From Somniosus microcephalus (Eukaryota): a stretch of 64,000 nt of DNA. Below, piece after piece: positions 1-64,000 of the stretch. The position numbers were made by a program, and so were the translations under genes. How positions within the stretch are numbered: position 1 is the stretch's first letter; every line of letters starts with the position of its first letter. Under the pieces are notes generated by a model. That model did not search any database. It had not been told where the DNA came from and worked only from the letters and a program-made list of their open reading frames with translations. The stretch is taken from NCBI GenBank assembly GCA_052327205.1, contig CM126204.1:317998001-318062000 (forward strand), read 5' to 3'.

Positions 1-159
1 AAAAGGGAATTGGATAAACACTTGAGAGAGAAAAAATTGCAGGAGTGTCGGGAATGAGCAGGGGAGCGGGACTAACTCAATTGCTCTTGGAAAGTGCCTG
101 CGCAGACTCGATGGGCCGAATGGCCTCCTTCTCGGCTGTATTATTCTATGATTCTATGA
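1..159 (+). mobile_element. CR1-clade LINE 3' end
   Basis: End of ORF2 (..RELDKHL..), gggccgaatggcct 3' motif and (attctatg)n tail at ~143-159. Confidence 0.85.
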
Positions 160-2846
160 AGTGGTTGTATTAACAGAGACATGGTTCAAACATGGTTCTT
201 TATATTCCTGGTTACCAAGTATTCTGGGCTGATAGAGAAGAAAATAGAGTAGGGTGCGAGGCACTATTGATTAAGGATGATATTACAGTTGCAAATAGAA
301 AGGATATACTAGATGGTTCTAGTACTGAATCTATTTGGCTTGAGTTGAGGAACAGAGGAAGAGCTGTTGCATTGTTGGAAGTTTTGTGTCAAGCTCCAAA
401 CAGTGAGAAGGAGATAGGTGAGCAAATTTGTCGGCATATTTCAAAGACGTATAACAAAAATAGACTAGTAATATTAGGAGACTTTAATTATCCTAATATA
501 GACTGGGAAAAATATAGTGCTGGGGTAGGGAAGGAGAGGAATTTCTCATATGATATGTGTACATGAGAACTTTCTTGATCAATATGTCTCCAGTCCAAGA
601 AGGAAAGAAGCAGTGTTGGATCTGGTTCTGGGAAAAAGAAGTAGGACAAGTGGAGTGTGTTACAGTAGGAGATCATCTAGCTAACAATGACCACAACAGA
701 ATTCGGTTTAAAGTAATTATGGAAAAAGACCAGAAAATATCGACTGTAAAAATGCTAAACTGGGGAAGAGCTCATTTCAGTGATTTAAGAAGGGACCTAA
801 GCACAGGTAGATTGGAAAAGGTGATTGCAGGTAAAGCAGTAACAGAGCAATGGAGAGCATTCAGGTCAGAGATAGTTCAGGTACAAACTGGGCATATTCC
901 TTTGAAGGGAAAAGGTAGAGCATGCAAAGCTAATGTGCCCTGGACAACAAAGGAAATAAAAGTTAAAATAAAACAAAAAAAGGAGGCTCGTGACAAATGT
1001 CAAGAGCAAGATTCAGTTACTAACCAGGAAGATTATGGAAAGTGCAGGAGGGAATTGAAAAAGTTAATATGGGAGGCAAAGAGAGGTTATAAGAAAAGAT
1101 TAGCAGGCAACATTAAATTGAACCCTAAAACATTTTATAAACATATAAAGTGCAAGTAGTTAGCTGGGGAAAAATTTGGGCCTATTAATGAGCCAAAGGG
1201 AACTCTTCATGTAGAGGCAGAGGACATGGCAGAAGTCAATGAGTACTTTGCATCTGTCTTCATAAAGGAAGCGGATGATGTGGAAGTTACACTAAAACAG
1301 GAGAGGGAAGTTATGGACGGTATAGTAATAGATAGAGAAGTCGGACTAAAAGGATTAGCATTACTTAAAGTTGGTAAGTCACTTGGTCCAGATGGAATAC
1401 ATCCTAGGTTGTGGAAAGAAGCAAAGGCAGAAATAGCAGAGGCATTGGACACAATCTTTCAATCCTTATTGGATATAGGAGTAGTGCCGGAGGACTGAAG
1501 GTTTGCTAATGTTATACCACTATTCAAGAAAGGGGAGAGGGATAAACCAGGTAACTACAGGCCAGTCAGCCTAACATCGGTGGTGGGGAAGTTATTGGAA
1601 ACCGTTATCAGGGACAAATTCATTAATTTCAGTTAATCAAGGAGCGTTAAAGGCAAATCGTGTCTCACTAACTTGATGGGATTCTTTGATGAGGTAACAG
1701 AGAAGGTTGATCATGGTAGTGCAGTAGATGTATATATGGACTTTCGGAAGGTATTCAACAAAGTGCCACACAGGAGGCTTATTAAGAAGATGGAAGCCCA
1801 TGGGATTAAGGGGAAAGTGGCAGTATGGATACAAAATTGGCTCAGTGATGGGAAGCAAAGAGTAGTGGTGGATGGATGTTTCTCAGACTGGGACATGGTT
1901 TGCAGTGATTCTCTCCAAGGGTCAGTTTTGGGTTCATTACTCTTTGCAATGTTTATAAATGACCTAGACTCGGGTGTAGGGAGCAACATTATAAAGTTTG
2001 CAGATTATATGAAACTTGGTAAAGTAGCAGATAGTGATGAGGATAGTTATAAGCTTCAGGATGACATAGACAGGCTGGTGAAATGGGCAGAAGCGTGGCA
2101 GATGGTGTTCAATGTGTGAAGTGATGCACTTTGGGAGGACTAATATGGAAAGACAGTATACTATAAATGGCACAATTTTGAAAAGTGTAGATGTGCAGAG
2201 AGACTTTGGTGTCCATTTATACTGATGTTTAAAGGGGGCACAGTAAGTTGATAAGGCGATTAAAAAAGTGTATGGGTTACTTGGGTTTATAAATAGAGGA
2301 ATAGAATATAAAAGCAAAGAGATCATGCTAGAACTTTATAAATCTCTGGTTAGGCCTCAGCTGGAGTATTGTGGACAATTCTGGGCACCACACTTCAGGA
2401 AAGATGTAGAGGAATTAGAAAGAGTTCAGAGAAAGTTTACCAGGATGTTTCCAGGGATGAGGGACTTTGGTTATGAGGAGAGGTTGGCAAAGTTAGGACT
2501 GTTCTCCCTGGAACAGAGAAGGTTAAGAGGTGGCCGAATAGAGGTTTTCAAAATGATGAGATATTTTGATGGAGTAGATAAAGAAACATTATTCCCTCTG
2601 GCAAGTAGGTCAATAGATTCAAAATCATTGGCAAAAGATCGAGAGGGAAGATGAGGAGAAATGTTTTCACTTAGAGAGTTGTTGGGATCTGGAATGCTTC
2701 ACCTGAAAAGGTGGTGGTAGCTGATTCCATAAATAATTTTAAAAGGGAGTTGAGGATGAGGATTACGGACAAGAAGCAGGGGTAAAGGACTAAGCACAGG
2801 CACAATGGGCCGAATGGCCTGCTTCTGTGCTGTAAATTTCTATGAT
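160..2846 (+). mobile_element. Degenerate CR1 LINE (APE endonuclease + RT fragments)
   Basis: ORF fragments with [48 protein letters not shown]; many stops and frameshifts; CR1-type 3' end. Confidence 0.9.
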
Positions 2847-2904
2847 TAACGTCAGAAACAAACCCCAATTGTCTTTGAACAGCCATCTGAGCCATTAAGC
2901 CAGG

Positions 2905-3070
2905 GGCTCAGTTTAGTGTCTCATCTAACGAATGGTACCGCCAGCACTGCAGCACACTCTCGTACTGCACTGGAGTGTCAGCTGAGTTCGTCTGCTCAAA
3001 CTCTGGAGTGGGGCTTGAACCTACCACCTTCTCACACAGAGAGTAGATTGCTACCAACTGAGCCAAGCCA
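2905..3070 (-). mobile_element. tRNA-derived Deu-domain SINE (5' part)
   Basis: Minus strand reads ggctcagttggtagca (A box) ... ggttcaagccc (B box), then gctgacactccagtgcagtac; similar to copies at ~58.0 kb and ~61.0 kb. Confidence 0.75.
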
Positions 3071-4666
3071 ACACTCAGGTATACATAGTGCCATGGGGTG
3101 GTAGGACAAAGGCTTGTGAGCCCCATTTGCCCGATTTGGCAATTTAATGTTTTGCCAAGTGCTGAGCAGAGGATCAGAATGCGAAGCACCATATTGTTGA
3201 ACATCATTAAAGGTTGGCTCTTTGAAAGCTATTTCTCTGCAGTTTCTGTTATGACACAATTGTCCACAAATGCCAGCTGCTTAACAGTTGTTTTGATATT
3301 TTAAATTCAAATTACAGAGAAGACTAATTAAGTTAAATAAGCAGCATATTCATGGAAAGGTGTTCGTTGTTTGGAGACAAATCTAGAATCCAGCCGTGTG
3401 ACTATTTTACATGCCAGTGCCACCATGATGTGTTGGAATGCAATTTATGTTTGTTGTATTATATATTTGCAAACAGATGAGAATACGTTTGCAAAGCACT
3501 TTTTCATGAAAGCGCTATTCTTTAAACCTCAGTTGAGAATGGTGTACATTCAGATTCTTTGACATATTTCTGGGCATAGTTGACATTGGCTTGGTCTATC
3601 TTCTACTTTGAAAGCCACTATACATGCAAAACCTGTAATTTGACTGTGACAATCTTACAGGCTAGTGGCATTCAGAATAAATTAATCCTGGGTTAGGGCA
3701 GATGAAATGAAGATATCCAAATCTATTGAATATTAAGTGAACCCCATCAATAGGACACATATTGCTCCAGTATAACAATTATGTTTCCTAGGCTTTAAAT
3801 CCTCAAGACTTCTCAGCTGAATTTTCAACCTAGCTCCATTTGATGCTGACTGTGAGTTATATTTTGCTGTAAATCCATAAGGGCTATACATTGGATACAG
3901 TTTGCCAAATCTTATTTCACTTAGGATCTTGTAAAGATGACTATGTCATCTGAAATTGTTGGTTGCTGGCTTCAAGCCAGGAATAAACAGCAAAACATAT
4001 CTCTGAGGACAGCAGTCTTGCCATTTCAAGGCTCTTCCATACAACTCATACTCGCCCAACAGACAGTAGGGCAAAACATCTCCTTTAGCTGATACGAAAC
4101 AGGAGAGATGTTCACCGTATGTCTCTGGGCACAATTCAAATTCTTGGCTAACAAGTTGTGATTCCAATCTGCTGGAAAATAACATTTCAAAATAATACAT
4201 TTCTCAAATGTCAAAAGACATGTGATACAAAGAACTTTTCCACTCATCAATCTTTCCTCTGTCTTCACTTCATGGCTTGTAAGACGATATGATTCTATTA
4301 GCTCTTTTTTTTAACTTTTATAATGAACATTTTAAGAAAAAAGTAGGTTCAAATCCTGCTTTATTACATGCTGTTAATTCACTTAAGCATGAAGAAGACA
4401 TCTGGTGCTAGTTAATGGGTATTTCTTGGGGCAGTTCCATGAAGTCACTTTGTGAGCAGAATGCTGACATTCAGGCATTAGCACTACCAGATCCACCAAG
4501 CTTTGGAAAAACAATAGCCAGTCCTTTCATTCTGACTTTGATAATGTTGACTGTTAGAAGAGTCATATATTTTGTTTATGGCAGTAGATACCGAGAGAGA
4601 TGGGTGTTTATGCACACACACATGGAGAAGAGAAGGGAGAGATTTAGCTGGTATAAACACCAGATA

Positions 4667-4818
4667 CAATACAATACAATACAATACAAATCGCTTTATT
4701 GGCATGATAAGGTACATCTTATGTTGCCAAAGCATCAAAATACATTTATGGTTGAACACATAAACGCGTTTCCATTCATACAGTGTATAAACAGGTATAT
4801 CCCTGAGTTTATAAATAT
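4667..4818 (-). mobile_element. Short 5'-truncated copy (3' UTR + TATTG tail) of the adjacent RTE-X-like LINE
   Basis: Reverse complement of 8590-8740 with one mismatch; flanked by 8-bp direct repeat accagata (4659-4666, 4819-4826). Confidence 0.85.
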
Positions 4819-5001
4819 ACCAGATATTGAAATAATTAAAAATAAATGAAACCCACCTCTTTAGTGTTTCCTTTATTCCAAGTTTTCTAAATACAGAGAT
4901 CCTGCAAGTACAGTCCTGGCAGGTTCCATACTTGAAATTGTGCTGGTAAATTGATGATGTCATCACCAACCCACCTTTCACTTTTGCAACAGGGTATTTG
5001 G

Positions 5002-8000
5002 GGTGATCTTTTTTTTCCCCACACTTAGACACGACAAACACGTACCACTCTTTAACCTATCATAGAAAAAGATAAAACTTAACATGAAATCCTTATATAT
5101 TTCGACCTGGAATATCCAAGGTCTACGCTCTTCACTGCGAGAAGTGAAGAGTAGGACCCCAGAGTTCATAGAGGAAACTAAAGATCTAGATATTATAATT
5201 TTACAGGAAACTTGGTATAAAGGAAAAGGACACACCGGCTGTCCCCAAGGGTACACTGAGCTAGTGGTCCCCTCCAATAAATTACCAAGTGTAACCCAAG
5301 GCAGAGACTCCGGAGGCATACTGATCTGGTTTAAAACAGAACTTAAGAATTACATCAAATTTATAAAAAAGGGCGAAAACCATATGTGGCTCAAACTTGA
5401 GAGGGAGATTATCTCAAACACCCAAGATGTTTACATTTGCGCACTTTATATCCCTCCAATCGATTCCCCGTACTACAAAGAGGACACCTTCTCCAACATG
5501 GAGGGGGAAATTATCCAATACCAGGCCCAGGGGAACGTGTTGATCTGTGGGGACCTCAATTCAAGAACGGGCGAAGAACCAGACTTCACCAATAATCAGG
5601 GAAACAATTACGTATTCGGGAATAACCACTTTGACATCCCTTCCCTTCCATACAGGCATAACTGCGACAAGCAGTCAAATACCAACGGTAAACAGCTACT
5701 ACAGCTCTGTCGAAACCTGGGTCTGTACATTGTCAATGGTAGGTTCATAGGAGACCTCCTAGGAAGATCGACCTACTGCTCACCTCTTGGCTGCAGCACA
5801 GTAGACTATATGATTACAGACTTGGACCCATCCTCTTTCAGAGCATTCACAGTCAAACCACAAACAACACTGTCAGATCACAGTCAAATTACTATGTTTC
5901 TCAAAAAGACAGAAACAAACAACATAGAAACACAACCCAGTAAACTGTACAACACCAAAAAAATCGTACAGATGGGCCAAAAACGACACGGAAAAATACC
6001 AGAAAACAATTAGCAATGCATCAACTCAAGCTCTCTTAGACACCTTTCTGGATAACATATACACTCACAATAAAGAAGGCGTAAACTGGGCAGTTAGTAA
6101 ACTAAACAATATTTTTGATAATTTGGCAACAAATGCAAACTTGAAAGCTCGCAAGAACAAACCCAAAACAAAAAACTATGAAAAATGGTTTGACCATGAT
6201 TGCCATAACATGAGGAAAAAACTTAGAAAACTATCAAACCAAAAACACAGACATCCAGAAAACGAGGAATTACGCCTTACTTATTGTCAGACGCTAACAC
6301 AATACAGAAACACACTCAGGACCAAAAAAGAGCAATTTATTAAGAATACACTCAGCTCCATGGAGGAATCCATTGAGTCGAATTGTTTCTGGGACAACTT
6401 GAAAACACTACACAAAAAACAACACGACGATTTGTCCATTCAAAATGGGGACACATGGGTAAACCACTTTGAAAAATTATACCAGAAAAACACACTAGGA
6501 CCAGAGCAACACCAAATACGCAAAAAACTTGAAAAGCTTGAAATGGCCATAAAAGATAACCAAAACCCGCTAGACGCCATAATAACAGAAAAAGAACTTC
6601 TTGAAAAACTCAAGGACCTGCGACCAGGAAAAGCTTGCGGGACAGACGGCATACTAAACGAGATGATTAAACACGCAGACGACAAACTGAAACTGGCTAT
6701 CCTAAAACTCTTCAACTTGGTTCTGAGTGTCGGTTATTTCCCTGACATCTGGAACAAAGGACTCATAACACCCATATACAAAAGTGGGGACAAAATCGAC
6801 CCAAACAACTATCGAGGCATCTGTGTAAACAGTAACCTGGGGAAGGTATTCTGTAGCATCATAAACAAAAGACTTATAAACTTCCTTGAAGAGCACAATG
6901 TCTTGAGTAAAAGCCAAATTGGATTCCTGCCAAACTATAGAACATCCGATCATATCTTCACCCTACAGACCCTAATTGACAAACACGTTCACCATAACAA
7001 AAGCAAAATCTACGCATGCTTTGTAGATTTCCAGAAGGCTTTCGACTCCATCTGGCATGACGGTTTATTCCTGAAACTTATCGAAAGCGGGGTAGGAGGG
7101 AAAACATATGATGTAATTAAATCAATGTATACAAACAATAAATGTGCAGTTAAAATTGGAGACAAACAAACAAAATACTTCCCACAGGGGCGGGGGGTGA
7201 CGCAGGGCTCGCCAATCTCACCGACACTCTTTAATATTTACATTAATGGATTGGCAAAACTACTTGAACAATCTACAGCACCCGGCCTCACCCTATATGA
7301 ATCCAAGGTTAAATTCCTCCTCTATGCCGACGACCTGGTTCTGCTGTCACCAACTAAGGAGGGTCTACAGCAGAACCTGGACCTGCTGGAGTCGTACTGC
7401 CAGACTTGGGCCCTGACAATAAATCCCCAAAAAACCAAAGTCCTTGTGTTCCAGCAAAGATCCAAACAACATGGACCCACAATAAATTTCACAGTAGGAA
7501 CAACCAAAATTGAACAAACCACTCACTACACATACTTGGGCTTAAAAATCAGTTCTACGGGAAACTTCAAACTGGCTGTGAATGAACTGAAAGAGAAAGC
7601 AAGAAGGGCTTTCTATGCCATCAAAAAATCAATCCAAATAGAAATCCCAATTAGCATTTGGCTCAAAATTTTCAAATCAGTAATTGAACCAATTGCACTC
7701 TATGGCAGTGAGGTCTGGGGACCACTAACACAACAAGATTTTGCAAAATGGGACAAACACCCAATTGAGATCCTACATGCGGAATTCTGTAAAAGTATCC
7801 TCCGGACTCAAAGGAAAACAGTAAACAACGCATGCAGGGCGGAACTAGGCCAATACCCATTAATAATCACTATCCAAAAAAGAGCCACCAAATTTTGGAA
7901 TCACCTACAAATGAGCAACCCCCAATGCTATCACTACGACGCCCTGAAATGCCAAGAGCTGACCATAAAGAAGAATACCCTCAGTCAACTAGTCCTGGGA

Positions 8001-8740
8001 CTCAATAAAGTAACTAATAACAATACTAACAATAACCAGCCCCAGGACAGTGACAGGGTAACACAAAGAATTCGACCCAACACAATCGTCGCTAAGCAAA
8101 AGGAAAAATATCTGTCATATTGGGCAGAAACAACAAAAACCCAAAGCAAACTCAATTGCTACTTGGCCCTAAACAGACAATACAACATAGCTGATTACCT
8201 GACCATGGTAAAGGATAACAAACTGAGAAGAACCTTGACAAGGTACAGACTTAGCGAACATAGCCTAGCGATCGAAAAAGGCAGACACAGGCAGACCAGG
8301 CTGCCAAGAGAAGACAGGATATGCTCTCACTGCAGTCAGGGAGTAGTTGAGACAGAGATGCACTTCCTCACAGCCTGTGGAAAATATCAGGGCATCAGAG
8401 AGAATTTCTATCAAAAATTCTCACAAATATGCCCTGAATTCAGAAATCTGACTGACAACCAAAAACTCCCATTCCTACTGGGGGAGGAGAGAAGCTGTGT
8501 AACACTGGCGGCACACTATGTTACAGCTTGCCATGAACAGAGGGACAACCAGTAAACTAAGACAAGAGTATATATAAACAAGGCGAAAATATATTTATAA
8601 ACTCAGGGATATACCTGTTTATACACTGTATGAATGGAACCGCGTTTATGTGTTCAACCATAAATGTATTTTGATGCTTTGGCAACATAAGATGTACCTT
8701 ATCATGCCAATAAAGCGATTTGTATTGTATTGTATTGTAT
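5002..8740 (+). mobile_element. Young non-LTR retrotransposon, probably RTE-X clade
   Basis: APE + RT + C-terminal CCHC; (tattg)n tail at 8721-8740; candidate 8-bp TSD gtatttgg (4994-5001, 8737-8744). The clade call rests on motif recognition only. Confidence 0.85.
5084..8555 (+). CDS. ORF2 polyprotein (APE endonuclease-RT-zinc knuckle), split by one frameshift in the A7 run at 5957-5963
   Basis: WNIQGL, LQETW, GDLNSR, SDH (APE); FVDFQKAFDS, QGSPISP, LLYADD (RT); CSHC..ETEMHFLTAC. Removing one A joins the two ORFs (..NTKKSYRWAK..). Confidence 0.9.
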
Positions 8741-9017
8741 TTGGAACCCAAATGAAAATCTTCTCTATGGATGGATGCATCATTATAGCCAATTTCTGAC
8801 ACTTCAAACTTTTAATGAAGCGAGATCCTACAATCCTAGCTGAAGCACCACAAGATAATTACAGATGATAAAGGCCATTCAGCCCATTTTAATTCATCCA
8901 GCGAGAAAGACCATAAGGTATGCTGTTGTAGCATTCAATTGTTTTTTAATTGATTCCAGGGTGTTAACCTCCATTATTTTATACGGAAATCTACTCCATG
9001 TGGTGATCACTCAGTTA

Positions 9018-9166
9018 GGCTCATTTTAATTTTTGCCGATAGTGTATAACGGGCAACGTCGGATCGGCCGCCTATTGCACACCTCTCCTGCTTTTCCTTT
9101 CCAGGTATGACGAGCGGTCATCGCTATTTCCCATTTTACACTATCGGCAACAGTTAAAATTATTCT
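9018..9166. mobile_element. Small palindromic MITE
   Basis: ttttaatttttgccgatagtgtataacggg is an imperfect inverted repeat of cccattttacactatcggcaacagttaaaat. Confidence 0.65.
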
Positions 9167-9333
9167 CATTATGTGAAGAACTTCCTGATTTCAGTCCCAA
9201 CTTTATATTTTACTAGTTTGAACCTGTGTCCTCAATTATACTCACAATTTAGTTTAAAGTTAAATTCCAGATTTACCTTTCCGATTCCCTTAACTATCTT
9301 ATATACATCTATAAAACACATCTCAGACAGAGT

Positions 9334-9758
9334 GGGTTGAATTTTCACTTTTACTGCAGGGCAGAAAATGTACGATAACAAATTGATCCCCTGTTTTATA
9401 CCCAGCCCGTTTTATACCCCGCCCGTTATATACTCCGCCCGTTATATACCCCACCCATTTATACTCTGCCCATTCTATACCTTGCCCGTTTTAGACCCTG
9501 CCCGTTTTAGACCCCGCCTGTTTTTATACCCCGCCCATTTTATACCCCGCCTGTTTTATACTCTGCCCATTGTATACCTCACCTGTTTTATACCCCGCCT
9601 ATTAAATACTCCACCCGTTTTTATATCCCACCCGTTTTATGCCCCGACCTATTGTCGTTTCCATTTACTTCAGAATCAAGTGTAAAAAAAGTGTAAAATT
9701 TGCAGCCAATCTGCCACCATCCGTTTACTGCCTGTCGGCAAAAGTGCAAATTCACCCC
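9334..9758. mobile_element. MITE with internal ~17-bp tandem array
   Basis: Ends gggttgaattttcactttt / aaaagtgcaaattcacccc; degenerate (ccgttttataccccgc-like)n at ~9390-9650. Confidence 0.65.
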
Positions 9759-10745
9759 TTTTCCAAGCCAACAACCTTTCTCCAGTCTTTCATCATAACT
9801 CAGACCTTTAACCCTCAGGATTAGTCTCATGCCTCTTTTCTGCACTGCTTCTAGGACTAGACTGTCTTCTGTGTGTCTCAGTGACCACAAGTTAACATAA
9901 TATTGAAAGTATGATCTGACCAGAGTAGTGCAGTTTTATTGCAACTTCCTTTAATTTATATTCAATTGTTTTTGGTTATGTAGTTCAACATGCTATTGTC
10001 GTTCTTGATTGCTGCTCTACATTGGTTGAACAAGTTAAATGTTGAGTCTACTAAGACTCCTACATCTCTTTCAACTTCATCCGTAACTTTTTCAACACCA
10101 TTCATAGAATATGTATGTTGCCCATTTTTCCTTCCAATGTGCAGTACATTAGAGTTGTCTGCGTTAAATTTCATCTACCGTTATTCTGCCCACGCACATA
10201 TTTTTCCATCTCATTCTGTAATTTCTGAGCTGCTTCTAATTCCACTGCCCTTGCTAGTTTGGTATGATCTGCAAATTTGGCCAATTTGCCTCAGGTTTCT
10301 GAATCCAAGTCAATGGCTTGGATTTTGCAGTCAGCGGCGAAGTGACGGCATTCACCGCTGACCTTGAAGAAAGCTGCCCACAAAGTTTTAGCGGGCTCTG
10401 TGTCATCGATTTCCCCTTTCCCCACATGACATTCCGTCAGGTGCCATCTATAGGGGATCTGCGGTGCCCAGCAACAGTGATGTCATTGGTGTTTTTGGGA
10501 CTGGAAGGCTGGTTCCAGTGGGGTTCCGCTGGGTTCAGTACCAGTCCCTTGCATTTCGTGGTATATATCAATGATTTAGACTTCAATGTAGGGGGCATGA
10601 TTAAGAAGTTTGCAGATGATACAAAAATTAGCCGTGTGGTTGATAGTGAGGGAGTAAGCTGTAGACTGCAGGAAGATATTAATGGACTGGTCAGGTGGGC
10701 AGAAAAGTGGCAAATGGAATTCAATCTGGAGAAGTGTGAGATAAT

Positions 10746-11496
10746 GGCCCAGAAATTCGGGTCCCAACGCGTGAGTACGGACGGAGTACTCACGCGTGGA
10801 CCCGATGGAAGTGCCGGTTTCTTGCATGCACTACGCATGCGCGGGAAACCGGCATTTCCGATCCGCTGAACCAAGGGGTTCAGAGGTCGAACGCGTGCAG
10901 GAGTCTGCGTGTGCGCGTTGAACTTCCTTTTTTTTTACAGGTTTGCCCGTGCGTGAAGGCCTCTACTTATTGCACATCTAAAAACCAGGCATAAGGATTT
11001 CAAGTGGTCAATTAATTAAAATTAGAACATTTTTTCCACAGGTTTATTATTTTTAAATACTTTACAGTAAGGTAAGTGTATTTTTAGCCCCGATTTTTTA
11101 TAAAATTATTTTTTTCAAAAATTTAAATTATTGTTTAAAATAGTTATTTAATGTTATTTATAGTTGATTTAAATAGTGTGATTTTTTTTTCAAATTTATT
11201 TTAAGGTTAAGTACTGTTTTGGGCGCCCAGAGTTTTCATGAGTTTGGACAGTTCTTTCTGTCAAACTCATGAATGGACTTTTCCCTCCTCCGATTGGCTG
11301 CCTAGTGCTCACGTGATCCCAGCCGACGCATCGCACTAAGTACGCCGCTGGATCACGCAAGCACAGCGCGCCGGGAGCTGGACCGGGCCACAGACAGGAA
11401 ATCCACGCAGGCCCAGGCCTCAACTGCCGGCGCGCTAGGTAAGTGTAGGTCGGGGGCTTGCACCCGCGGGAAGCCCCCGACATGAATTTCTGGGCC
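10746..11496. mobile_element. Harbinger-type MITE, copy 1
   Basis: Perfect 13-bp TIR ggcccagaaattc / gaatttctgggcc; 3-bp TSD aat; excising it restores the CR1 sequence. Confidence 0.9.
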
Positions 11497-11537
11497 AATG
11501 CATTTAGGGAGGGCTAATAGGCAAGGGAATACACAAT

Positions 11538-12299
11538 GGCCCAGAAATTCGGGTCTGCACGGGTGAGTATGCGCTGGTACTCACCCTTAAGCCCAATGGA
11601 AGTGCCGGTTTCCTGCATGCACTGCGCATGCGTGGGAAACCGGTATTTCCGTTCCCCTGAAAGCAGGGGTTCAGAGGTCGAACGCGTGTGCGGGAGAGGC
11701 TGCGCGTGCGCATCGAACTTGCGTTTTTTTTGCAGGTTTTCCTGGGAGAGTAAGTCTCCAGAAGTTACACATTTAAAAAGCAGGCGTAAGGTCTGCTTTT
11801 TACAAGGTAAGTGGTGAATTAATTAAAATTAAAACATTTTTTCCAAGGTTTATTATTTTTAAATACTTTAAAGAAAGGTAAGTTCATTTTTAGCCCCGTT
11901 AGAAAATAAAATTATTTCTTTCAAAAATTTAAATTATTGTTTAAAATAGTTATCCCATGTAATTTATAATTTATTTAAAAAATATGATTAAAAAAAAAAA
12001 TTATTTGAAGATTTAGTGATGTTTTGGGGCCCGTAGTATCTCTAAGTTTGACAGCACTTCCTGTCAAACTTATGAATGGAGCATTCCCTGCTCCGATTGG
12101 CTCCCCATGGCCCACGTGATCCCAGGGAACGCATCGAACTAACTGCGCCCCTGGGATACGCAAGCACTGTGTGCCGGCAGCTGGAGCAGGCCCAGGATTG
12201 GATTTCCATGGGGGTCCACAGCTCAACGGCCGACGCGCAAGGTAAGTGCAGGTTGGGGGCTTACACCCGCGGGAAGCCCCCAACCTGAATTTCTGGGCC
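11538..12299. mobile_element. Harbinger-type MITE, copy 2
   Basis: Same TIR and TSD aat; homologous to copy 1 and in the same orientation. Confidence 0.9.
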
Positions 12300-14949
12300 A
12301 ATAAATGGTAGGACACTCAGAAGTGTAAAGGAAGAGAGTGACCTTGGAGTGTATGTCCACAGATCCCTGAAGGTAGCAGGACAGGTAGGTAAGAAGGTAT
12401 ATGGGATTTCCTTTATTAGCTGAGGCATAGAATATAAGAACAGGGAGGTTATACTAGAACTGTATAAAACACTAGTTAGGCCACAGCTAGAGTACTGCGT
12501 ACAGTTCTGGTCACCACATCACAAGAAGGATGTGATCGCATTAGAAAGGGTACAGAGGAGATTTACGAGGAAGTTGCCAGGACTGGAGAATTTTAGCTAT
12601 TAGGAAAGATTGGATAGGCTGGGGTTATTTCCTTTGTAACAGAGGAGGCTGAGGAGAGATTTAATTGAGGTGTATAAAATTATGAGGGGCTTAGATAGAG
12701 TTAATAGGAAGGACCTATTTCCCTTAGCAGAGAGGTCAATAGCCAGGAGGCATAGATTTAAAGTAATTAGTAGAAGGATTAGAGGGGAGTTGAGGAGAAT
12801 TTTTTTCATGCAGAGGGTGATGGGGATCTGGAACTCACTGCCTGAAATGGTGCTAGATGCAGAAACCCTCATCACATTTAAAAAGTACTTGGATATGCAC
12901 TTGAAGTGTCGTAACCTACAAGGCTACGGACCAAGAGCTGGAAAGTGGGATAAAGCTGGATAGCTCTTTTTCAGCCAGCACAGACATGATGGACCAAAAA
13001 TGTCTATGATTCTATGATTCTAAACAGGCGGATCAGCCAATCACATTGAAGAATTCTCACAGACAGCAAACCAGAATGTAAAAAGCAAGTTTTATAATTG
13101 ACTTTTTAATCATTTTACAGTATGCAAAATAAAGATTGGGACATGGGATTAAGGTAGAAGCTGAAATATCGTAAACAAACTTTAAAATAAAAAATATTTT
13201 TTATTATTTAAAAAATCTATGGAATTTTTATCATGGAACGGGATGAATGACACTCCACAATATAAAATCAGCTTTTCAGGGCCAGAGGGATTGTTCAGCA
13301 GTAATTATAACTTAGTACGCCTTAAAAAACCCAGTCACATATCATTTCCATCTGCGAGGACTTCAAGGGGGAAAAATTCAGTTGGTAGTGCCACCCGTTA
13401 GCGCCTTAAGAGGGCGCTAAGTGGGGCGCAAAGCAACTAGCGCCCGGGCGTGGCGATATCTGCGCCTCTTGCGAAATTGAGCGGACATTTTGCGGCGGTG
13501 CTAAACAATACCGCCCGATCTCCTGCGCACGCAGATCTTGACGTCATTTGAGAGTGCAACGCACTTGGGGCGCCCCAGAACAGAAATTCAGTGGCGCCCC
13601 CCTCCTTTCCGCCTGGCGCTACCAACGACAGATAGACTGGAATGCTACCCAGTCGCTGTGGGGCTGGGGGAACTCTACTTAAAGGGGGCCTCTTCCTGGC
13701 TTTTGTGTGGTAGCCATTTTTGCACCACTCGTTCTGAGAGAGAGAGATTTTGAGAGAGACAAAGAGAGAAAGAGAGACTTCTGCATTGAGTCAACGCTGT
13801 CTGAGGTAGTTTTGGCTTCTGACCATAACTTTGCAGGTACTTTGCTTTTTGACCTTCATAACTTTGATTGCCCAGATACTATGGGGGCTGCAATGGATGG
13901 GAACGTCGTCCTACTCCATCACATTCAGAGGGCACAGAGACGCAGAGAGAGAGCGGCAATCATGGCCAGACGGAGGAGGGCCAACAGGCCTCGGTACAGG
14001 AGGCCTTACCCTCCCAGGGTTTTTCGCCAACAGTTCTCCTACATTAATATGTCTGAGGAGCAGTGTTTGCGAAGGCTGTGATTCAGCAAGGAGGTGGTCA
14101 CTGAGCTCTGCCACCTGCTGCAGCCAGATCTGCAGCCTCAACTGAGGAGCAGGACGTCTCTGTCAGTGGCAGTGAAGATAAGATTGGCTGTCAACTTTTA
14201 TGCCACCGGCTCATTTCAATCAGCTACTGGGGACATCGCCAATATCTCCCAGTTCGCAGTGCATTGCTGCATCCGTCAGGTAACAAATGCCCTCTTTAAA
14301 AGAGTACATCTCTTTCCCCATGACCCCGGACAAGCCGCAAGAACACGCAACGGGCTTTGCGATGATAACGGGCTTCCCCATGTAGCAGGGCGCCATTGAC
14401 TGCACGCATGTGGCTTTGTGGGCGTCGCAAGAGAATGTCGAGGATTTCCGCAACCGAATGGGCTTCCATTTCTTAAACGGCCAGTTGGTCTGTGACCACA
14501 GACAGCTCATACTCGCTGTCAATGCCCACTTTCCTGGCAGCAGCCACGATGCCTTCATCCTGTGCCAGACTTCTGTGGCAGACCTTTTCCAGGCACCGCA
14601 TCACCCAGGAGGTTGGCTTCTCGGGGACAAGGGATATCCTCTGTGAACCTGGCTGATGACATCACTCCGTTCGCCCAGCACCCCTGCTGAGCTACGATAC
14701 AATGAGAGCCATCAAGCTACCAGGAACATCGTTGAGCACACAATCAGCGTGCTCAAGCAACGGTTCCGCTGTCTGGACCATTCTGGAGGAGCCCTGCAGT
14801 ACTCGCCTGAGCGAGTCTCCCACTTCGTTGTTGTGTGCTGTATGCTGCATAACCTTGCAATCCTCAGGACCCAGCCAATGTCACCAGGCATTGGAGCACC
14901 AGCAGAGGAGGAAGAGGAAGAGGTGGAGGAAGATGAGGAGGATGATCAT

Positions 14950-17900
14950 TCTTACGTCTGTGTATAATAAGAAACGGACTGCAGAGAACGGTACAACAGG
15001 TATTTACTCAACGTGGTTCAAACTGCAACTGAACTGTACAGATTACTACTCAACGTTATATACAGGTGTGGTCACTGCTGGTACTACAGTATACATGAGC
15101 TGTAAAAAGTAGTCCCCCCCTTAAAGGTACATACATTGCAATTCCTCCACCTTTAAGATTAACAGTACCATAACACTCATTTAACAATTAAATATCAAAC
15201 TAATTACAATTAACACTTTTAACATGCAACATTAGCTGAAAATAGTCTATTTATAAATTCAGTCTTTGGGGAGGCTTCCTGATCCTTTCTGGATAGCGCC
15301 TTTCCAGAGTGTCTTGCTCTTGGTGCGGAGGCGATTCTGGTCCCCTGTCGCGGTTGGTTCATCAGCTTCCGATGCTACTGTTTCTGGGGTAGATGCTACC
15401 TGTACGTCGGGTTCATCACCAGGTACGTATGGGCGAGACATGGGGTTGACTTGTTCCTGTGACTCTAGGATCTTGTCAGCATGGCGTCTCACGATGCTCT
15501 CCCCAACGTCCACTGTGTACATTAGTGGGCCCTGCTGTGTGCATAACGTTCCTGGCTGCCATTTTTCTGTTCGGTAGTCGCGGGCCAAGACTGGTTGCCC
15601 TACATTGAAGCTCCTTGTTGGCTTCTCATGGATGTGCTGGAATTGCTTACTCTCAACATCTCTTCGTACGTTTGGTCTGAGCAAATCCAGGCGAGATCTT
15701 AACCTTCGGTTAAAGAACATCATGGCTGGGGCCTGGTTGGTGACTGCATGTGTCGCATTCCGGTAGGCGAACAGGAAATTGTCCACCTTGTGCTGCAGCG
15801 GAATGTTGTCATTGTACATAGCCTTTATTGCCTTCTTAAAGGTTTGTACGAACCTCTCAGCCAATCCATTTGTGGCTGGATGATACGGGGCGCATGTGTA
15901 ATGCCTTACCCCATTCTTTTTCAAGAACCTCCGGAACTCTTCGGACACAAACTGCAGACCGTTGCCGGAGCAAATCTGTACTGGCAAGCCATTCCTGGCA
16001 AAAATGGTCTGTAGGACTGCAATAGTTTTCTCCGTGGTGGTGGAGGACATTTTGATGACCTCAGGCCATTTCGAGTGCGCATCCACGGCTATTAAAAACA
16101 TTGAGTCCATGAATTGACCAGCAAAATCAATATTCACCCGTTGCCATGGAGATGAGGGCCACTCCCATGGGTGTAGAGGGGCCTGTGGTGGTGCATTTTG
16201 GACTTTCTGGCATCCTGAGCAGCTCTTGGTCAGGTCCTCGATTTGTTTATCGATTCCCGGCCACCACACATAAGCCCTGGCTAGGCTTTTCATTTTTACC
16301 CCTCCCAGATGACCCTCATGAAGCTCATTGAGCACTCTATCCCTTAACTTGGGTGGAATTACCACTCGGGATCCACACATCAAGGTCCCCCAGCACACTG
16401 ACAGCTGTTCTCTCCTTGTCGAGAATGCTGGCAACAGTGAGTCGCCATGTGCTGGCCATCCCTTCACCGTCAAATCATATACCCGAGACAGTGTCGGGTC
16501 ATTTCGGGTTTCCTTTTCGATACAAGCGTTAGTTACCGGTAGGTATTCAACTATAGTCAAATGGAATATTTCGACAGGATCCACTGCTGGTGCTTCCTCC
16601 GCAGTAGGCAGTGGCAGGCGTGATAGCCCATCAGCATTTCCATGCTGTTTCGTGCCCTTATATTCAATCTCATAGTGGTGCGCCCCTAGAAAAAGTGACC
16701 ATCTTTGTAGTCGTTGCGCAGTCATCACCGGAACGCCCTTCTTTGGATTAAAAATGGAGACAAGAGGCTGGTGACCAGTCAGCAAGGTGAATTTCTGCCC
16801 GTGCAGATAGCGATTGAACTTTTTCACTCCCCACACTAGGCTGAGGGCCTCCCTGTCAATCTGGGCGTAGTTACGCTCGGCTGAGGTTAGTGATCGTGAC
16901 GCAAAGGCTATTGGCCTCTCTGAGCCGTCCGAGAATTTTTGCGACAGCACCGCTCCAATGCCGTAGGGTGACGCATCACATGCCAACCGAATTGGTAATG
17001 CTGAGTTGTAATGGGCCAATACCTCTTTCGATGTGATTAGTGTTTTGCTCTTCTGGAAAGCTCGTCTACATTCGTCACTCCACTTCCATGGCACCCCAGT
17101 TTGCAGTAGGGTGTTCAGTGGGTGTAGTACGGTAGACAAATTTGGCAAGAACTTATGGTAGTAGTTTACCAGCCCGAGGAACGACTTCAGTTGTGACACA
17201 TTTTCCGGTGCTGGAGCCTTGACTGCTGCCTCAATCTTCTCTGGGGACTTATGTAACCCCTCTTTATCGATAACGTGGCCACAATACGAGATCTGTTTTC
17301 TAAAAAACTCGCATTTCGGGCGGTTAGCTCGGAGCCCATATTCCTGCAATCTAGTGAGCACCTGCTCCAGGTTGGCAAGGTGATCACTGTCATTTTCGCC
17401 CGTGACCAGGATGTCGTCCAAATAACACTGGGTCCCTGGGATCCCTTGCAGGACTTGTTCCATTGCCCTCTGCCAAATAGCCAGAGCTGATGCTACCCCG
17501 AATACCAGCCGGTTGTATTGGTAGAGACCTTTATGGGTGTTGATTGTGAGGTATTTTTTTGATGCTTCTTCTACATCCATTTGCAGATACGCCTGGGCCA
17601 GATCAATCTTAGTGAAGCGTTTCCCTCCAGATAGCGAGGCGAAAATATCTTCAATCCGCGGAAGAGTATATTGTACGGTGTGAAGGACCGGGTTCACTGT
17701 TACCTTAAATTCCCCACAGATGTGAAACTTCCTTGGTTCCCCAGGCGTGCTGCTGAACGATTTTTTCATCACAGGGACGATGGGTGTAGCCCACTTGCTC
17801 CAGTCTACCTTGGACAGTACACCTGAATGTTCCAGACTCTCCAGCTCTGCTTTGATGGCTGGGCGGATCGCATAAGGTACCGGTCTGGCCTTAAAAAATT

Positions 17901-19918
17901 TTGGCCTTGCGTTTTCTTCAATTTTAATCGTCGCTGTCATGCCTTTTAGTGTTCCGAGTCCTTGCTGGAACACTTCTTTCGCGTCAGTTAGGATCATTGA
18001 CAGTCGCCCAGGTGTGACGTCGTCATCCTTTTTGTCAGCCACAGTCAGTGCCTGTATGGAATGCCAATCCAGTTGTATTTTCCGGATCCATTCACGTCCC
18101 AGTAATGGTGGTCCTCCATCTTGCAATACATACAGGTCTAGTTTTGGTGTTTCCTTACCGTTATATATAACGGTCACCCTTATTTTTCCTTTGGGGTAGA
18201 CTTTTTGCCCCGTGTACGTCTTCAAAATAATTTTTGTGTCTCTCAAGGGTATGTGTGAGAATAGCCGCTCGTAGTCCCGTCGGTTTATGACTGTTAGAGC
18301 TGATCCTGTGTCCAATTCCATCTTTACCTGGACTCCTGCTATCTTGAGAGTGACCCAAATGGTTCGGTGATCCTCCGTTGTGATCACATTATGTCGTTTC
18401 AGAAAACTCAGTTCCCTGCTTTCGGAGTCGTTATCACTCTTTTGTTCATCTGAACTATTCTCCGTTATCTTATGTATCTTCTTGTACTTCCCTTTGGTCG
18501 GTTTCTTATTGCTGGTTTTCTTTCCCGACCTGCAGACTCGTGCTATGTGTCCTACTTTTCCACACTGTCTGCACACTTTGTCTTTGAACCAGCAATCATT
18601 CTGGTCGTGTGTTGCTCTGTCTCAGCGATAGCACTTCTCTGTTCCATATGACATTTCGTTGGTGCCATATTCCTGCGGTCTCTGTTGTATCTCTGCAGCG
18701 CCCCGTGCTGCTGCTTCATATGATACCGCAATGCTGAAAGCCTTTTCCAGCGTAAGGTCCTTTTCAGATAAAAGCCGTTTCTGGGTTCCTTCACTTTGAA
18801 GCCCACACACAAACTTGTCCCTTAAGGTATCTGCCAGTCCCGCTCCAAACTGGCAGTGTTTCGATAGTTTGCGCAGTTCTGTTAAATAATCAGCATTGCT
18901 TTCATCCTTATGCTGCTTCCATTTGTGAAACTTGAATCTTTCTGCTATCAGCAGCGGTGTGGGGTTTAAATGTTCCTTTAGTATCGTTACTATGTCTTCA
19001 AAACTCTTTTCCATTGGCTTCGTTGGGGTTACTAGATTTCGCAATAACCCATACGTCTTTGCACCCATTAAATTCAACAATACCGACGCTTTCTTGTCAT
19101 CCGACACCTCATTTGCCTTGCAGTACACCTCTATTCGTTCGACATATGTAGTCCAATCTTCGACTTCATTGTCAAATGCGGTGATACTGCCACTCTTCGG
19201 CATTTTGGGCGTGGTTTAAAATGGCGTCTCCCAATGGCTTAAAATGGCACCTCCCGCGCTTTCCTTCCTCCCCCGCTGCCTCCGACGCTGCTCCCGGCGG
19301 TCCTCGTGGCAATGGCGGCACCTCGCAGGTTTCTGTGCGTCTCTCTCTCCCTCTCTCCGACACTGCTCGGCCCCTGAACACCAGCTGCGCCCTGTGCGCT
19401 CTGCCCTCTCTCTCTCTCTCCCCGTCGACGCTTCTCGGCCCTTTGCTGTGCCGCTCCGTCGGGCTCTAGCCGGGAAGGGTCTGTCCGGGAAGGGTCTGCG
19501 CACTGCCTGTTCCCAGCCCGTTTCGCTGGACCACCTCGACTGGAAAGCCAAGCCTGGCTCTCGACAGCCTCCCCGCAATTCTCGAGTCTCTGCTGGGTGA
19601 CTGGGCGGTCGCCCGTGGTCGACGCCCGAGTCTCTGGCCTTGACCTCCAATCCACTGATCTCCAGGAACGAATCCCCGGGAGGTGATGCAGAGTTGCAGG
19701 TAGGTTCGAACCTGCCTCGTCGCCAATGTTACGTCCGTGTATAATAAGAAGCGGACTGCAGAGAACGGTACAACAGGTGTTTACTCAATGTGGTTCAAAC
19801 TACAACTGAACTGTACAGATTACTACTCAACGTTATATACAGGTGTGGTCACTGCCGGTACTACAGTATACATGAGCTGTAAAAAGTAGTCCCCCCCCTT
19901 AAAGGTACATACATTACA
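14950..19918 (-). mobile_element. Full-length Ty3/Gypsy LTR retrotransposon (Gypsy-A)
   Basis: LTRs 19727-19918 and 14950-15140; TSD atcat; PBS tggcgacgagg; PPT next to 15141. Confidence 0.95.
15259..19203 (-). pseudogene. gag-pol (gag, PR, RT, RNase H, IN) with one in-frame stop at 18622-18624
   Basis: LDTGS, YLDD, CDAS, HHCC; the gag and pol ORFs are in the same frame; substitutions at conserved Asp (LTGHQ, CSGNG). Confidence 0.9.
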
Positions 19919-20308
19919 ATCATCAGCAGCACCAAGGCGGGAGGGAGGCACAAAGTGGAAGGGCCGTCCGTCAAAGGCTCATAGCAAGTCGCTTCGAGGC
20001 CCCCTCTGAGGAAATGGCTTCTGCCTTTCAAACAACCTGAATGAAACCATCCCGCAACCCCTAAGCCGGTCAAGGCAACAATGATTGCAAAGACTAAACA
20101 TGTACATTTTGAATACAGACACTTCTTTATTTCACAAACTCTGTGTGTCTCATTTCCGCATGACAAAGTAATAGAAAGAAACCCAAAAAAAGCAGTCATT
20201 CACATAACTGGCTCTCACAACCTGGAGACAATGTCCAAAACAGTTACAAAAATTTGACCACGAACCTCGGCCTTCAATAAAACAATGAAAAACATTCTGT
20301 CACACCTC

Positions 20309-22106
20309 CTACTTTTTGCCCTTCGAGGATGATCTGCTTCCCTTGCGAAATTCCCCCCTTCCCACCCTGCAGCTCCTCCGTAATGGGACCCCAGTGGCTG
20401 GAGCAAGGCTGGGGGAAGGCTGCTGAGTGTCAGAAACTGAGACTGCAGATGCCCTTGAGGGACGGCCTGGACCAGCTCTGGGCCTGGAGGGCCCGGCTGC
20501 TGACTGCACCAACTCTGCATGGGCGGCAGCAGTCTGTCCTACAGGTGGTGGCAACTGCAGTGGAGAAGTGCCAGTGGTGGCAGCAGGAATGCTGTCACCT
20601 TGAGAGAGGACAGCAATTCCCTGCTCGACCGACACACTGGCACTCCCACGGGGCAGCACTTCAGCATCCAGAGCAATCTGATGGAGCACAGATTGCTGGC
20701 CTGCTGCGGCGCGGTGAGAGCCCCGGGGAAATCTGCCCAATCCAGCGAGGGTGGCAGCAGTCAGTGCTCGCATAGCCTCAATCTGGATCTGCATGAGACC
20801 AGCCACTGACTGCATTGCAGCACTAAGCATGTGCGTGGCAGCCTGTGCTACAGCGAAGTGCTCCACACTCCTTGCCAGTGATTCAATGGATTCGGGCAAC
20901 CTTGTCACTGCGGCCATGAGCTCAGTGTGCCTGTGCTCCGCCTGGGCGCTCATTTCAGTGAGGCCCCGCTCCTCCTCTGCATCCAGTGCATCAGGACTCG
21001 AAGCCATACTCTCCCTCCGGGGAGAAGGCCCCCGAGCTTCCCTACCCCCATCGCATTGCTGCAGCCCGCTGGGTCCTGGAGCTTCACCCTCATCAGACCA
21101 TTCCCCCCTGCTCCCCTCCAGGGAAGGTGTGTTCCCAGTGTGGGTATGGGCTGCCTCGGTAGAGGGTGGCGCTGATGGTCCGTCTTCTTCTTCCTCCTCG
21201 CCTTCAGCTTCACTCTCACTGGCAGCTTGAGGGCCCGTCTCCTCACCTGGTGAATCACCATCTGAAAACAGGGCGGTACAAGAGTGGCTTTAGCGTGAGG
21301 ACAGGGTGGCAGCAAGGGAGGCATGAATGCAGCGATTTAGTGATTTGGATTGAAAGTGTCAAAGGCTGCTGTTGTGAGGAACAAGTGGAAGGAGAGAGGC
21401 CAAAAACGTGATGACCTTACCATTGCTGTCCAGAAAGGGGTCGGCGTCTCCAGTGGTGACGGGACCAATCACCCGGCTTGCCACAATCGTGTGGACGCGC
21501 TCCTCAATATTGCTGAGGGGTTGCAGCTGAGGGCGCCCTCCACCAGTCCGTTGCTGCTGTCTCCTATTATGAGACAGCTTGGCCTGCAAGAAAAAGGACG
21601 GCGTCTGAGTAAATATGCAGCCATGGTCTTGCCTGAAATGCCTCCCATGGTTGAATAGCCCTTACTGTATGCAGCCATGGTCTTGCCTGAAATGCCTCCC
21701 ATAGTTGAATAGCCCTTACTGTATGCAAAGTGGGGAATGTGCATGTGTGTTTGATGAAAGGGTCATAGGTGTTGGATGATTGTTGGGCATTGGGGGCTTT
21801 TAAGACCCTCTGGCCATACAGTGAGGTTGAGATGGAGGGATAAAGAGGTTTAGAAAAAAAGGCACTCACCCTGATGACCCGAGTGAGGTCGTTGAACTTT
21901 TTCCTACATTGCACATGGGTCCTAGGCACCATGCTGCTTGAGGACATTCTCTGAGCCACCTCCCTCCACACTCTTCTGTACTCGCGTGGCAAAGGCCTTC
22001 TGCCACTCTCTGGGTACAGAATGGATCTTCTGCGCACCACCCTGCAAACCAGAGCCTCCAAAGCCCGCTCGCAGAAGCGCTTTGCTCGCTCCTTGGCCCT
22101 CTCCAT
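20309..22106 (-). CDS. Harbinger Myb/SANT-like DNA-binding partner; predicted exons 22106-21870, 21583-21421, 21261-20309 (~450 aa)
   Basis: RF..LEALV..VWREVAQRM..RTHVQCRKKFNDL; donors gtgagt and gtaagg, acceptors ttgcag and ttttcag; exon phases give an uninterrupted frame. Confidence 0.8.
21614..21726. repeat. ~54-bp tandem duplication in Myb intron 1
   Basis: tatgcagccatggtcttgcctgaaatgcctccca..ttgaatagcccttactg occurs twice. Confidence 0.85.
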
Positions 22107-25100
22107 AGTGTCTGGCTGCTAGATTTAGCCACAGGTCTACCTAGGCCGAGATTCAAGGCTCCAATGAGCAGGGTGAAGCTGCAGAGCAAGATCGACCCTC
22201 CCCTTTAAGTGTGCCTGTGTTCCATGGCTAACTGACAGCACCTGCGCTGTGCATGCCCTCTGAGGTAGCGCCTCGCTCCTCGGCCTTAGCGCCTTAAGAG
22301 AGGTGTGTAGCACCTGATTTAGCTCTCCAATCACCTCCAGGGGTGATAAAAGCCAAGTTTGCTGTCGGAGGCGATAATTAGCACCAGGCGCTAAACTTTG
22401 CGCACCGCCAGTAATGGCGCCCCATATGGGACGATACCGAATTTCTCCCCCCAACAGCGCACCCTGTGGAGGAGCAGGGAATCACTGACAGCAACCACCA
22501 GATCTCCGCATTTAACTGCTCATGTGCGGACTCCAGAAGTTGCTGTCAGTTTTACACAGTAATGATGGCAAACGCCTGACAGTTTTGGCATCATTACAAC
22601 CGCAAATTCCAGGCCATTGATGTAAATTAGAATCAACAGTGGTCCTGGGACACTTCCTCAGGATAATGCGGTTGAAAAGATTTGCATACTGGGTGAAGGA
22701 ATGAACAACAAAATCATGCATTTATATTTCAAAGAATAATTTAAAAACTGGTTTAAACTGCTGTAGATAGCATTTTATCAGTTTATTAATATCAGCAGAC
22801 CATTATGTTGTGATGGGATGAGGCAGTTCAAACTTTATGTTGGCTGATGATAAATGCACCTAACCGTGGTGATGCTGTTGAAAGTCATAGAGGAGTCCTT
22901 GCCATATTCTGAACATTCCGGGAGATAGATAATTATAAAAAGAAGATGGAATAATGTGGCAAAACGGAAAGGGGGAGCTGACATTCAAATGTCAAATGAT
23001 GCGGCTACAAAATCAATGAATATACATTTTTGGTTTAAGAAGTAGAATAATCTCCTTTTGCTTGCAATTGAGAATTTCTTTTAGTAAAGAGTCTGCCATG
23101 AGGATGATGATACTGCTGAGCACTGGCATCATGAAGTCTGAGACTGCCCAGGGTTCAATTGCTGGCTAAGTGGTCACCTTCTGGAAAAAAAAGGGTCATA
23201 AAGATGTCATTGTCATAGCGATGTCAAGTCCCAGACTGTCCTTCAGATTGTTCAATTGCCCCCAAACGTGAAGTGGGATACATGTGTCCTTTGAAAAGGG
23301 AACAAAACAGTTGTAACCTCAATAAAGGAATGTTGCAACCTGGGCAGTTCTCACATTCTGAAAGTGAGCGCCTTTCAGTTTGATTCACAATCGTGCATTA
23401 AATGTGAGGTTTCGAAACTTACCATGTTAATGGTGGTGGACCTCTAGCGCAACTTTTCAGGCTTGACATTTAATCTATAAATATAAATCACTTTGTAGCG
23501 CTATTATTTCATAATTGCCATGCAGATTCAGGTACATTAAAGGACTGCTCATCCATGATGAATGGCTGATGGAAGTGATCTGGGGTTACTCACAATCATC
23601 TACTAATATATTTTGAGTCTGCATTTTAATACTCATTAAAATTTCAGTTATTTACTGTACTGCTTATAACCCATTAACTAGAAAGAAATGGCATGTGGCA
23701 TAATGACAGTGACACAGTGGTCCCTACCACAGCTGCTGTTTTCCCTTGCATTAACCCTTTTTATAACCGGAGAAGACAAAATTCAGGCCTTAAAAAGACC
23801 ACAGCTTGGTCACAGCTGCCTATTATTCTAAGTGAAGAATACTGAAAATGTCCCTAATTCTAAATGATTTATTTATATATATATATCAATTGAGCAGTAG
23901 TAAATTCTTGTCAAAACAGATGACTTTTTGAAATATAAAAATACAGCTTGCCAAGAAACATTGTGCTTGAATTAGGATTTTGAGATTATTTATAAAACAT
24001 TTTTAATTGATCATATTTGTTCCTCAGCAATTTAATAATTGACCATATAACGGAATCCAACTGATTTATTGAATGTATTTGAGATAGTTTCTTATAATTT
24101 CCTAACACAGCAGGTCTTATAGCCATTAGAGAGTAGGTAATAGTCAATTCAGTTATGACAAACCAACCAGAAATAGTTAGCAATAGTCTTGGGAAAAGTG
24201 CCCACTGAAGGGAAAAAGATGTTTGAGACTAATTTTGAAGACATGGGGAATGAATTAACCACAACAGAATGGAAGAAATTTTAATTGATAGATCTATGGA
24301 CCAACAGTTGATACTATTCAAGATCTTAATTCGTGAATCACAAAACAAGTATGTATTTGTGACAGGCAAAGATGAAAATCCTGGGGTGATGCAACTATGA
24401 TCTATGATAGTGGTTAGGAATTAGTATTAAAAAAAAGGCTCATGTAAGGATGAATTATAGTGGCAAGAATGAGGCTTGGGAGGATTGTAAGAAAGCAACA
24501 AAAGGAAACAATGGAAATGAAAAGGAAGACAAAAAGGAAGTGTGAAAAAGAACCTGCTGATGGTATCACGGGTAACAGCCAAGGTTTCTGCAAGTACATT
24601 AAGAAAACAAGAGTGGTAAAGGAGAAACAGGACTATTAGAAATAAATGTAGATATGACAATAATAGAGGAGAAGGACATGGGGAACTGCTAAATGAATAT
24701 TTTGCTTTGGAGGATACAAAAGCAGGGACGACTAGAAATTAGCAAAGGGGAAAAATTTACAGCCACTAAATTAAACCAAAAAGTAGTCATGGATAAATGA
24801 ATGGGATTGAAGGCAGATAAAGTTCCAGATGGTTTCCTACCAATGCTATTAAACAAAATAGGCAAGGAAATTTGGGATGGATTAGTTAGAATCATCCGAC
24901 CTGTCGGGAAGAGGAGCCATGGCCAGCAGGGGCCTAGATAAGTAAGTTTCTTTAAATTTTGTTTAATTTCCTTGTGGGCCAAGGAGACCATCTGACCCTT
25001 TGTGCTGGGGGCTGTTCGATCGGGTCCCTGGCGGTGGACTTTTGCCCCCGAAATCCTGCTCCTGTCCTCCGGGTTCAGGTAAGAGACTGACTCCGATCAT

Positions 25101-25795
25101 GTAGACGAGGCCTGGGCATTACAATCTACCGGATCTGACGCTACGGAGGGCCATCGGCTTCCCGTCTGCCTCGGCCCCCAGGCCCCACAGACTCCACTCA
25201 TGCTTAACATCGTCCTGTTGTGTTCTCGGAGATAAATACTGGGGTCCCACCCCCATAAATTTCCTATATAAATGACCTGGAATAGAAGGGAGTATATCCA
25301 AGTTTCCAGACAAATGCTTAGCCAAAAGGTCTAGTGAATTGAGGAGGAGAGCAAAAAAATTGAAAAAAGGGCATGCAGATTCAGCAAATGGGCAAGAGGA
25401 TGGAAGGTGCAGTTTAATGCAGCAAAGTGAGAGGTAATAAATATACTTGGAATCAAGGGATATGGGGATCAGGTGGGAAAGTGGAGTTGATGGCAAGATA
25501 AGCCATGATCTTATTGAATGACGGAGCAGGCTCGAGGGGCCATATGGCCTACTCCTGTTCCTATTTCTTATGTAGGAGCGCCAGTCTAAATGGGGAAGCA
25601 CTCGGTGATAGATTAACAAAGGGACGTGTAGGTGTAAAGCACATAAGTCATTAAAAGCTAGCCTGCAGGTACAAAAAGTGATAAAAATATTGAATAAGAT
25701 GTTGGATTTATCACAAGAGGTATATATAAAATAAAAGCAAGGAAGCATCAGTGCAGATCTACAGAAAACTGGACAGATCTCATTTGGAAGATTAT

Positions 25796-28700
25796 TGAAA
25801 TGAAGAGTAGCTTGCCTTTCAAAAGCTAGGCTTTATTAACCTTAAAAAACCAGCAGTACATGTTAAGCACCCAGTCTCAACCAAACTGTAGAGAACTGAA
25901 TTTAAAATGGCCACCACAGGTCACATGGAATCAACTAACCAATAAGTTTACAGCATATATCTCAAGGCAGGAAAACAGGCAACCAATTACAATGCTTCTT
26001 ATAAAACAAGGATAATCACCACATTCACCCCTCCTTTTAAAATATACTTCAACCTAGGTAGCCTTTACAGTTTACAATTAGTTATTTATGACTAGAGCAA
26101 TACATGTATAATGCCTTCAACAATTTTAAAATTTTACTATTAAATTATTAATTATTTTAAAAGTCCATTTTTAATCGGTCGACTGGATATCTTGTTCGTG
26201 TCGACCTTCTTAACCTTGGTGGAGTTCCTTGCCCTCCCACACCAGGAGACACAGAAATATCTTCTGCAGGGAGGCTATCAATATCCCGATTATCAACGGT
26301 TTCCGGATTGGAAGTCCCATTAGAAGGTAGACTGGGAGGGTCATGAACATCCATCGGGGGCAGACTGAGAGAATTGTAAGTGTCTGCAATAGGATTGGAA
26401 ATGTTCGTAGTATCTGTGACGACATCAACATTATCTGAATTATGGCTATTGTTAATGTCCTCAGGAGAGGGCTGGCCACCACAAGGAGCTAAGTCTTTAA
26501 CTGAAACCGTACTTTCTTTCCCATCTTGGAATCGAATATGAGCATATTGGGAATTTGCCTCCAATAGCTCCACCTCCTCCACTAAAGGATCATACTTTGA
26601 CAGTCTAACATGGCGTCGGAGCAGCACAGGTCCCTGCATAGTAAGCCATGAAGGTACCGAATATCCCGTAGAGGATCTCCGCGGATAGTTGAAGAGCCTT
26701 TCATGGGGGGTCACATTAGTAGCCGTTGAAAGCAATGATCTAATGGAATGCAGGGCATCAGGCAGTACCATTTCCCACTGTGTATTCTTAAGGTTCCGGG
26801 ATGTCAAAGCCAACATAACTGCCTTCCAGATCACCCCATTTTATCGTTCGCACTGTCCATTACCCTGGGGATTATATGGGGTAGTTCTGCTAGTAGAAAT
26901 TCCCCGACTCTGGAGGTATTCCTTCAACTGGGAAGACATAAAAGAACTTCCCTGATCCGAATGGATATACGCAGGCATCCCAAAGATGACAAAAAGTTGA
27001 GTCAGACATTTAATAACTGTAGCAGCTGATACATCTGCACAAGGAAAAGCAAAAGGGAACCTTGAAAACTCATCCACAACAGTAAATATATATCGATTCT
27101 GAGTCGTTGAAGGAAGAGGCCCCTTAAAATCAACGCTCAGGCGTTCAAAGGGAGAAGTAGCCTTTATAAGATGAGCTCGTTGAGGCTTAAAGAAATTCGG
27201 TTTACACCGGGCGCAGACAGAGCATGACGAAGTCATCCGCTTGATGTCTTCAACTGAAAAGGGCAAATTCTTACTGCGTACGAAGTGTATCATCCTCGTA
27301 ACACCAGAATGGCACAAAGCATTATGAAGATTAATAAGCGTATCTCCGTGAAGCACAGAACAATAAGCCCTCGACAGCGCATCAGCGGCAACATTATCCT
27401 TCCCCGGACGATAGACTATATCAAAATGATAGCATGCCAACTCGATCCTCCACCTCATTATTTTATCATTCTTAATCTTTCCGAAATGTTTGACATCAAA
27501 CATGAAGGACACAGATTTTTGGTCAGTTACTAACGTAAAATGTCGCCCAGATAAATAATGTCTCCATTTACGCAGTGCTTCTACTATTGCGTACGCCTCT
27601 TTCTCTATTGATGAATGTCTCTGCTCACTATTGCTCAGAGTACATGAGAAAAAGGCCACAGGTCTTCCATTTTGGTTCAGGGTAGCCCCAATTGCAAAAT
27701 CGGAAGCGTCTGTCTCAATCACAAAGGGAACCTGCTCATCAATAGAATGCACAACTGCTCCAAGGATATCCTTTTTAAGATTATCAAAACACATCCTAGC
27801 CTCCCATGATAGAGGATATGTCGTAACCCGAATAAGGGGCCGGATCTTCTGCGAGAAGTTTGCAATCCAATTAGAATAATAAGAAAACAGTCCAACAACT
27901 CGTTGCAAGGCCTTAGAATTAGTAGGGCAAGGTAACTCAATCAGTGGTCGCAGCCGTTCTGGATCTGGTTTAATCTTGTTTCCCGAGATAATATACCCCA
28001 GTAAATTTACCTCGGTGGTTGAAAAGATACACTTCTCTTTATTGAAAGTTAAGCCAACTTTTTCTGCAACTTGAAGGAATCTTTCTAGATTAAAATCGTG
28101 CTCCACCCTTGATTTGCCACACACTGTGATGTCATCTAAATATGAGAAGGTGTCAGAGAGAGAGTTATCACTTATAAAAGCATCCATTGCCCGTTGAAAA
28201 CAGGCGACACCGTTAGTAACACCGAATGGTACTTGGCAAAACTGGTACAGCTTTCCGCCAGCTTCAAAGGCCGAATATGGTTTGTCCCTCTTAGCGATAG
28301 GAATCTGATGATAAGCACTCTTTAGGTCAATAGTGCTAAAAACCTTATATTGAGATACTTTATTGATAAGCTCATCAATCTTAGGCAGGGGGTACGCATC
28401 TAATTGAGTATACCTGTTAATAGTTTGAGAGTAGTCTATCACCATTCGCTTCTTATGTCTCTCATTAGTGGTGACAACTACCTGTGCCCGCCAGGGCGAA
28501 AAACTAGGTTCAGGTATACTCAATTAGATGCATACCCCCTGCCTAAGATTGAAGATTAAGGTTAATAAATTGAAATGAAGAGTAGCTTGCCTTTCAAAAG
28601 CTAGGCTTTATTAACCTTAAAAAAACAGCAGTACATGTTAAGCACCCAGTCTCAACCAAACTGTAGAGAACTGAATTTAAAATGGCCACCACAGGTCACA

Positions 28701-28798
28701 TGGAATCAACTAACCAATAAGTTTACAGCATATATCTCAAGGCAGGAAAACAGGCAACCAATTACAATGCTTCTTATAAAACAAGAATAATCACCACA
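25796..28798 (-). mobile_element. Internally deleted Gypsy LTR element (Gypsy-B; RT-RNase H-IN only)
   Basis: 228-bp TG..CA LTRs at 25796-26023 and 28571-28798; TSD attat; PPT at 26024; PBS, gag and PR absent. Confidence 0.93.
26157..28510 (-). pseudogene. Gypsy pol fragment (RT, RNase H, integrase)
   Basis: IDLKSAYHQ, YLDD, TDAS, SVDFKGP, HSDQG, NGQCER; stop codon at ~26841. Confidence 0.9.
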
Positions 28799-28917
28799 AT
28801 TATATTGGGTGCTTTACCTTCTAAAAGATATACTTGGCTTGGAAAACATCCAGCATAATTCACCAGCATAATACCAGGGGTTAATCAATGTAGCTATAAT
28901 GAGACTGGATAAACGTG

Positions 28918-28947
28918 TAGGGTAAGGGGTAAGGGGTAAGGGGTAAT
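28918..28947 (+). repeat. (GGGGTAA)n microsatellite, G4-capable
   Basis: Four G4 tracts separated by taa. Confidence 0.8.
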
Positions 28948-30542
28948 CTGACTGGGGTACTTAAAATAGTGAAATACATTATAAGGTGAATGGAACAATT
29001 CTCTCCTCTAATAGAGGAAACTAGAGCATGGGGACATATTCTTAAAATTTAAACTAAGCTGATTAAAAGTGAATCCAGAAAAAAAATCTTCACACAAAAG
29101 ATTGTGGGAGTCTGAAATGCACTGCATATTCCTGTTCCTATGTTCCTATAACCTTCGTGTATCAGTGTAAAACAGTGTCACCATATTATTCCACTATGGC
29201 TCGACTGGCTGGCCCCAAGTAAAGGTCCCTGAAAGCACAGATGGTCAGAAATGGGTTAGATGGACACATGCATAATCATGTTATTATGTATATAGAAAGA
29301 GGATGGAGTGTAGGTTGTAAACTGCAGCTATCCAGCTCACCATCACAATTAATGACCCCTTATACATTTTGGCAATACCTTGGAAAAGGGAACTGAAATA
29401 ATACACAGGAGATGATACACAGGTTATATATGTGCATTATATAGGAGGGGGGGATATTAAAAATGATGGCACGAGACAGGGAACTCTGACTTTCCAGCAG
29501 AACAGGCCCACTAAAATATGAATATGTCTTTTGGGGGCATTTTACCTGCCTCTGCGTGATACCTCAGCTTCTTCTTGTACTGAGGTATAAGCCCTGGTCT
29601 CGTACCTTTTAGCTGTAGCCATGAATAAATTATTCAGCTTGCTAGTTTATTAGCGATTTAAGAAGGGAGACTAAGCTTAGTATCTTGGTCATAGCCAGTG
29701 TAGCTCCCTTCCACTGCCACTGAAAAACAATGTGGACAGCAAATTGCCTCAGGCTCTCAGTGGGATGTAGGCTTCACATATTCTTTTGATGTCCCGTTGT
29801 TTTCAATAACTGTAAAAATCACCACAGAAGCTCTTTCCATTGCTCACTAACTTCCATGAAGCACATTATAACACAAATATCACATCCTCTGTACACTTTT
29901 TCCCATTTATTCTTAAATGTAAATCATATTCCATATAAAAATAATAGGGGTACATCATAAAAGCAATACAGAACTGCAGTGTTTCGGGACCTCGAGCAGT
30001 CATGGAAAGGGTCTTATTGCTCTCAGGCCCGTTCTCCAATACTATAGTGATCAGTTGGTATTTTATTATATATATATGTATATATATTTTAAGTTCAGTC
30101 AGATAATGCAGCATTTGAGAATGACTCCAAAGCTCTCAATAATAAAGTTCATCCAATAGAGTAGCATCATTTCTTGCTGACATTGTACTGTTAAGTAAAT
30201 AACAGGATTCCCTGTTTTAAGGCAGATTAAGACCCTGTAGAATATAGTCTGTTCCTAGGTATATCCTATCAAATCCACTGAATGCATGAGTCATCTCCTG
30301 AATGAGATTAATGGACAGGTGGATGGACTGTGCATCTGTCAGCACAATCTAATTAAAGCACTGACACACTGCCCCATGGCAGAAAAAACTGAGCCTATTC
30401 AGAGTGTTCTAGAAAGCAGCAGCATCTGCTTCATATTATTACTTTTCAGTAATATTCTCTCTTTTGGTTTCTGATATTGTTTAGTTGAACTGCCAATCTG
30501 TTTCTAGCTTTAAAATGTTAAGGGCAGTATAATGGAAACTAT

Positions 30543-31224
30543 AGCCCTGATGTTAACTCGGGGCGGGAATCAGGAGAGCAGGAGCTGAAGTTGGAGGTAA
30601 GCCATCCGTCCGCCCCCCCAGAGCTGGAGGACCGGGAGATTTTAACTCCCGGGCCTCATTTCCATGCTCCAATATTGACTCTCACCCAAAGCCGACAGGA
30701 ATGACATCACACCGGGGACGGGGGGAAGGGCAGGAGTCGAAATTCATGAGGGGTGGGAGCTTAGGCCACCACTGGGGACTGACAGAAACAGTCCCTGGCA
30801 AAGTATGTCCACGGCTGGGGGAGGTGGGGAAGCCCAGGGCAGGAGATGCCTGCTCTTCCTTGCTCACAAGGAACCTTTAAAAAGTAAAAAAATATTAACT
30901 TACATGGGCCTCCAGTGGCCAGGATCCTGCCTGCTTGATGGCAGGCTTGAGACTGTGCGGGCCTTAGTCGGCCCCGCAGTTAAAATGGCGTGCACCTCCT
31001 GATGATGTAATTGGGACACGACTTTGCCATTTGAATTAGGCCCCCGCACCTCTGGGTGTGAGACGGAGCAGGAAAAGTGAGTGGAGCGGCCGGAGGAGAG
31101 GCTTTCCGTGCCTGAATTTGAGCAAGTTAAGGTGGAGGTGCCGGAAATGTGCCAGAAAGCCTCATGTCATCGTAGCACCCCACCCGTGCTGTTCCCGACG
31201 GGCGAGGAGGTTAAAATCAGTCCT
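30543..31224. mobile_element. Degenerate non-autonomous DNA transposon
   Basis: GC-rich island bounded by imperfect inverted ends ccctgatgttaact / ggttaaaatcagtcc. Confidence 0.55.
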
Positions 31225-31932
31225 TATAACACTGGGAGAGATGAAAAGACACTGGCCATGATAATGAGTTTGATATTTGTGTCTGTCTAGTTTTGTTGGC
31301 ACCATCAATGGCAGCCTTCCTATAATCTGTATATTTAAACTGTCACTGCTGCACCTTTCCCAAGAGCTTACTGTGTAAAAGCAGCTGACTGGAACGTTTT
31401 TGTTCCAAAGAATGACCAAAGGGTCCCATTAAGCTCATATTAAAGCATCCAAATGATGTTTCTGAGTCAAAGGTACAAGTTGTGTGCAGCGTGATTGCAC
31501 GTTGGAGCTTCAGCATGTTGTGCCAGTGATTGTTTGAACACAGAAGCTTGATTACAATTCCCGACATTGATTATTTCCCGTCTCAGCTGCACCACGAAAA
31601 TTAAACTGCAATCCGGGGCAGGTGCTTCCCTACAAAGAGAAAGAAGGACAGACAACTTAGGGCACCAAAGTATGTCTCTTGGTGGCCAAAGATAATACTC
31701 TGACAGTCCTCGGTGCTGGCTGCCTGGCCATGCTCTCAGCCAGTTCATACACAACACAGGATAGAAAAGGAAAGAAAATATATCAAAAATAACTTCAAAG
31801 TTTGCAAATTTACATTTGACTAATTTCTACAGGTCTTTGTGAGTTTGGGATCAGATTCTCCCTTTCCCTCAATTTCTCCCCTCATGTCTTGTCTGAAAGA
31901 AAAGAACTTGCATTTATAAACAACTTGCATTT

Positions 31933-34900
31933 AGGACATAAGGTATGGAGTAAAAAGTAAAGTACTAAAAAGGGAAAAAACAGGAACTAAGTGTTACAAA
32001 ACATATTTGAAAGTTCTTTATCTGAATGCACGTAGCATTCGTAACAAAATGAATGAGTTAACAGCACAAATAACGACATATGGGTATGATCTTGTGGCCA
32101 TTACAGAAACATGGCTGCAGGGCAACCATGACTGGGAATTAAACATACCAGGTTATTTAACAATCAGGAAGGACAGGCAGGAAGGGAGAGGAGGTGGGGT
32201 GGCTATGTTAATAAAGGAAGGAATCACTATAATACAGAGAAATGAAATTGGGTCAAAGGAGCAGGATAGTGAAACAGTTTGGGTGGAGATAAGGAATAAT
32301 AAGGGGAAAAAAACACTAGTGGGCGTAGTCTATAGGCCTCCGAACAGTTGCAACTCTGTTGGACGGAGTATTAATCAGGAAATAGCTGAGGCTTGTAATA
32401 AGGGAACAGCTATAATTATGGGGGATTTTAATTATCATATTAACTGGACAAATCAAATTGGGCAGAGCAGCCTTGAGGATAAGTTCATTGAGTGTATTAG
32501 GGATGGGTTTCTTGAGCAGTATGCAACTGAACCGACCAGGGGGCAAGCAACCTTAGATTTGGTCCTGTGTAATGAGGCAGGATTAATTAAAAATGTCCTA
32601 GTAAAGGATCCCCTTGGAGTGAGTGACCATAACATGGCTGAGTTCCATATTCAATTAGAGAGTGAGAAGGTTGGATCTCAAACAAGCGTGCTGAGCTTGA
32701 ATAAAGGAGACTATGAAGGTATGAGAGCGGAATTGATTAGAGTGGACTGGGATAATAGATTAAAGGGCAAGACGGTACATGATCAATGGTGTACATTTAA
32801 GGAGTTATTTTACAACTTCCAAAAAATATATATTCCACTGAGGAAAAAAGGGTGTAAAAGAAAAGATAGCCATCCGTGGCTAAGTAAAGTAATTAAGGAT
32901 AGTATCCGACTAAAAACAAGGGCATATAAGGTAGCCAAATCTAGTGGGAGGATGGAAGATTGGGAAGTCTTTAAAAGACAGCAAAAAATAACTAAAAGAT
33001 TGATTAAGAAAGGGAAGATAGATTATGAAAGTAAATTAGCAAAAAATATAAAAACAGACAGTAAAAGTTTCTATAGTCATATAAAAAGAAAAAGGGTGGC
33101 TAAAGTAAATGTTGGTCCCTTAGAGGATGAGACCGGGAAATTAATGGTGGGAAACATGGAGATGGCAAAAACACTGAACAATTATTTTGTATCAGTCTTT
33201 ACAGTAGAGGACACTAAGAATATCCCAACACTGGACAAACAGGGGGCTCTAGGGGGGGAGGAACTAAATACGATTAAAATCACTAAGGAAGTGGTACTTG
33301 GTAAAATAATGGGACTCAAGGTGGATAAATCCCCTGGACCTGATGGCTTGCATCCTAGCGTCTTGAGGGAAGTAGCGGTAGGGATTGTGGATGCATTGGT
33401 AATAATTTTCCAAAACTCACTGGACTCAGCAAAGGTCCCGGCAGATTGGAAAACTGCTAATGTAACACCCTTATTTAAAAAGGGTAGTAGGCAGAAGACT
33501 GGAAACTATAGACCTGTTAGCCTAACATCTGTGGTTGGTAAAATGTTAGAGTCCATTATTAAGGAGACAGTAACGGGACATTTGGATAAACATAATTTAA
33601 TAGGACAAACTCAGCATGGTTTCATGAAGGGGAAGTCATGTTTGACAAATTTGCTGGAGTTTTTTGAGGAAGTAACATACAGGGTGGATAAAGGGGAACC
33701 AGTGGACGTAGTGTATTTACACTTCCAAAAGGCATTTGACAAGGTGCCACACAAAAGATTATTGTTCAAGATAAAAAATCACGGGATTGGTGGTAATATT
33801 CTGGCGTGGGTGGAGGATTGGCTCTCTAACAGAAAGCAGAGAGTTGGGATAAATGGTTCGTTCTCAGATTGGCAACCAGTAACCAGTGGTGTTCCGCAGG
33901 GGTCAGTGCTGGGTCCCCAACTCTTTACAATCTATATTAACGATTTGGAGGAGGGGACCGAGTGTAACATATCAAAGTTTGCAGATGATACAAAGATGGG
34001 ACGGAAAGTAGTGAGTGAGGAGGACATAAAAAACCTGCAAGGGGACATAGACAGGCTAAGTAAGTGGGCAGAGATTTGGCAGATGGAATACAATACTGGA
34101 AAGTGTGAGGTTATGCACTTTGGCTGGAAAAATCATAGAGCAAGTTATTATCTTAATGGCAAGAAACTGGAAAGTACTGTAGTACAAAGGGATCTGGGGG
34201 TCCTGGTGCACGAAACTCAAAAAGTTAGTATGCAGGTGCAGCAAGTGATCAAGAAGGCCAATGGAATGTTGGCTTTTATTGCTAGGGGGATGGAATATAA
34301 AAACAGGGAGGTATTGCTGCAGTTGTACAAGGTATTGGTGAGACCGCACCTGGAATACTGCATACAGTTTTGGTGTCCATACTTAAGAAAAGACATACTT
34401 GCTCTCGAATCAGTACAAAGAATGTTCACTCGGTTAATCCCGGGGATGAGGGGGTGGTCATATGAGGAGAGGTTGAGTAGATTGGGACTCTACTCATTGG
34501 AGTTCAGAAGAATGAGAGGCGATCTTATTGAAACATATAAGATTGTGAAGGGGCTTGATCGGGTGGATGCGGCGAGGATGTTCCCAATGATGGGTGAAAC
34601 TAGAACTAGGGGGCATAATCTTAAAATAAGGCGATGCTCTTTCAAAACTGAGATGAGGAGAAACTTCTTCACTCAGAGGGTGGTAGGTTTGTGGAATTTG
34701 CTACCCCAGAAAGCTGTGGAAGCTACATCATTAAATAAATTTAAAACAGAAATAGATAGTTTCCTAGAGGTAAAGGGAATTAAGGGTTACGGGGAGCGGG
34801 CAGGAAATTGGACATGTGTCTAGGTTCGGAATGGTCATGGCCCTGTGGGTAGTGGAGTGGGCCCAGGGGCCGTGTAGCCTGGTTCTGCTCCTACTGTGTT

Positions 34901-35260
34901 CTAATTCTGTGTTAGATTTCAGGAGATGGTTTTATTCCTGTTCCTGGCTGGGGTGGAGATCGCCTTTACAGAAGGTAAGTACTGTAGAAAATATAGGGAC
35001 AGAGTGATCTCCTGGAAGAATTTCGATCGCCTAGATGGGTCGGAGAGGAATTTCCCAGATTTTTTTCTCCCAAATTGGCCATTGGGTCTTTATCTGGTTT
35101 TTCGCCTCTCCCGGGAGATCACATGGGTTCGGGTGGATGCAGAGTGATAGAAGATTTGAGGTTAGGATCAGATCAGCCATGATCTTATTGAATGGTGGAG
35201 CAGGCTCGAGGGGCCGATTGGCCTACTCCTGCTCCTATTTCTTATGTTCTTATGTTCTTA
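31933..35260 (+). mobile_element. Young CR1 (HER1-like) LINE with an extended 3' UTR
   Basis: Splits an aacttgcattt|atatagcgccttt L2/SINE tail; ends in (ttcttatg)n. Confidence 0.9.
32007..34823 (+). CDS. CR1 ORF2 (APE endonuclease + reverse transcriptase), open 938 aa
   Basis: YLNARSI, ITETW, GDFN, SDHN, QGSVLGP, KFADD; RT motif A reads YLHFQKAFD instead of YLDFQKAFD. Confidence 0.92.
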   Translation: MKVLYLNARSIRNKMNELTAQITTYGYDLVAITETWLQGNHDWELNIPGYLTIRKDRQEGRGGGVAMLIKEGITIIQRNEIGSKEQDSETVWVEIRNNKGKKTLVGVVYRPPNSCNSVGRSINQEIAEACNKGTAIIMGDFNYHINWTNQIGQSSLEDKFIECIRDGFLEQYATEPTRGQATLDLVLCNEAGLIKNVLVKDPLGVSDHNMAEFHIQLESEKVGSQTSVLSLNKGDYEGMRAELIRVDWDNRLKGKTVHDQWCTFKELFYNFQKIYIPLRKKGCKRKDSHPWLSKVIKDSIRLKTRAYKVAKSSGRMEDWEVFKRQQKITKRLIKKGKIDYESKLAKNIKTDSKSFYSHIKRKRVAKVNVGPLEDETGKLMVGNMEMAKTLNNYFVSVFTVEDTKNIPTLDKQGALGGEELNTIKITKEVVLGKIMGLKVDKSPGPDGLHPSVLREVAVGIVDALVIIFQNSLDSAKVPADWKTANVTPLFKKGSRQKTGNYRPVSLTSVVGKMLESIIKETVTGHLDKHNLIGQTQHGFMKGKSCLTNLLEFFEEVTYRVDKGEPVDVVYLHFQKAFDKVPHKRLLFKIKNHGIGGNILAWVEDWLSNRKQRVGINGSFSDWQPVTSGVPQGSVLGPQLFTIYINDLEEGTECNISKFADDTKMGRKVVSEEDIKNLQGDIDRLSKWAEIWQMEYNTGKCEVMHFGWKNHRASYYLNGKKLESTVVQRDLGVLVHETQKVSMQVQQVIKKANGMLAFIARGMEYKNREVLLQLYKVLVRPHLEYCIQFWCPYLRKDILALESVQRMFTRLIPGMRGWSYEERLSRLGLYSLEFRRMRGDLIETYKIVKGLDRVDAARMFPMMGETRTRGHNLKIRRCSFKTEMRRNFFTQRVVGLWNLLPQKAVEATSLNKFKTEIDSFLEVKGIKGYGERAGNWTCV

Positions 35261-35312
35261 TATAGCGCCTTTAGCATAGTAACACGTCCCAAGATGCTTC
35301 ACAGGTGAGATT

Positions 35313-36073
35313 GGCCCAGAAATTCGGGTCGGGGGCTTCCCGCGGGTGCAAGCCCCCGACCTGCACTTACCTAGCGCACCGGCCGTTGTGCTGTGGGCCC
35401 GCATGGGATTCCGATCCTGGGTCTGCTCCAACTGCCGGCACGTAGTGCTTGCGTATCCCAGGGGTGCAGTTAGTTCAAAGCATCCGCTGGGATCACGTGG
35501 GCCATGGAGAGCCAATGGTAGCAGGGAATGTGTATTCATAGATTTGACAGGAAGACCTGTCAAATCCATGAATACAGTTCAGCCCCAAAACCTAACTAAA
35601 ACTTCAAATAATTTTTTTTTAAATCACATTTTTAAAATAACTATAAATTACATAAAATAACTATTTTAAACAATAATTTAAATTTTTGAAAACATTTATT
35701 ACAGTTTCTAACGGGGCTAAAAATAAACTGACCTTTCTTTAAAGTATTTAAAAATAATAAACCTGTGGAAAAAATGTTTTAATTTTACTTAATTCACCAC
35801 TTACCTTGTTAAAAGCAGGCCTGGCGACTGCTTTTTAGAAGCGTAGCTCCTGGAGACTTACCCTCTCGGAGAACCCTTCAAAAAAACGAAAGGTCCAGGC
35901 GTACGCGCTGCCCCTCCGGTGCACGCGTTCGACCTGTGAACGCCTTCCTTTAAGAGAACGGAAGTTCCGGTTTCCCGCGCAAGCGCAGTGCATGCACATA
36001 ACAGGCACTTTTGTTGGGCCTACGCGTGAGTACCCAGCACGTACTCACCCGTGGGGACCCGAAGTTCTGGCCC
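35313..36073. mobile_element. Harbinger-type MITE, copy 3 (opposite orientation to copies 1 and 2)
   Basis: ggcccagaaattc start after att; reverse-complement homology to 11538-12299; right TIR degenerate. Confidence 0.88.
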
Positions 36074-36316
36074 TATTAAATTAATATCAAACAAAATTTG
36101 ACACCGAGCCACAAAAGGAGATTTTGGGCAGGTGACCAAAAACTTGGTCAAAGAGGTAGGTTTTAAAGTGCGTCTTAAAGGAGGAAAGAGAGGTAGTGAA
36201 GAGGAGAGGTTCCAGTCAGAGCACTCAAACCTCACCCCCGCCCCCCATTAACCCTATAATTACTGCAGTAAAATGCTTTGGGACATCCTGAGGTTGTGAA
36301 AGGTGCTATATATGCC

Positions 36317-36953
36317 TTTGTTACCTCTAGATTTGACTATTCAAACGCAATCCTGCCCGGACTCCTACCTTCCACATCCATAAACTTAAGCTCATCCAAA
36401 ACTCTGCTGCCCGTATCCTAACTGATCAGCCATGATCTATTGAATAGCAGAGCAGGCTCAAGGGGACGTATGGCCTACTCCTGCTCCTATTTCTTATGTT
36501 CTAATGTAACTCGCACCAAGTCCCGTTCACCCATCACCCCTGTGCTCGCTGACTTACATTGGCTCCCGGTTGAGCAAAGCCTCGATTTTAAAATTCTCAT
36601 TCTTATCTCTGTAACCTCCTCCAACCCGCCAACCCTCCAAGATCTCTGCGCTCCTCCAAATCTGGCCTCTTGCACATCCCCGATTTTAATCACTCCACCA
36701 TTGGTGGCTGTGCCTTCAGCTGCTGAGGCCCTAAGTATAGGAATTCCCTCCTAACACCTTTCCGCCTCTCTACCTCTCTTTCCTCCTTTAAAGCTGCTCC
36801 TTAAAACATACCTCTTTGCCCAAGCTTTTGGTCATTGTCCTAATATCTCCTTATGTGGCTCGGTGTCAAATTTTGTTTGATAACTCTCCTGTGAAGCGCT
36901 TTGGGATGTTTTACTATATTAAAGGTGCTATATAAATACAAGTTGTTGTTGTT
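36317..36953 (+). mobile_element. L2-clade LINE 3' fragment with an ~80-bp CR1 tail inserted (36424-36506, TSD taact)
   Basis: SPITPVLADLHWLPV..DFKIL motif; tail aaaggtgctatataaatacaagttgttgttg. A minus-strand L2 tail also lies at 35261-36215. Confidence 0.8.
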
Positions 36954-37612
36954 GATATAAAGAACCAGATATGCAAAACAACTCTTGTTTTTGTAAAGCT
37001 TCAATTACTCCATTTTATACAGCATTCCTCTTCTTTGCATCCTCATTGTGTTGAAATCAAGGGTCATTGCCTCGTTTCCCACTCAAGACTAATCTTTCCC
37101 AAAATCTCAAAACTATGGAACACTGCCTCCTGCATTCTCCCTTTCCAAGGCATTTAAAGCCAGATTGACATGATCTAATCTTACTTTGTACTTACCACTT
37201 GCCCCAGAAGCAAATGCTAATTTTACATTATTTGGTTGTCCACACAGATTGTTTTTCAAGCTGTGACCTTCATTTTTTTTAATTGTTTTTTTTATGGGAT
37301 GTGGGTGTCGCTGGCAAAGCCAGCATTTATTGCGCATCCCTAATTGCCCTTGAGAAGGTGGCGGTGATCCGTGACAATGAAGGATCGGCGATATATTTCC
37401 AAGTCAGGATGGTGTGTGACTTGGAGGTGATGGTGTTCCCATGCACCTGCTGTCCTTGTCCTTCTAGTTGGAAGAGGTCGCAGATTTGGGAGGTGCTGCC
37501 GAAGAAGCCTTGGTGAGTTGCTGCAGTGCATCTTGTAGATGGTACACACTGCAGCCATGGTACGCCGGTGGTGGAGGGAGTGAATGCTTAAAGTGGTGGA
37601 TGGGGTGCCAAT

Positions 37613-39007
37613 GGAAACATAGAAACATAGAAAAATAGGAGCAGGAGTAGGCCATTCGGCCCTTCGAGCCTGCTCCGCCATTCAAAATGATCATGGCTGA
37701 TCCTCTATCTCAATACCATATTCCCGCTCTCTCCCCATACCCCTTGACACCTTTTGCGTCTAGAAATCTATCTACTCCTTCTTAAATATATTCAGTGACT
37801 TGGCCTCCACAGCCTTCTGTGGTAGAGAATTCCACAGGTTCACCACCCTCTGAGTGAAGAAATTTCTCCTCATCTCAATCCTAAATGTCATAACCCGTTT
37901 CCTGAGACTGGGACTCCTCGTTCTAGACCCCCCAGCCAGGGGAAACATCCTCCCTGCATCCAGTCTGTCTAGCCCTGTCAGAATTTTATACGTTTCAATG
38001 AGATCAGCTCTCATTCTTCTAAACTCTGGTGAATACAGGCCTAGTCGACCCAATCTCTCCTCATACGACAGTTCTGCCATCCCAGGAATCAGTCTGGTGA
38101 ACCTTTGCTGCACTCCCTCTATGGCAAGTATATCCTTTTTTAGGTAAGGAGACCAAAATTGCACACAGTACTCCAGGTGTGGTCTCAACAAGGCCTTGTA
38201 TAACTGTAGTAAGACATCCTTGCTCCTGTACTCAAACCCTTTTGCAATGAAGGCCAATATACCATTGGACTTCCTAACTGCTTGCTGCACCTGCATGTTT
38301 GCTTTCAGTAATTGGTGTACAAGGACACCCAGGTCCCTTTGTACATCAATATTTCCCAATCTATCACTATTTAAATAATACTCTGCCTTTCTGTTTTTCC
38401 TACCAAAGTGGATAACTTCACATTTATCCACGTTATACTGCATCTGCCATGTATTTGCCCACTCACTCAACTTGTCTAAATCGCATTGAAGCCTCTTTGC
38501 ATCCTCCTCACAACTCACAATCCCACCTAGTTTCATGTCATCAGCAAACTTGGAAATATTACATTTGGTTCCCTCATCCAAATCATTGATATATATTGTG
38601 AATAGCTAGGGCCCAAGCACTGATCCCTGTGGTACCCCACTAGTCACCGCCTGCCACCCTGAAAATGACCCATTTATTCCTACTCTGTGTTTCCTGTCTG
38701 TTAACCAATTTTCAATCCATGCCAGTATATTACCCCCAATCCCATGTACTTTAATTTTGCACACTAACCTCTTATGTGGGACTTTATCAAGGGCCTTCTG
38801 AAAATCCAAATACACCACATCCACTGGTTCTCCGTTAACTATTCTACCAGTTACATCCTCAAAAAACTCAGTACGTTTGTCAAACACGATTTCCCTTTCA
38901 TAAATCCATGTTGACTTTGTCTAATCCTGTTGATATTTTCTAAGTGCCCTGCAATCACATCCTTTATAATAGACTCTAGCAATTTCCCTACTACTGATGT
39001 TAGGCTA
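37613..39007 (-). mobile_element. 5'-truncated CR1 LINE
   Basis: ORFs 37772-38581 and 38606-38887 (YLDFQKALD, KFADD); tail (catagaaa)n at ~37613-37632. Confidence 0.9.
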
Positions 39008-40421
39008 GCGGGCTGCTTTGTCCTGGATGGTGTCGAGCTTCTTGAGTGTTGTTGGAGTTGCACTCATCCAGGCAAGTGGAGAGTATTCCATCACACTCCT
39101 TACTTGTGCCTTGTAAATGGTGGAAAGGCTTTGGGGAGTCAGGAGATGAGACACTTGCCGCAGAATACCTAGCCTCTGACCTGCTCTTGTTGCCACAGTA
39201 TTTGTGTGGCTGGTCCAGTTAAGTTTCTGGTCAATGGTGAGCCCCAGGATGTTGATGGTGGGGGATTCGGCGATGGTAATGCCATTGAATGTCACGGGGC
39301 GGTGGCGAGGCTCTCGCTTGTTGGAGATAGTCATTGTCTGGCACTTCTGTGGCACAAATGTTACCTGCCACTTATCAGCCCAAGCCTGAACGTCGTCCAG
39401 GTCTTGTTGCATGCGGGCATGGACTGTTTCATTATCTGAGGAGTGGTGAATGGCACTAAACACGGTGCAGTCATCAGCGAACATCCCCATTTCTGACCTT
39501 ATGTTGGAGGGAAGGTCATTGATGAAGCAGCTGAAGATGGTTGGGCCTAGGACTCTGCCCTGAGGAACTCCTGCAGCGATGTCCTAGGGCTGTGATGATT
39601 GACCTTCAACCACCACAACCATCTTCCTTTGTGCTACGTATGACTCCAGCCAGTGGAGAGTTTTCCCCCCGATTCCCATTGACTTCAGTTTTACAAGGTC
39701 TCCTTGAAGCCACAATCGGTCAAATGTTGCCTTGATGTCAAGGGCAGTCACTCTCACCTCACCTCTGGAATTCAGCTCCTTTGTCCATGTTTGGACCAAG
39801 GCTGTAATGAGGTTGGGAGCTGAGTGGTCTTGGCAGAACCCAAACTGGGCATCAGTGAGTGGGTTATTGGTGAGTAAGTGTTGCTTGATTGCACTGTCGA
39901 TGACATCTTCCATCACTTTGCTGATGATTGAGAGTAGACTGATGGGGCGGTAATTGGCCAGATTGGATTTGTCCTGCTTTTTGTGGACAGGAGATACCTG
40001 GGCAGTTTTCCACATTGTGGGATAGATACCAATATTGTCGCTGTACTGGAACAGCTTGGCTAAAGGCGCAGCTAGTTCTGGAGTACAAGTCTTCAGCACG
40101 ATAGCCGGGATGTTGTCAGGGCCTATAGCCTTTGCTGTATCCAGCGAACTCAGCCGTTACTTGATATCACGTGGAGTAAATTGAATTGGCTGAAGACTGG
40201 CTTCTGTGATGGTGGGGACCTCAGGAGTAGGCCGATATGGATCATCCACTCGGCACTTCTGGCTGAAGATGGTTGCAAACGCTTCAGCCTTGTCTTTTGC
40301 ACTCACGTGCTGGGTTCCACCATCATTGAGGATGGGGATATTCATGGAGCCTCCTCCTCCCGTTAGTTGTTTAATGGTCCACCACCATTCACGACTGGAT
40401 GTTGATTGTGGGATCGCTTAG

Positions 40422-43400
40422 TCTAGTAATCTGGGATGTTATGATTAAGGTTATCCACCAGGTGGTGCTGTAGCCAATGCTGCTGCTAAGGTCAGGGGTT
40501 TGCTTCCTGTTAAGGTCAGGGGATTGCTTCCTGTTAAGGTCAGCTAAGGGGGAATGCCAGGATGCAGGATGCAGGCCTGTTTTGCTTGCTACACAGTTGT
40601 TAATAAAGTACTCATGCTAATTCTAAGATATCACCTCTTCGAGTTCTTGTGCCACTACATGGATTTATCACATTTGGCGACGAGGTAAAAAGGCCCTGAA
40701 TAAAGAAGAGACGTCTGCCAAGACTTTTAAACAACAAAATCACGAGCTGAAGTTAGCTACCAGTTGGAAGAGAGCATGGCTGCCACGGTAGGAATGGTCT
40801 CCACTTTTGATATTCAAGCACAAACCTGGGAGGAATACTGTGAAGTGTTGGGTTATTTCTTCAAAGCAAATGAAGTAAATGATGCTGGAAAAAGGAAAGC
40901 CATTCTGCTTAGTTCAGTGGGAAGCCAGACCTACAGTTTGATGAGAAATCTGTTCAGTCCTGAAAAGCCTGGAGACAAATCATTTGTTGAATTAGTGGCC
41001 TTGCTCAAAGAACATTTCAACCCCAAGCCTAGTGAGGTTGTACAGCGGTTCAAGTTTAATTCAAGGAACAGAAAAGAGGAAGAGAGTGTTGCGGTGTTGC
41101 GTAAATTAGCACAAGATTGCAATTATGGGAACAACCTGGAGGAAATGCTGAGAGATAGGCTAGTTTGCGGAATAATGGACGACCGAATGCAGCGTAGATT
41201 ATTATCCGAGACTGGGCTTACTTATGAAAAAGCATTGGAACTTGCTCAAGCCATAGAGATAGCGAACCGAGATGTAAAAGAAATACAGGGTTCAGACAGG
41301 GCTAACGCTAAGCAAGTTGTAGGTCAGGTTGTTGTGCACAAGTTAAACATGCATCAGAAACCACAACGTGAGCATGGGAAGGCATGTTATAGATGCAAGG
41401 GCAATCACCTGGCGAGTGAATGCCGGTTTCTTGAGGAAAAGTGCCACAAGTGTGGGAAACAAGGACACATAAAACGAGAATGCAGGGCAAACTCACCTGT
41501 GGAGGAACCCAAACAAAAAGGGGGAGGAAAGCAAAACCAAGGAAGAGAAGTGAAAAAACAGGGAGCACACCACATCAGCGGGGAAGCTGAGGAAGAAGAG
41601 GACATGTTCATAATGTATAGCATGTTAGAGAACATTCCAAAAGTGGCTCCTATCACATTGCAACTGACAGTAAATGACTCTAAGGTGAACTTTGAAGTCG
41701 ATACAGGGTGCGGTGTAACCATAATGAACAAGGCAGAGTACTCAAAATTGTGGAACCGTGCAAAAGTTCCAGAGTTAAAGTCTTGCTCTCTGCATCTTAA
41801 AACATATACAGGTGAACAAGTAGCGACATTAGGTGCAGCTAATGTGACTGTGCAGCACAGGGACACAGTGGCACAGCTACCTGTAGTTATAGTATCGGCT
41901 ACCGGACCAAACCTGTTAGGTCGGGGCTGGATAAAAGAATTTAAATTAGACTGGGGAGCAGTAAATCAAATAGATGAGAGCAAACAGTTGACTTTGCAAG
42001 AAGTGTTGAGTGAACATGAGAATGTGTTCAAGGAGGAACTTGGCACATTTAATGGCCCCCCAGCTAAGATTTATGTAGACAAGGAGGCACCGCCAAGGTT
42101 TTTTAAACAACGACCTGTGCCTTATGCCATGAAGCCAAAGGTAGAGGCTGAGCTTGACCGTCTATTGAGAGAGAACATACTGGAGCCAGTGAAATGTTCG
42201 GAATGGGCAGCTCCCATGGTACCTGTTTTGAAACTGGACAATTCGGTAAGACTCTGTGGAGATTATAAATTGATAGTCAATTGGGTGTCCAAACTAGAGC
42301 AGTATCCTATTCCCAAAACAGAGGATCTCTTTGCAAACCTGGCTGGAGGAAAGAAATTCACAAAGTTGGATATGAGTCATGCCTACTTGCAGATTGCACT
42401 TGATGATGAATCAAAGAAGTATGTCACCATAAATACACACAAGGGCTTGTTTACATATAACCGCTTACCGTTTGGTGTCTCATCTAGTCCAGCTATCTTC
42501 CAGAGGACAATCGAAGGTGTACTGCAAGGGATTCCACATGTTTCCATCTATCTGGATGACATTCTGGTGATGGGAAACACCGACCAGGAGCATCTGAGCA
42601 CTCTGAGAGAGGTACTACAGAGATTGGAGAGGGCAGGGTTACGACTCAAGAGGAGTAAGTGCACTTTCCTGGGGAATGAGGCAGTGTTCCTGGGACACAG
42701 AGTGGACGCCACCGGGCTCCATCCACTCAAGGAGAAGGTACAAGCACTGCAGGATGCCCCTGCTCCTACCAATGTGGCTGAGTTAAAAGCTTACCTGGGA
42801 CTGCTGAACTATTATAACAGGTTTTTACCAAACTTGTCAACAGTGTTAGCACCGCTTCACAAACTACTGCGCAAGGAGATACAGTGGCAGTGGGGAGAGG
42901 AGCAGGGGGTTTCATTTGAACAGTCCAAGAAATTGATGCTGTCGTCAGATGTGCTGGTTCAATACAATGAAGAGAAAGACATAATTCTCTCTTGTGATGC
43001 TTCACCTTACGGGGTGGGGGCAGTTCTTTCACACCGCATGGAAGATGGAACTGAAAGACCAATAGGGTTTATGTCCCGAACTCTAACACCAGCGGAAAAA
43101 AACTATTCCCAGTTAGACAAAGAGGGGTTAGCAGTAATGTTTGGGTTACAGAGGTTCCACAAGTACATATATGGCAGGAAGTTCACCATATGCACCGATC
43201 ATAAACCTCTTATCTCTCTTTTCAATGAAATGAAAGCAGTTCCACAGATGGTGTCACCCCAGATCCAGAGGTGGGCCGTGACGTTGAGGGCATATGATTA
43301 TGTCATCGTCTACAAGGCGGGCAAGTACCATGGGAACGCAGATGCCTTGAGCCGTCTTCCACTGCCAGGCACACCTATCCGTGCAGCTCCAGAGGACAGA

Positions 43401-45147
43401 GTTTTGATGTTGGAGGACACTGACATGGCACTTGTGACTGCAGAGCAAGTAAGAACGTGGACAGGTAAAGATCCAGTACTGTCTAGAGTTTGAGAATATG
43501 TGGTGAGGGGATGGCCATAGCATTCGGATGGGGCTGACTTCACACCCTACAGTGTCAGGAAAACAGAGCTGAGTGTGCAGGATGGTTGCATGTTGTGGGG
43601 AGCATGAGTGATTATTCCACAGCCAGCATGACAGCCTATCCTAGGGCAACTACATCAGTGTCATCCTGGGGTCTCGCGTATGAAAGCCTTGGCTAGGAGT
43701 TACTTGTGGTGGCCAAAGCTAGATGAGGAGATAGAAAATCTAGTCAAGACATGCAGCACTTGTCAGGCACACAGGAAGGCACCAGCAGTGGCTCCTCTCC
43801 AGCCCTGGGAGTGGCCGGATAAACCATGGAGAAGATTGCACTTAGATTATGCGGGTCCATTCATAGGGAAGATGTTCCTCATAATCATTGATGCACATTT
43901 CAAATGGATGGATGTTTATCCTGTAAATTCTGCTTCCGCCACTACTACTATAGACTGCCTGCATCGGAGCTTTAGTAATCAAGGGCTACCGGAGATCGTG
44001 GTAAGTGACAATGCCACTTGTTTTGTGAGTACAGAGACAAAAGAGTTCTTTAGAAAAAATGGCATAGTGCAGGTGACCTCGGCTCCATATCATCCGTCCT
44101 CAAATGGACTTGCGGAGAGAGCCATACAAACATTTAAAGAGATGATGAAAAAAAGTGCAGAAGGGAGTTTAGCAGCCAAAATGTCACGGGTTCTGTTCAG
44201 CTACAGAATAACACCTCAATCCACCACAGGACTCTCTCCTGCTGAGATGTTATTAGGTCATAGACTACGCTCCACTCTTGACCTTGTCCAGCCAGACCTA
44301 AAAAGGAAAATGGAAAACAGACAAAACAAACAAAAAGAGAACCATGACAAAAGAGCAAAGAGCCGAAGTTTTGGAGAAGGAGATGTGGTCCTTACCAGGA
44401 ATTTCAGTTATGGACCAAAGTGGATTCCTGGGTTCATAGACTCAATGACCGGTCCAGTATCATACAAGGTCATGTTGGGAGCTGGTAGGGTAGTACGCAG
44501 ACATGTAGATCAGATACTTACCAGACAAGGGGAAATTGAAATGAAGGTTCCAGATGCAATGGCTGAGGAGAGGTTTGCCCCCAGTTATTCAAGTGCATCT
44601 GTGGTGCCACCACCAGGGACAGAGACAATTCCACAGGACCCCATTCGTCAAGAGGAAACCATCGTTGCAGAGTCAGATACTCCGAGGACTGCTCAGGAGC
44701 AGCTGGTGGCTTCACCACAAACAAGCAGGGACTTTACTGTTAGACGTTCACAAAGGGCTCGCAAGCCACCAGAGAGACTGATACTGACCTGTTAGATTCG
44801 TCAAGTATGGAACATGGTGAATGGAGACTTCTTATGTGACCCTTAGGAATGGTTGTTTGTTAAGAAATTCATACTGAAATCTTAAGGGGGGAGGGATATA
44901 GTAATCTGGGATGTTATGATTAAGGTTGTCCACCAGGTGGTGCTATAGCCAATGCTGCTGCTAAGGTCAGGGGTTTGCTTCCTGTTAAGGTCAGGGGATT
45001 GCTTCCTGTTAAGGTCAGCTAAGGGGGAATGCCAGGATGCAGGATGCAGGCCTGTTTTGTTTGCTACACAGTTGTTAATAAAGTACTCGTGCTAATTCTA
45101 AGATATCGCCTCTTCGAGTTCTTGTTCCACTACATGGATTTATCACA
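40422..45147 (+). mobile_element. Full-length Gypsy LTR retrotransposon (Gypsy-C)
   Basis: 251-bp LTRs at 40422-40672 and 44897-45147; TSD cttag; PBS tggcgacgagg; PPT aagggggagggga before 44897. Confidence 0.95.
40764..44795 (+). pseudogene. gag-pol single frame with clustered nonsense codons at 43491-43630
   Basis: Two CCHC knuckles, VDTGC, YLDD, CDAS, HLDYAGP, SDNA, NGLAER. Confidence 0.9.
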
Positions 45148-46793
45148 CTTAGCCCTGTCTATAGCATCTGCTTCCACTTTTTACCATGCATGTAATCCTG
45201 TGTTGCAGCTTCCCCAGGTTGGCACCTCATTTTTAGTTACACCTGGTACTCTTCTACACTCCTTATTGAACCATCAAGTTGGTCCCCTGGCTTGATGGTA
45301 ATGGTAGAGTGAGGGATATGCTGGGCCATGAGATTACAGATTGTGGTGGAATACAATTCTGCTCCTGCTGATGGTCCACAGCGCCTCATAGATGCCCAGT
45401 TTTGAGCTGCTAGATCTGTTCTGAATCTATCCCATTTAGCACGGTGGTAGTGCCACACAACATGATGGAGGGTGGGTGTCCTCAGTGTGAAGACGGGACT
45501 TTGTCTCCAGAATGACTGTGCGGTGGCCACTGCTACCAATACTGTCATGGACAGATGCATCTGTGACAGGTAGATTGGTGAGGACGAGGTCAAGTAGGTT
45601 TTTCCCTCGTGTTGGTTCTCTCCACCTGTTGCAGGCCCAGACTGGCAGCTATGGCTATAGTATTTGTAAAAGTTGACATTTTAGGTCCATATGGCGAATG
45701 GTATTTTTTTTAATTGAGAAACTAGGTGAGGGACTGATGTCCACAGTATTTCCTGATACAACAAGACAAAGTTTTCATGGCGCAAGCTCTGTTAATTGGT
45801 ATTCGAATTTTACATCAGGGTCCTACAACTGGTGTTAGAGCTCTGATTTATTTCAGACAGACTCCTTAGAAATATCAATGGAACCCACTTCCAATGTGGC
45901 AACTGGCACATTTACAGGGCAGATCGGGCGCCAGAATTTACGACCCAAAATGAATTCGCTATCTTTCATTTTATGCCCAACAACTGGGCGAGATGAAGCA
46001 AAATTTTCCCTCCTCAGTGTTTGGCATCAACAGGGAATCCAAGTGTCTTTATAAAACAAATTTAGCAATTAAAGCATTCTAAAAAAAATGGAGGCATTCC
46101 TTTACATAGAAGAAACATAGAAGATAGGTGCAGGAGTAAGCCATTCGGCCCCTCGAGCCTGTTCTGCCATTTAATGAGATCATGGCTGATCATCCAAATT
46201 CAATACCCTGCCCCTGCTTTCTCCCCATATCCCTTGGTCCCTTTAGCCTTAAGAAATATATCTAACTCCTTCTTGAATATATTTAATAAGTTGGCCTCAA
46301 CTGCCTTCTGTGGTAGAGAATTCCACAGGTTCACCACTCTCTGGGTGAAGAAATTACTCCTCATCTCTGTCCGAAATGGCTTACCCCTTATCCTTAGACT
46401 GTGACCCCTGGTTCTGGACTCCCCCGCCATCGGGAACATCCTTCCTGCATCTAGTCTGTCTAGTCCTGTTAGAATTTTATAAGTTTCAATGAGATCCCCT
46501 CTCATTCTTCTAAACTCCAGCGATTATAAGCCCAATTGATCCAATCTCTCCTCATACGTCATTCCTGCCATCCCAGGTATCAGTCTGGTGAATCTTCGCT
46601 GCAATCCCTCCATGGCAAGAACATCCTTCCTCAGATAAGGCGACCAAAACTGCACACAATACTCGAGGTGTGGTCTCACCAAGGCCCTGTACAACTGCAG
46701 CAAGATATCCTTGCTCCTGTACTCGAATCCTCTCGCTATGAAGGCCAATATACCATTTGCCTTCTTAACTGTCTGCTGCACTTGCATGCTTAC

Positions 46794-49700
46794 TGTTAAA
46801 TCCGTGTATCTTGATGTATGGTGTCCTTCAATAAATAGACAGAGACTGCAGATAACAAACAACAGGTGTTTACTAGATGAGGGTTACTCTAAAACTAACA
46901 GTACAGATCCCTACTCAGGGTTTATATACAGGTGTGGTCACTGCCGGTACTACAGTATACAGGAGCTGTAAAAAGTAGTTCTCCCCTTAAAGGTACATAC
47001 ACTACAATTCCTCCCCTTTTAGATTAACAGCACCATAACATTCATTTAACAATTAACACTTTTAACATGCAACATTAACTGAAAATAGTCCATTTATAAA
47101 TTCAGTCTTTGGGGCGGCTTCCTGATCCTTTCTGGACAGCGCCTTTCCTGAGTGTCTTGCTCTTGGTGTGGAGCCGATTCTGGCCCCCTGTCGTCGGTTG
47201 GTTCATCAGCTTCCGATGCTACTGTTTCTGGGGTAGATGCGACCTGTATGTCGGGTTCATCAGCAGGCACGCAAGACCTGGGGTTGACTCGTTCCTGTGG
47301 CTCTAGGATCTGGTTGACATGGCGTCTCACAATGTTCTCCCCAACATCCACTGTGTACATTAGTGGCCCCTGCCGTGTGCATGTTGTTCCTGGTTGCCAT
47401 TTCTCTGTTCGGTAGTCGCGGGCCAAGACTGGTTGCCCTACATTGAAGCTCCTTGTTGGCTTCTCATTGATGTGCTGGAATTGCTTATTCTCAACATCTC
47501 TTCGTACATTTGGTCTGAGCAAATCCAGACGAGATCTCAACCTTCGGTTAAAGAACATCATGGCCGGGGCCTGGTTGGATTGCATGTGTCACATTTCTGT
47601 AGGCTAACAGGAAATTGTCCACCTTATGCTGCAGTGGAATGTCGTCATCGCACATGGCCCTTACTGCTTTTTTAAAGGTTTGTACGAACCTCTCAGCCAA
47701 TCCATTTGTGGCTGGATGATACGGGGCGGATGTGTAATGCCTTACCCCATTCCTTTTCATAAATCTTCGAAACTCTTCGGACACAAACTGTGGTCCGTTA
47801 TCAGAGCAAATCTGCTCTGGCAAGCCGTTCCTGGCAAATATGGCCTGTAGGACTGCAATAGTTTTCTCCGTGGTGGTGGAGGACATTTTGATCACCTCAG
47901 GCCATTTCGAGTGCGCATCCACGGCTATTAAGAACATTGAGTCCATGAATGGACCAGCAAAATCAATATGCACCCTTTGCCATGGAGAGGAGAGCCACTC
48001 CCATGGGTGTAGAGGGGCATGTGGTGGTGCATTTTGGACCTTCTGGCATCCTGAGCAGCTCTTTGTCAGGTCCTCGATTTGCTGATCGATCCCCGGCCAC
48101 CACACATAAGCCCTAGCAAGGCTTTTCATTTTCATCCCTCCCAGATGGCCTTCGTGAAGCTCATTGAGCACTCTCTCCCTTAACTTAGGTGGAATTACCA
48201 CTCGGGATCCACACATCAAGGTCCCCTGGCATACTGACAGCTGTTCTCTTCTGGATGAGAATGCTGGCAACAGTGAGTCGCCATGTGTTGGCCATCCCTT
48301 CACCATCAAGTCATATACCCGAGACAGTGTCGGGTCATTTCGGGTCTCCTTCTCTATATCAGCGTTAGTTACTGGCAAGCGTTCAATCATAGTCGAATAA
48401 AATATTTTGACATGGTCCACTGCTGGTGCTTCCTCCGCAGTAGGCAGTGGCAGACGTGATAGCCCATCAGCGTTACCATGCTGTTTCGTGCCGTTATACT
48501 CGATTTCATATTGGTGCGCCCCTAGAAAAAGGGACCATCTTTGTAGCCGTTGCACAGTCATCACCGGAACGCCCTTCTTTGGATTAAAGATGGAGACAAG
48601 TGGTTGGTGGTCAGTCAGCAAGGTAAACTTCTGCCCGTGCAGATAGTGGTTGAACTTTTTCACTCCCCACACTAGGCTGAGTGCCTCCCTGTCAATCTGG
48701 GCGTAGTTACGCTCGGCTGAGGTTAGTGACCGAGACGCAAAGGCTACTGGCCTCTCCGAGCCATCCGGGAATTTGTGCGACAGCACCGCTCCAATGCCAT
48801 AGGGTGATGCATCACACGCCAACCGAATTGGTAGTGCTGGGTTGAAATGAGCCAACACCTCTTTTGATGTGATCAATTCTTTGCACTTCTGGAAAACTCG
48901 TTTACATTCGTCATTCCACTTCCATGGTACTCTCGTTTGCAGTAGGGTGTTCAGTAGGTGTAGTACTGTAGACAAATTCGGCAAGAACTTATGGTAGTAG
49001 TTCACCAACCCGAGGAACGACCTCAGTTGTGACACATTTTCCGGTGCTGGAGCCTTGACTACTGCCTCAATCTTTTCAGGGGACTTATGTAACCCCTCTT
49101 CATCAATAACGTGGCCACAATACGAGATCTGCTTCTGGAAAAACTCGCATTTGTGGTGATTAGCTTGGAGCCCATAATCCTTCAATCTAGTGAGCACCTG
49201 CTCCAGGTTGGCGAGGTGATCCCTGTCATTTTCGCCCAAATAACACTGGGTCCCTGGAATCCCTTGCAGGACTTGTGTAAGGGGTTGTTTTAACGAGCTT
49301 GTGGTGTGCGAGATCGGTTTTTGATTTCACACTGCTCGTGAGCGGTTCCGAAGTGCTCCCCCCTCACCGGTTCTAGACACTGGGCTTATTGCCAGACCAC
49401 CTTGATGTGTTGGCCCAACTTGTGACTCGGAAGACAAATGGATCAGGTGAGACAAGGTAAGTTTTAAATCAAAGGTATCTTTATTTTTAAGGAGAATAAA
49501 ACATAGAGAATGAAGAAACAATGCAGACAAAAATCATGAACACGCCTCTCAATGGGAACTAAAGTTTAACACACAAGAGTTACTTTGACTATCATAATAC
49601 ATCAATTCTAGATCAGGATATAATAAAACGGGGGTGGAGAAAGCGCACGGCACAACGAAGGATGAATAACACTCCCGAATTACAAAGCCCTTAATATTAA

Positions 49701-52700
49701 AAACCCTCCCGTCTCTACAGTATACCTCAACTAGATCAGCTAGGTGGAGTTGGGCCTTTATGCTCACCAGGGTTTTTAAAACTGTCCTTGACCTTGGTGC
49801 TCCTCTATCGTCCGGGATCTCCAATCTTCCTTATGGGACCGGCTCCTGAACCTGGTCTCCTGCTCGAACTTGTAGGCCCTCCGTGCTCCTCGAACTGTAA
49901 TCGAACCTCTCCACTCGCTCTGCCTTTGACCTCGTGTCGGTGTGAAACTCTGTTTTTTTTAATGTCTCTTTTCCCCCAACAGTTATACTGTTTTCTTGCC
50001 CTTATCTTGGCGCCAAATCAGGGGTTTTCTTTTGTTAAAGTAATGGGCAGGCTGCTTTGACAAAAGTGGGTACTTTATTTTAATGTCTTGTAAATGAAAC
50101 TAATGGGATCTGTCCTGTGTCCCTCTGAGTTTGGTACAGATAATAGGTTTTGTCTGTGCTCTGCGATTTCAGAGATGGGTTTGCGTTTTGCTAGCAATTA
50201 ACACACCTTGAGGTGTAAATACTTTTGTTTTGACTTCGTTACTACTGTAACCATTTTACCATATCAATTGCAGTCAGTTCTGGAATCTTCTAATCAGTGG
50301 TGACTCAGGTTTCTTTAAGATACTGCAGTGGTATTTCCTTCTGAAATGAGTCATGTGATCTGCCAACTCCATCTTGTGTTCATAAAATGTGGCCATTTCA
50401 GGGGTTTTACAATGTAGACTGTATTTTCCTGGATTTTTGCGAATCCTACACTTGATCCATTGCCCTTTGCCAAATAGCCGGAGCTGATGCTACCCCGAAC
50501 ACCAGCCGGTTGTTTTGGTAGAGACCTTTATGAGTGTTGATCATGAGGTACTGTTTCGAGGCTTCTTCTACCTCCATTTGCAGGTACGCCTGGGCCAGAT
50601 CAATCTTAGTGAAGCGTTTCCCTCCAGATAGCGAGGCGAAAATATCTTCAATCCGCGGAAGCGGATATTGTACACTGTGAAGGACTGGGTTCACTGTCAC
50701 CTTAAAGTCCCCACAGATGCGAACCTTCTTTGGTTCCCCAGGCGTATTACTCAACGACCTCTTCATTACAGGAACGATGGGTGTAGCTCACTTGCTCCAG
50801 TCCACTTTGGACAGTACTCCTGAACATTCCAAACCTTCCAGCTCTGCTTCGACGGCTGGGCGGATCGCATAAGGTACCGGGCTGGCCTTAAAAAACTTTG
50901 GGCTTGCATTTTCCTCTATTTACGATCGTCGCTGTTATGCCTTTTAGTGTTCCGAGTCCCTCCTGGAACACTTCTTGAGCACCAGTTAGCATTTTTGACA
51001 GTCGTCCAGGTGTGATGTCGTCATCCTTTTTGGCTTCTACAGTCAGTGCTTGTATGGAATGCCGATCTAGCTGTATCTTCCGGATCCATTCACGCCCTAG
51101 TAGTGGTGGTCCTCCATCTGGCAATACACATAGGTCCATTTTTGGTGTTTCCTTGCCGTTATATATAACGTTCACCCTTATTTTTCCTTTGGGGTAGACG
51201 TTTTTGCCCCGTGTACGTCTTCAAGACAATCTCCATATCTCTCAAGGGTATATGTGAGAATAGCCGCTTGTAGTCCCTTCGGTTTATGACTGTTAGGGCT
51301 GATCCTGTGTCCAATTCCATTTTCACTTGGACTCCGGCTATCTTGAGCGTGACCCAGATAGTTTGGTGATCCTCCGTTTTGATCACATTATGTAGTTTCA
51401 GACAACCCAGCTCCTTGCTTCCGGAGTCTGTGTCACTCTTCAGTTCGTCTGAACTACTCTCCGTCACCTTATGTACCTTCTTGTACTTCTCCTGTGGGTA
51501 TTTCTTGCTGCTGGTTTTCTTTTCCGACCTGCAGACTCTAGCTATGTGTCCTACTTTTCCACACTGTCTGCACACTTGGTCCTTGAACCAGCAATCCTTA
51601 TGGTCGTGTGTTGTTCTGCCGCAGCGTTAGCACTTTACTGTTCCGTATGACATTTCATTTGTGCCATATTCTTGCGGTCTCCATTGTATCTCTGCCACGC
51701 CCCGTGCTGCTGCTTCGTGTGATACTGCCATGCTGAAAGCCTTGTCCAGCGTAAGATCCTTTTCTGATAGAAGCCGTTTCTGGGTTCCTTCACTTTGAAG
51801 CCCACACAATTACTTGTCCCTTAAAGTATCTGCTAGTCCCGTTCCAAACTGGCAGTGTTTCGATAGCTTGCACAGCTCCGTTAAAAACTCAGCATTACTT
51901 TCATCTTTATGCTGGTTCCTTTTGTGAAACTTAAATCTTTCCACTATCAACAGCGGTGTGGGGTCTAAGTGGTCCTGTAGTATTGACACTATGTTTTCAA
52001 AATCCTTTTCCGCTGGATTCTCTGGGGTTACTAGGTTTCGCAGCAAGCCATACGCTTTTGCACCCATTGAATTCAACAATACCAGCACTTTCCTGTCATC
52101 TGGCACTTCATTCGCCTTGCAGTACACTTCTATGCGTTCGACATATGTCGTCCAATCTTCAACTTCACTGTCGAACGCTGTGACACTGCCACTCTTCGGC
52201 ATCCCTGGGTGTGGGTAGACTGGCTCAAAATGGCATCTCCCGCGCTCTCCCTTCTTCTCCGCTGCAGCTCAAACAAAATGGCGTCTCCCGCGCTCTCCCT
52301 TCTTCTCTGCTGCGGCTCAGATGGCGTCTCCCATGCTTCCCTTTCTTCTCCACGGACGCTGCTCGGCCCTTGAACACTGACTGCGCTCTGCGCATTTTCC
52401 TGCACACCTCTCTTGTTGACGCCGCTTGGTCCTGAACCCCGGCTGCGCCCTGTGCGCTTTACCCTCTCTCTCTTTTTTTTTTGTTTGTTTTCGTCGACGC
52501 CGCTCGGTCTTCAACCCCGGCTGCGCCCTGTGCGCTTTACCCTCTCTCTTACCCCGTCGACGCTGCTCGGCCTTTATCTGTGCCGTCGGTTGGCTCCAGC
52601 CGCCGCTGTCCGGGAAGGGTCTGCGCCGTACCTGTTGCCAGCCCGTTGCGCTGGATCGTCGTGACTGGAGAACCAAGCCCAGCTCTCAACAGCCTCCTCT

Positions 52701-53048
52701 GCGATGCTCAAGTCTTCTCTGGATGGTCGACGCCCGTATTTCTGGACTCGGCCTTCTTCTTTCACTGTTCTCCAGGAGCGAATCCCTGGGAGGTGATGCA
52801 GAGTTGCAGGTAGGTTTGAATCCACTAGTCGCCACTGTTAAATCCATGTATCTTGATGTATGGTGTCCTTCAATAAATAGACAGAGACTGCAGATAACAA
52901 ACAACAGGTGTTTACTGGATGAGGGCTACTCTAAAACTAACAGTACAGATCCCTACTCAGGGTTTATATACAGGTGTGGTCACTGCTGGTACTACAGTAT
53001 ACAGGAGCTGTAAAAAGCAGTTCTCCCCTTAAAGGTACATACACTACA
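46794..53048 (-). mobile_element. Gypsy LTR retrotransposon (Gypsy-D, relative of Gypsy-A), frameshifted, with a solo LTR inserted in RT
   Basis: 213-bp TG..CA LTRs at 46794-47006 and 52836-53048; TSD cttac; PBS tggcgactag; gag 51810-52202, pol pieces down to 47094. Confidence 0.95.
49276..50450. mobile_element. 1175-bp solo LTR of an unrelated family
   Basis: tgtaagg...tcctaca ends; 4-bp TSD cttg; removing it rejoins the RT sequence MDQV|LQGIPG. Confidence 0.85.
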
Positions 53049-56000
53049 CTTACCTTCAGCGACTGGTGCACAAGGACACCCAGGTCTCGTTCCACTTCCT
53101 CTTTTCCCAATCTATTGACGTTCAGATAATAATCTGCCTTCCTGTTTTTGACACCAAAGTAGATAACCTCACATTTATCCACATTATACTGCATCTGCCA
53201 TTCATCTGCCCAATCACCTAACCTTTCCAAATCATAGTGGAGTTTCTCTGCATCCTCCTCACAGCACACATGCCCACCCAGCTTTGTGTCGTCTGCAAAC
53301 TTGGAGATATTGCGGTATCCCACTAGTCACTGCCTGCCACTCAGAAAAAGACCCGTTTATTCCAACTCTTTGCTTCCTGTCTGCCAACCAGTTCTCTATC
53401 CAAGCCAGTACCTTACCCCCAATCCCATGTGCTTTAACTTTGCACGCCAATCTCTTATGCGGGACCTTATCGAAAGCCTTCTGAAAGTCCAAATACACCA
53501 CATCCACTGGTTCTCCCTTATCTATTCTACCAGTTACATCCTCAAAAAATTCCAGTAGATTAGTCAAGCATGATTTACCTTTTGTAAATCCATGTTGACT
53601 TTGTCCGATCCTGTCACTGTTTTCCAAGTGCTCTGCTATTACATCTTTTATAATGGACTCTAGCATTTTCCCCACTACCGATGTCAGGCTTACCGGTCTA
53701 TAATTCCCCGCTTTCTCTCTACCACCTTTTTTAAATAGTGGGGTTACATTAGCTACCCTCCAATCCATGGGAACTATTCCAGTGCCTATAGATTTTGGAA
53801 GATGACCAGCAATGCATCTACTATTTCTAGGGCCACTTCCTTAAGTACCCTAGGATGTAGATTATCAGGCCCTGGGGATTTATCGGCCTTCAATGCCGTC
53901 AATTTCCCTAACACCATTTCCCTACAAATACTGATTTCATTCAATTCCTCCCTCTCATTAGACCCTATGTTCCCCAACATCTCTGGAAGGTTATTTGTGT
54001 CCTCCTTTGTGAAGATAGAACCAAAGTATGTATTTAATTGGTCTGCCATTTCTTTGTTCCCCATTATAAATTCCCCTGATTCTGACTGCAAGGGACCTAC
54101 GCTTGACTTCACCAATCTTTTTCTCTTCACATATCTATAAAAACTTATACAGTCAGTTTTTATGTTCCCCGCAAGCTTACTCTCATACTCTATTTTCCCC
54201 CTCTTAATTAATCCCTTTGTCCTCCTTTGCTGAATCCCAAACTGCTCCCAATCCTCAGGTTTGCTGCTTTTTCTGGCCAATTTATATGTCCTCTCCTTGG
54301 ATTTTATGCTATCCCTTATTTCCCTTGTTAGCCACGGCTGAGTCACCTTTTTTGTTTTATTTTTATGCCAAACAGGGATGAACAAACTCTGTAGTTCATC
54401 CATGCGATATTTAAATGTTTGCCATTGCCTATCCACCGTCAACCCTTTAAGTAACGTTCCCCAATCCATCCTAACCAACTCGTGACTCATACCATCGTAG
54501 TTTCCTTTATTTAAATTTAGGACCCTAGCCTCTGAGTCAAATACTTCACTCTCCATCTTAATGAAGAATTCTATCATATTATGATCGCTTTTCCCCAAGG
54601 GGCCTCGCACAACAACATTGCTAATTAATCCTTTCTCATTACATAATACCCAGTCTAAGATGGCCTGATCTCTAGTTGGTTCCTTGACATATTGGTCCAG
54701 GAAACCATCCCGTATACACTCTAGGAATTCCTCCTCCACAGTATTGTTACTAATTTGGTTAGCCCAATCTATATGTAGATTAAAGTCATCCATGATAACT
54801 GCTGTGCCGTTGTTGTATGCAACTCTAATTTCCCGTTTAATGCATCCCCAACCTCAGCATTGCTGTTTGGGGGTCTGTATACAACTCCCACTAACGTTTT
54901 CTGCCCCTTGGTATTTCTCAGCTCTACCCATACAGATTCCACATCATCAGAGCTAATATTCTTCCTTACTATTGTGTTAATCTCCTCTTTAACCAGCAAT
55001 GCTACCCCACCTCCTTTTCCTTTTTGCCTGTCCTTCCTGAATATTGAATACCCCTGGATGTTGAATTCTTGGAAGGACGAACAGCTGTAAATGGAGATCT
55101 AAATCTTATGGTGAGCTAAGTGAACTGAATGGCCTTTTCTCATTCTTTCATTATACCTGTCTCCAATTTCCTTCCAGTAACATTATCTTCTGTTTGATTT
55201 CAGCTATAAAGGCATGTTTCAAGAAGTAATAAACTTTGTGCACCATGTTTGAATAGGGAAGATTTAGTTTGAATATAAACTCCTCTGGTCGTCAGATGTA
55301 TTCTTGTATATTTACAATTCATCATCTTATTGGTCCAAGAGAATAAAGTTAATGGGTTTACCCATTACAAGAAATATATGAGCATCATTAAAAATCTCCC
55401 AAAGCAATCCTATTATCAAGAATTATATAGTTCTACATAAAAGTCAGTGTACACATACCGCACTCCAAGAATCAGCTTGCAAGTGTCCCTCGCAGATTAC
55501 ATTTCTTGGCTTCCTTCACGAGTGAAATAACTATATGCTATACTTAAAGAAAATTGGAAATTTTTAATTCCAATGACTATTTCTGCAATATCACTGTCTA
55601 AATAGTAAAAAAACTAGGCACGTAGTTGTAACTTTTATCAATCAGTTAAGAGGGAAACTATTTTCACACTTCCAAATGATGGCTGGCATTTCACTATCTT
55701 CCTTTTTGATCAAATTACCCTACCCCAAGATCAGGTATATGAGGTCTGCATTAAGTTGATTGGCCATCAAATATTTTGTCCATGTAATTCAGTGCTGAAG
55801 AAATGTTGGCTGGGATTTCCTGTCTGGGCCCCATTGATTTGTTGATGGATCTGGACAGGCAAGAGCAAACAATCGGCTGGGGATACATTCCACCGTGTCC
55901 CTACCTTGTTCTGCACCCCTCCCATTTCCTATTGTCTGGGCCCAGCAGCATACAATACACTTGTCCATTTGACGGGGCATATTATTAGAGAATGCAAATG

Positions 56001-57989
56001 AGAGAAATATGTTTGCCAATTAATTTCCTGTGATTTACCTATGGGCACGTGTTATTCCCACATCATCCAGTGTTGCAATGGTGGTGGAAAAACCCATGAG
56101 AATTTTTTCCCTGCTGGCACGAAAGAATGGATTGACAGGATGGAGAAGAAAGCAGGATTTCGACCCTTTTACACAGAAGAATGTCACAGAAGAACTCCAC
56201 CCACAATCAGGCAGGAGTTTCCAGCAGAGGCCCACCTGGCCCTAGATGTGCCCCAGTTAATCAAAGGTGAAAAAGATAGGCCATCGTATTTCAATAAGGT
56301 GTATATCGATTATGTAAAAAAATAATTTATTTTGTAGTCAGAAAATGCAGGCATAGCCTTTTTAATATAACCACGCCTGTGGAAAGGGAAATGCTCCCTT
56401 TATCCAATTTGGAGATAACAATTTTCCCAGTAGAAAATATACCGATCTAGAGAAATCTGCCTGATAAGTCTAGCTTGAGGGAACAAATTCCCCCTATACA
56501 GTACCTGTCAATTATAAGCAGGAATTCCTAACTAACTCAATTTATATTTTTTTTCTGGTGGCTGATCAAACACAATTAGCCATTCTAACAAGATGGGAAA
56601 CAATAGGCTGAAGAATAGACTTGAAGGGTTCAAACATAAAGAAAAACAAGAAAGACTTGCATTTCTATAGCGCCTTTCACGACCTCAGGACGACCCAAAG
56701 CGCTTTACAGCCAATGAAGTACTTTTGAAGTGTGGTCACTGTTGTAATGTAGGAAACTTTAATCATCACAGAGAACTTGTTCATGGAAACAATATGGCCA
56801 ATAAAAAGATATTTTTAAATGGCATCCATTGCGCTTATATAGGTACCTGAGAACTGGTTATCAGCCGTGTAAATGTTTAATCATACACGAATCCCTAAGA
56901 AAACAGCTTTCCTCGGATGAATACAGAATCATTTTTTCATTGCTGCCTGTGAAAAGAACACCCCAGCCAGTATCTTGCTATTCTGCTCATGCACCGGTGT
57001 GCATTATTCTCTGAGGAGCTGCAGTTGTTTGTATTAACATTTATAATGAATGGCATTGCAAATAGATAAGAGAAATGGGTAGGATCAATGGAATATTTGC
57101 ACCACTGAAAATGGTCAAATCTACACTGTTTAATAGCTCAACGACTACAATAGTTTCAACAATCACAGCAATAAGTAGAAACAAAACAATACAAGCTAAC
57201 CAGCATTTCTCCATTTTAACTGCCAATTAAACAAGTCAAATTAATCATTTTGTTTACTTGAACATTAAATTGCTGTGCATGACAATTTAAGGAGACTGCA
57301 ATGACCCTTTAAGACTAGTGTTCCCCCACCATTTTTCCAAATGAACGTGTTGTCAATCTCAAGTCAGTTTCATGAACTCAGAATGAACTGACTGGTGATC
57401 CACGATATTCTGGGTATTTAGAAGTAGTATCATCAGCAAATGGATTACTGCAATAAAAACAGTAACAATTTATTTTAAGTCCCATGAATAAAAATGTAAT
57501 TATAAAATTATTAATGTGTAATTGCATTGTTAGTCATGCATCTACAATGGAAGACTAGGTAATAAAAATAGTATTAGTATACTATCATTCTATTTACATT
57601 GCTATTAGTTATTCATTTATGACACATTGGTAGTCGCAGAACTACAAAGAAATACTATGAATTAATATTATAATTAAAGTTATTATTTGTTAATTGCATT
57701 ATGTTTTATGGGACATAAAAGGAAAATATTACCATGAAAAACATTAGATTAGATAAAGACAGAATTTTAGAGATGTCTTTTTTATTTTGATCCAAAATAT
57801 AACACCAAGTCCTGTAATAGGGATTGGATTTAAAGATAGTTCTTCCATCTCTGGTATAGAGATTCCAGCCCAGACTGGTGGTATTAAAGTTTCTTTCTGA
57901 TAGATGTAATGGTTGAAATTCAAAACAGTTTGGTAAATCTCAACCCAGTTCCAAATGGGTACACAGCAATAAACTGCCTCTAATCCAGT

Positions 57990-59150
57990 GTCAGCCTGAC
58001 TCAGGTGGCAGCACACCCACTTGAGTCAGCAGGTTGTGGATTCAAGCTCTACTCCAGGGTTTGAGAACATAATGGCTCGGATTTTGGGGTCAGCGGCAAA
58101 GGAGCTGCGCTCGCCGTTCACCTCGAAAAAAGTGGCCCACAAAGTTTTAGCGGGCTATAGAGCACAGATTTTCTCTTTGTAAGTTTGAATTTGGTGCCTT
58201 CTACAGGGGATCTGCGATGTCTGTGAACAGGGGAAGCAGCAGGGAGGTTGGTCAACCAATCAGATTGAAGAATCCTCACAGACGGCAAAGAAGGAAATAT
58301 AAATTACATTTAAATCATTATACAAAAAGTGAAATAAAGATTGAGACATACACAGGGGATTAAGGGAGAAACTTAAATAGAAAAACACAAACTTCAAAAA
58401 ATATTTTTAATTTTCTCAAAATCTGCAATGATTAATTTTCTTCTGTGGGAATGAAACTCCACACTTGTAAAATAAATTTTCCAGGACCAGTGAGGTTGTT
58501 TGGCGGTAATCATGACTTACTGCGCCATTAAAAACTCAGTTACACCTGATTGAACAAGGCTTAAGTTTTTCATCGGTCTTTAGTGCGATAATAGTGAGTA
58601 ATTAGTTTAAGTTCACACCTTAACCATGATTTCCGTGGTGATTCCATCGCAACGACTGCAACAGCGCAGCCTGTGGAGGAGCAGGGTATCACTGACAGCA
58701 ACTTCCGTCATTCCGCGTTTCACTGCGCAGGTGCGGATGCCAGAAGTTGCTGTCACTTTTACCCAGTAATGATGGCGAGCGCTGACAGCCTCACCATTAT
58801 TGCCACAGCAAATTCTGGGCCATTGAATGTAATGTGACACTTCAGTGCAGTACTGAGGGAGTGCTATATTGTGGTAACTGCTAACATTTTGGATTGAACC
58901 GAGGTTCTAGCTGCCTGTTAGAGAGAATGTAAGAGATCACATGGCATTATTCAAAGCAGAGGAGGGGGCTCTCTGGGTGTCTAAGCCAATATTCAACCCT
59001 TAACCAATACCACCAACATAGACTGGCTGGTCATTCACCTTGATGCTGTTTGTGGTACCTTTAGCTGCTGCATTTATGCACTTCAAAGATAATTCATTAG
59101 TTGTGAAGTCCTTTGTGATGTCCAGAAGATACGGTGCTATATAAATGCAA
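57990..59150 (+). mobile_element. Deu-domain tRNA SINE interrupted by a MITE
   Basis: tgactcaggtggcagcac..ggattcaagc head; tgacacttcagtgcagtactgaggga resumes at ~58835; gctatataaatgcaa tail. Confidence 0.8.
58074..58821. mobile_element. Non-autonomous Harbinger-type element (uninterrupted relative of 10315-22615)
   Basis: ggctcggatttt / aaattctgggcc ends flanked by aat / att. Confidence 0.8.
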
Positions 59151-59426
59151 TAATTCAACACTAATTGGCAGCATCATTCAGAGAGGCCACAGAATGGCTG
59201 GAGTAAGAAATTAAAACACCGTGCTGGGGTTAAGCCCCTTTACAAAATGCAGAACTGTTTCTACTTGATGTAGTTCTGCAACGTGCTCTCCAACCAACTC
59301 CAGTTACAGTGGAGGGCAGATTCTGCGGCACCAGTGGCCACAGAAATGTTATTCTATGCGTGCAGGCTTAAGCATACTCAGTTACTTAAAAGCTGAAATT
59401 AAAACTATCATCTTCTGACCATATCC

Positions 59427-59922
59427 GTGCAGAAAAGATTTCCAAGATTGATTCCAGGGATGAGGGACTTTAGTTACGTGGATAGACTGGAGAAGCCAGG
59501 GTTGTTCCCCTTAGAACAGCGAAAATTGAGAGGCGATTTGATAGAGATGTTCAAAATCATGAGGGGTCTGGACAGAGTAAATAGAGAGAAACTGTTCCCA
59601 TTGGCAGAAGGGTCAAAAACCAAAGGATACAGATTTAAGGTGATTAGCAGAAGGTCCAAAGGCGACATGAGGAAAAACTTTTTTACGCAGCGAGTGGTTA
59701 GGATCTGGAATGCACTGCCTGAAAGGGTGGTGGAGGCAGATTTAATTATGGCTTTCAAAAGAGAATTAGATAAGTACCTGAAAGAAAAAAATTTGCAGGG
59801 CTACGGGGAAAGGGCGGGGGAGTAGGACTAGCTGAAGTGCTCTTGCAGAGAGCCGGCACAGGCTCAATGGGTCAAATGGCCTTGTTCTGTGCTGTAACCA
59901 TTCTATGATTCTATGATTCTAT
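59427..59922 (+). mobile_element. CR1 3' fragment
   Basis: ORF 59427-59825 (LRGDLIEMFK..FFTQRVVRIWNALP) and (attctatg)3 tail. Confidence 0.9.
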
Positions 59923-60049
59923 GTTTTGGGCCAAGAAACAGAGTATAATTATAAACTTTTCATATTTTAGTCAAAAGAACAGAAAAATAACTATGAAACA
60001 GTAATTCAACAATTCGATCAATACTGTGATTCAAAACATAACCTGATTT

Positions 60050-60930
60050 ATGAAAGGGAATTCTTCCAACAGCACACTAAGAAAGCAGGAGAAGCTGCAG
60101 AATTATTTATCCAGAATCTCTATGAACTGGTTGAATGTGGTGAATTTGAATCACCCAAAAATGAGCACATTCAGGACAGAATTGTGATTGACTTTGCTGA
60201 CAAAGACTTGTCACAGAAGCTGCAAATGAAATCGGAGCTGACGCTTGGTACAGCTTTCCAAATGGTCTGTCACTCAGAACTGATGAAATGCCAAATAGCA
60301 GGTCAGAGGCCAACTAAAGAGCTGGAAGAGGTTGCATAGAAGTCATAGTTTAGAAGTGGGGAAGAAAAGAAATGGAATAATTCCCAGAATGAGAGAGCTC
60401 CACGAAGACAGAGAGTACCTGGTGCCTTGTGCATGTTGTAATCACTGACACAGTCGAGAAGAGAACTCTCCAGTGCACAATTAAAGACGCTGGAAATGTA
60501 ATAAACTGGCACATTTTGAAATGATTTGTGAAACAAAGGTTGTTAAAGCAGTGATCTCCAATAATAAATCACATCATCAGGAATAATTCTGGTCTGAATC
60601 AGCTATGTGTGATGATGACACAGACAAATCATGGCAGGCCATAAATGGCAAGACTGTAAATTTTAAGATTGATAATGGCGCAGACATCACTGTTATGTCA
60701 CAGCATACATGCCGCAGTCTCCCCCCAGATACAGCGACTGAACATTAAACAGTAAACCTCAGGAGGGAAACTGGACTGCAAGGGACAACCTATTGCATGC
60801 ACTATATTCAAAGGCGGAAAGATCACATTTTCAGAAGAGGAACTAAAAACAATAAAATAAACTAGCATAATTGAGGAAATTACTAAATTTACACATTGGT
60901 GCAGGCCAATTGTACCAGTTGTAAAAGCAG
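60050..60930 (+). pseudogene. Ancient Gypsy gag/pol fossil
   Basis: aattttaagattgataatggcgcagacatcactgtt = NFKIDNGADITV (protease-like); tggtgcaggccaattgtaccagtt = WCRPIVPV (RT start). Confidence 0.55.
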
Positions 60931-60963
60931 TCCATACTCCACAGAAAGAGTTAATTTTGTGTC

Positions 60964-61385
60964 AGTTTAGCTCAACTCATAGCACTCTTGCCTCTGAGTT
61001 AGAAGGTTGTGGATTAAAGTCCACTACTGACTTGAGCACATAATCTAGGTTGACACTTCAGTGCAGTACTGAGGGGATGCTGCGCTGCCGTCTTTCAGAA
61101 CAAGTGTTAAAGTGAGGCTCTACCTGTCTAGTCCAATGGTTATAGAAAAGATTCCATCGCACTATTCGAAAAAGAGCAGGGAGTCACCTGGTATCCCAAC
61201 TAACAATCCTCACTCAACCAAACCTGTAAAACGCATGCTATTCATTTGCTGTTCGTGTACAAATTGACTGCCGTGTTTGCTTACATAACAAAAGTGATTG
61301 CACTTCAAAATGAAAGTTGCCATTGGTTGTAAAGCACTTTGTGACATCCTGCTGACGTGATAAGCCACTATACAAGTTCTTTGTT
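60964..61385 (+). mobile_element. Deu-domain tRNA SINE
   Basis: tagctcaactcatagcactcttgcctctgagttagaaggttgtgg head, Deu core and L2-like tail. Confidence 0.8.
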
Positions 61386-61875
61386 GTAGTTGATACACTA
61401 TCCAGGAAACCAATTTAAGGTACAAATGGATTATTTACTGCAAATGAGATACAAGTGTATGTTGAAGCAATAAAGCCCCACATTGCAATTACTGGAGAGA
61501 TTTGCAGTTCTAATAGAAGCAACAACTACAGATAGAATATTTCAAAAAGTTGTTGCTAAAGGTGGGTGGTCTGAGTATGTTCAAAGTGTTCCATGCCAGT
61601 TTCTGGTTCTTCACTGGTAACTTTTGCTGTTTGCATCTTGCTCATGGTACATTTTTTGCTGCTTCAGTGCTTTTTACTGATCGTTTTTCTGACCGTGTGC
61701 TCATATTTAAAACAATCAGCATTGTTCATTTAAAGCAGGTTTGTTGTGCACTCTTGCTCTATTTACTTGAGCAAAGCACAATTCTTTTGCCCTTAGTCAC
61801 TTTCCATGTTTGGCACTTGAACAAATACTTTGCACGTGTGGCCTAATTTAGTGTGGCAAGCATGTGCTAGACTGA

Positions 61876-64000
61876 GGGCTAGAAATTCATTATAGCCAAA
61901 GAATGGGTGGTGTCAGTAGAAAAGTTGGAGAATTAGCGCCAGGCGCAAATGCTTTAGACTGCATGAAAAATTCGTGCTCACTGCTCAATAAAATGTTTGG
62001 AGTCCTAAATCAAGTCTTAAAACCCAAGCTCTTTGGTGTTAGGCTGAAAGGGTGGAACAATATCGGGTGCTGTCTAGTCGCAACTCATCATTGCCACAGG
62101 CTTTTTTCACTGCATAAAGGGGAGGTTCATTGATGCTGCAGCACCTCATTCTCAGCATTGCTGGCTGTGCAGCTGCCTCAGCAAGCAGAAGCAGAACAAG
62201 GAGAAGGAGCCGCAGACTAAACCAGGTGTGCTCATGGCAGGTCCGTGCCTCGGGGAGAGAGCCTGCAGGTTCACCGATGAAGAATTGGAGGCATTGGTTT
62301 TCGCTGTGGAGAGACGGACGGGGATGCTCTACCCAGCAAGTGGCAGGAGGCCCACAAGTCTTCTACACCATGGGGAAGGAACAAGTGCAGCATGTCTCGG
62401 GCAGCACTGTTGTCCTCAGGACCCACACACAGTGCAGGAAGAAATTTAACAACCTCACTTGGGTGGTCAGGGCGAGTGAATGCTTCAACAAATGCTACAT
62501 ACCATCATCTTCACACACTGCCCAAAGCACCACACCGCCAGCACTCACACTTAATCTCTACCTAGCAACACTCACACCCACATCTCACACCTTGCACACA
62601 ATGATAGCTATTCAACTATGGCAGGCACAGGGGTCATTAGTTACTGGAATTCATGTGATATGTGTGATATGTTTATAGATACATTTATTAATGGTGTTTG
62701 GAATATTTTGTGCTCTCTCATTTCACCTTTGCACCCAGGAGGACGCTGTGATATGCCATGAGACAGGGATTGTATGATGGAGACATGGTGAGCTACAGGG
62801 ATCTGGGGTTTCATTCATGTGAATCGGAGTCTGATGAGCCAGTCACGGACAGCCCGTCCAGAAGGCCAATTGTCTTGCTGTCTCCTCCCTCCCTCTTGTT
62901 CCTCCTCCTTCTCATCCTCTTCCTCCTCGTCCTCCTCCTCATCCTCTTCCTCCTCTGCCTCGTCCTCCTCCTGAGGTGGTCCCACAATCCCTGGTGGCAA
63001 GGGCTGTGCCCCCGTGATGGTCAAGTTGTGGAGCATGCAGCAGACCACCACGAAATGGGACACCCACTCTGGCGAGTACTGGAGAGCTCCTCCCAAGTGG
63101 TCAAGGTGCAAAACCATTGCTTCAATAAGCCGATGGTCTGCTTGATGATGTTCCTGGAGGCAGCATGGCTCTCATTATATGAGTGCTGTGCAGCAGTGTT
63201 GGGATTGCAGAGGGGAGTCGTGAGCCAGGTGGAGAACGGATAGCCCTTGTCACTGAGCAGCCACCCTCAAGCTTGACGTGGTGGCTGGAAGATTGCTGGC
63301 ACACTGGTCTGGCGCAGAATGAAGGCATCATGGCTGCTGCCAAGTTAGCAGGCATTGACATTAAGGATTCGCTGTGTGTGGTCGCACACCAACTACACAT
63401 TAAGTGAGTGGTAGCCTTTGCGGTTGTGGAAGATCTCAAGATTGTTATGCGGTGCCTGCAAAGCCACGTGGGTGCAGTCGATGGCGCCCTGCACCATGGG
63501 GAAGCCTACTATCCTGGCAAAGCCACATGCATGCTCGTCATGCTTCTCTCTCGGGAAGCCAATGTAGTTCCATCTCCTGCTGCAGAGAGCCTCAGCGATC
63601 TCCCGGATGCAGCGATGGACAGCAGACTGTGAGATGTTAGCTATGTCTCCTATTGCAGACTGGAAGGATCCACTGGCGAAGAAATTGAGGGCCACAGTGA
63701 CCTTGACTGCCACAGGGAGAGTCGTGGTCGCCCTGGTCTGAGGCTGAAGGTCTGGTTGCAGGAGTTGGCAGAGTTCTGTGACCACCTCCTTGGTGAAGCG
63801 TAGCCTTCTAATACACTGCTCCTTGCTTAATTAAACTTAGGAGAAATGCTCTCGGAATACCTTCAGAGGGTAAAGCCTCCTGTTGAGAGCCCTAATGGTG
63901 CTCCTCCTCCCTCTGCGCACATGTTCCCATATTTCTCACTGCCTCCGCTCCCTCCACCATAGATCCTGGAGGGCAAGGTTGCATGCCAGTACAGTTCCCA
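61876..64000. mobile_element. Second, decayed Harbinger transposon (runs off the window end)
   Basis: TIR gggctagaaattc at 61876; Myb exon 1 remnant on + at 62234-62472 (RFTDEELEALV, RTHTQCRKKFNNL); convergent transposase. Confidence 0.85.
62815..64000 (-). pseudogene. Harbinger DDE transposase fragments
   Basis: [48 protein letters not shown]; clearly homologous to 13881-14949. Confidence 0.9.

What the first reader, a model, noticed from the sequence alone, without database searches (positions are those of the whole stretch)
35004..35122. ENE-like structured RNA module in the extended 3' UTR of the open-ORF CR1
Seen: unlike the other CR1 3' ends here, this copy has ~330 extra nt between the stop codon and the terminal tail. 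They contain a nested fold: outer stem gtgatctcctgg (35004-35015) / ccgggagatcac (35111-35122), side hairpin cgatc..ggtcg, stem gagagg (35043-35048) / cctctc (35105-35110), internal loop AAUUUC opposite UUUUUCG, stem ccagat / atctgg, and apical cccaa / ttggg. Known: ENEs (KSHV PAN, MALAT1, plant and fungal transposons) are U-rich internal loops between short helices that clamp A-rich 3' ends in a triple helix. Inference: this may be an RNA-stabilising, or otherwise catalytic or RT-binding, module carried by a vertebrate CR1 subfamily, a group that ends in microsatellites rather than poly(A). The left U-run is short, so the ENE label is tentative.
Basis: partly seen in the sequence, partly recalled or inferred. 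Interest (0 to 1): 0.72.

Follow-up and report, generated by a model that had tools for sequence, protein, structure and literature searches.

The report
ENE-like RNA module shark CR1s traded
A shark-type jumping gene carries a folded RNA module near its tail, picked up from an older jumping-gene family and shared with bird-like DNA; it likely grips and protects the RNA's poly(A) tail as viral and plant ENE elements do (untested), but it is optional, because a younger and more numerous sister family deleted it.

Summary
The fold at 35004-35122 is real (z -3.5). It is a fixed trait of a young CR1 subfamily (10,573 exact 26-mer hits). The ~340 extra nt are a mosaic: a second CR1 tail hairpin, a remnant of an older CR1 family's ORF2 end, and that family's 3' UTR with the module. 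The module was therefore captured. Older shark families and five bird-like metagenome loci keep the stems, the latter with compensatory changes, and keep the lower loop; no Rfam match. Against an essential role: a nested, younger clade deleted it and is about twice as abundant (22,547 hits); the element encodes no poly(A) signal or A-tract; module-bearing copies are not enriched in RNA (22-29% vs 26% in DNA); 5' ends are scattered. Best reading: an accessory double-ENE-like poly(A) clamp (~45%), untested. RT recognition and self-cleavage are unlikely. The scan noted this module before, on other DNA of this genome and in other genomes (5 notes). No paper describing it turned up in nine searches, but the key ENE surveys could not be read.

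The parts
31935..34823 (+). CR1 ORF2 (endonuclease + reverse transcriptase), open frame of 962 codons; 5'-truncated copy without ORF1
34824..34900 (+). First, internal CR1-tail-like hairpin with a short microsatellite-like end; shared by module-bearing and module-deleted subfamilies
   Evidence: weak match to the terminal tail, fold, 27,691 hits of its motif
34911..34978 (+). Non-coding remnant of the ORF2 C-terminus of an older CR1 family (B), shortened by deletions
   Evidence: alignment to family B copies; older young-family copies keep 66 nt more (L002, L018, L030)
35004..35122 (+). The module: three-way junction closed by P1 (35004-35015 with 35111-35122), 8-nt linker 35016-35023
35024..35042 (+). 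P2 side hairpin with a conserved bulged G (35029), stacked at the junction
   Evidence: 92% of cells paired; G in 75 of 87 rows
35043..35110 (+). Long arm: stem P3a (35043-48 with 35105-10), lower U-rich loop (35049-54 opposite 35098-35104), stem P3b (35055-60 with 35092-97)
   Evidence: P3a has two compensatory pairs shark vs bird-like; loop columns 77-86 of 87 conserved at most positions
35061..35091 (+). Upper U-rich loop (35061-68 opposite 35087-91), stem P3c and apical loop with a conserved AUUGGC-type motif; the upper U loop is found in the shark families only
   Evidence: absent from the bird-like copies
34934..35143 (+). Stretch (210 nt of the window) that the younger sister subfamily has deleted, including the whole module
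35144..35261 (+). Terminal CR1 tail: hairpin 35197-35235 and 8-nt microsatellite 35239-35261; no poly(A) signal or A-tract

Best explanation
This is a conserved three-way-junction RNA module in the 3' UTR of some vertebrate CR1 retrotransposons, captured by this young shark-type subfamily from an older CR1 lineage, and it likely acts as an accessory double-ENE-like clamp that binds the transcript's poly(A) tail in a triple helix and slows decay. Shown: the fold, its conservation with compensatory changes, the capture, and loss in a sister clade. Inferred steps: (1) CR1 RNA is read through the microsatellite end and polyadenylated downstream, since the element encodes no signal; (2) the tail folds back into the U-rich loops (up to about 3-4 triples in the lower loop, 4-5 in the upper), with the invariant G-C pairs of P3a serving A-minor contacts; (3) the intronless RNA is stabilised, a modest gain that a lineage can do without. 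The roles of the side hairpin, the bulged G and the apical loop are not explained by this model.
For: Architecture matches the ENE definition, a U-rich internal loop beside G-C pairs, and the double-domain form (review PMC7583470). U runs lie on the sense strand on both sides of two loops in all shark groups. Stems covary while the lower loop stays: 86% of cells paired, 38 two-sided changes vs 15.6 in shuffles, 0 of 500, slid controls 34-54% (MAFFT alignment, 30 rows); 106 vs 44.1 on the model-fitted alignment of 86 distinct rows. After capture the module differs from the donor at 5 of 117 positions, its co-captured flanks at 30 of 182 (p 0.0014; p 0.012-0.044 once motif-fixed positions are dropped). 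In four other organisms depth peaks over the module relative to its flanks. In 4 of the 5 bird-like loci a second tandem unit follows, and in L169 and L185 it has a clean U7/U5 loop; L227 breaks off there. ENEs are known to aid a plant LTR retrotransposon (PMC12501189).
Against: A clade nested among module-bearing copies deleted it (support 100/100, 18 rows), is younger (0.82% mean divergence) and more numerous: 22,547 vs 10,573 exact hits; 24 of 30 loci picked by a shared motif lack it. No AATAAA/ATTAAA or A4 run downstream in the element, no tRNA-like piece, no poly(A) among the listed loose ends (list cut). RNA share of the module-bearing allele is 430 of 1495 and 814 of 3729 reads (29%, 22%) against 26% in DNA. 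The deeply conserved lower loop starts with two near-invariant A's (85 and 86 of 87), leaving only 3-4 pyrimidines. The upper loop is absent in bird-like copies, and the youngest shark copies, this one included, carry a U-to-C change in it and a competing fold. Compensatory changes come mostly from one split (shark vs bird-like), so they are few independent events; RNAalifold kept only P3a.
Confidence: 0.45

Rival explanations
1. The module is a protein-binding platform that helps the intronless CR1 RNA in another way: nuclear export, shielding from nonsense-mediated decay just behind the ORF2 stop, or RNP assembly. The U-rich loops would be U-U mismatch hinges or binding sites rather than poly(A) clamps.
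For: Features an ENE does not need are as conserved as the U runs: the junction, the P2 core with bulged G, the two A's of the lower loop and the apical loop motif (56 of 87 rows exact). In donor families it starts about 25-30 nt behind the ORF2 stop. Structured export and stability elements of retroelements are known (recalled: CTE, RTE, RSV RSE; no call).
Against: No Rfam match. Opposed U runs between G-C-rich stems are the ENE signature, and the bird-like second units drift towards a cleaner U/U loop. Dispensability applies equally.
Confidence: 0.27
2. The module worked in the donor lineage but is a passenger in this subfamily: it came in with a nested insertion, was copied because it lies between ORF2 and the tail that RT uses, and is now decaying or being dropped.
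For: Mosaic origin; deletion clade more successful; youngest copies have a weakened fold; no RNA enrichment. The low module divergence could reflect constraint in the donor lineage only.
Against: Within the young family, shared deletions hit the captured ORF remnant but not the module, and the shared changes inside it fall in unpaired parts. This reading concerns this subfamily only and leaves the deep conservation unexplained.
Confidence: 0.17
3. The module is part of the RT (ORF2p) recognition or packaging signal.
For: Stringent LINEs recognise structured 3' UTRs (PMC3747384; PMC4316615); the module lies about 140 nt from the end.
Against: The same ORF2 lineage mobilised more than 22,000 copies without it. 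It moved between ORF2 lineages about 0.7 changes per site apart. The terminal hairpin and microsatellite are kept in both forms.
Confidence: 0.07
4. The module is a self-cleaving ribozyme.
For: Three-way junction with conserved unpaired bases; ribozymes occur in other non-LTR elements (search listing).
Against: No ribozyme family matched. Cleavage here would cut the RT-recognised tail from ORF2. Of 70 copies picked by a motif 3' of the module, 7 begin inside it, at 6 different places (3 unresolved). No pile of read ends in two raw-read runs (fragmented cDNA, weak).
Confidence: 0.04

Closest known systems
Double-domain ENE (dENE) of plant and fungal transposons, e.g. rice hAT TWIFB1; Arabidopsis Copia93/Evade ENE
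   Same: Two U-rich internal loops in one arm separated by a short helix; G-C pairs below the lower loop; irregular lower domain; place between the ORF and the 3' end of an intronless transposon RNA (reviews; PMC12501189).
   Different: Host is a vertebrate non-LTR element ending in a microsatellite with no encoded poly(A) signal; the arm sits on a three-way junction with a conserved side hairpin; the lower 5' strand begins AA; the upper loop is lineage-limited; the pocket motif and adenosine triad could not be checked; function untested.
KSHV PAN ENE (single domain)
   Same: U-rich internal loop with a short 3' linker next to a G-C-rich stem; the bird-like form is single-domain.
   Different: PAN forms five U-A-U triples; the conserved loop here offers 3-4 pyrimidines on the 5' strand.
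MALAT1/MEN-beta ENE
   Same: Vertebrate, U-rich internal loop.
   Different: No downstream A-rich tract and no tRNA-like processing element.
CR1/L2 3'-terminal stem-loop plus microsatellite (RT recognition signal)
   Same: Structured RNA in a CR1 3' UTR.
   Different: That signal is present separately at 35197-35261; the module is upstream, larger and deletable.

Membership tests
ENE / dENE | U-rich internal loop with U runs on both strands between short helices | tested here: met
   Upper loop U6-7 opposite U5 in shark groups; lower loop has 3-4 pyrimidines opposite U5-6. The window copy has a U-to-C change in the upper 3' run.
ENE / dENE | G-C pairs next to the loop for A-minor contacts | tested here: met
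   Two G-C pairs at the top of P3a in 80 and 79 of 86 distinct rows, separated from the U run by an A-G/A-Y step.
ENE / dENE | Structure conserved by covariation | tested here: met
   few independent events, mainly shark vs bird-like.
ENE / dENE | Close to a poly(A) tail or an encoded A-rich tract in the same RNA | tested here: inconclusive
   None encoded; no poly(A) among listed loose ends; a tail added after read-through cannot be seen with these data.
ENE / dENE | Triple helix with oligo(A) | not testable with these tools
   Needs melting, gel shift or probing.
ENE / dENE | Raises the level of an intronless RNA | tested here: inconclusive
   Natural comparison only: RNA share 29% and 22% vs DNA share 26%; dominated by passive read-through, runs not from the same individual.
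dENE | Adenosine triad and 3'-end pocket motif | not tested
   Named in a review; the primary paper was not held, so the sequence rule was not available.
MALAT1-type ENE | Encoded A-rich tract followed by a tRNA-like structure | tested here: not met
Known self-cleaving ribozymes | Match to a family model; fixed cleavage end | tested here: not met
CR1 RT recognition signal | Required in cis for retrotransposition | tested here: not met
   Deleted in a clade of more than 22,000 copies
CR1-clade LINE (host element) | ORF2 with endonuclease and RT, 3' hairpin, octamer microsatellite end | tested here: met
   tail features as described in PMC4316615. The clade name rests on these features and recall, not on a database label.

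The most novel reading that the evidence does not exclude
A jawed-vertebrate-wide class of poly(A)-clamping RNA stabilisers mounted on a three-way junction: older than the shark-tetrapod split, carried and swapped between CR1 LINE lineages as a portable module, doubled in sharks, tandemly multiplied in a bird-like locus, and the first ENE in a non-LTR retrotransposon, whose junction and side hairpin add an unknown tertiary or protein-binding function.
Probability: 0.3. Interest if true: 0.78.

Novelty: new variant of a known kind. Interest (0 to 1): 0.56.

Why it matters
ENEs in transposons are known from plants, fungi, a slime mould and a stickleback retrovirus (review); my searches found none in a non-LTR element. 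CR1s end in microsatellites, so how their RNA 3' ends are made and protected is open, and a poly(A) clamp would speak to it. The genome supplies a natural experiment: sister subfamilies with nearly the same ORF2, one with and one without the module, plus donor and bird-like versions for covariation and structure work. Even if it is no ENE, a fold kept between sharks and bird-like DNA and moved between LINE lineages is an uncatalogued RNA family. Its dispensability limits the claim: it is an accessory.

Tried and rejected
DNA-similarity search of the own genome gave nothing because common words are skipped; patterns were used instead. The shark-type pattern found 0 loci in metagenome and viral contigs; the variant pattern found 0 in viral contigs, 75 in metagenomes of which 5 are homologues, and 48 in prokaryote genomes, none homologous by eye. 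42 of the 70 other metagenome loci were scored with the model (best E 0.015, motif part only); the 48 genome loci were not. Rfam at gathering and E-value thresholds: no match on the module. RNAalifold on decayed single copies recovered only P3a. A first pattern for a module-less derivative found 0 because the junction differs; it was then found by sampling (L319 was flagged by a spurious downstream match and read by eye as deleted; L317 and L318 are one locus). The flank comparison for the youngest group and the window is misaligned across the 66-nt deletion and was dropped; only the older-A row is used. Some 5' ends near 34895 are chaining breaks at an indel. Strand of transcription could not be fixed: X24 shows the same mate bias over module, ORF end and tail, but library polarity is unknown. 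A kissing pair between the P2 GCC and the apical GGC was considered; both sides are invariant and the CC pairs locally in most groups, so there is no evidence. The gene, if any, behind the clustered unit (L061-L090) was not identified.

Full report
Observation. The fold is a three-way junction: P1 (12 bp), an 8-nt linker, hairpin P2, and a long arm. The arm has two U-rich internal loops. In this copy the arm competes with another fold (pair probability about 0.45). In majority sequences of 7 groups the MFE topology is the same, and P3a is at 0.97 or more in 5 of them. No Rfam family matches. The host is a 5'-truncated CR1-type LINE with an open 962-codon endonuclease-RT frame.

A subfamily trait. 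A 26-mer from the module has 10,573 exact hits in the 6.4-Gb genome, control 0. All 30 fetched loci are the same young subfamily, called A here.

Origin of the extra 340 nt. Patterns that exclude A brought up older families (B1a, B1b, B2 and rarer ones) in which the module follows a different ORF2 by about 25-30 nt and precedes a different tail. The A insert aligns to the last codons of B's ORF2, its stop, its linker, the module and about 20 nt beyond, then switches to A's terminal tail. In front of it stands another tail-like hairpin. On a tree of the ORF2 3' part (52 rows), A groups with module-less CR1s of the window, far from the three B rows. Inference: a B fragment entered a CR1 of another lineage, by nested insertion or template switch, and the chimera amplified. 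Older A copies differ from B1 at 5 of 117 module positions and 30 of 182 flank positions (p 0.0014; 0.012-0.044 after removing positions fixed by the search motifs), and shared deletions hit only the flanks.

Depth of conservation. Contigs of four other organisms show a depth peak over the module relative to neighbouring insert sequence. A short variant motif, partly guided by my recall of tetrapod CR1 UTRs, found 75 metagenome loci, 5 of them true homologues (L169, L172, L185, L197, L227). I call them bird-like because L169 also holds a CR1 ORF2 piece (41% to P0001) that resembles the avian rows in a published alignment by eye. They keep P1 with a different sequence, the P2 core, P3a with two swapped pairs, the lower loop and the apical motif, and lack the upper loop. 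They are not directly behind a CR1 ORF2; they lie in tandem units of about 173 nt with no poly(A) signal close by. That the amniote form belongs to CR1 3' UTRs rests on recall and on one row of the Suh et al. supplement (label not shown; tail of amphibian type by recall) that keeps a 15-nt piece matching the module's 3' half between ORF2 and tail. On the MAFFT alignment (30 rows chosen as the more intact copies) 86% of cells pair, with 38 two-sided changes against 15.6 in shuffles and 34-54% pairing in slid controls; the model-fitted alignment gives 106 against 44.1. These count sequences, not events: most come from the shark vs bird-like split, and RNAalifold on its own kept only P3a.

It is dispensable. 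The motif in the first tail hairpin has 27,691 hits; 24 of 30 fetched loci lack the module and 6 carry it. The module-less form keeps about 20 nt of the B remnant and the A tail, so it arose by deleting 34934-35143. Its junction has 22,547 exact hits. Its 18 copies on the tree form one clade (100/100) nested among module-bearing copies, 0.82% from their own majority sequence, against 0.7-4% for A (one recombinant row at 12%). The same loss shows in other organisms as joints from 34893 to 35144-35161. This rules out an essential role in RT recognition for this lineage.

RNA data. Two raw-read runs of a species label that holds the stretch cover the module throughout, with no pile of ends. At a site that separates young module-bearing copies from the rest, the module-bearing letter makes up 430 of 1495 and 814 of 3729 reads, against 7,891 of 30,704 in DNA: no enrichment. 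The test is weak, as most reads probably come from passive read-through, the individuals differ, and the 'other' class includes some older module-bearing copies. The element has no poly(A) signal or A4 run after the module and no tRNA-like piece. Of 70 copies picked 3' of the module, 7 start inside it, at 6 places (3 unresolved), so there is no fixed cleavage end.

Mechanism. The best reading is an accessory double-ENE-like clamp (0.45): read-through RNA gets a poly(A) tail, which folds back into the U loops. The fold, conservation, capture and loss are shown; polyadenylation, triplex and stabilisation are inferred. Rivals: a protein platform for export, NMD shielding or RNP assembly (0.27), which better explains the conserved junction, bulged G, AA step and apical motif; a passenger in this subfamily (0.17); RT signal (0.07); ribozyme (0.04).

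Comparison and novelty. It looks like a dENE but cannot be filed as one: two architectural features are met, the poly(A) partner is inconclusive, function is untested, and the MALAT1-type features are not met. Papers seen: PMC12501189 (first fifth of the text); PMC7583470 (passages and section 3.4); PMC13541005 (passages); PMC4316615 (passages and searches of supplement file 2; file 1 not searched); PMC3747384 (passages). Tycowski 2012 and 2016 and Torabi 2021 were not held and are known only through the reviews; their supplements may list this element. Nine searches (listings only for papers not named above) showed no description of it; three returned no paper at all (12, 93, 94). The scan's own notes report the same module and the same dENE comparison on other DNA; I saw them after reaching that reading, and they are not independent support. 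The capture with the donor's ORF remnant, and the nested, more abundant deletion clade in this genome, are not in the lines of those notes that I saw, although one mentions absence from a sister element in another genome. Verdict: new variant of a known kind by architecture, function unproven, interest 0.56.

Noticed in passing
L061-L090 (G000 C1 22.47-23.12 Mb, C1 34.6-34.8 Mb, C2 365.8-386.7 Mb and others): A multi-copy unit, 93-98% identical over at least 2-3 kb and often clustered at 40-60 kb spacing, carries an intact old module followed by a truncated B tail and an AATAAA about 70-120 nt further on; L086-L090 lost the tail but kept the module. It is 27 of the 30 loci, plus the diverged L082. 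Host gene or element not identified; a possible exaptation next to a poly(A) signal.
   Followed up: partly
L169, L172, L185, L197 (downstream of the motif match): Bird-like loci hold the module in tandem units of about 173 nt; the second unit lacks the P2 core and, in L169 and L185, has a cleaner U7/U5 loop; a third unit (L172, L185) is decayed.
   Followed up: partly
window 34824-34900: A second CR1-tail-like hairpin right after the ORF2 stop is kept in both module-bearing and module-deleted subfamilies (27,691 hits), so these elements have two tails.
   Followed up: partly
L295, L299: Module-deleted copies with tandem repeats of the terminal hairpin's 5' half (about 26-nt unit), suggesting RT slippage; similar 'goes back' joints appear in RNA reads.
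   Followed up: no
window 31920-31934 and 35262-35305: The CR1 copy interrupts another common repeat end; the two flanks join into one continuous motif.
   Followed up: no
window 4668-4819/8590-8741, 25794-26023/28569-28798, 40424-40678/44899-45153: Terminal repeat pairs of 97-99% identity around long ORFs (one inverted, two direct): young mobile elements.
   Followed up: no
L317/L318 (G000 C1 4.013 Mb): Inverted, head-to-head duplication of a module-deleted CR1 3' end.
   Followed up: no
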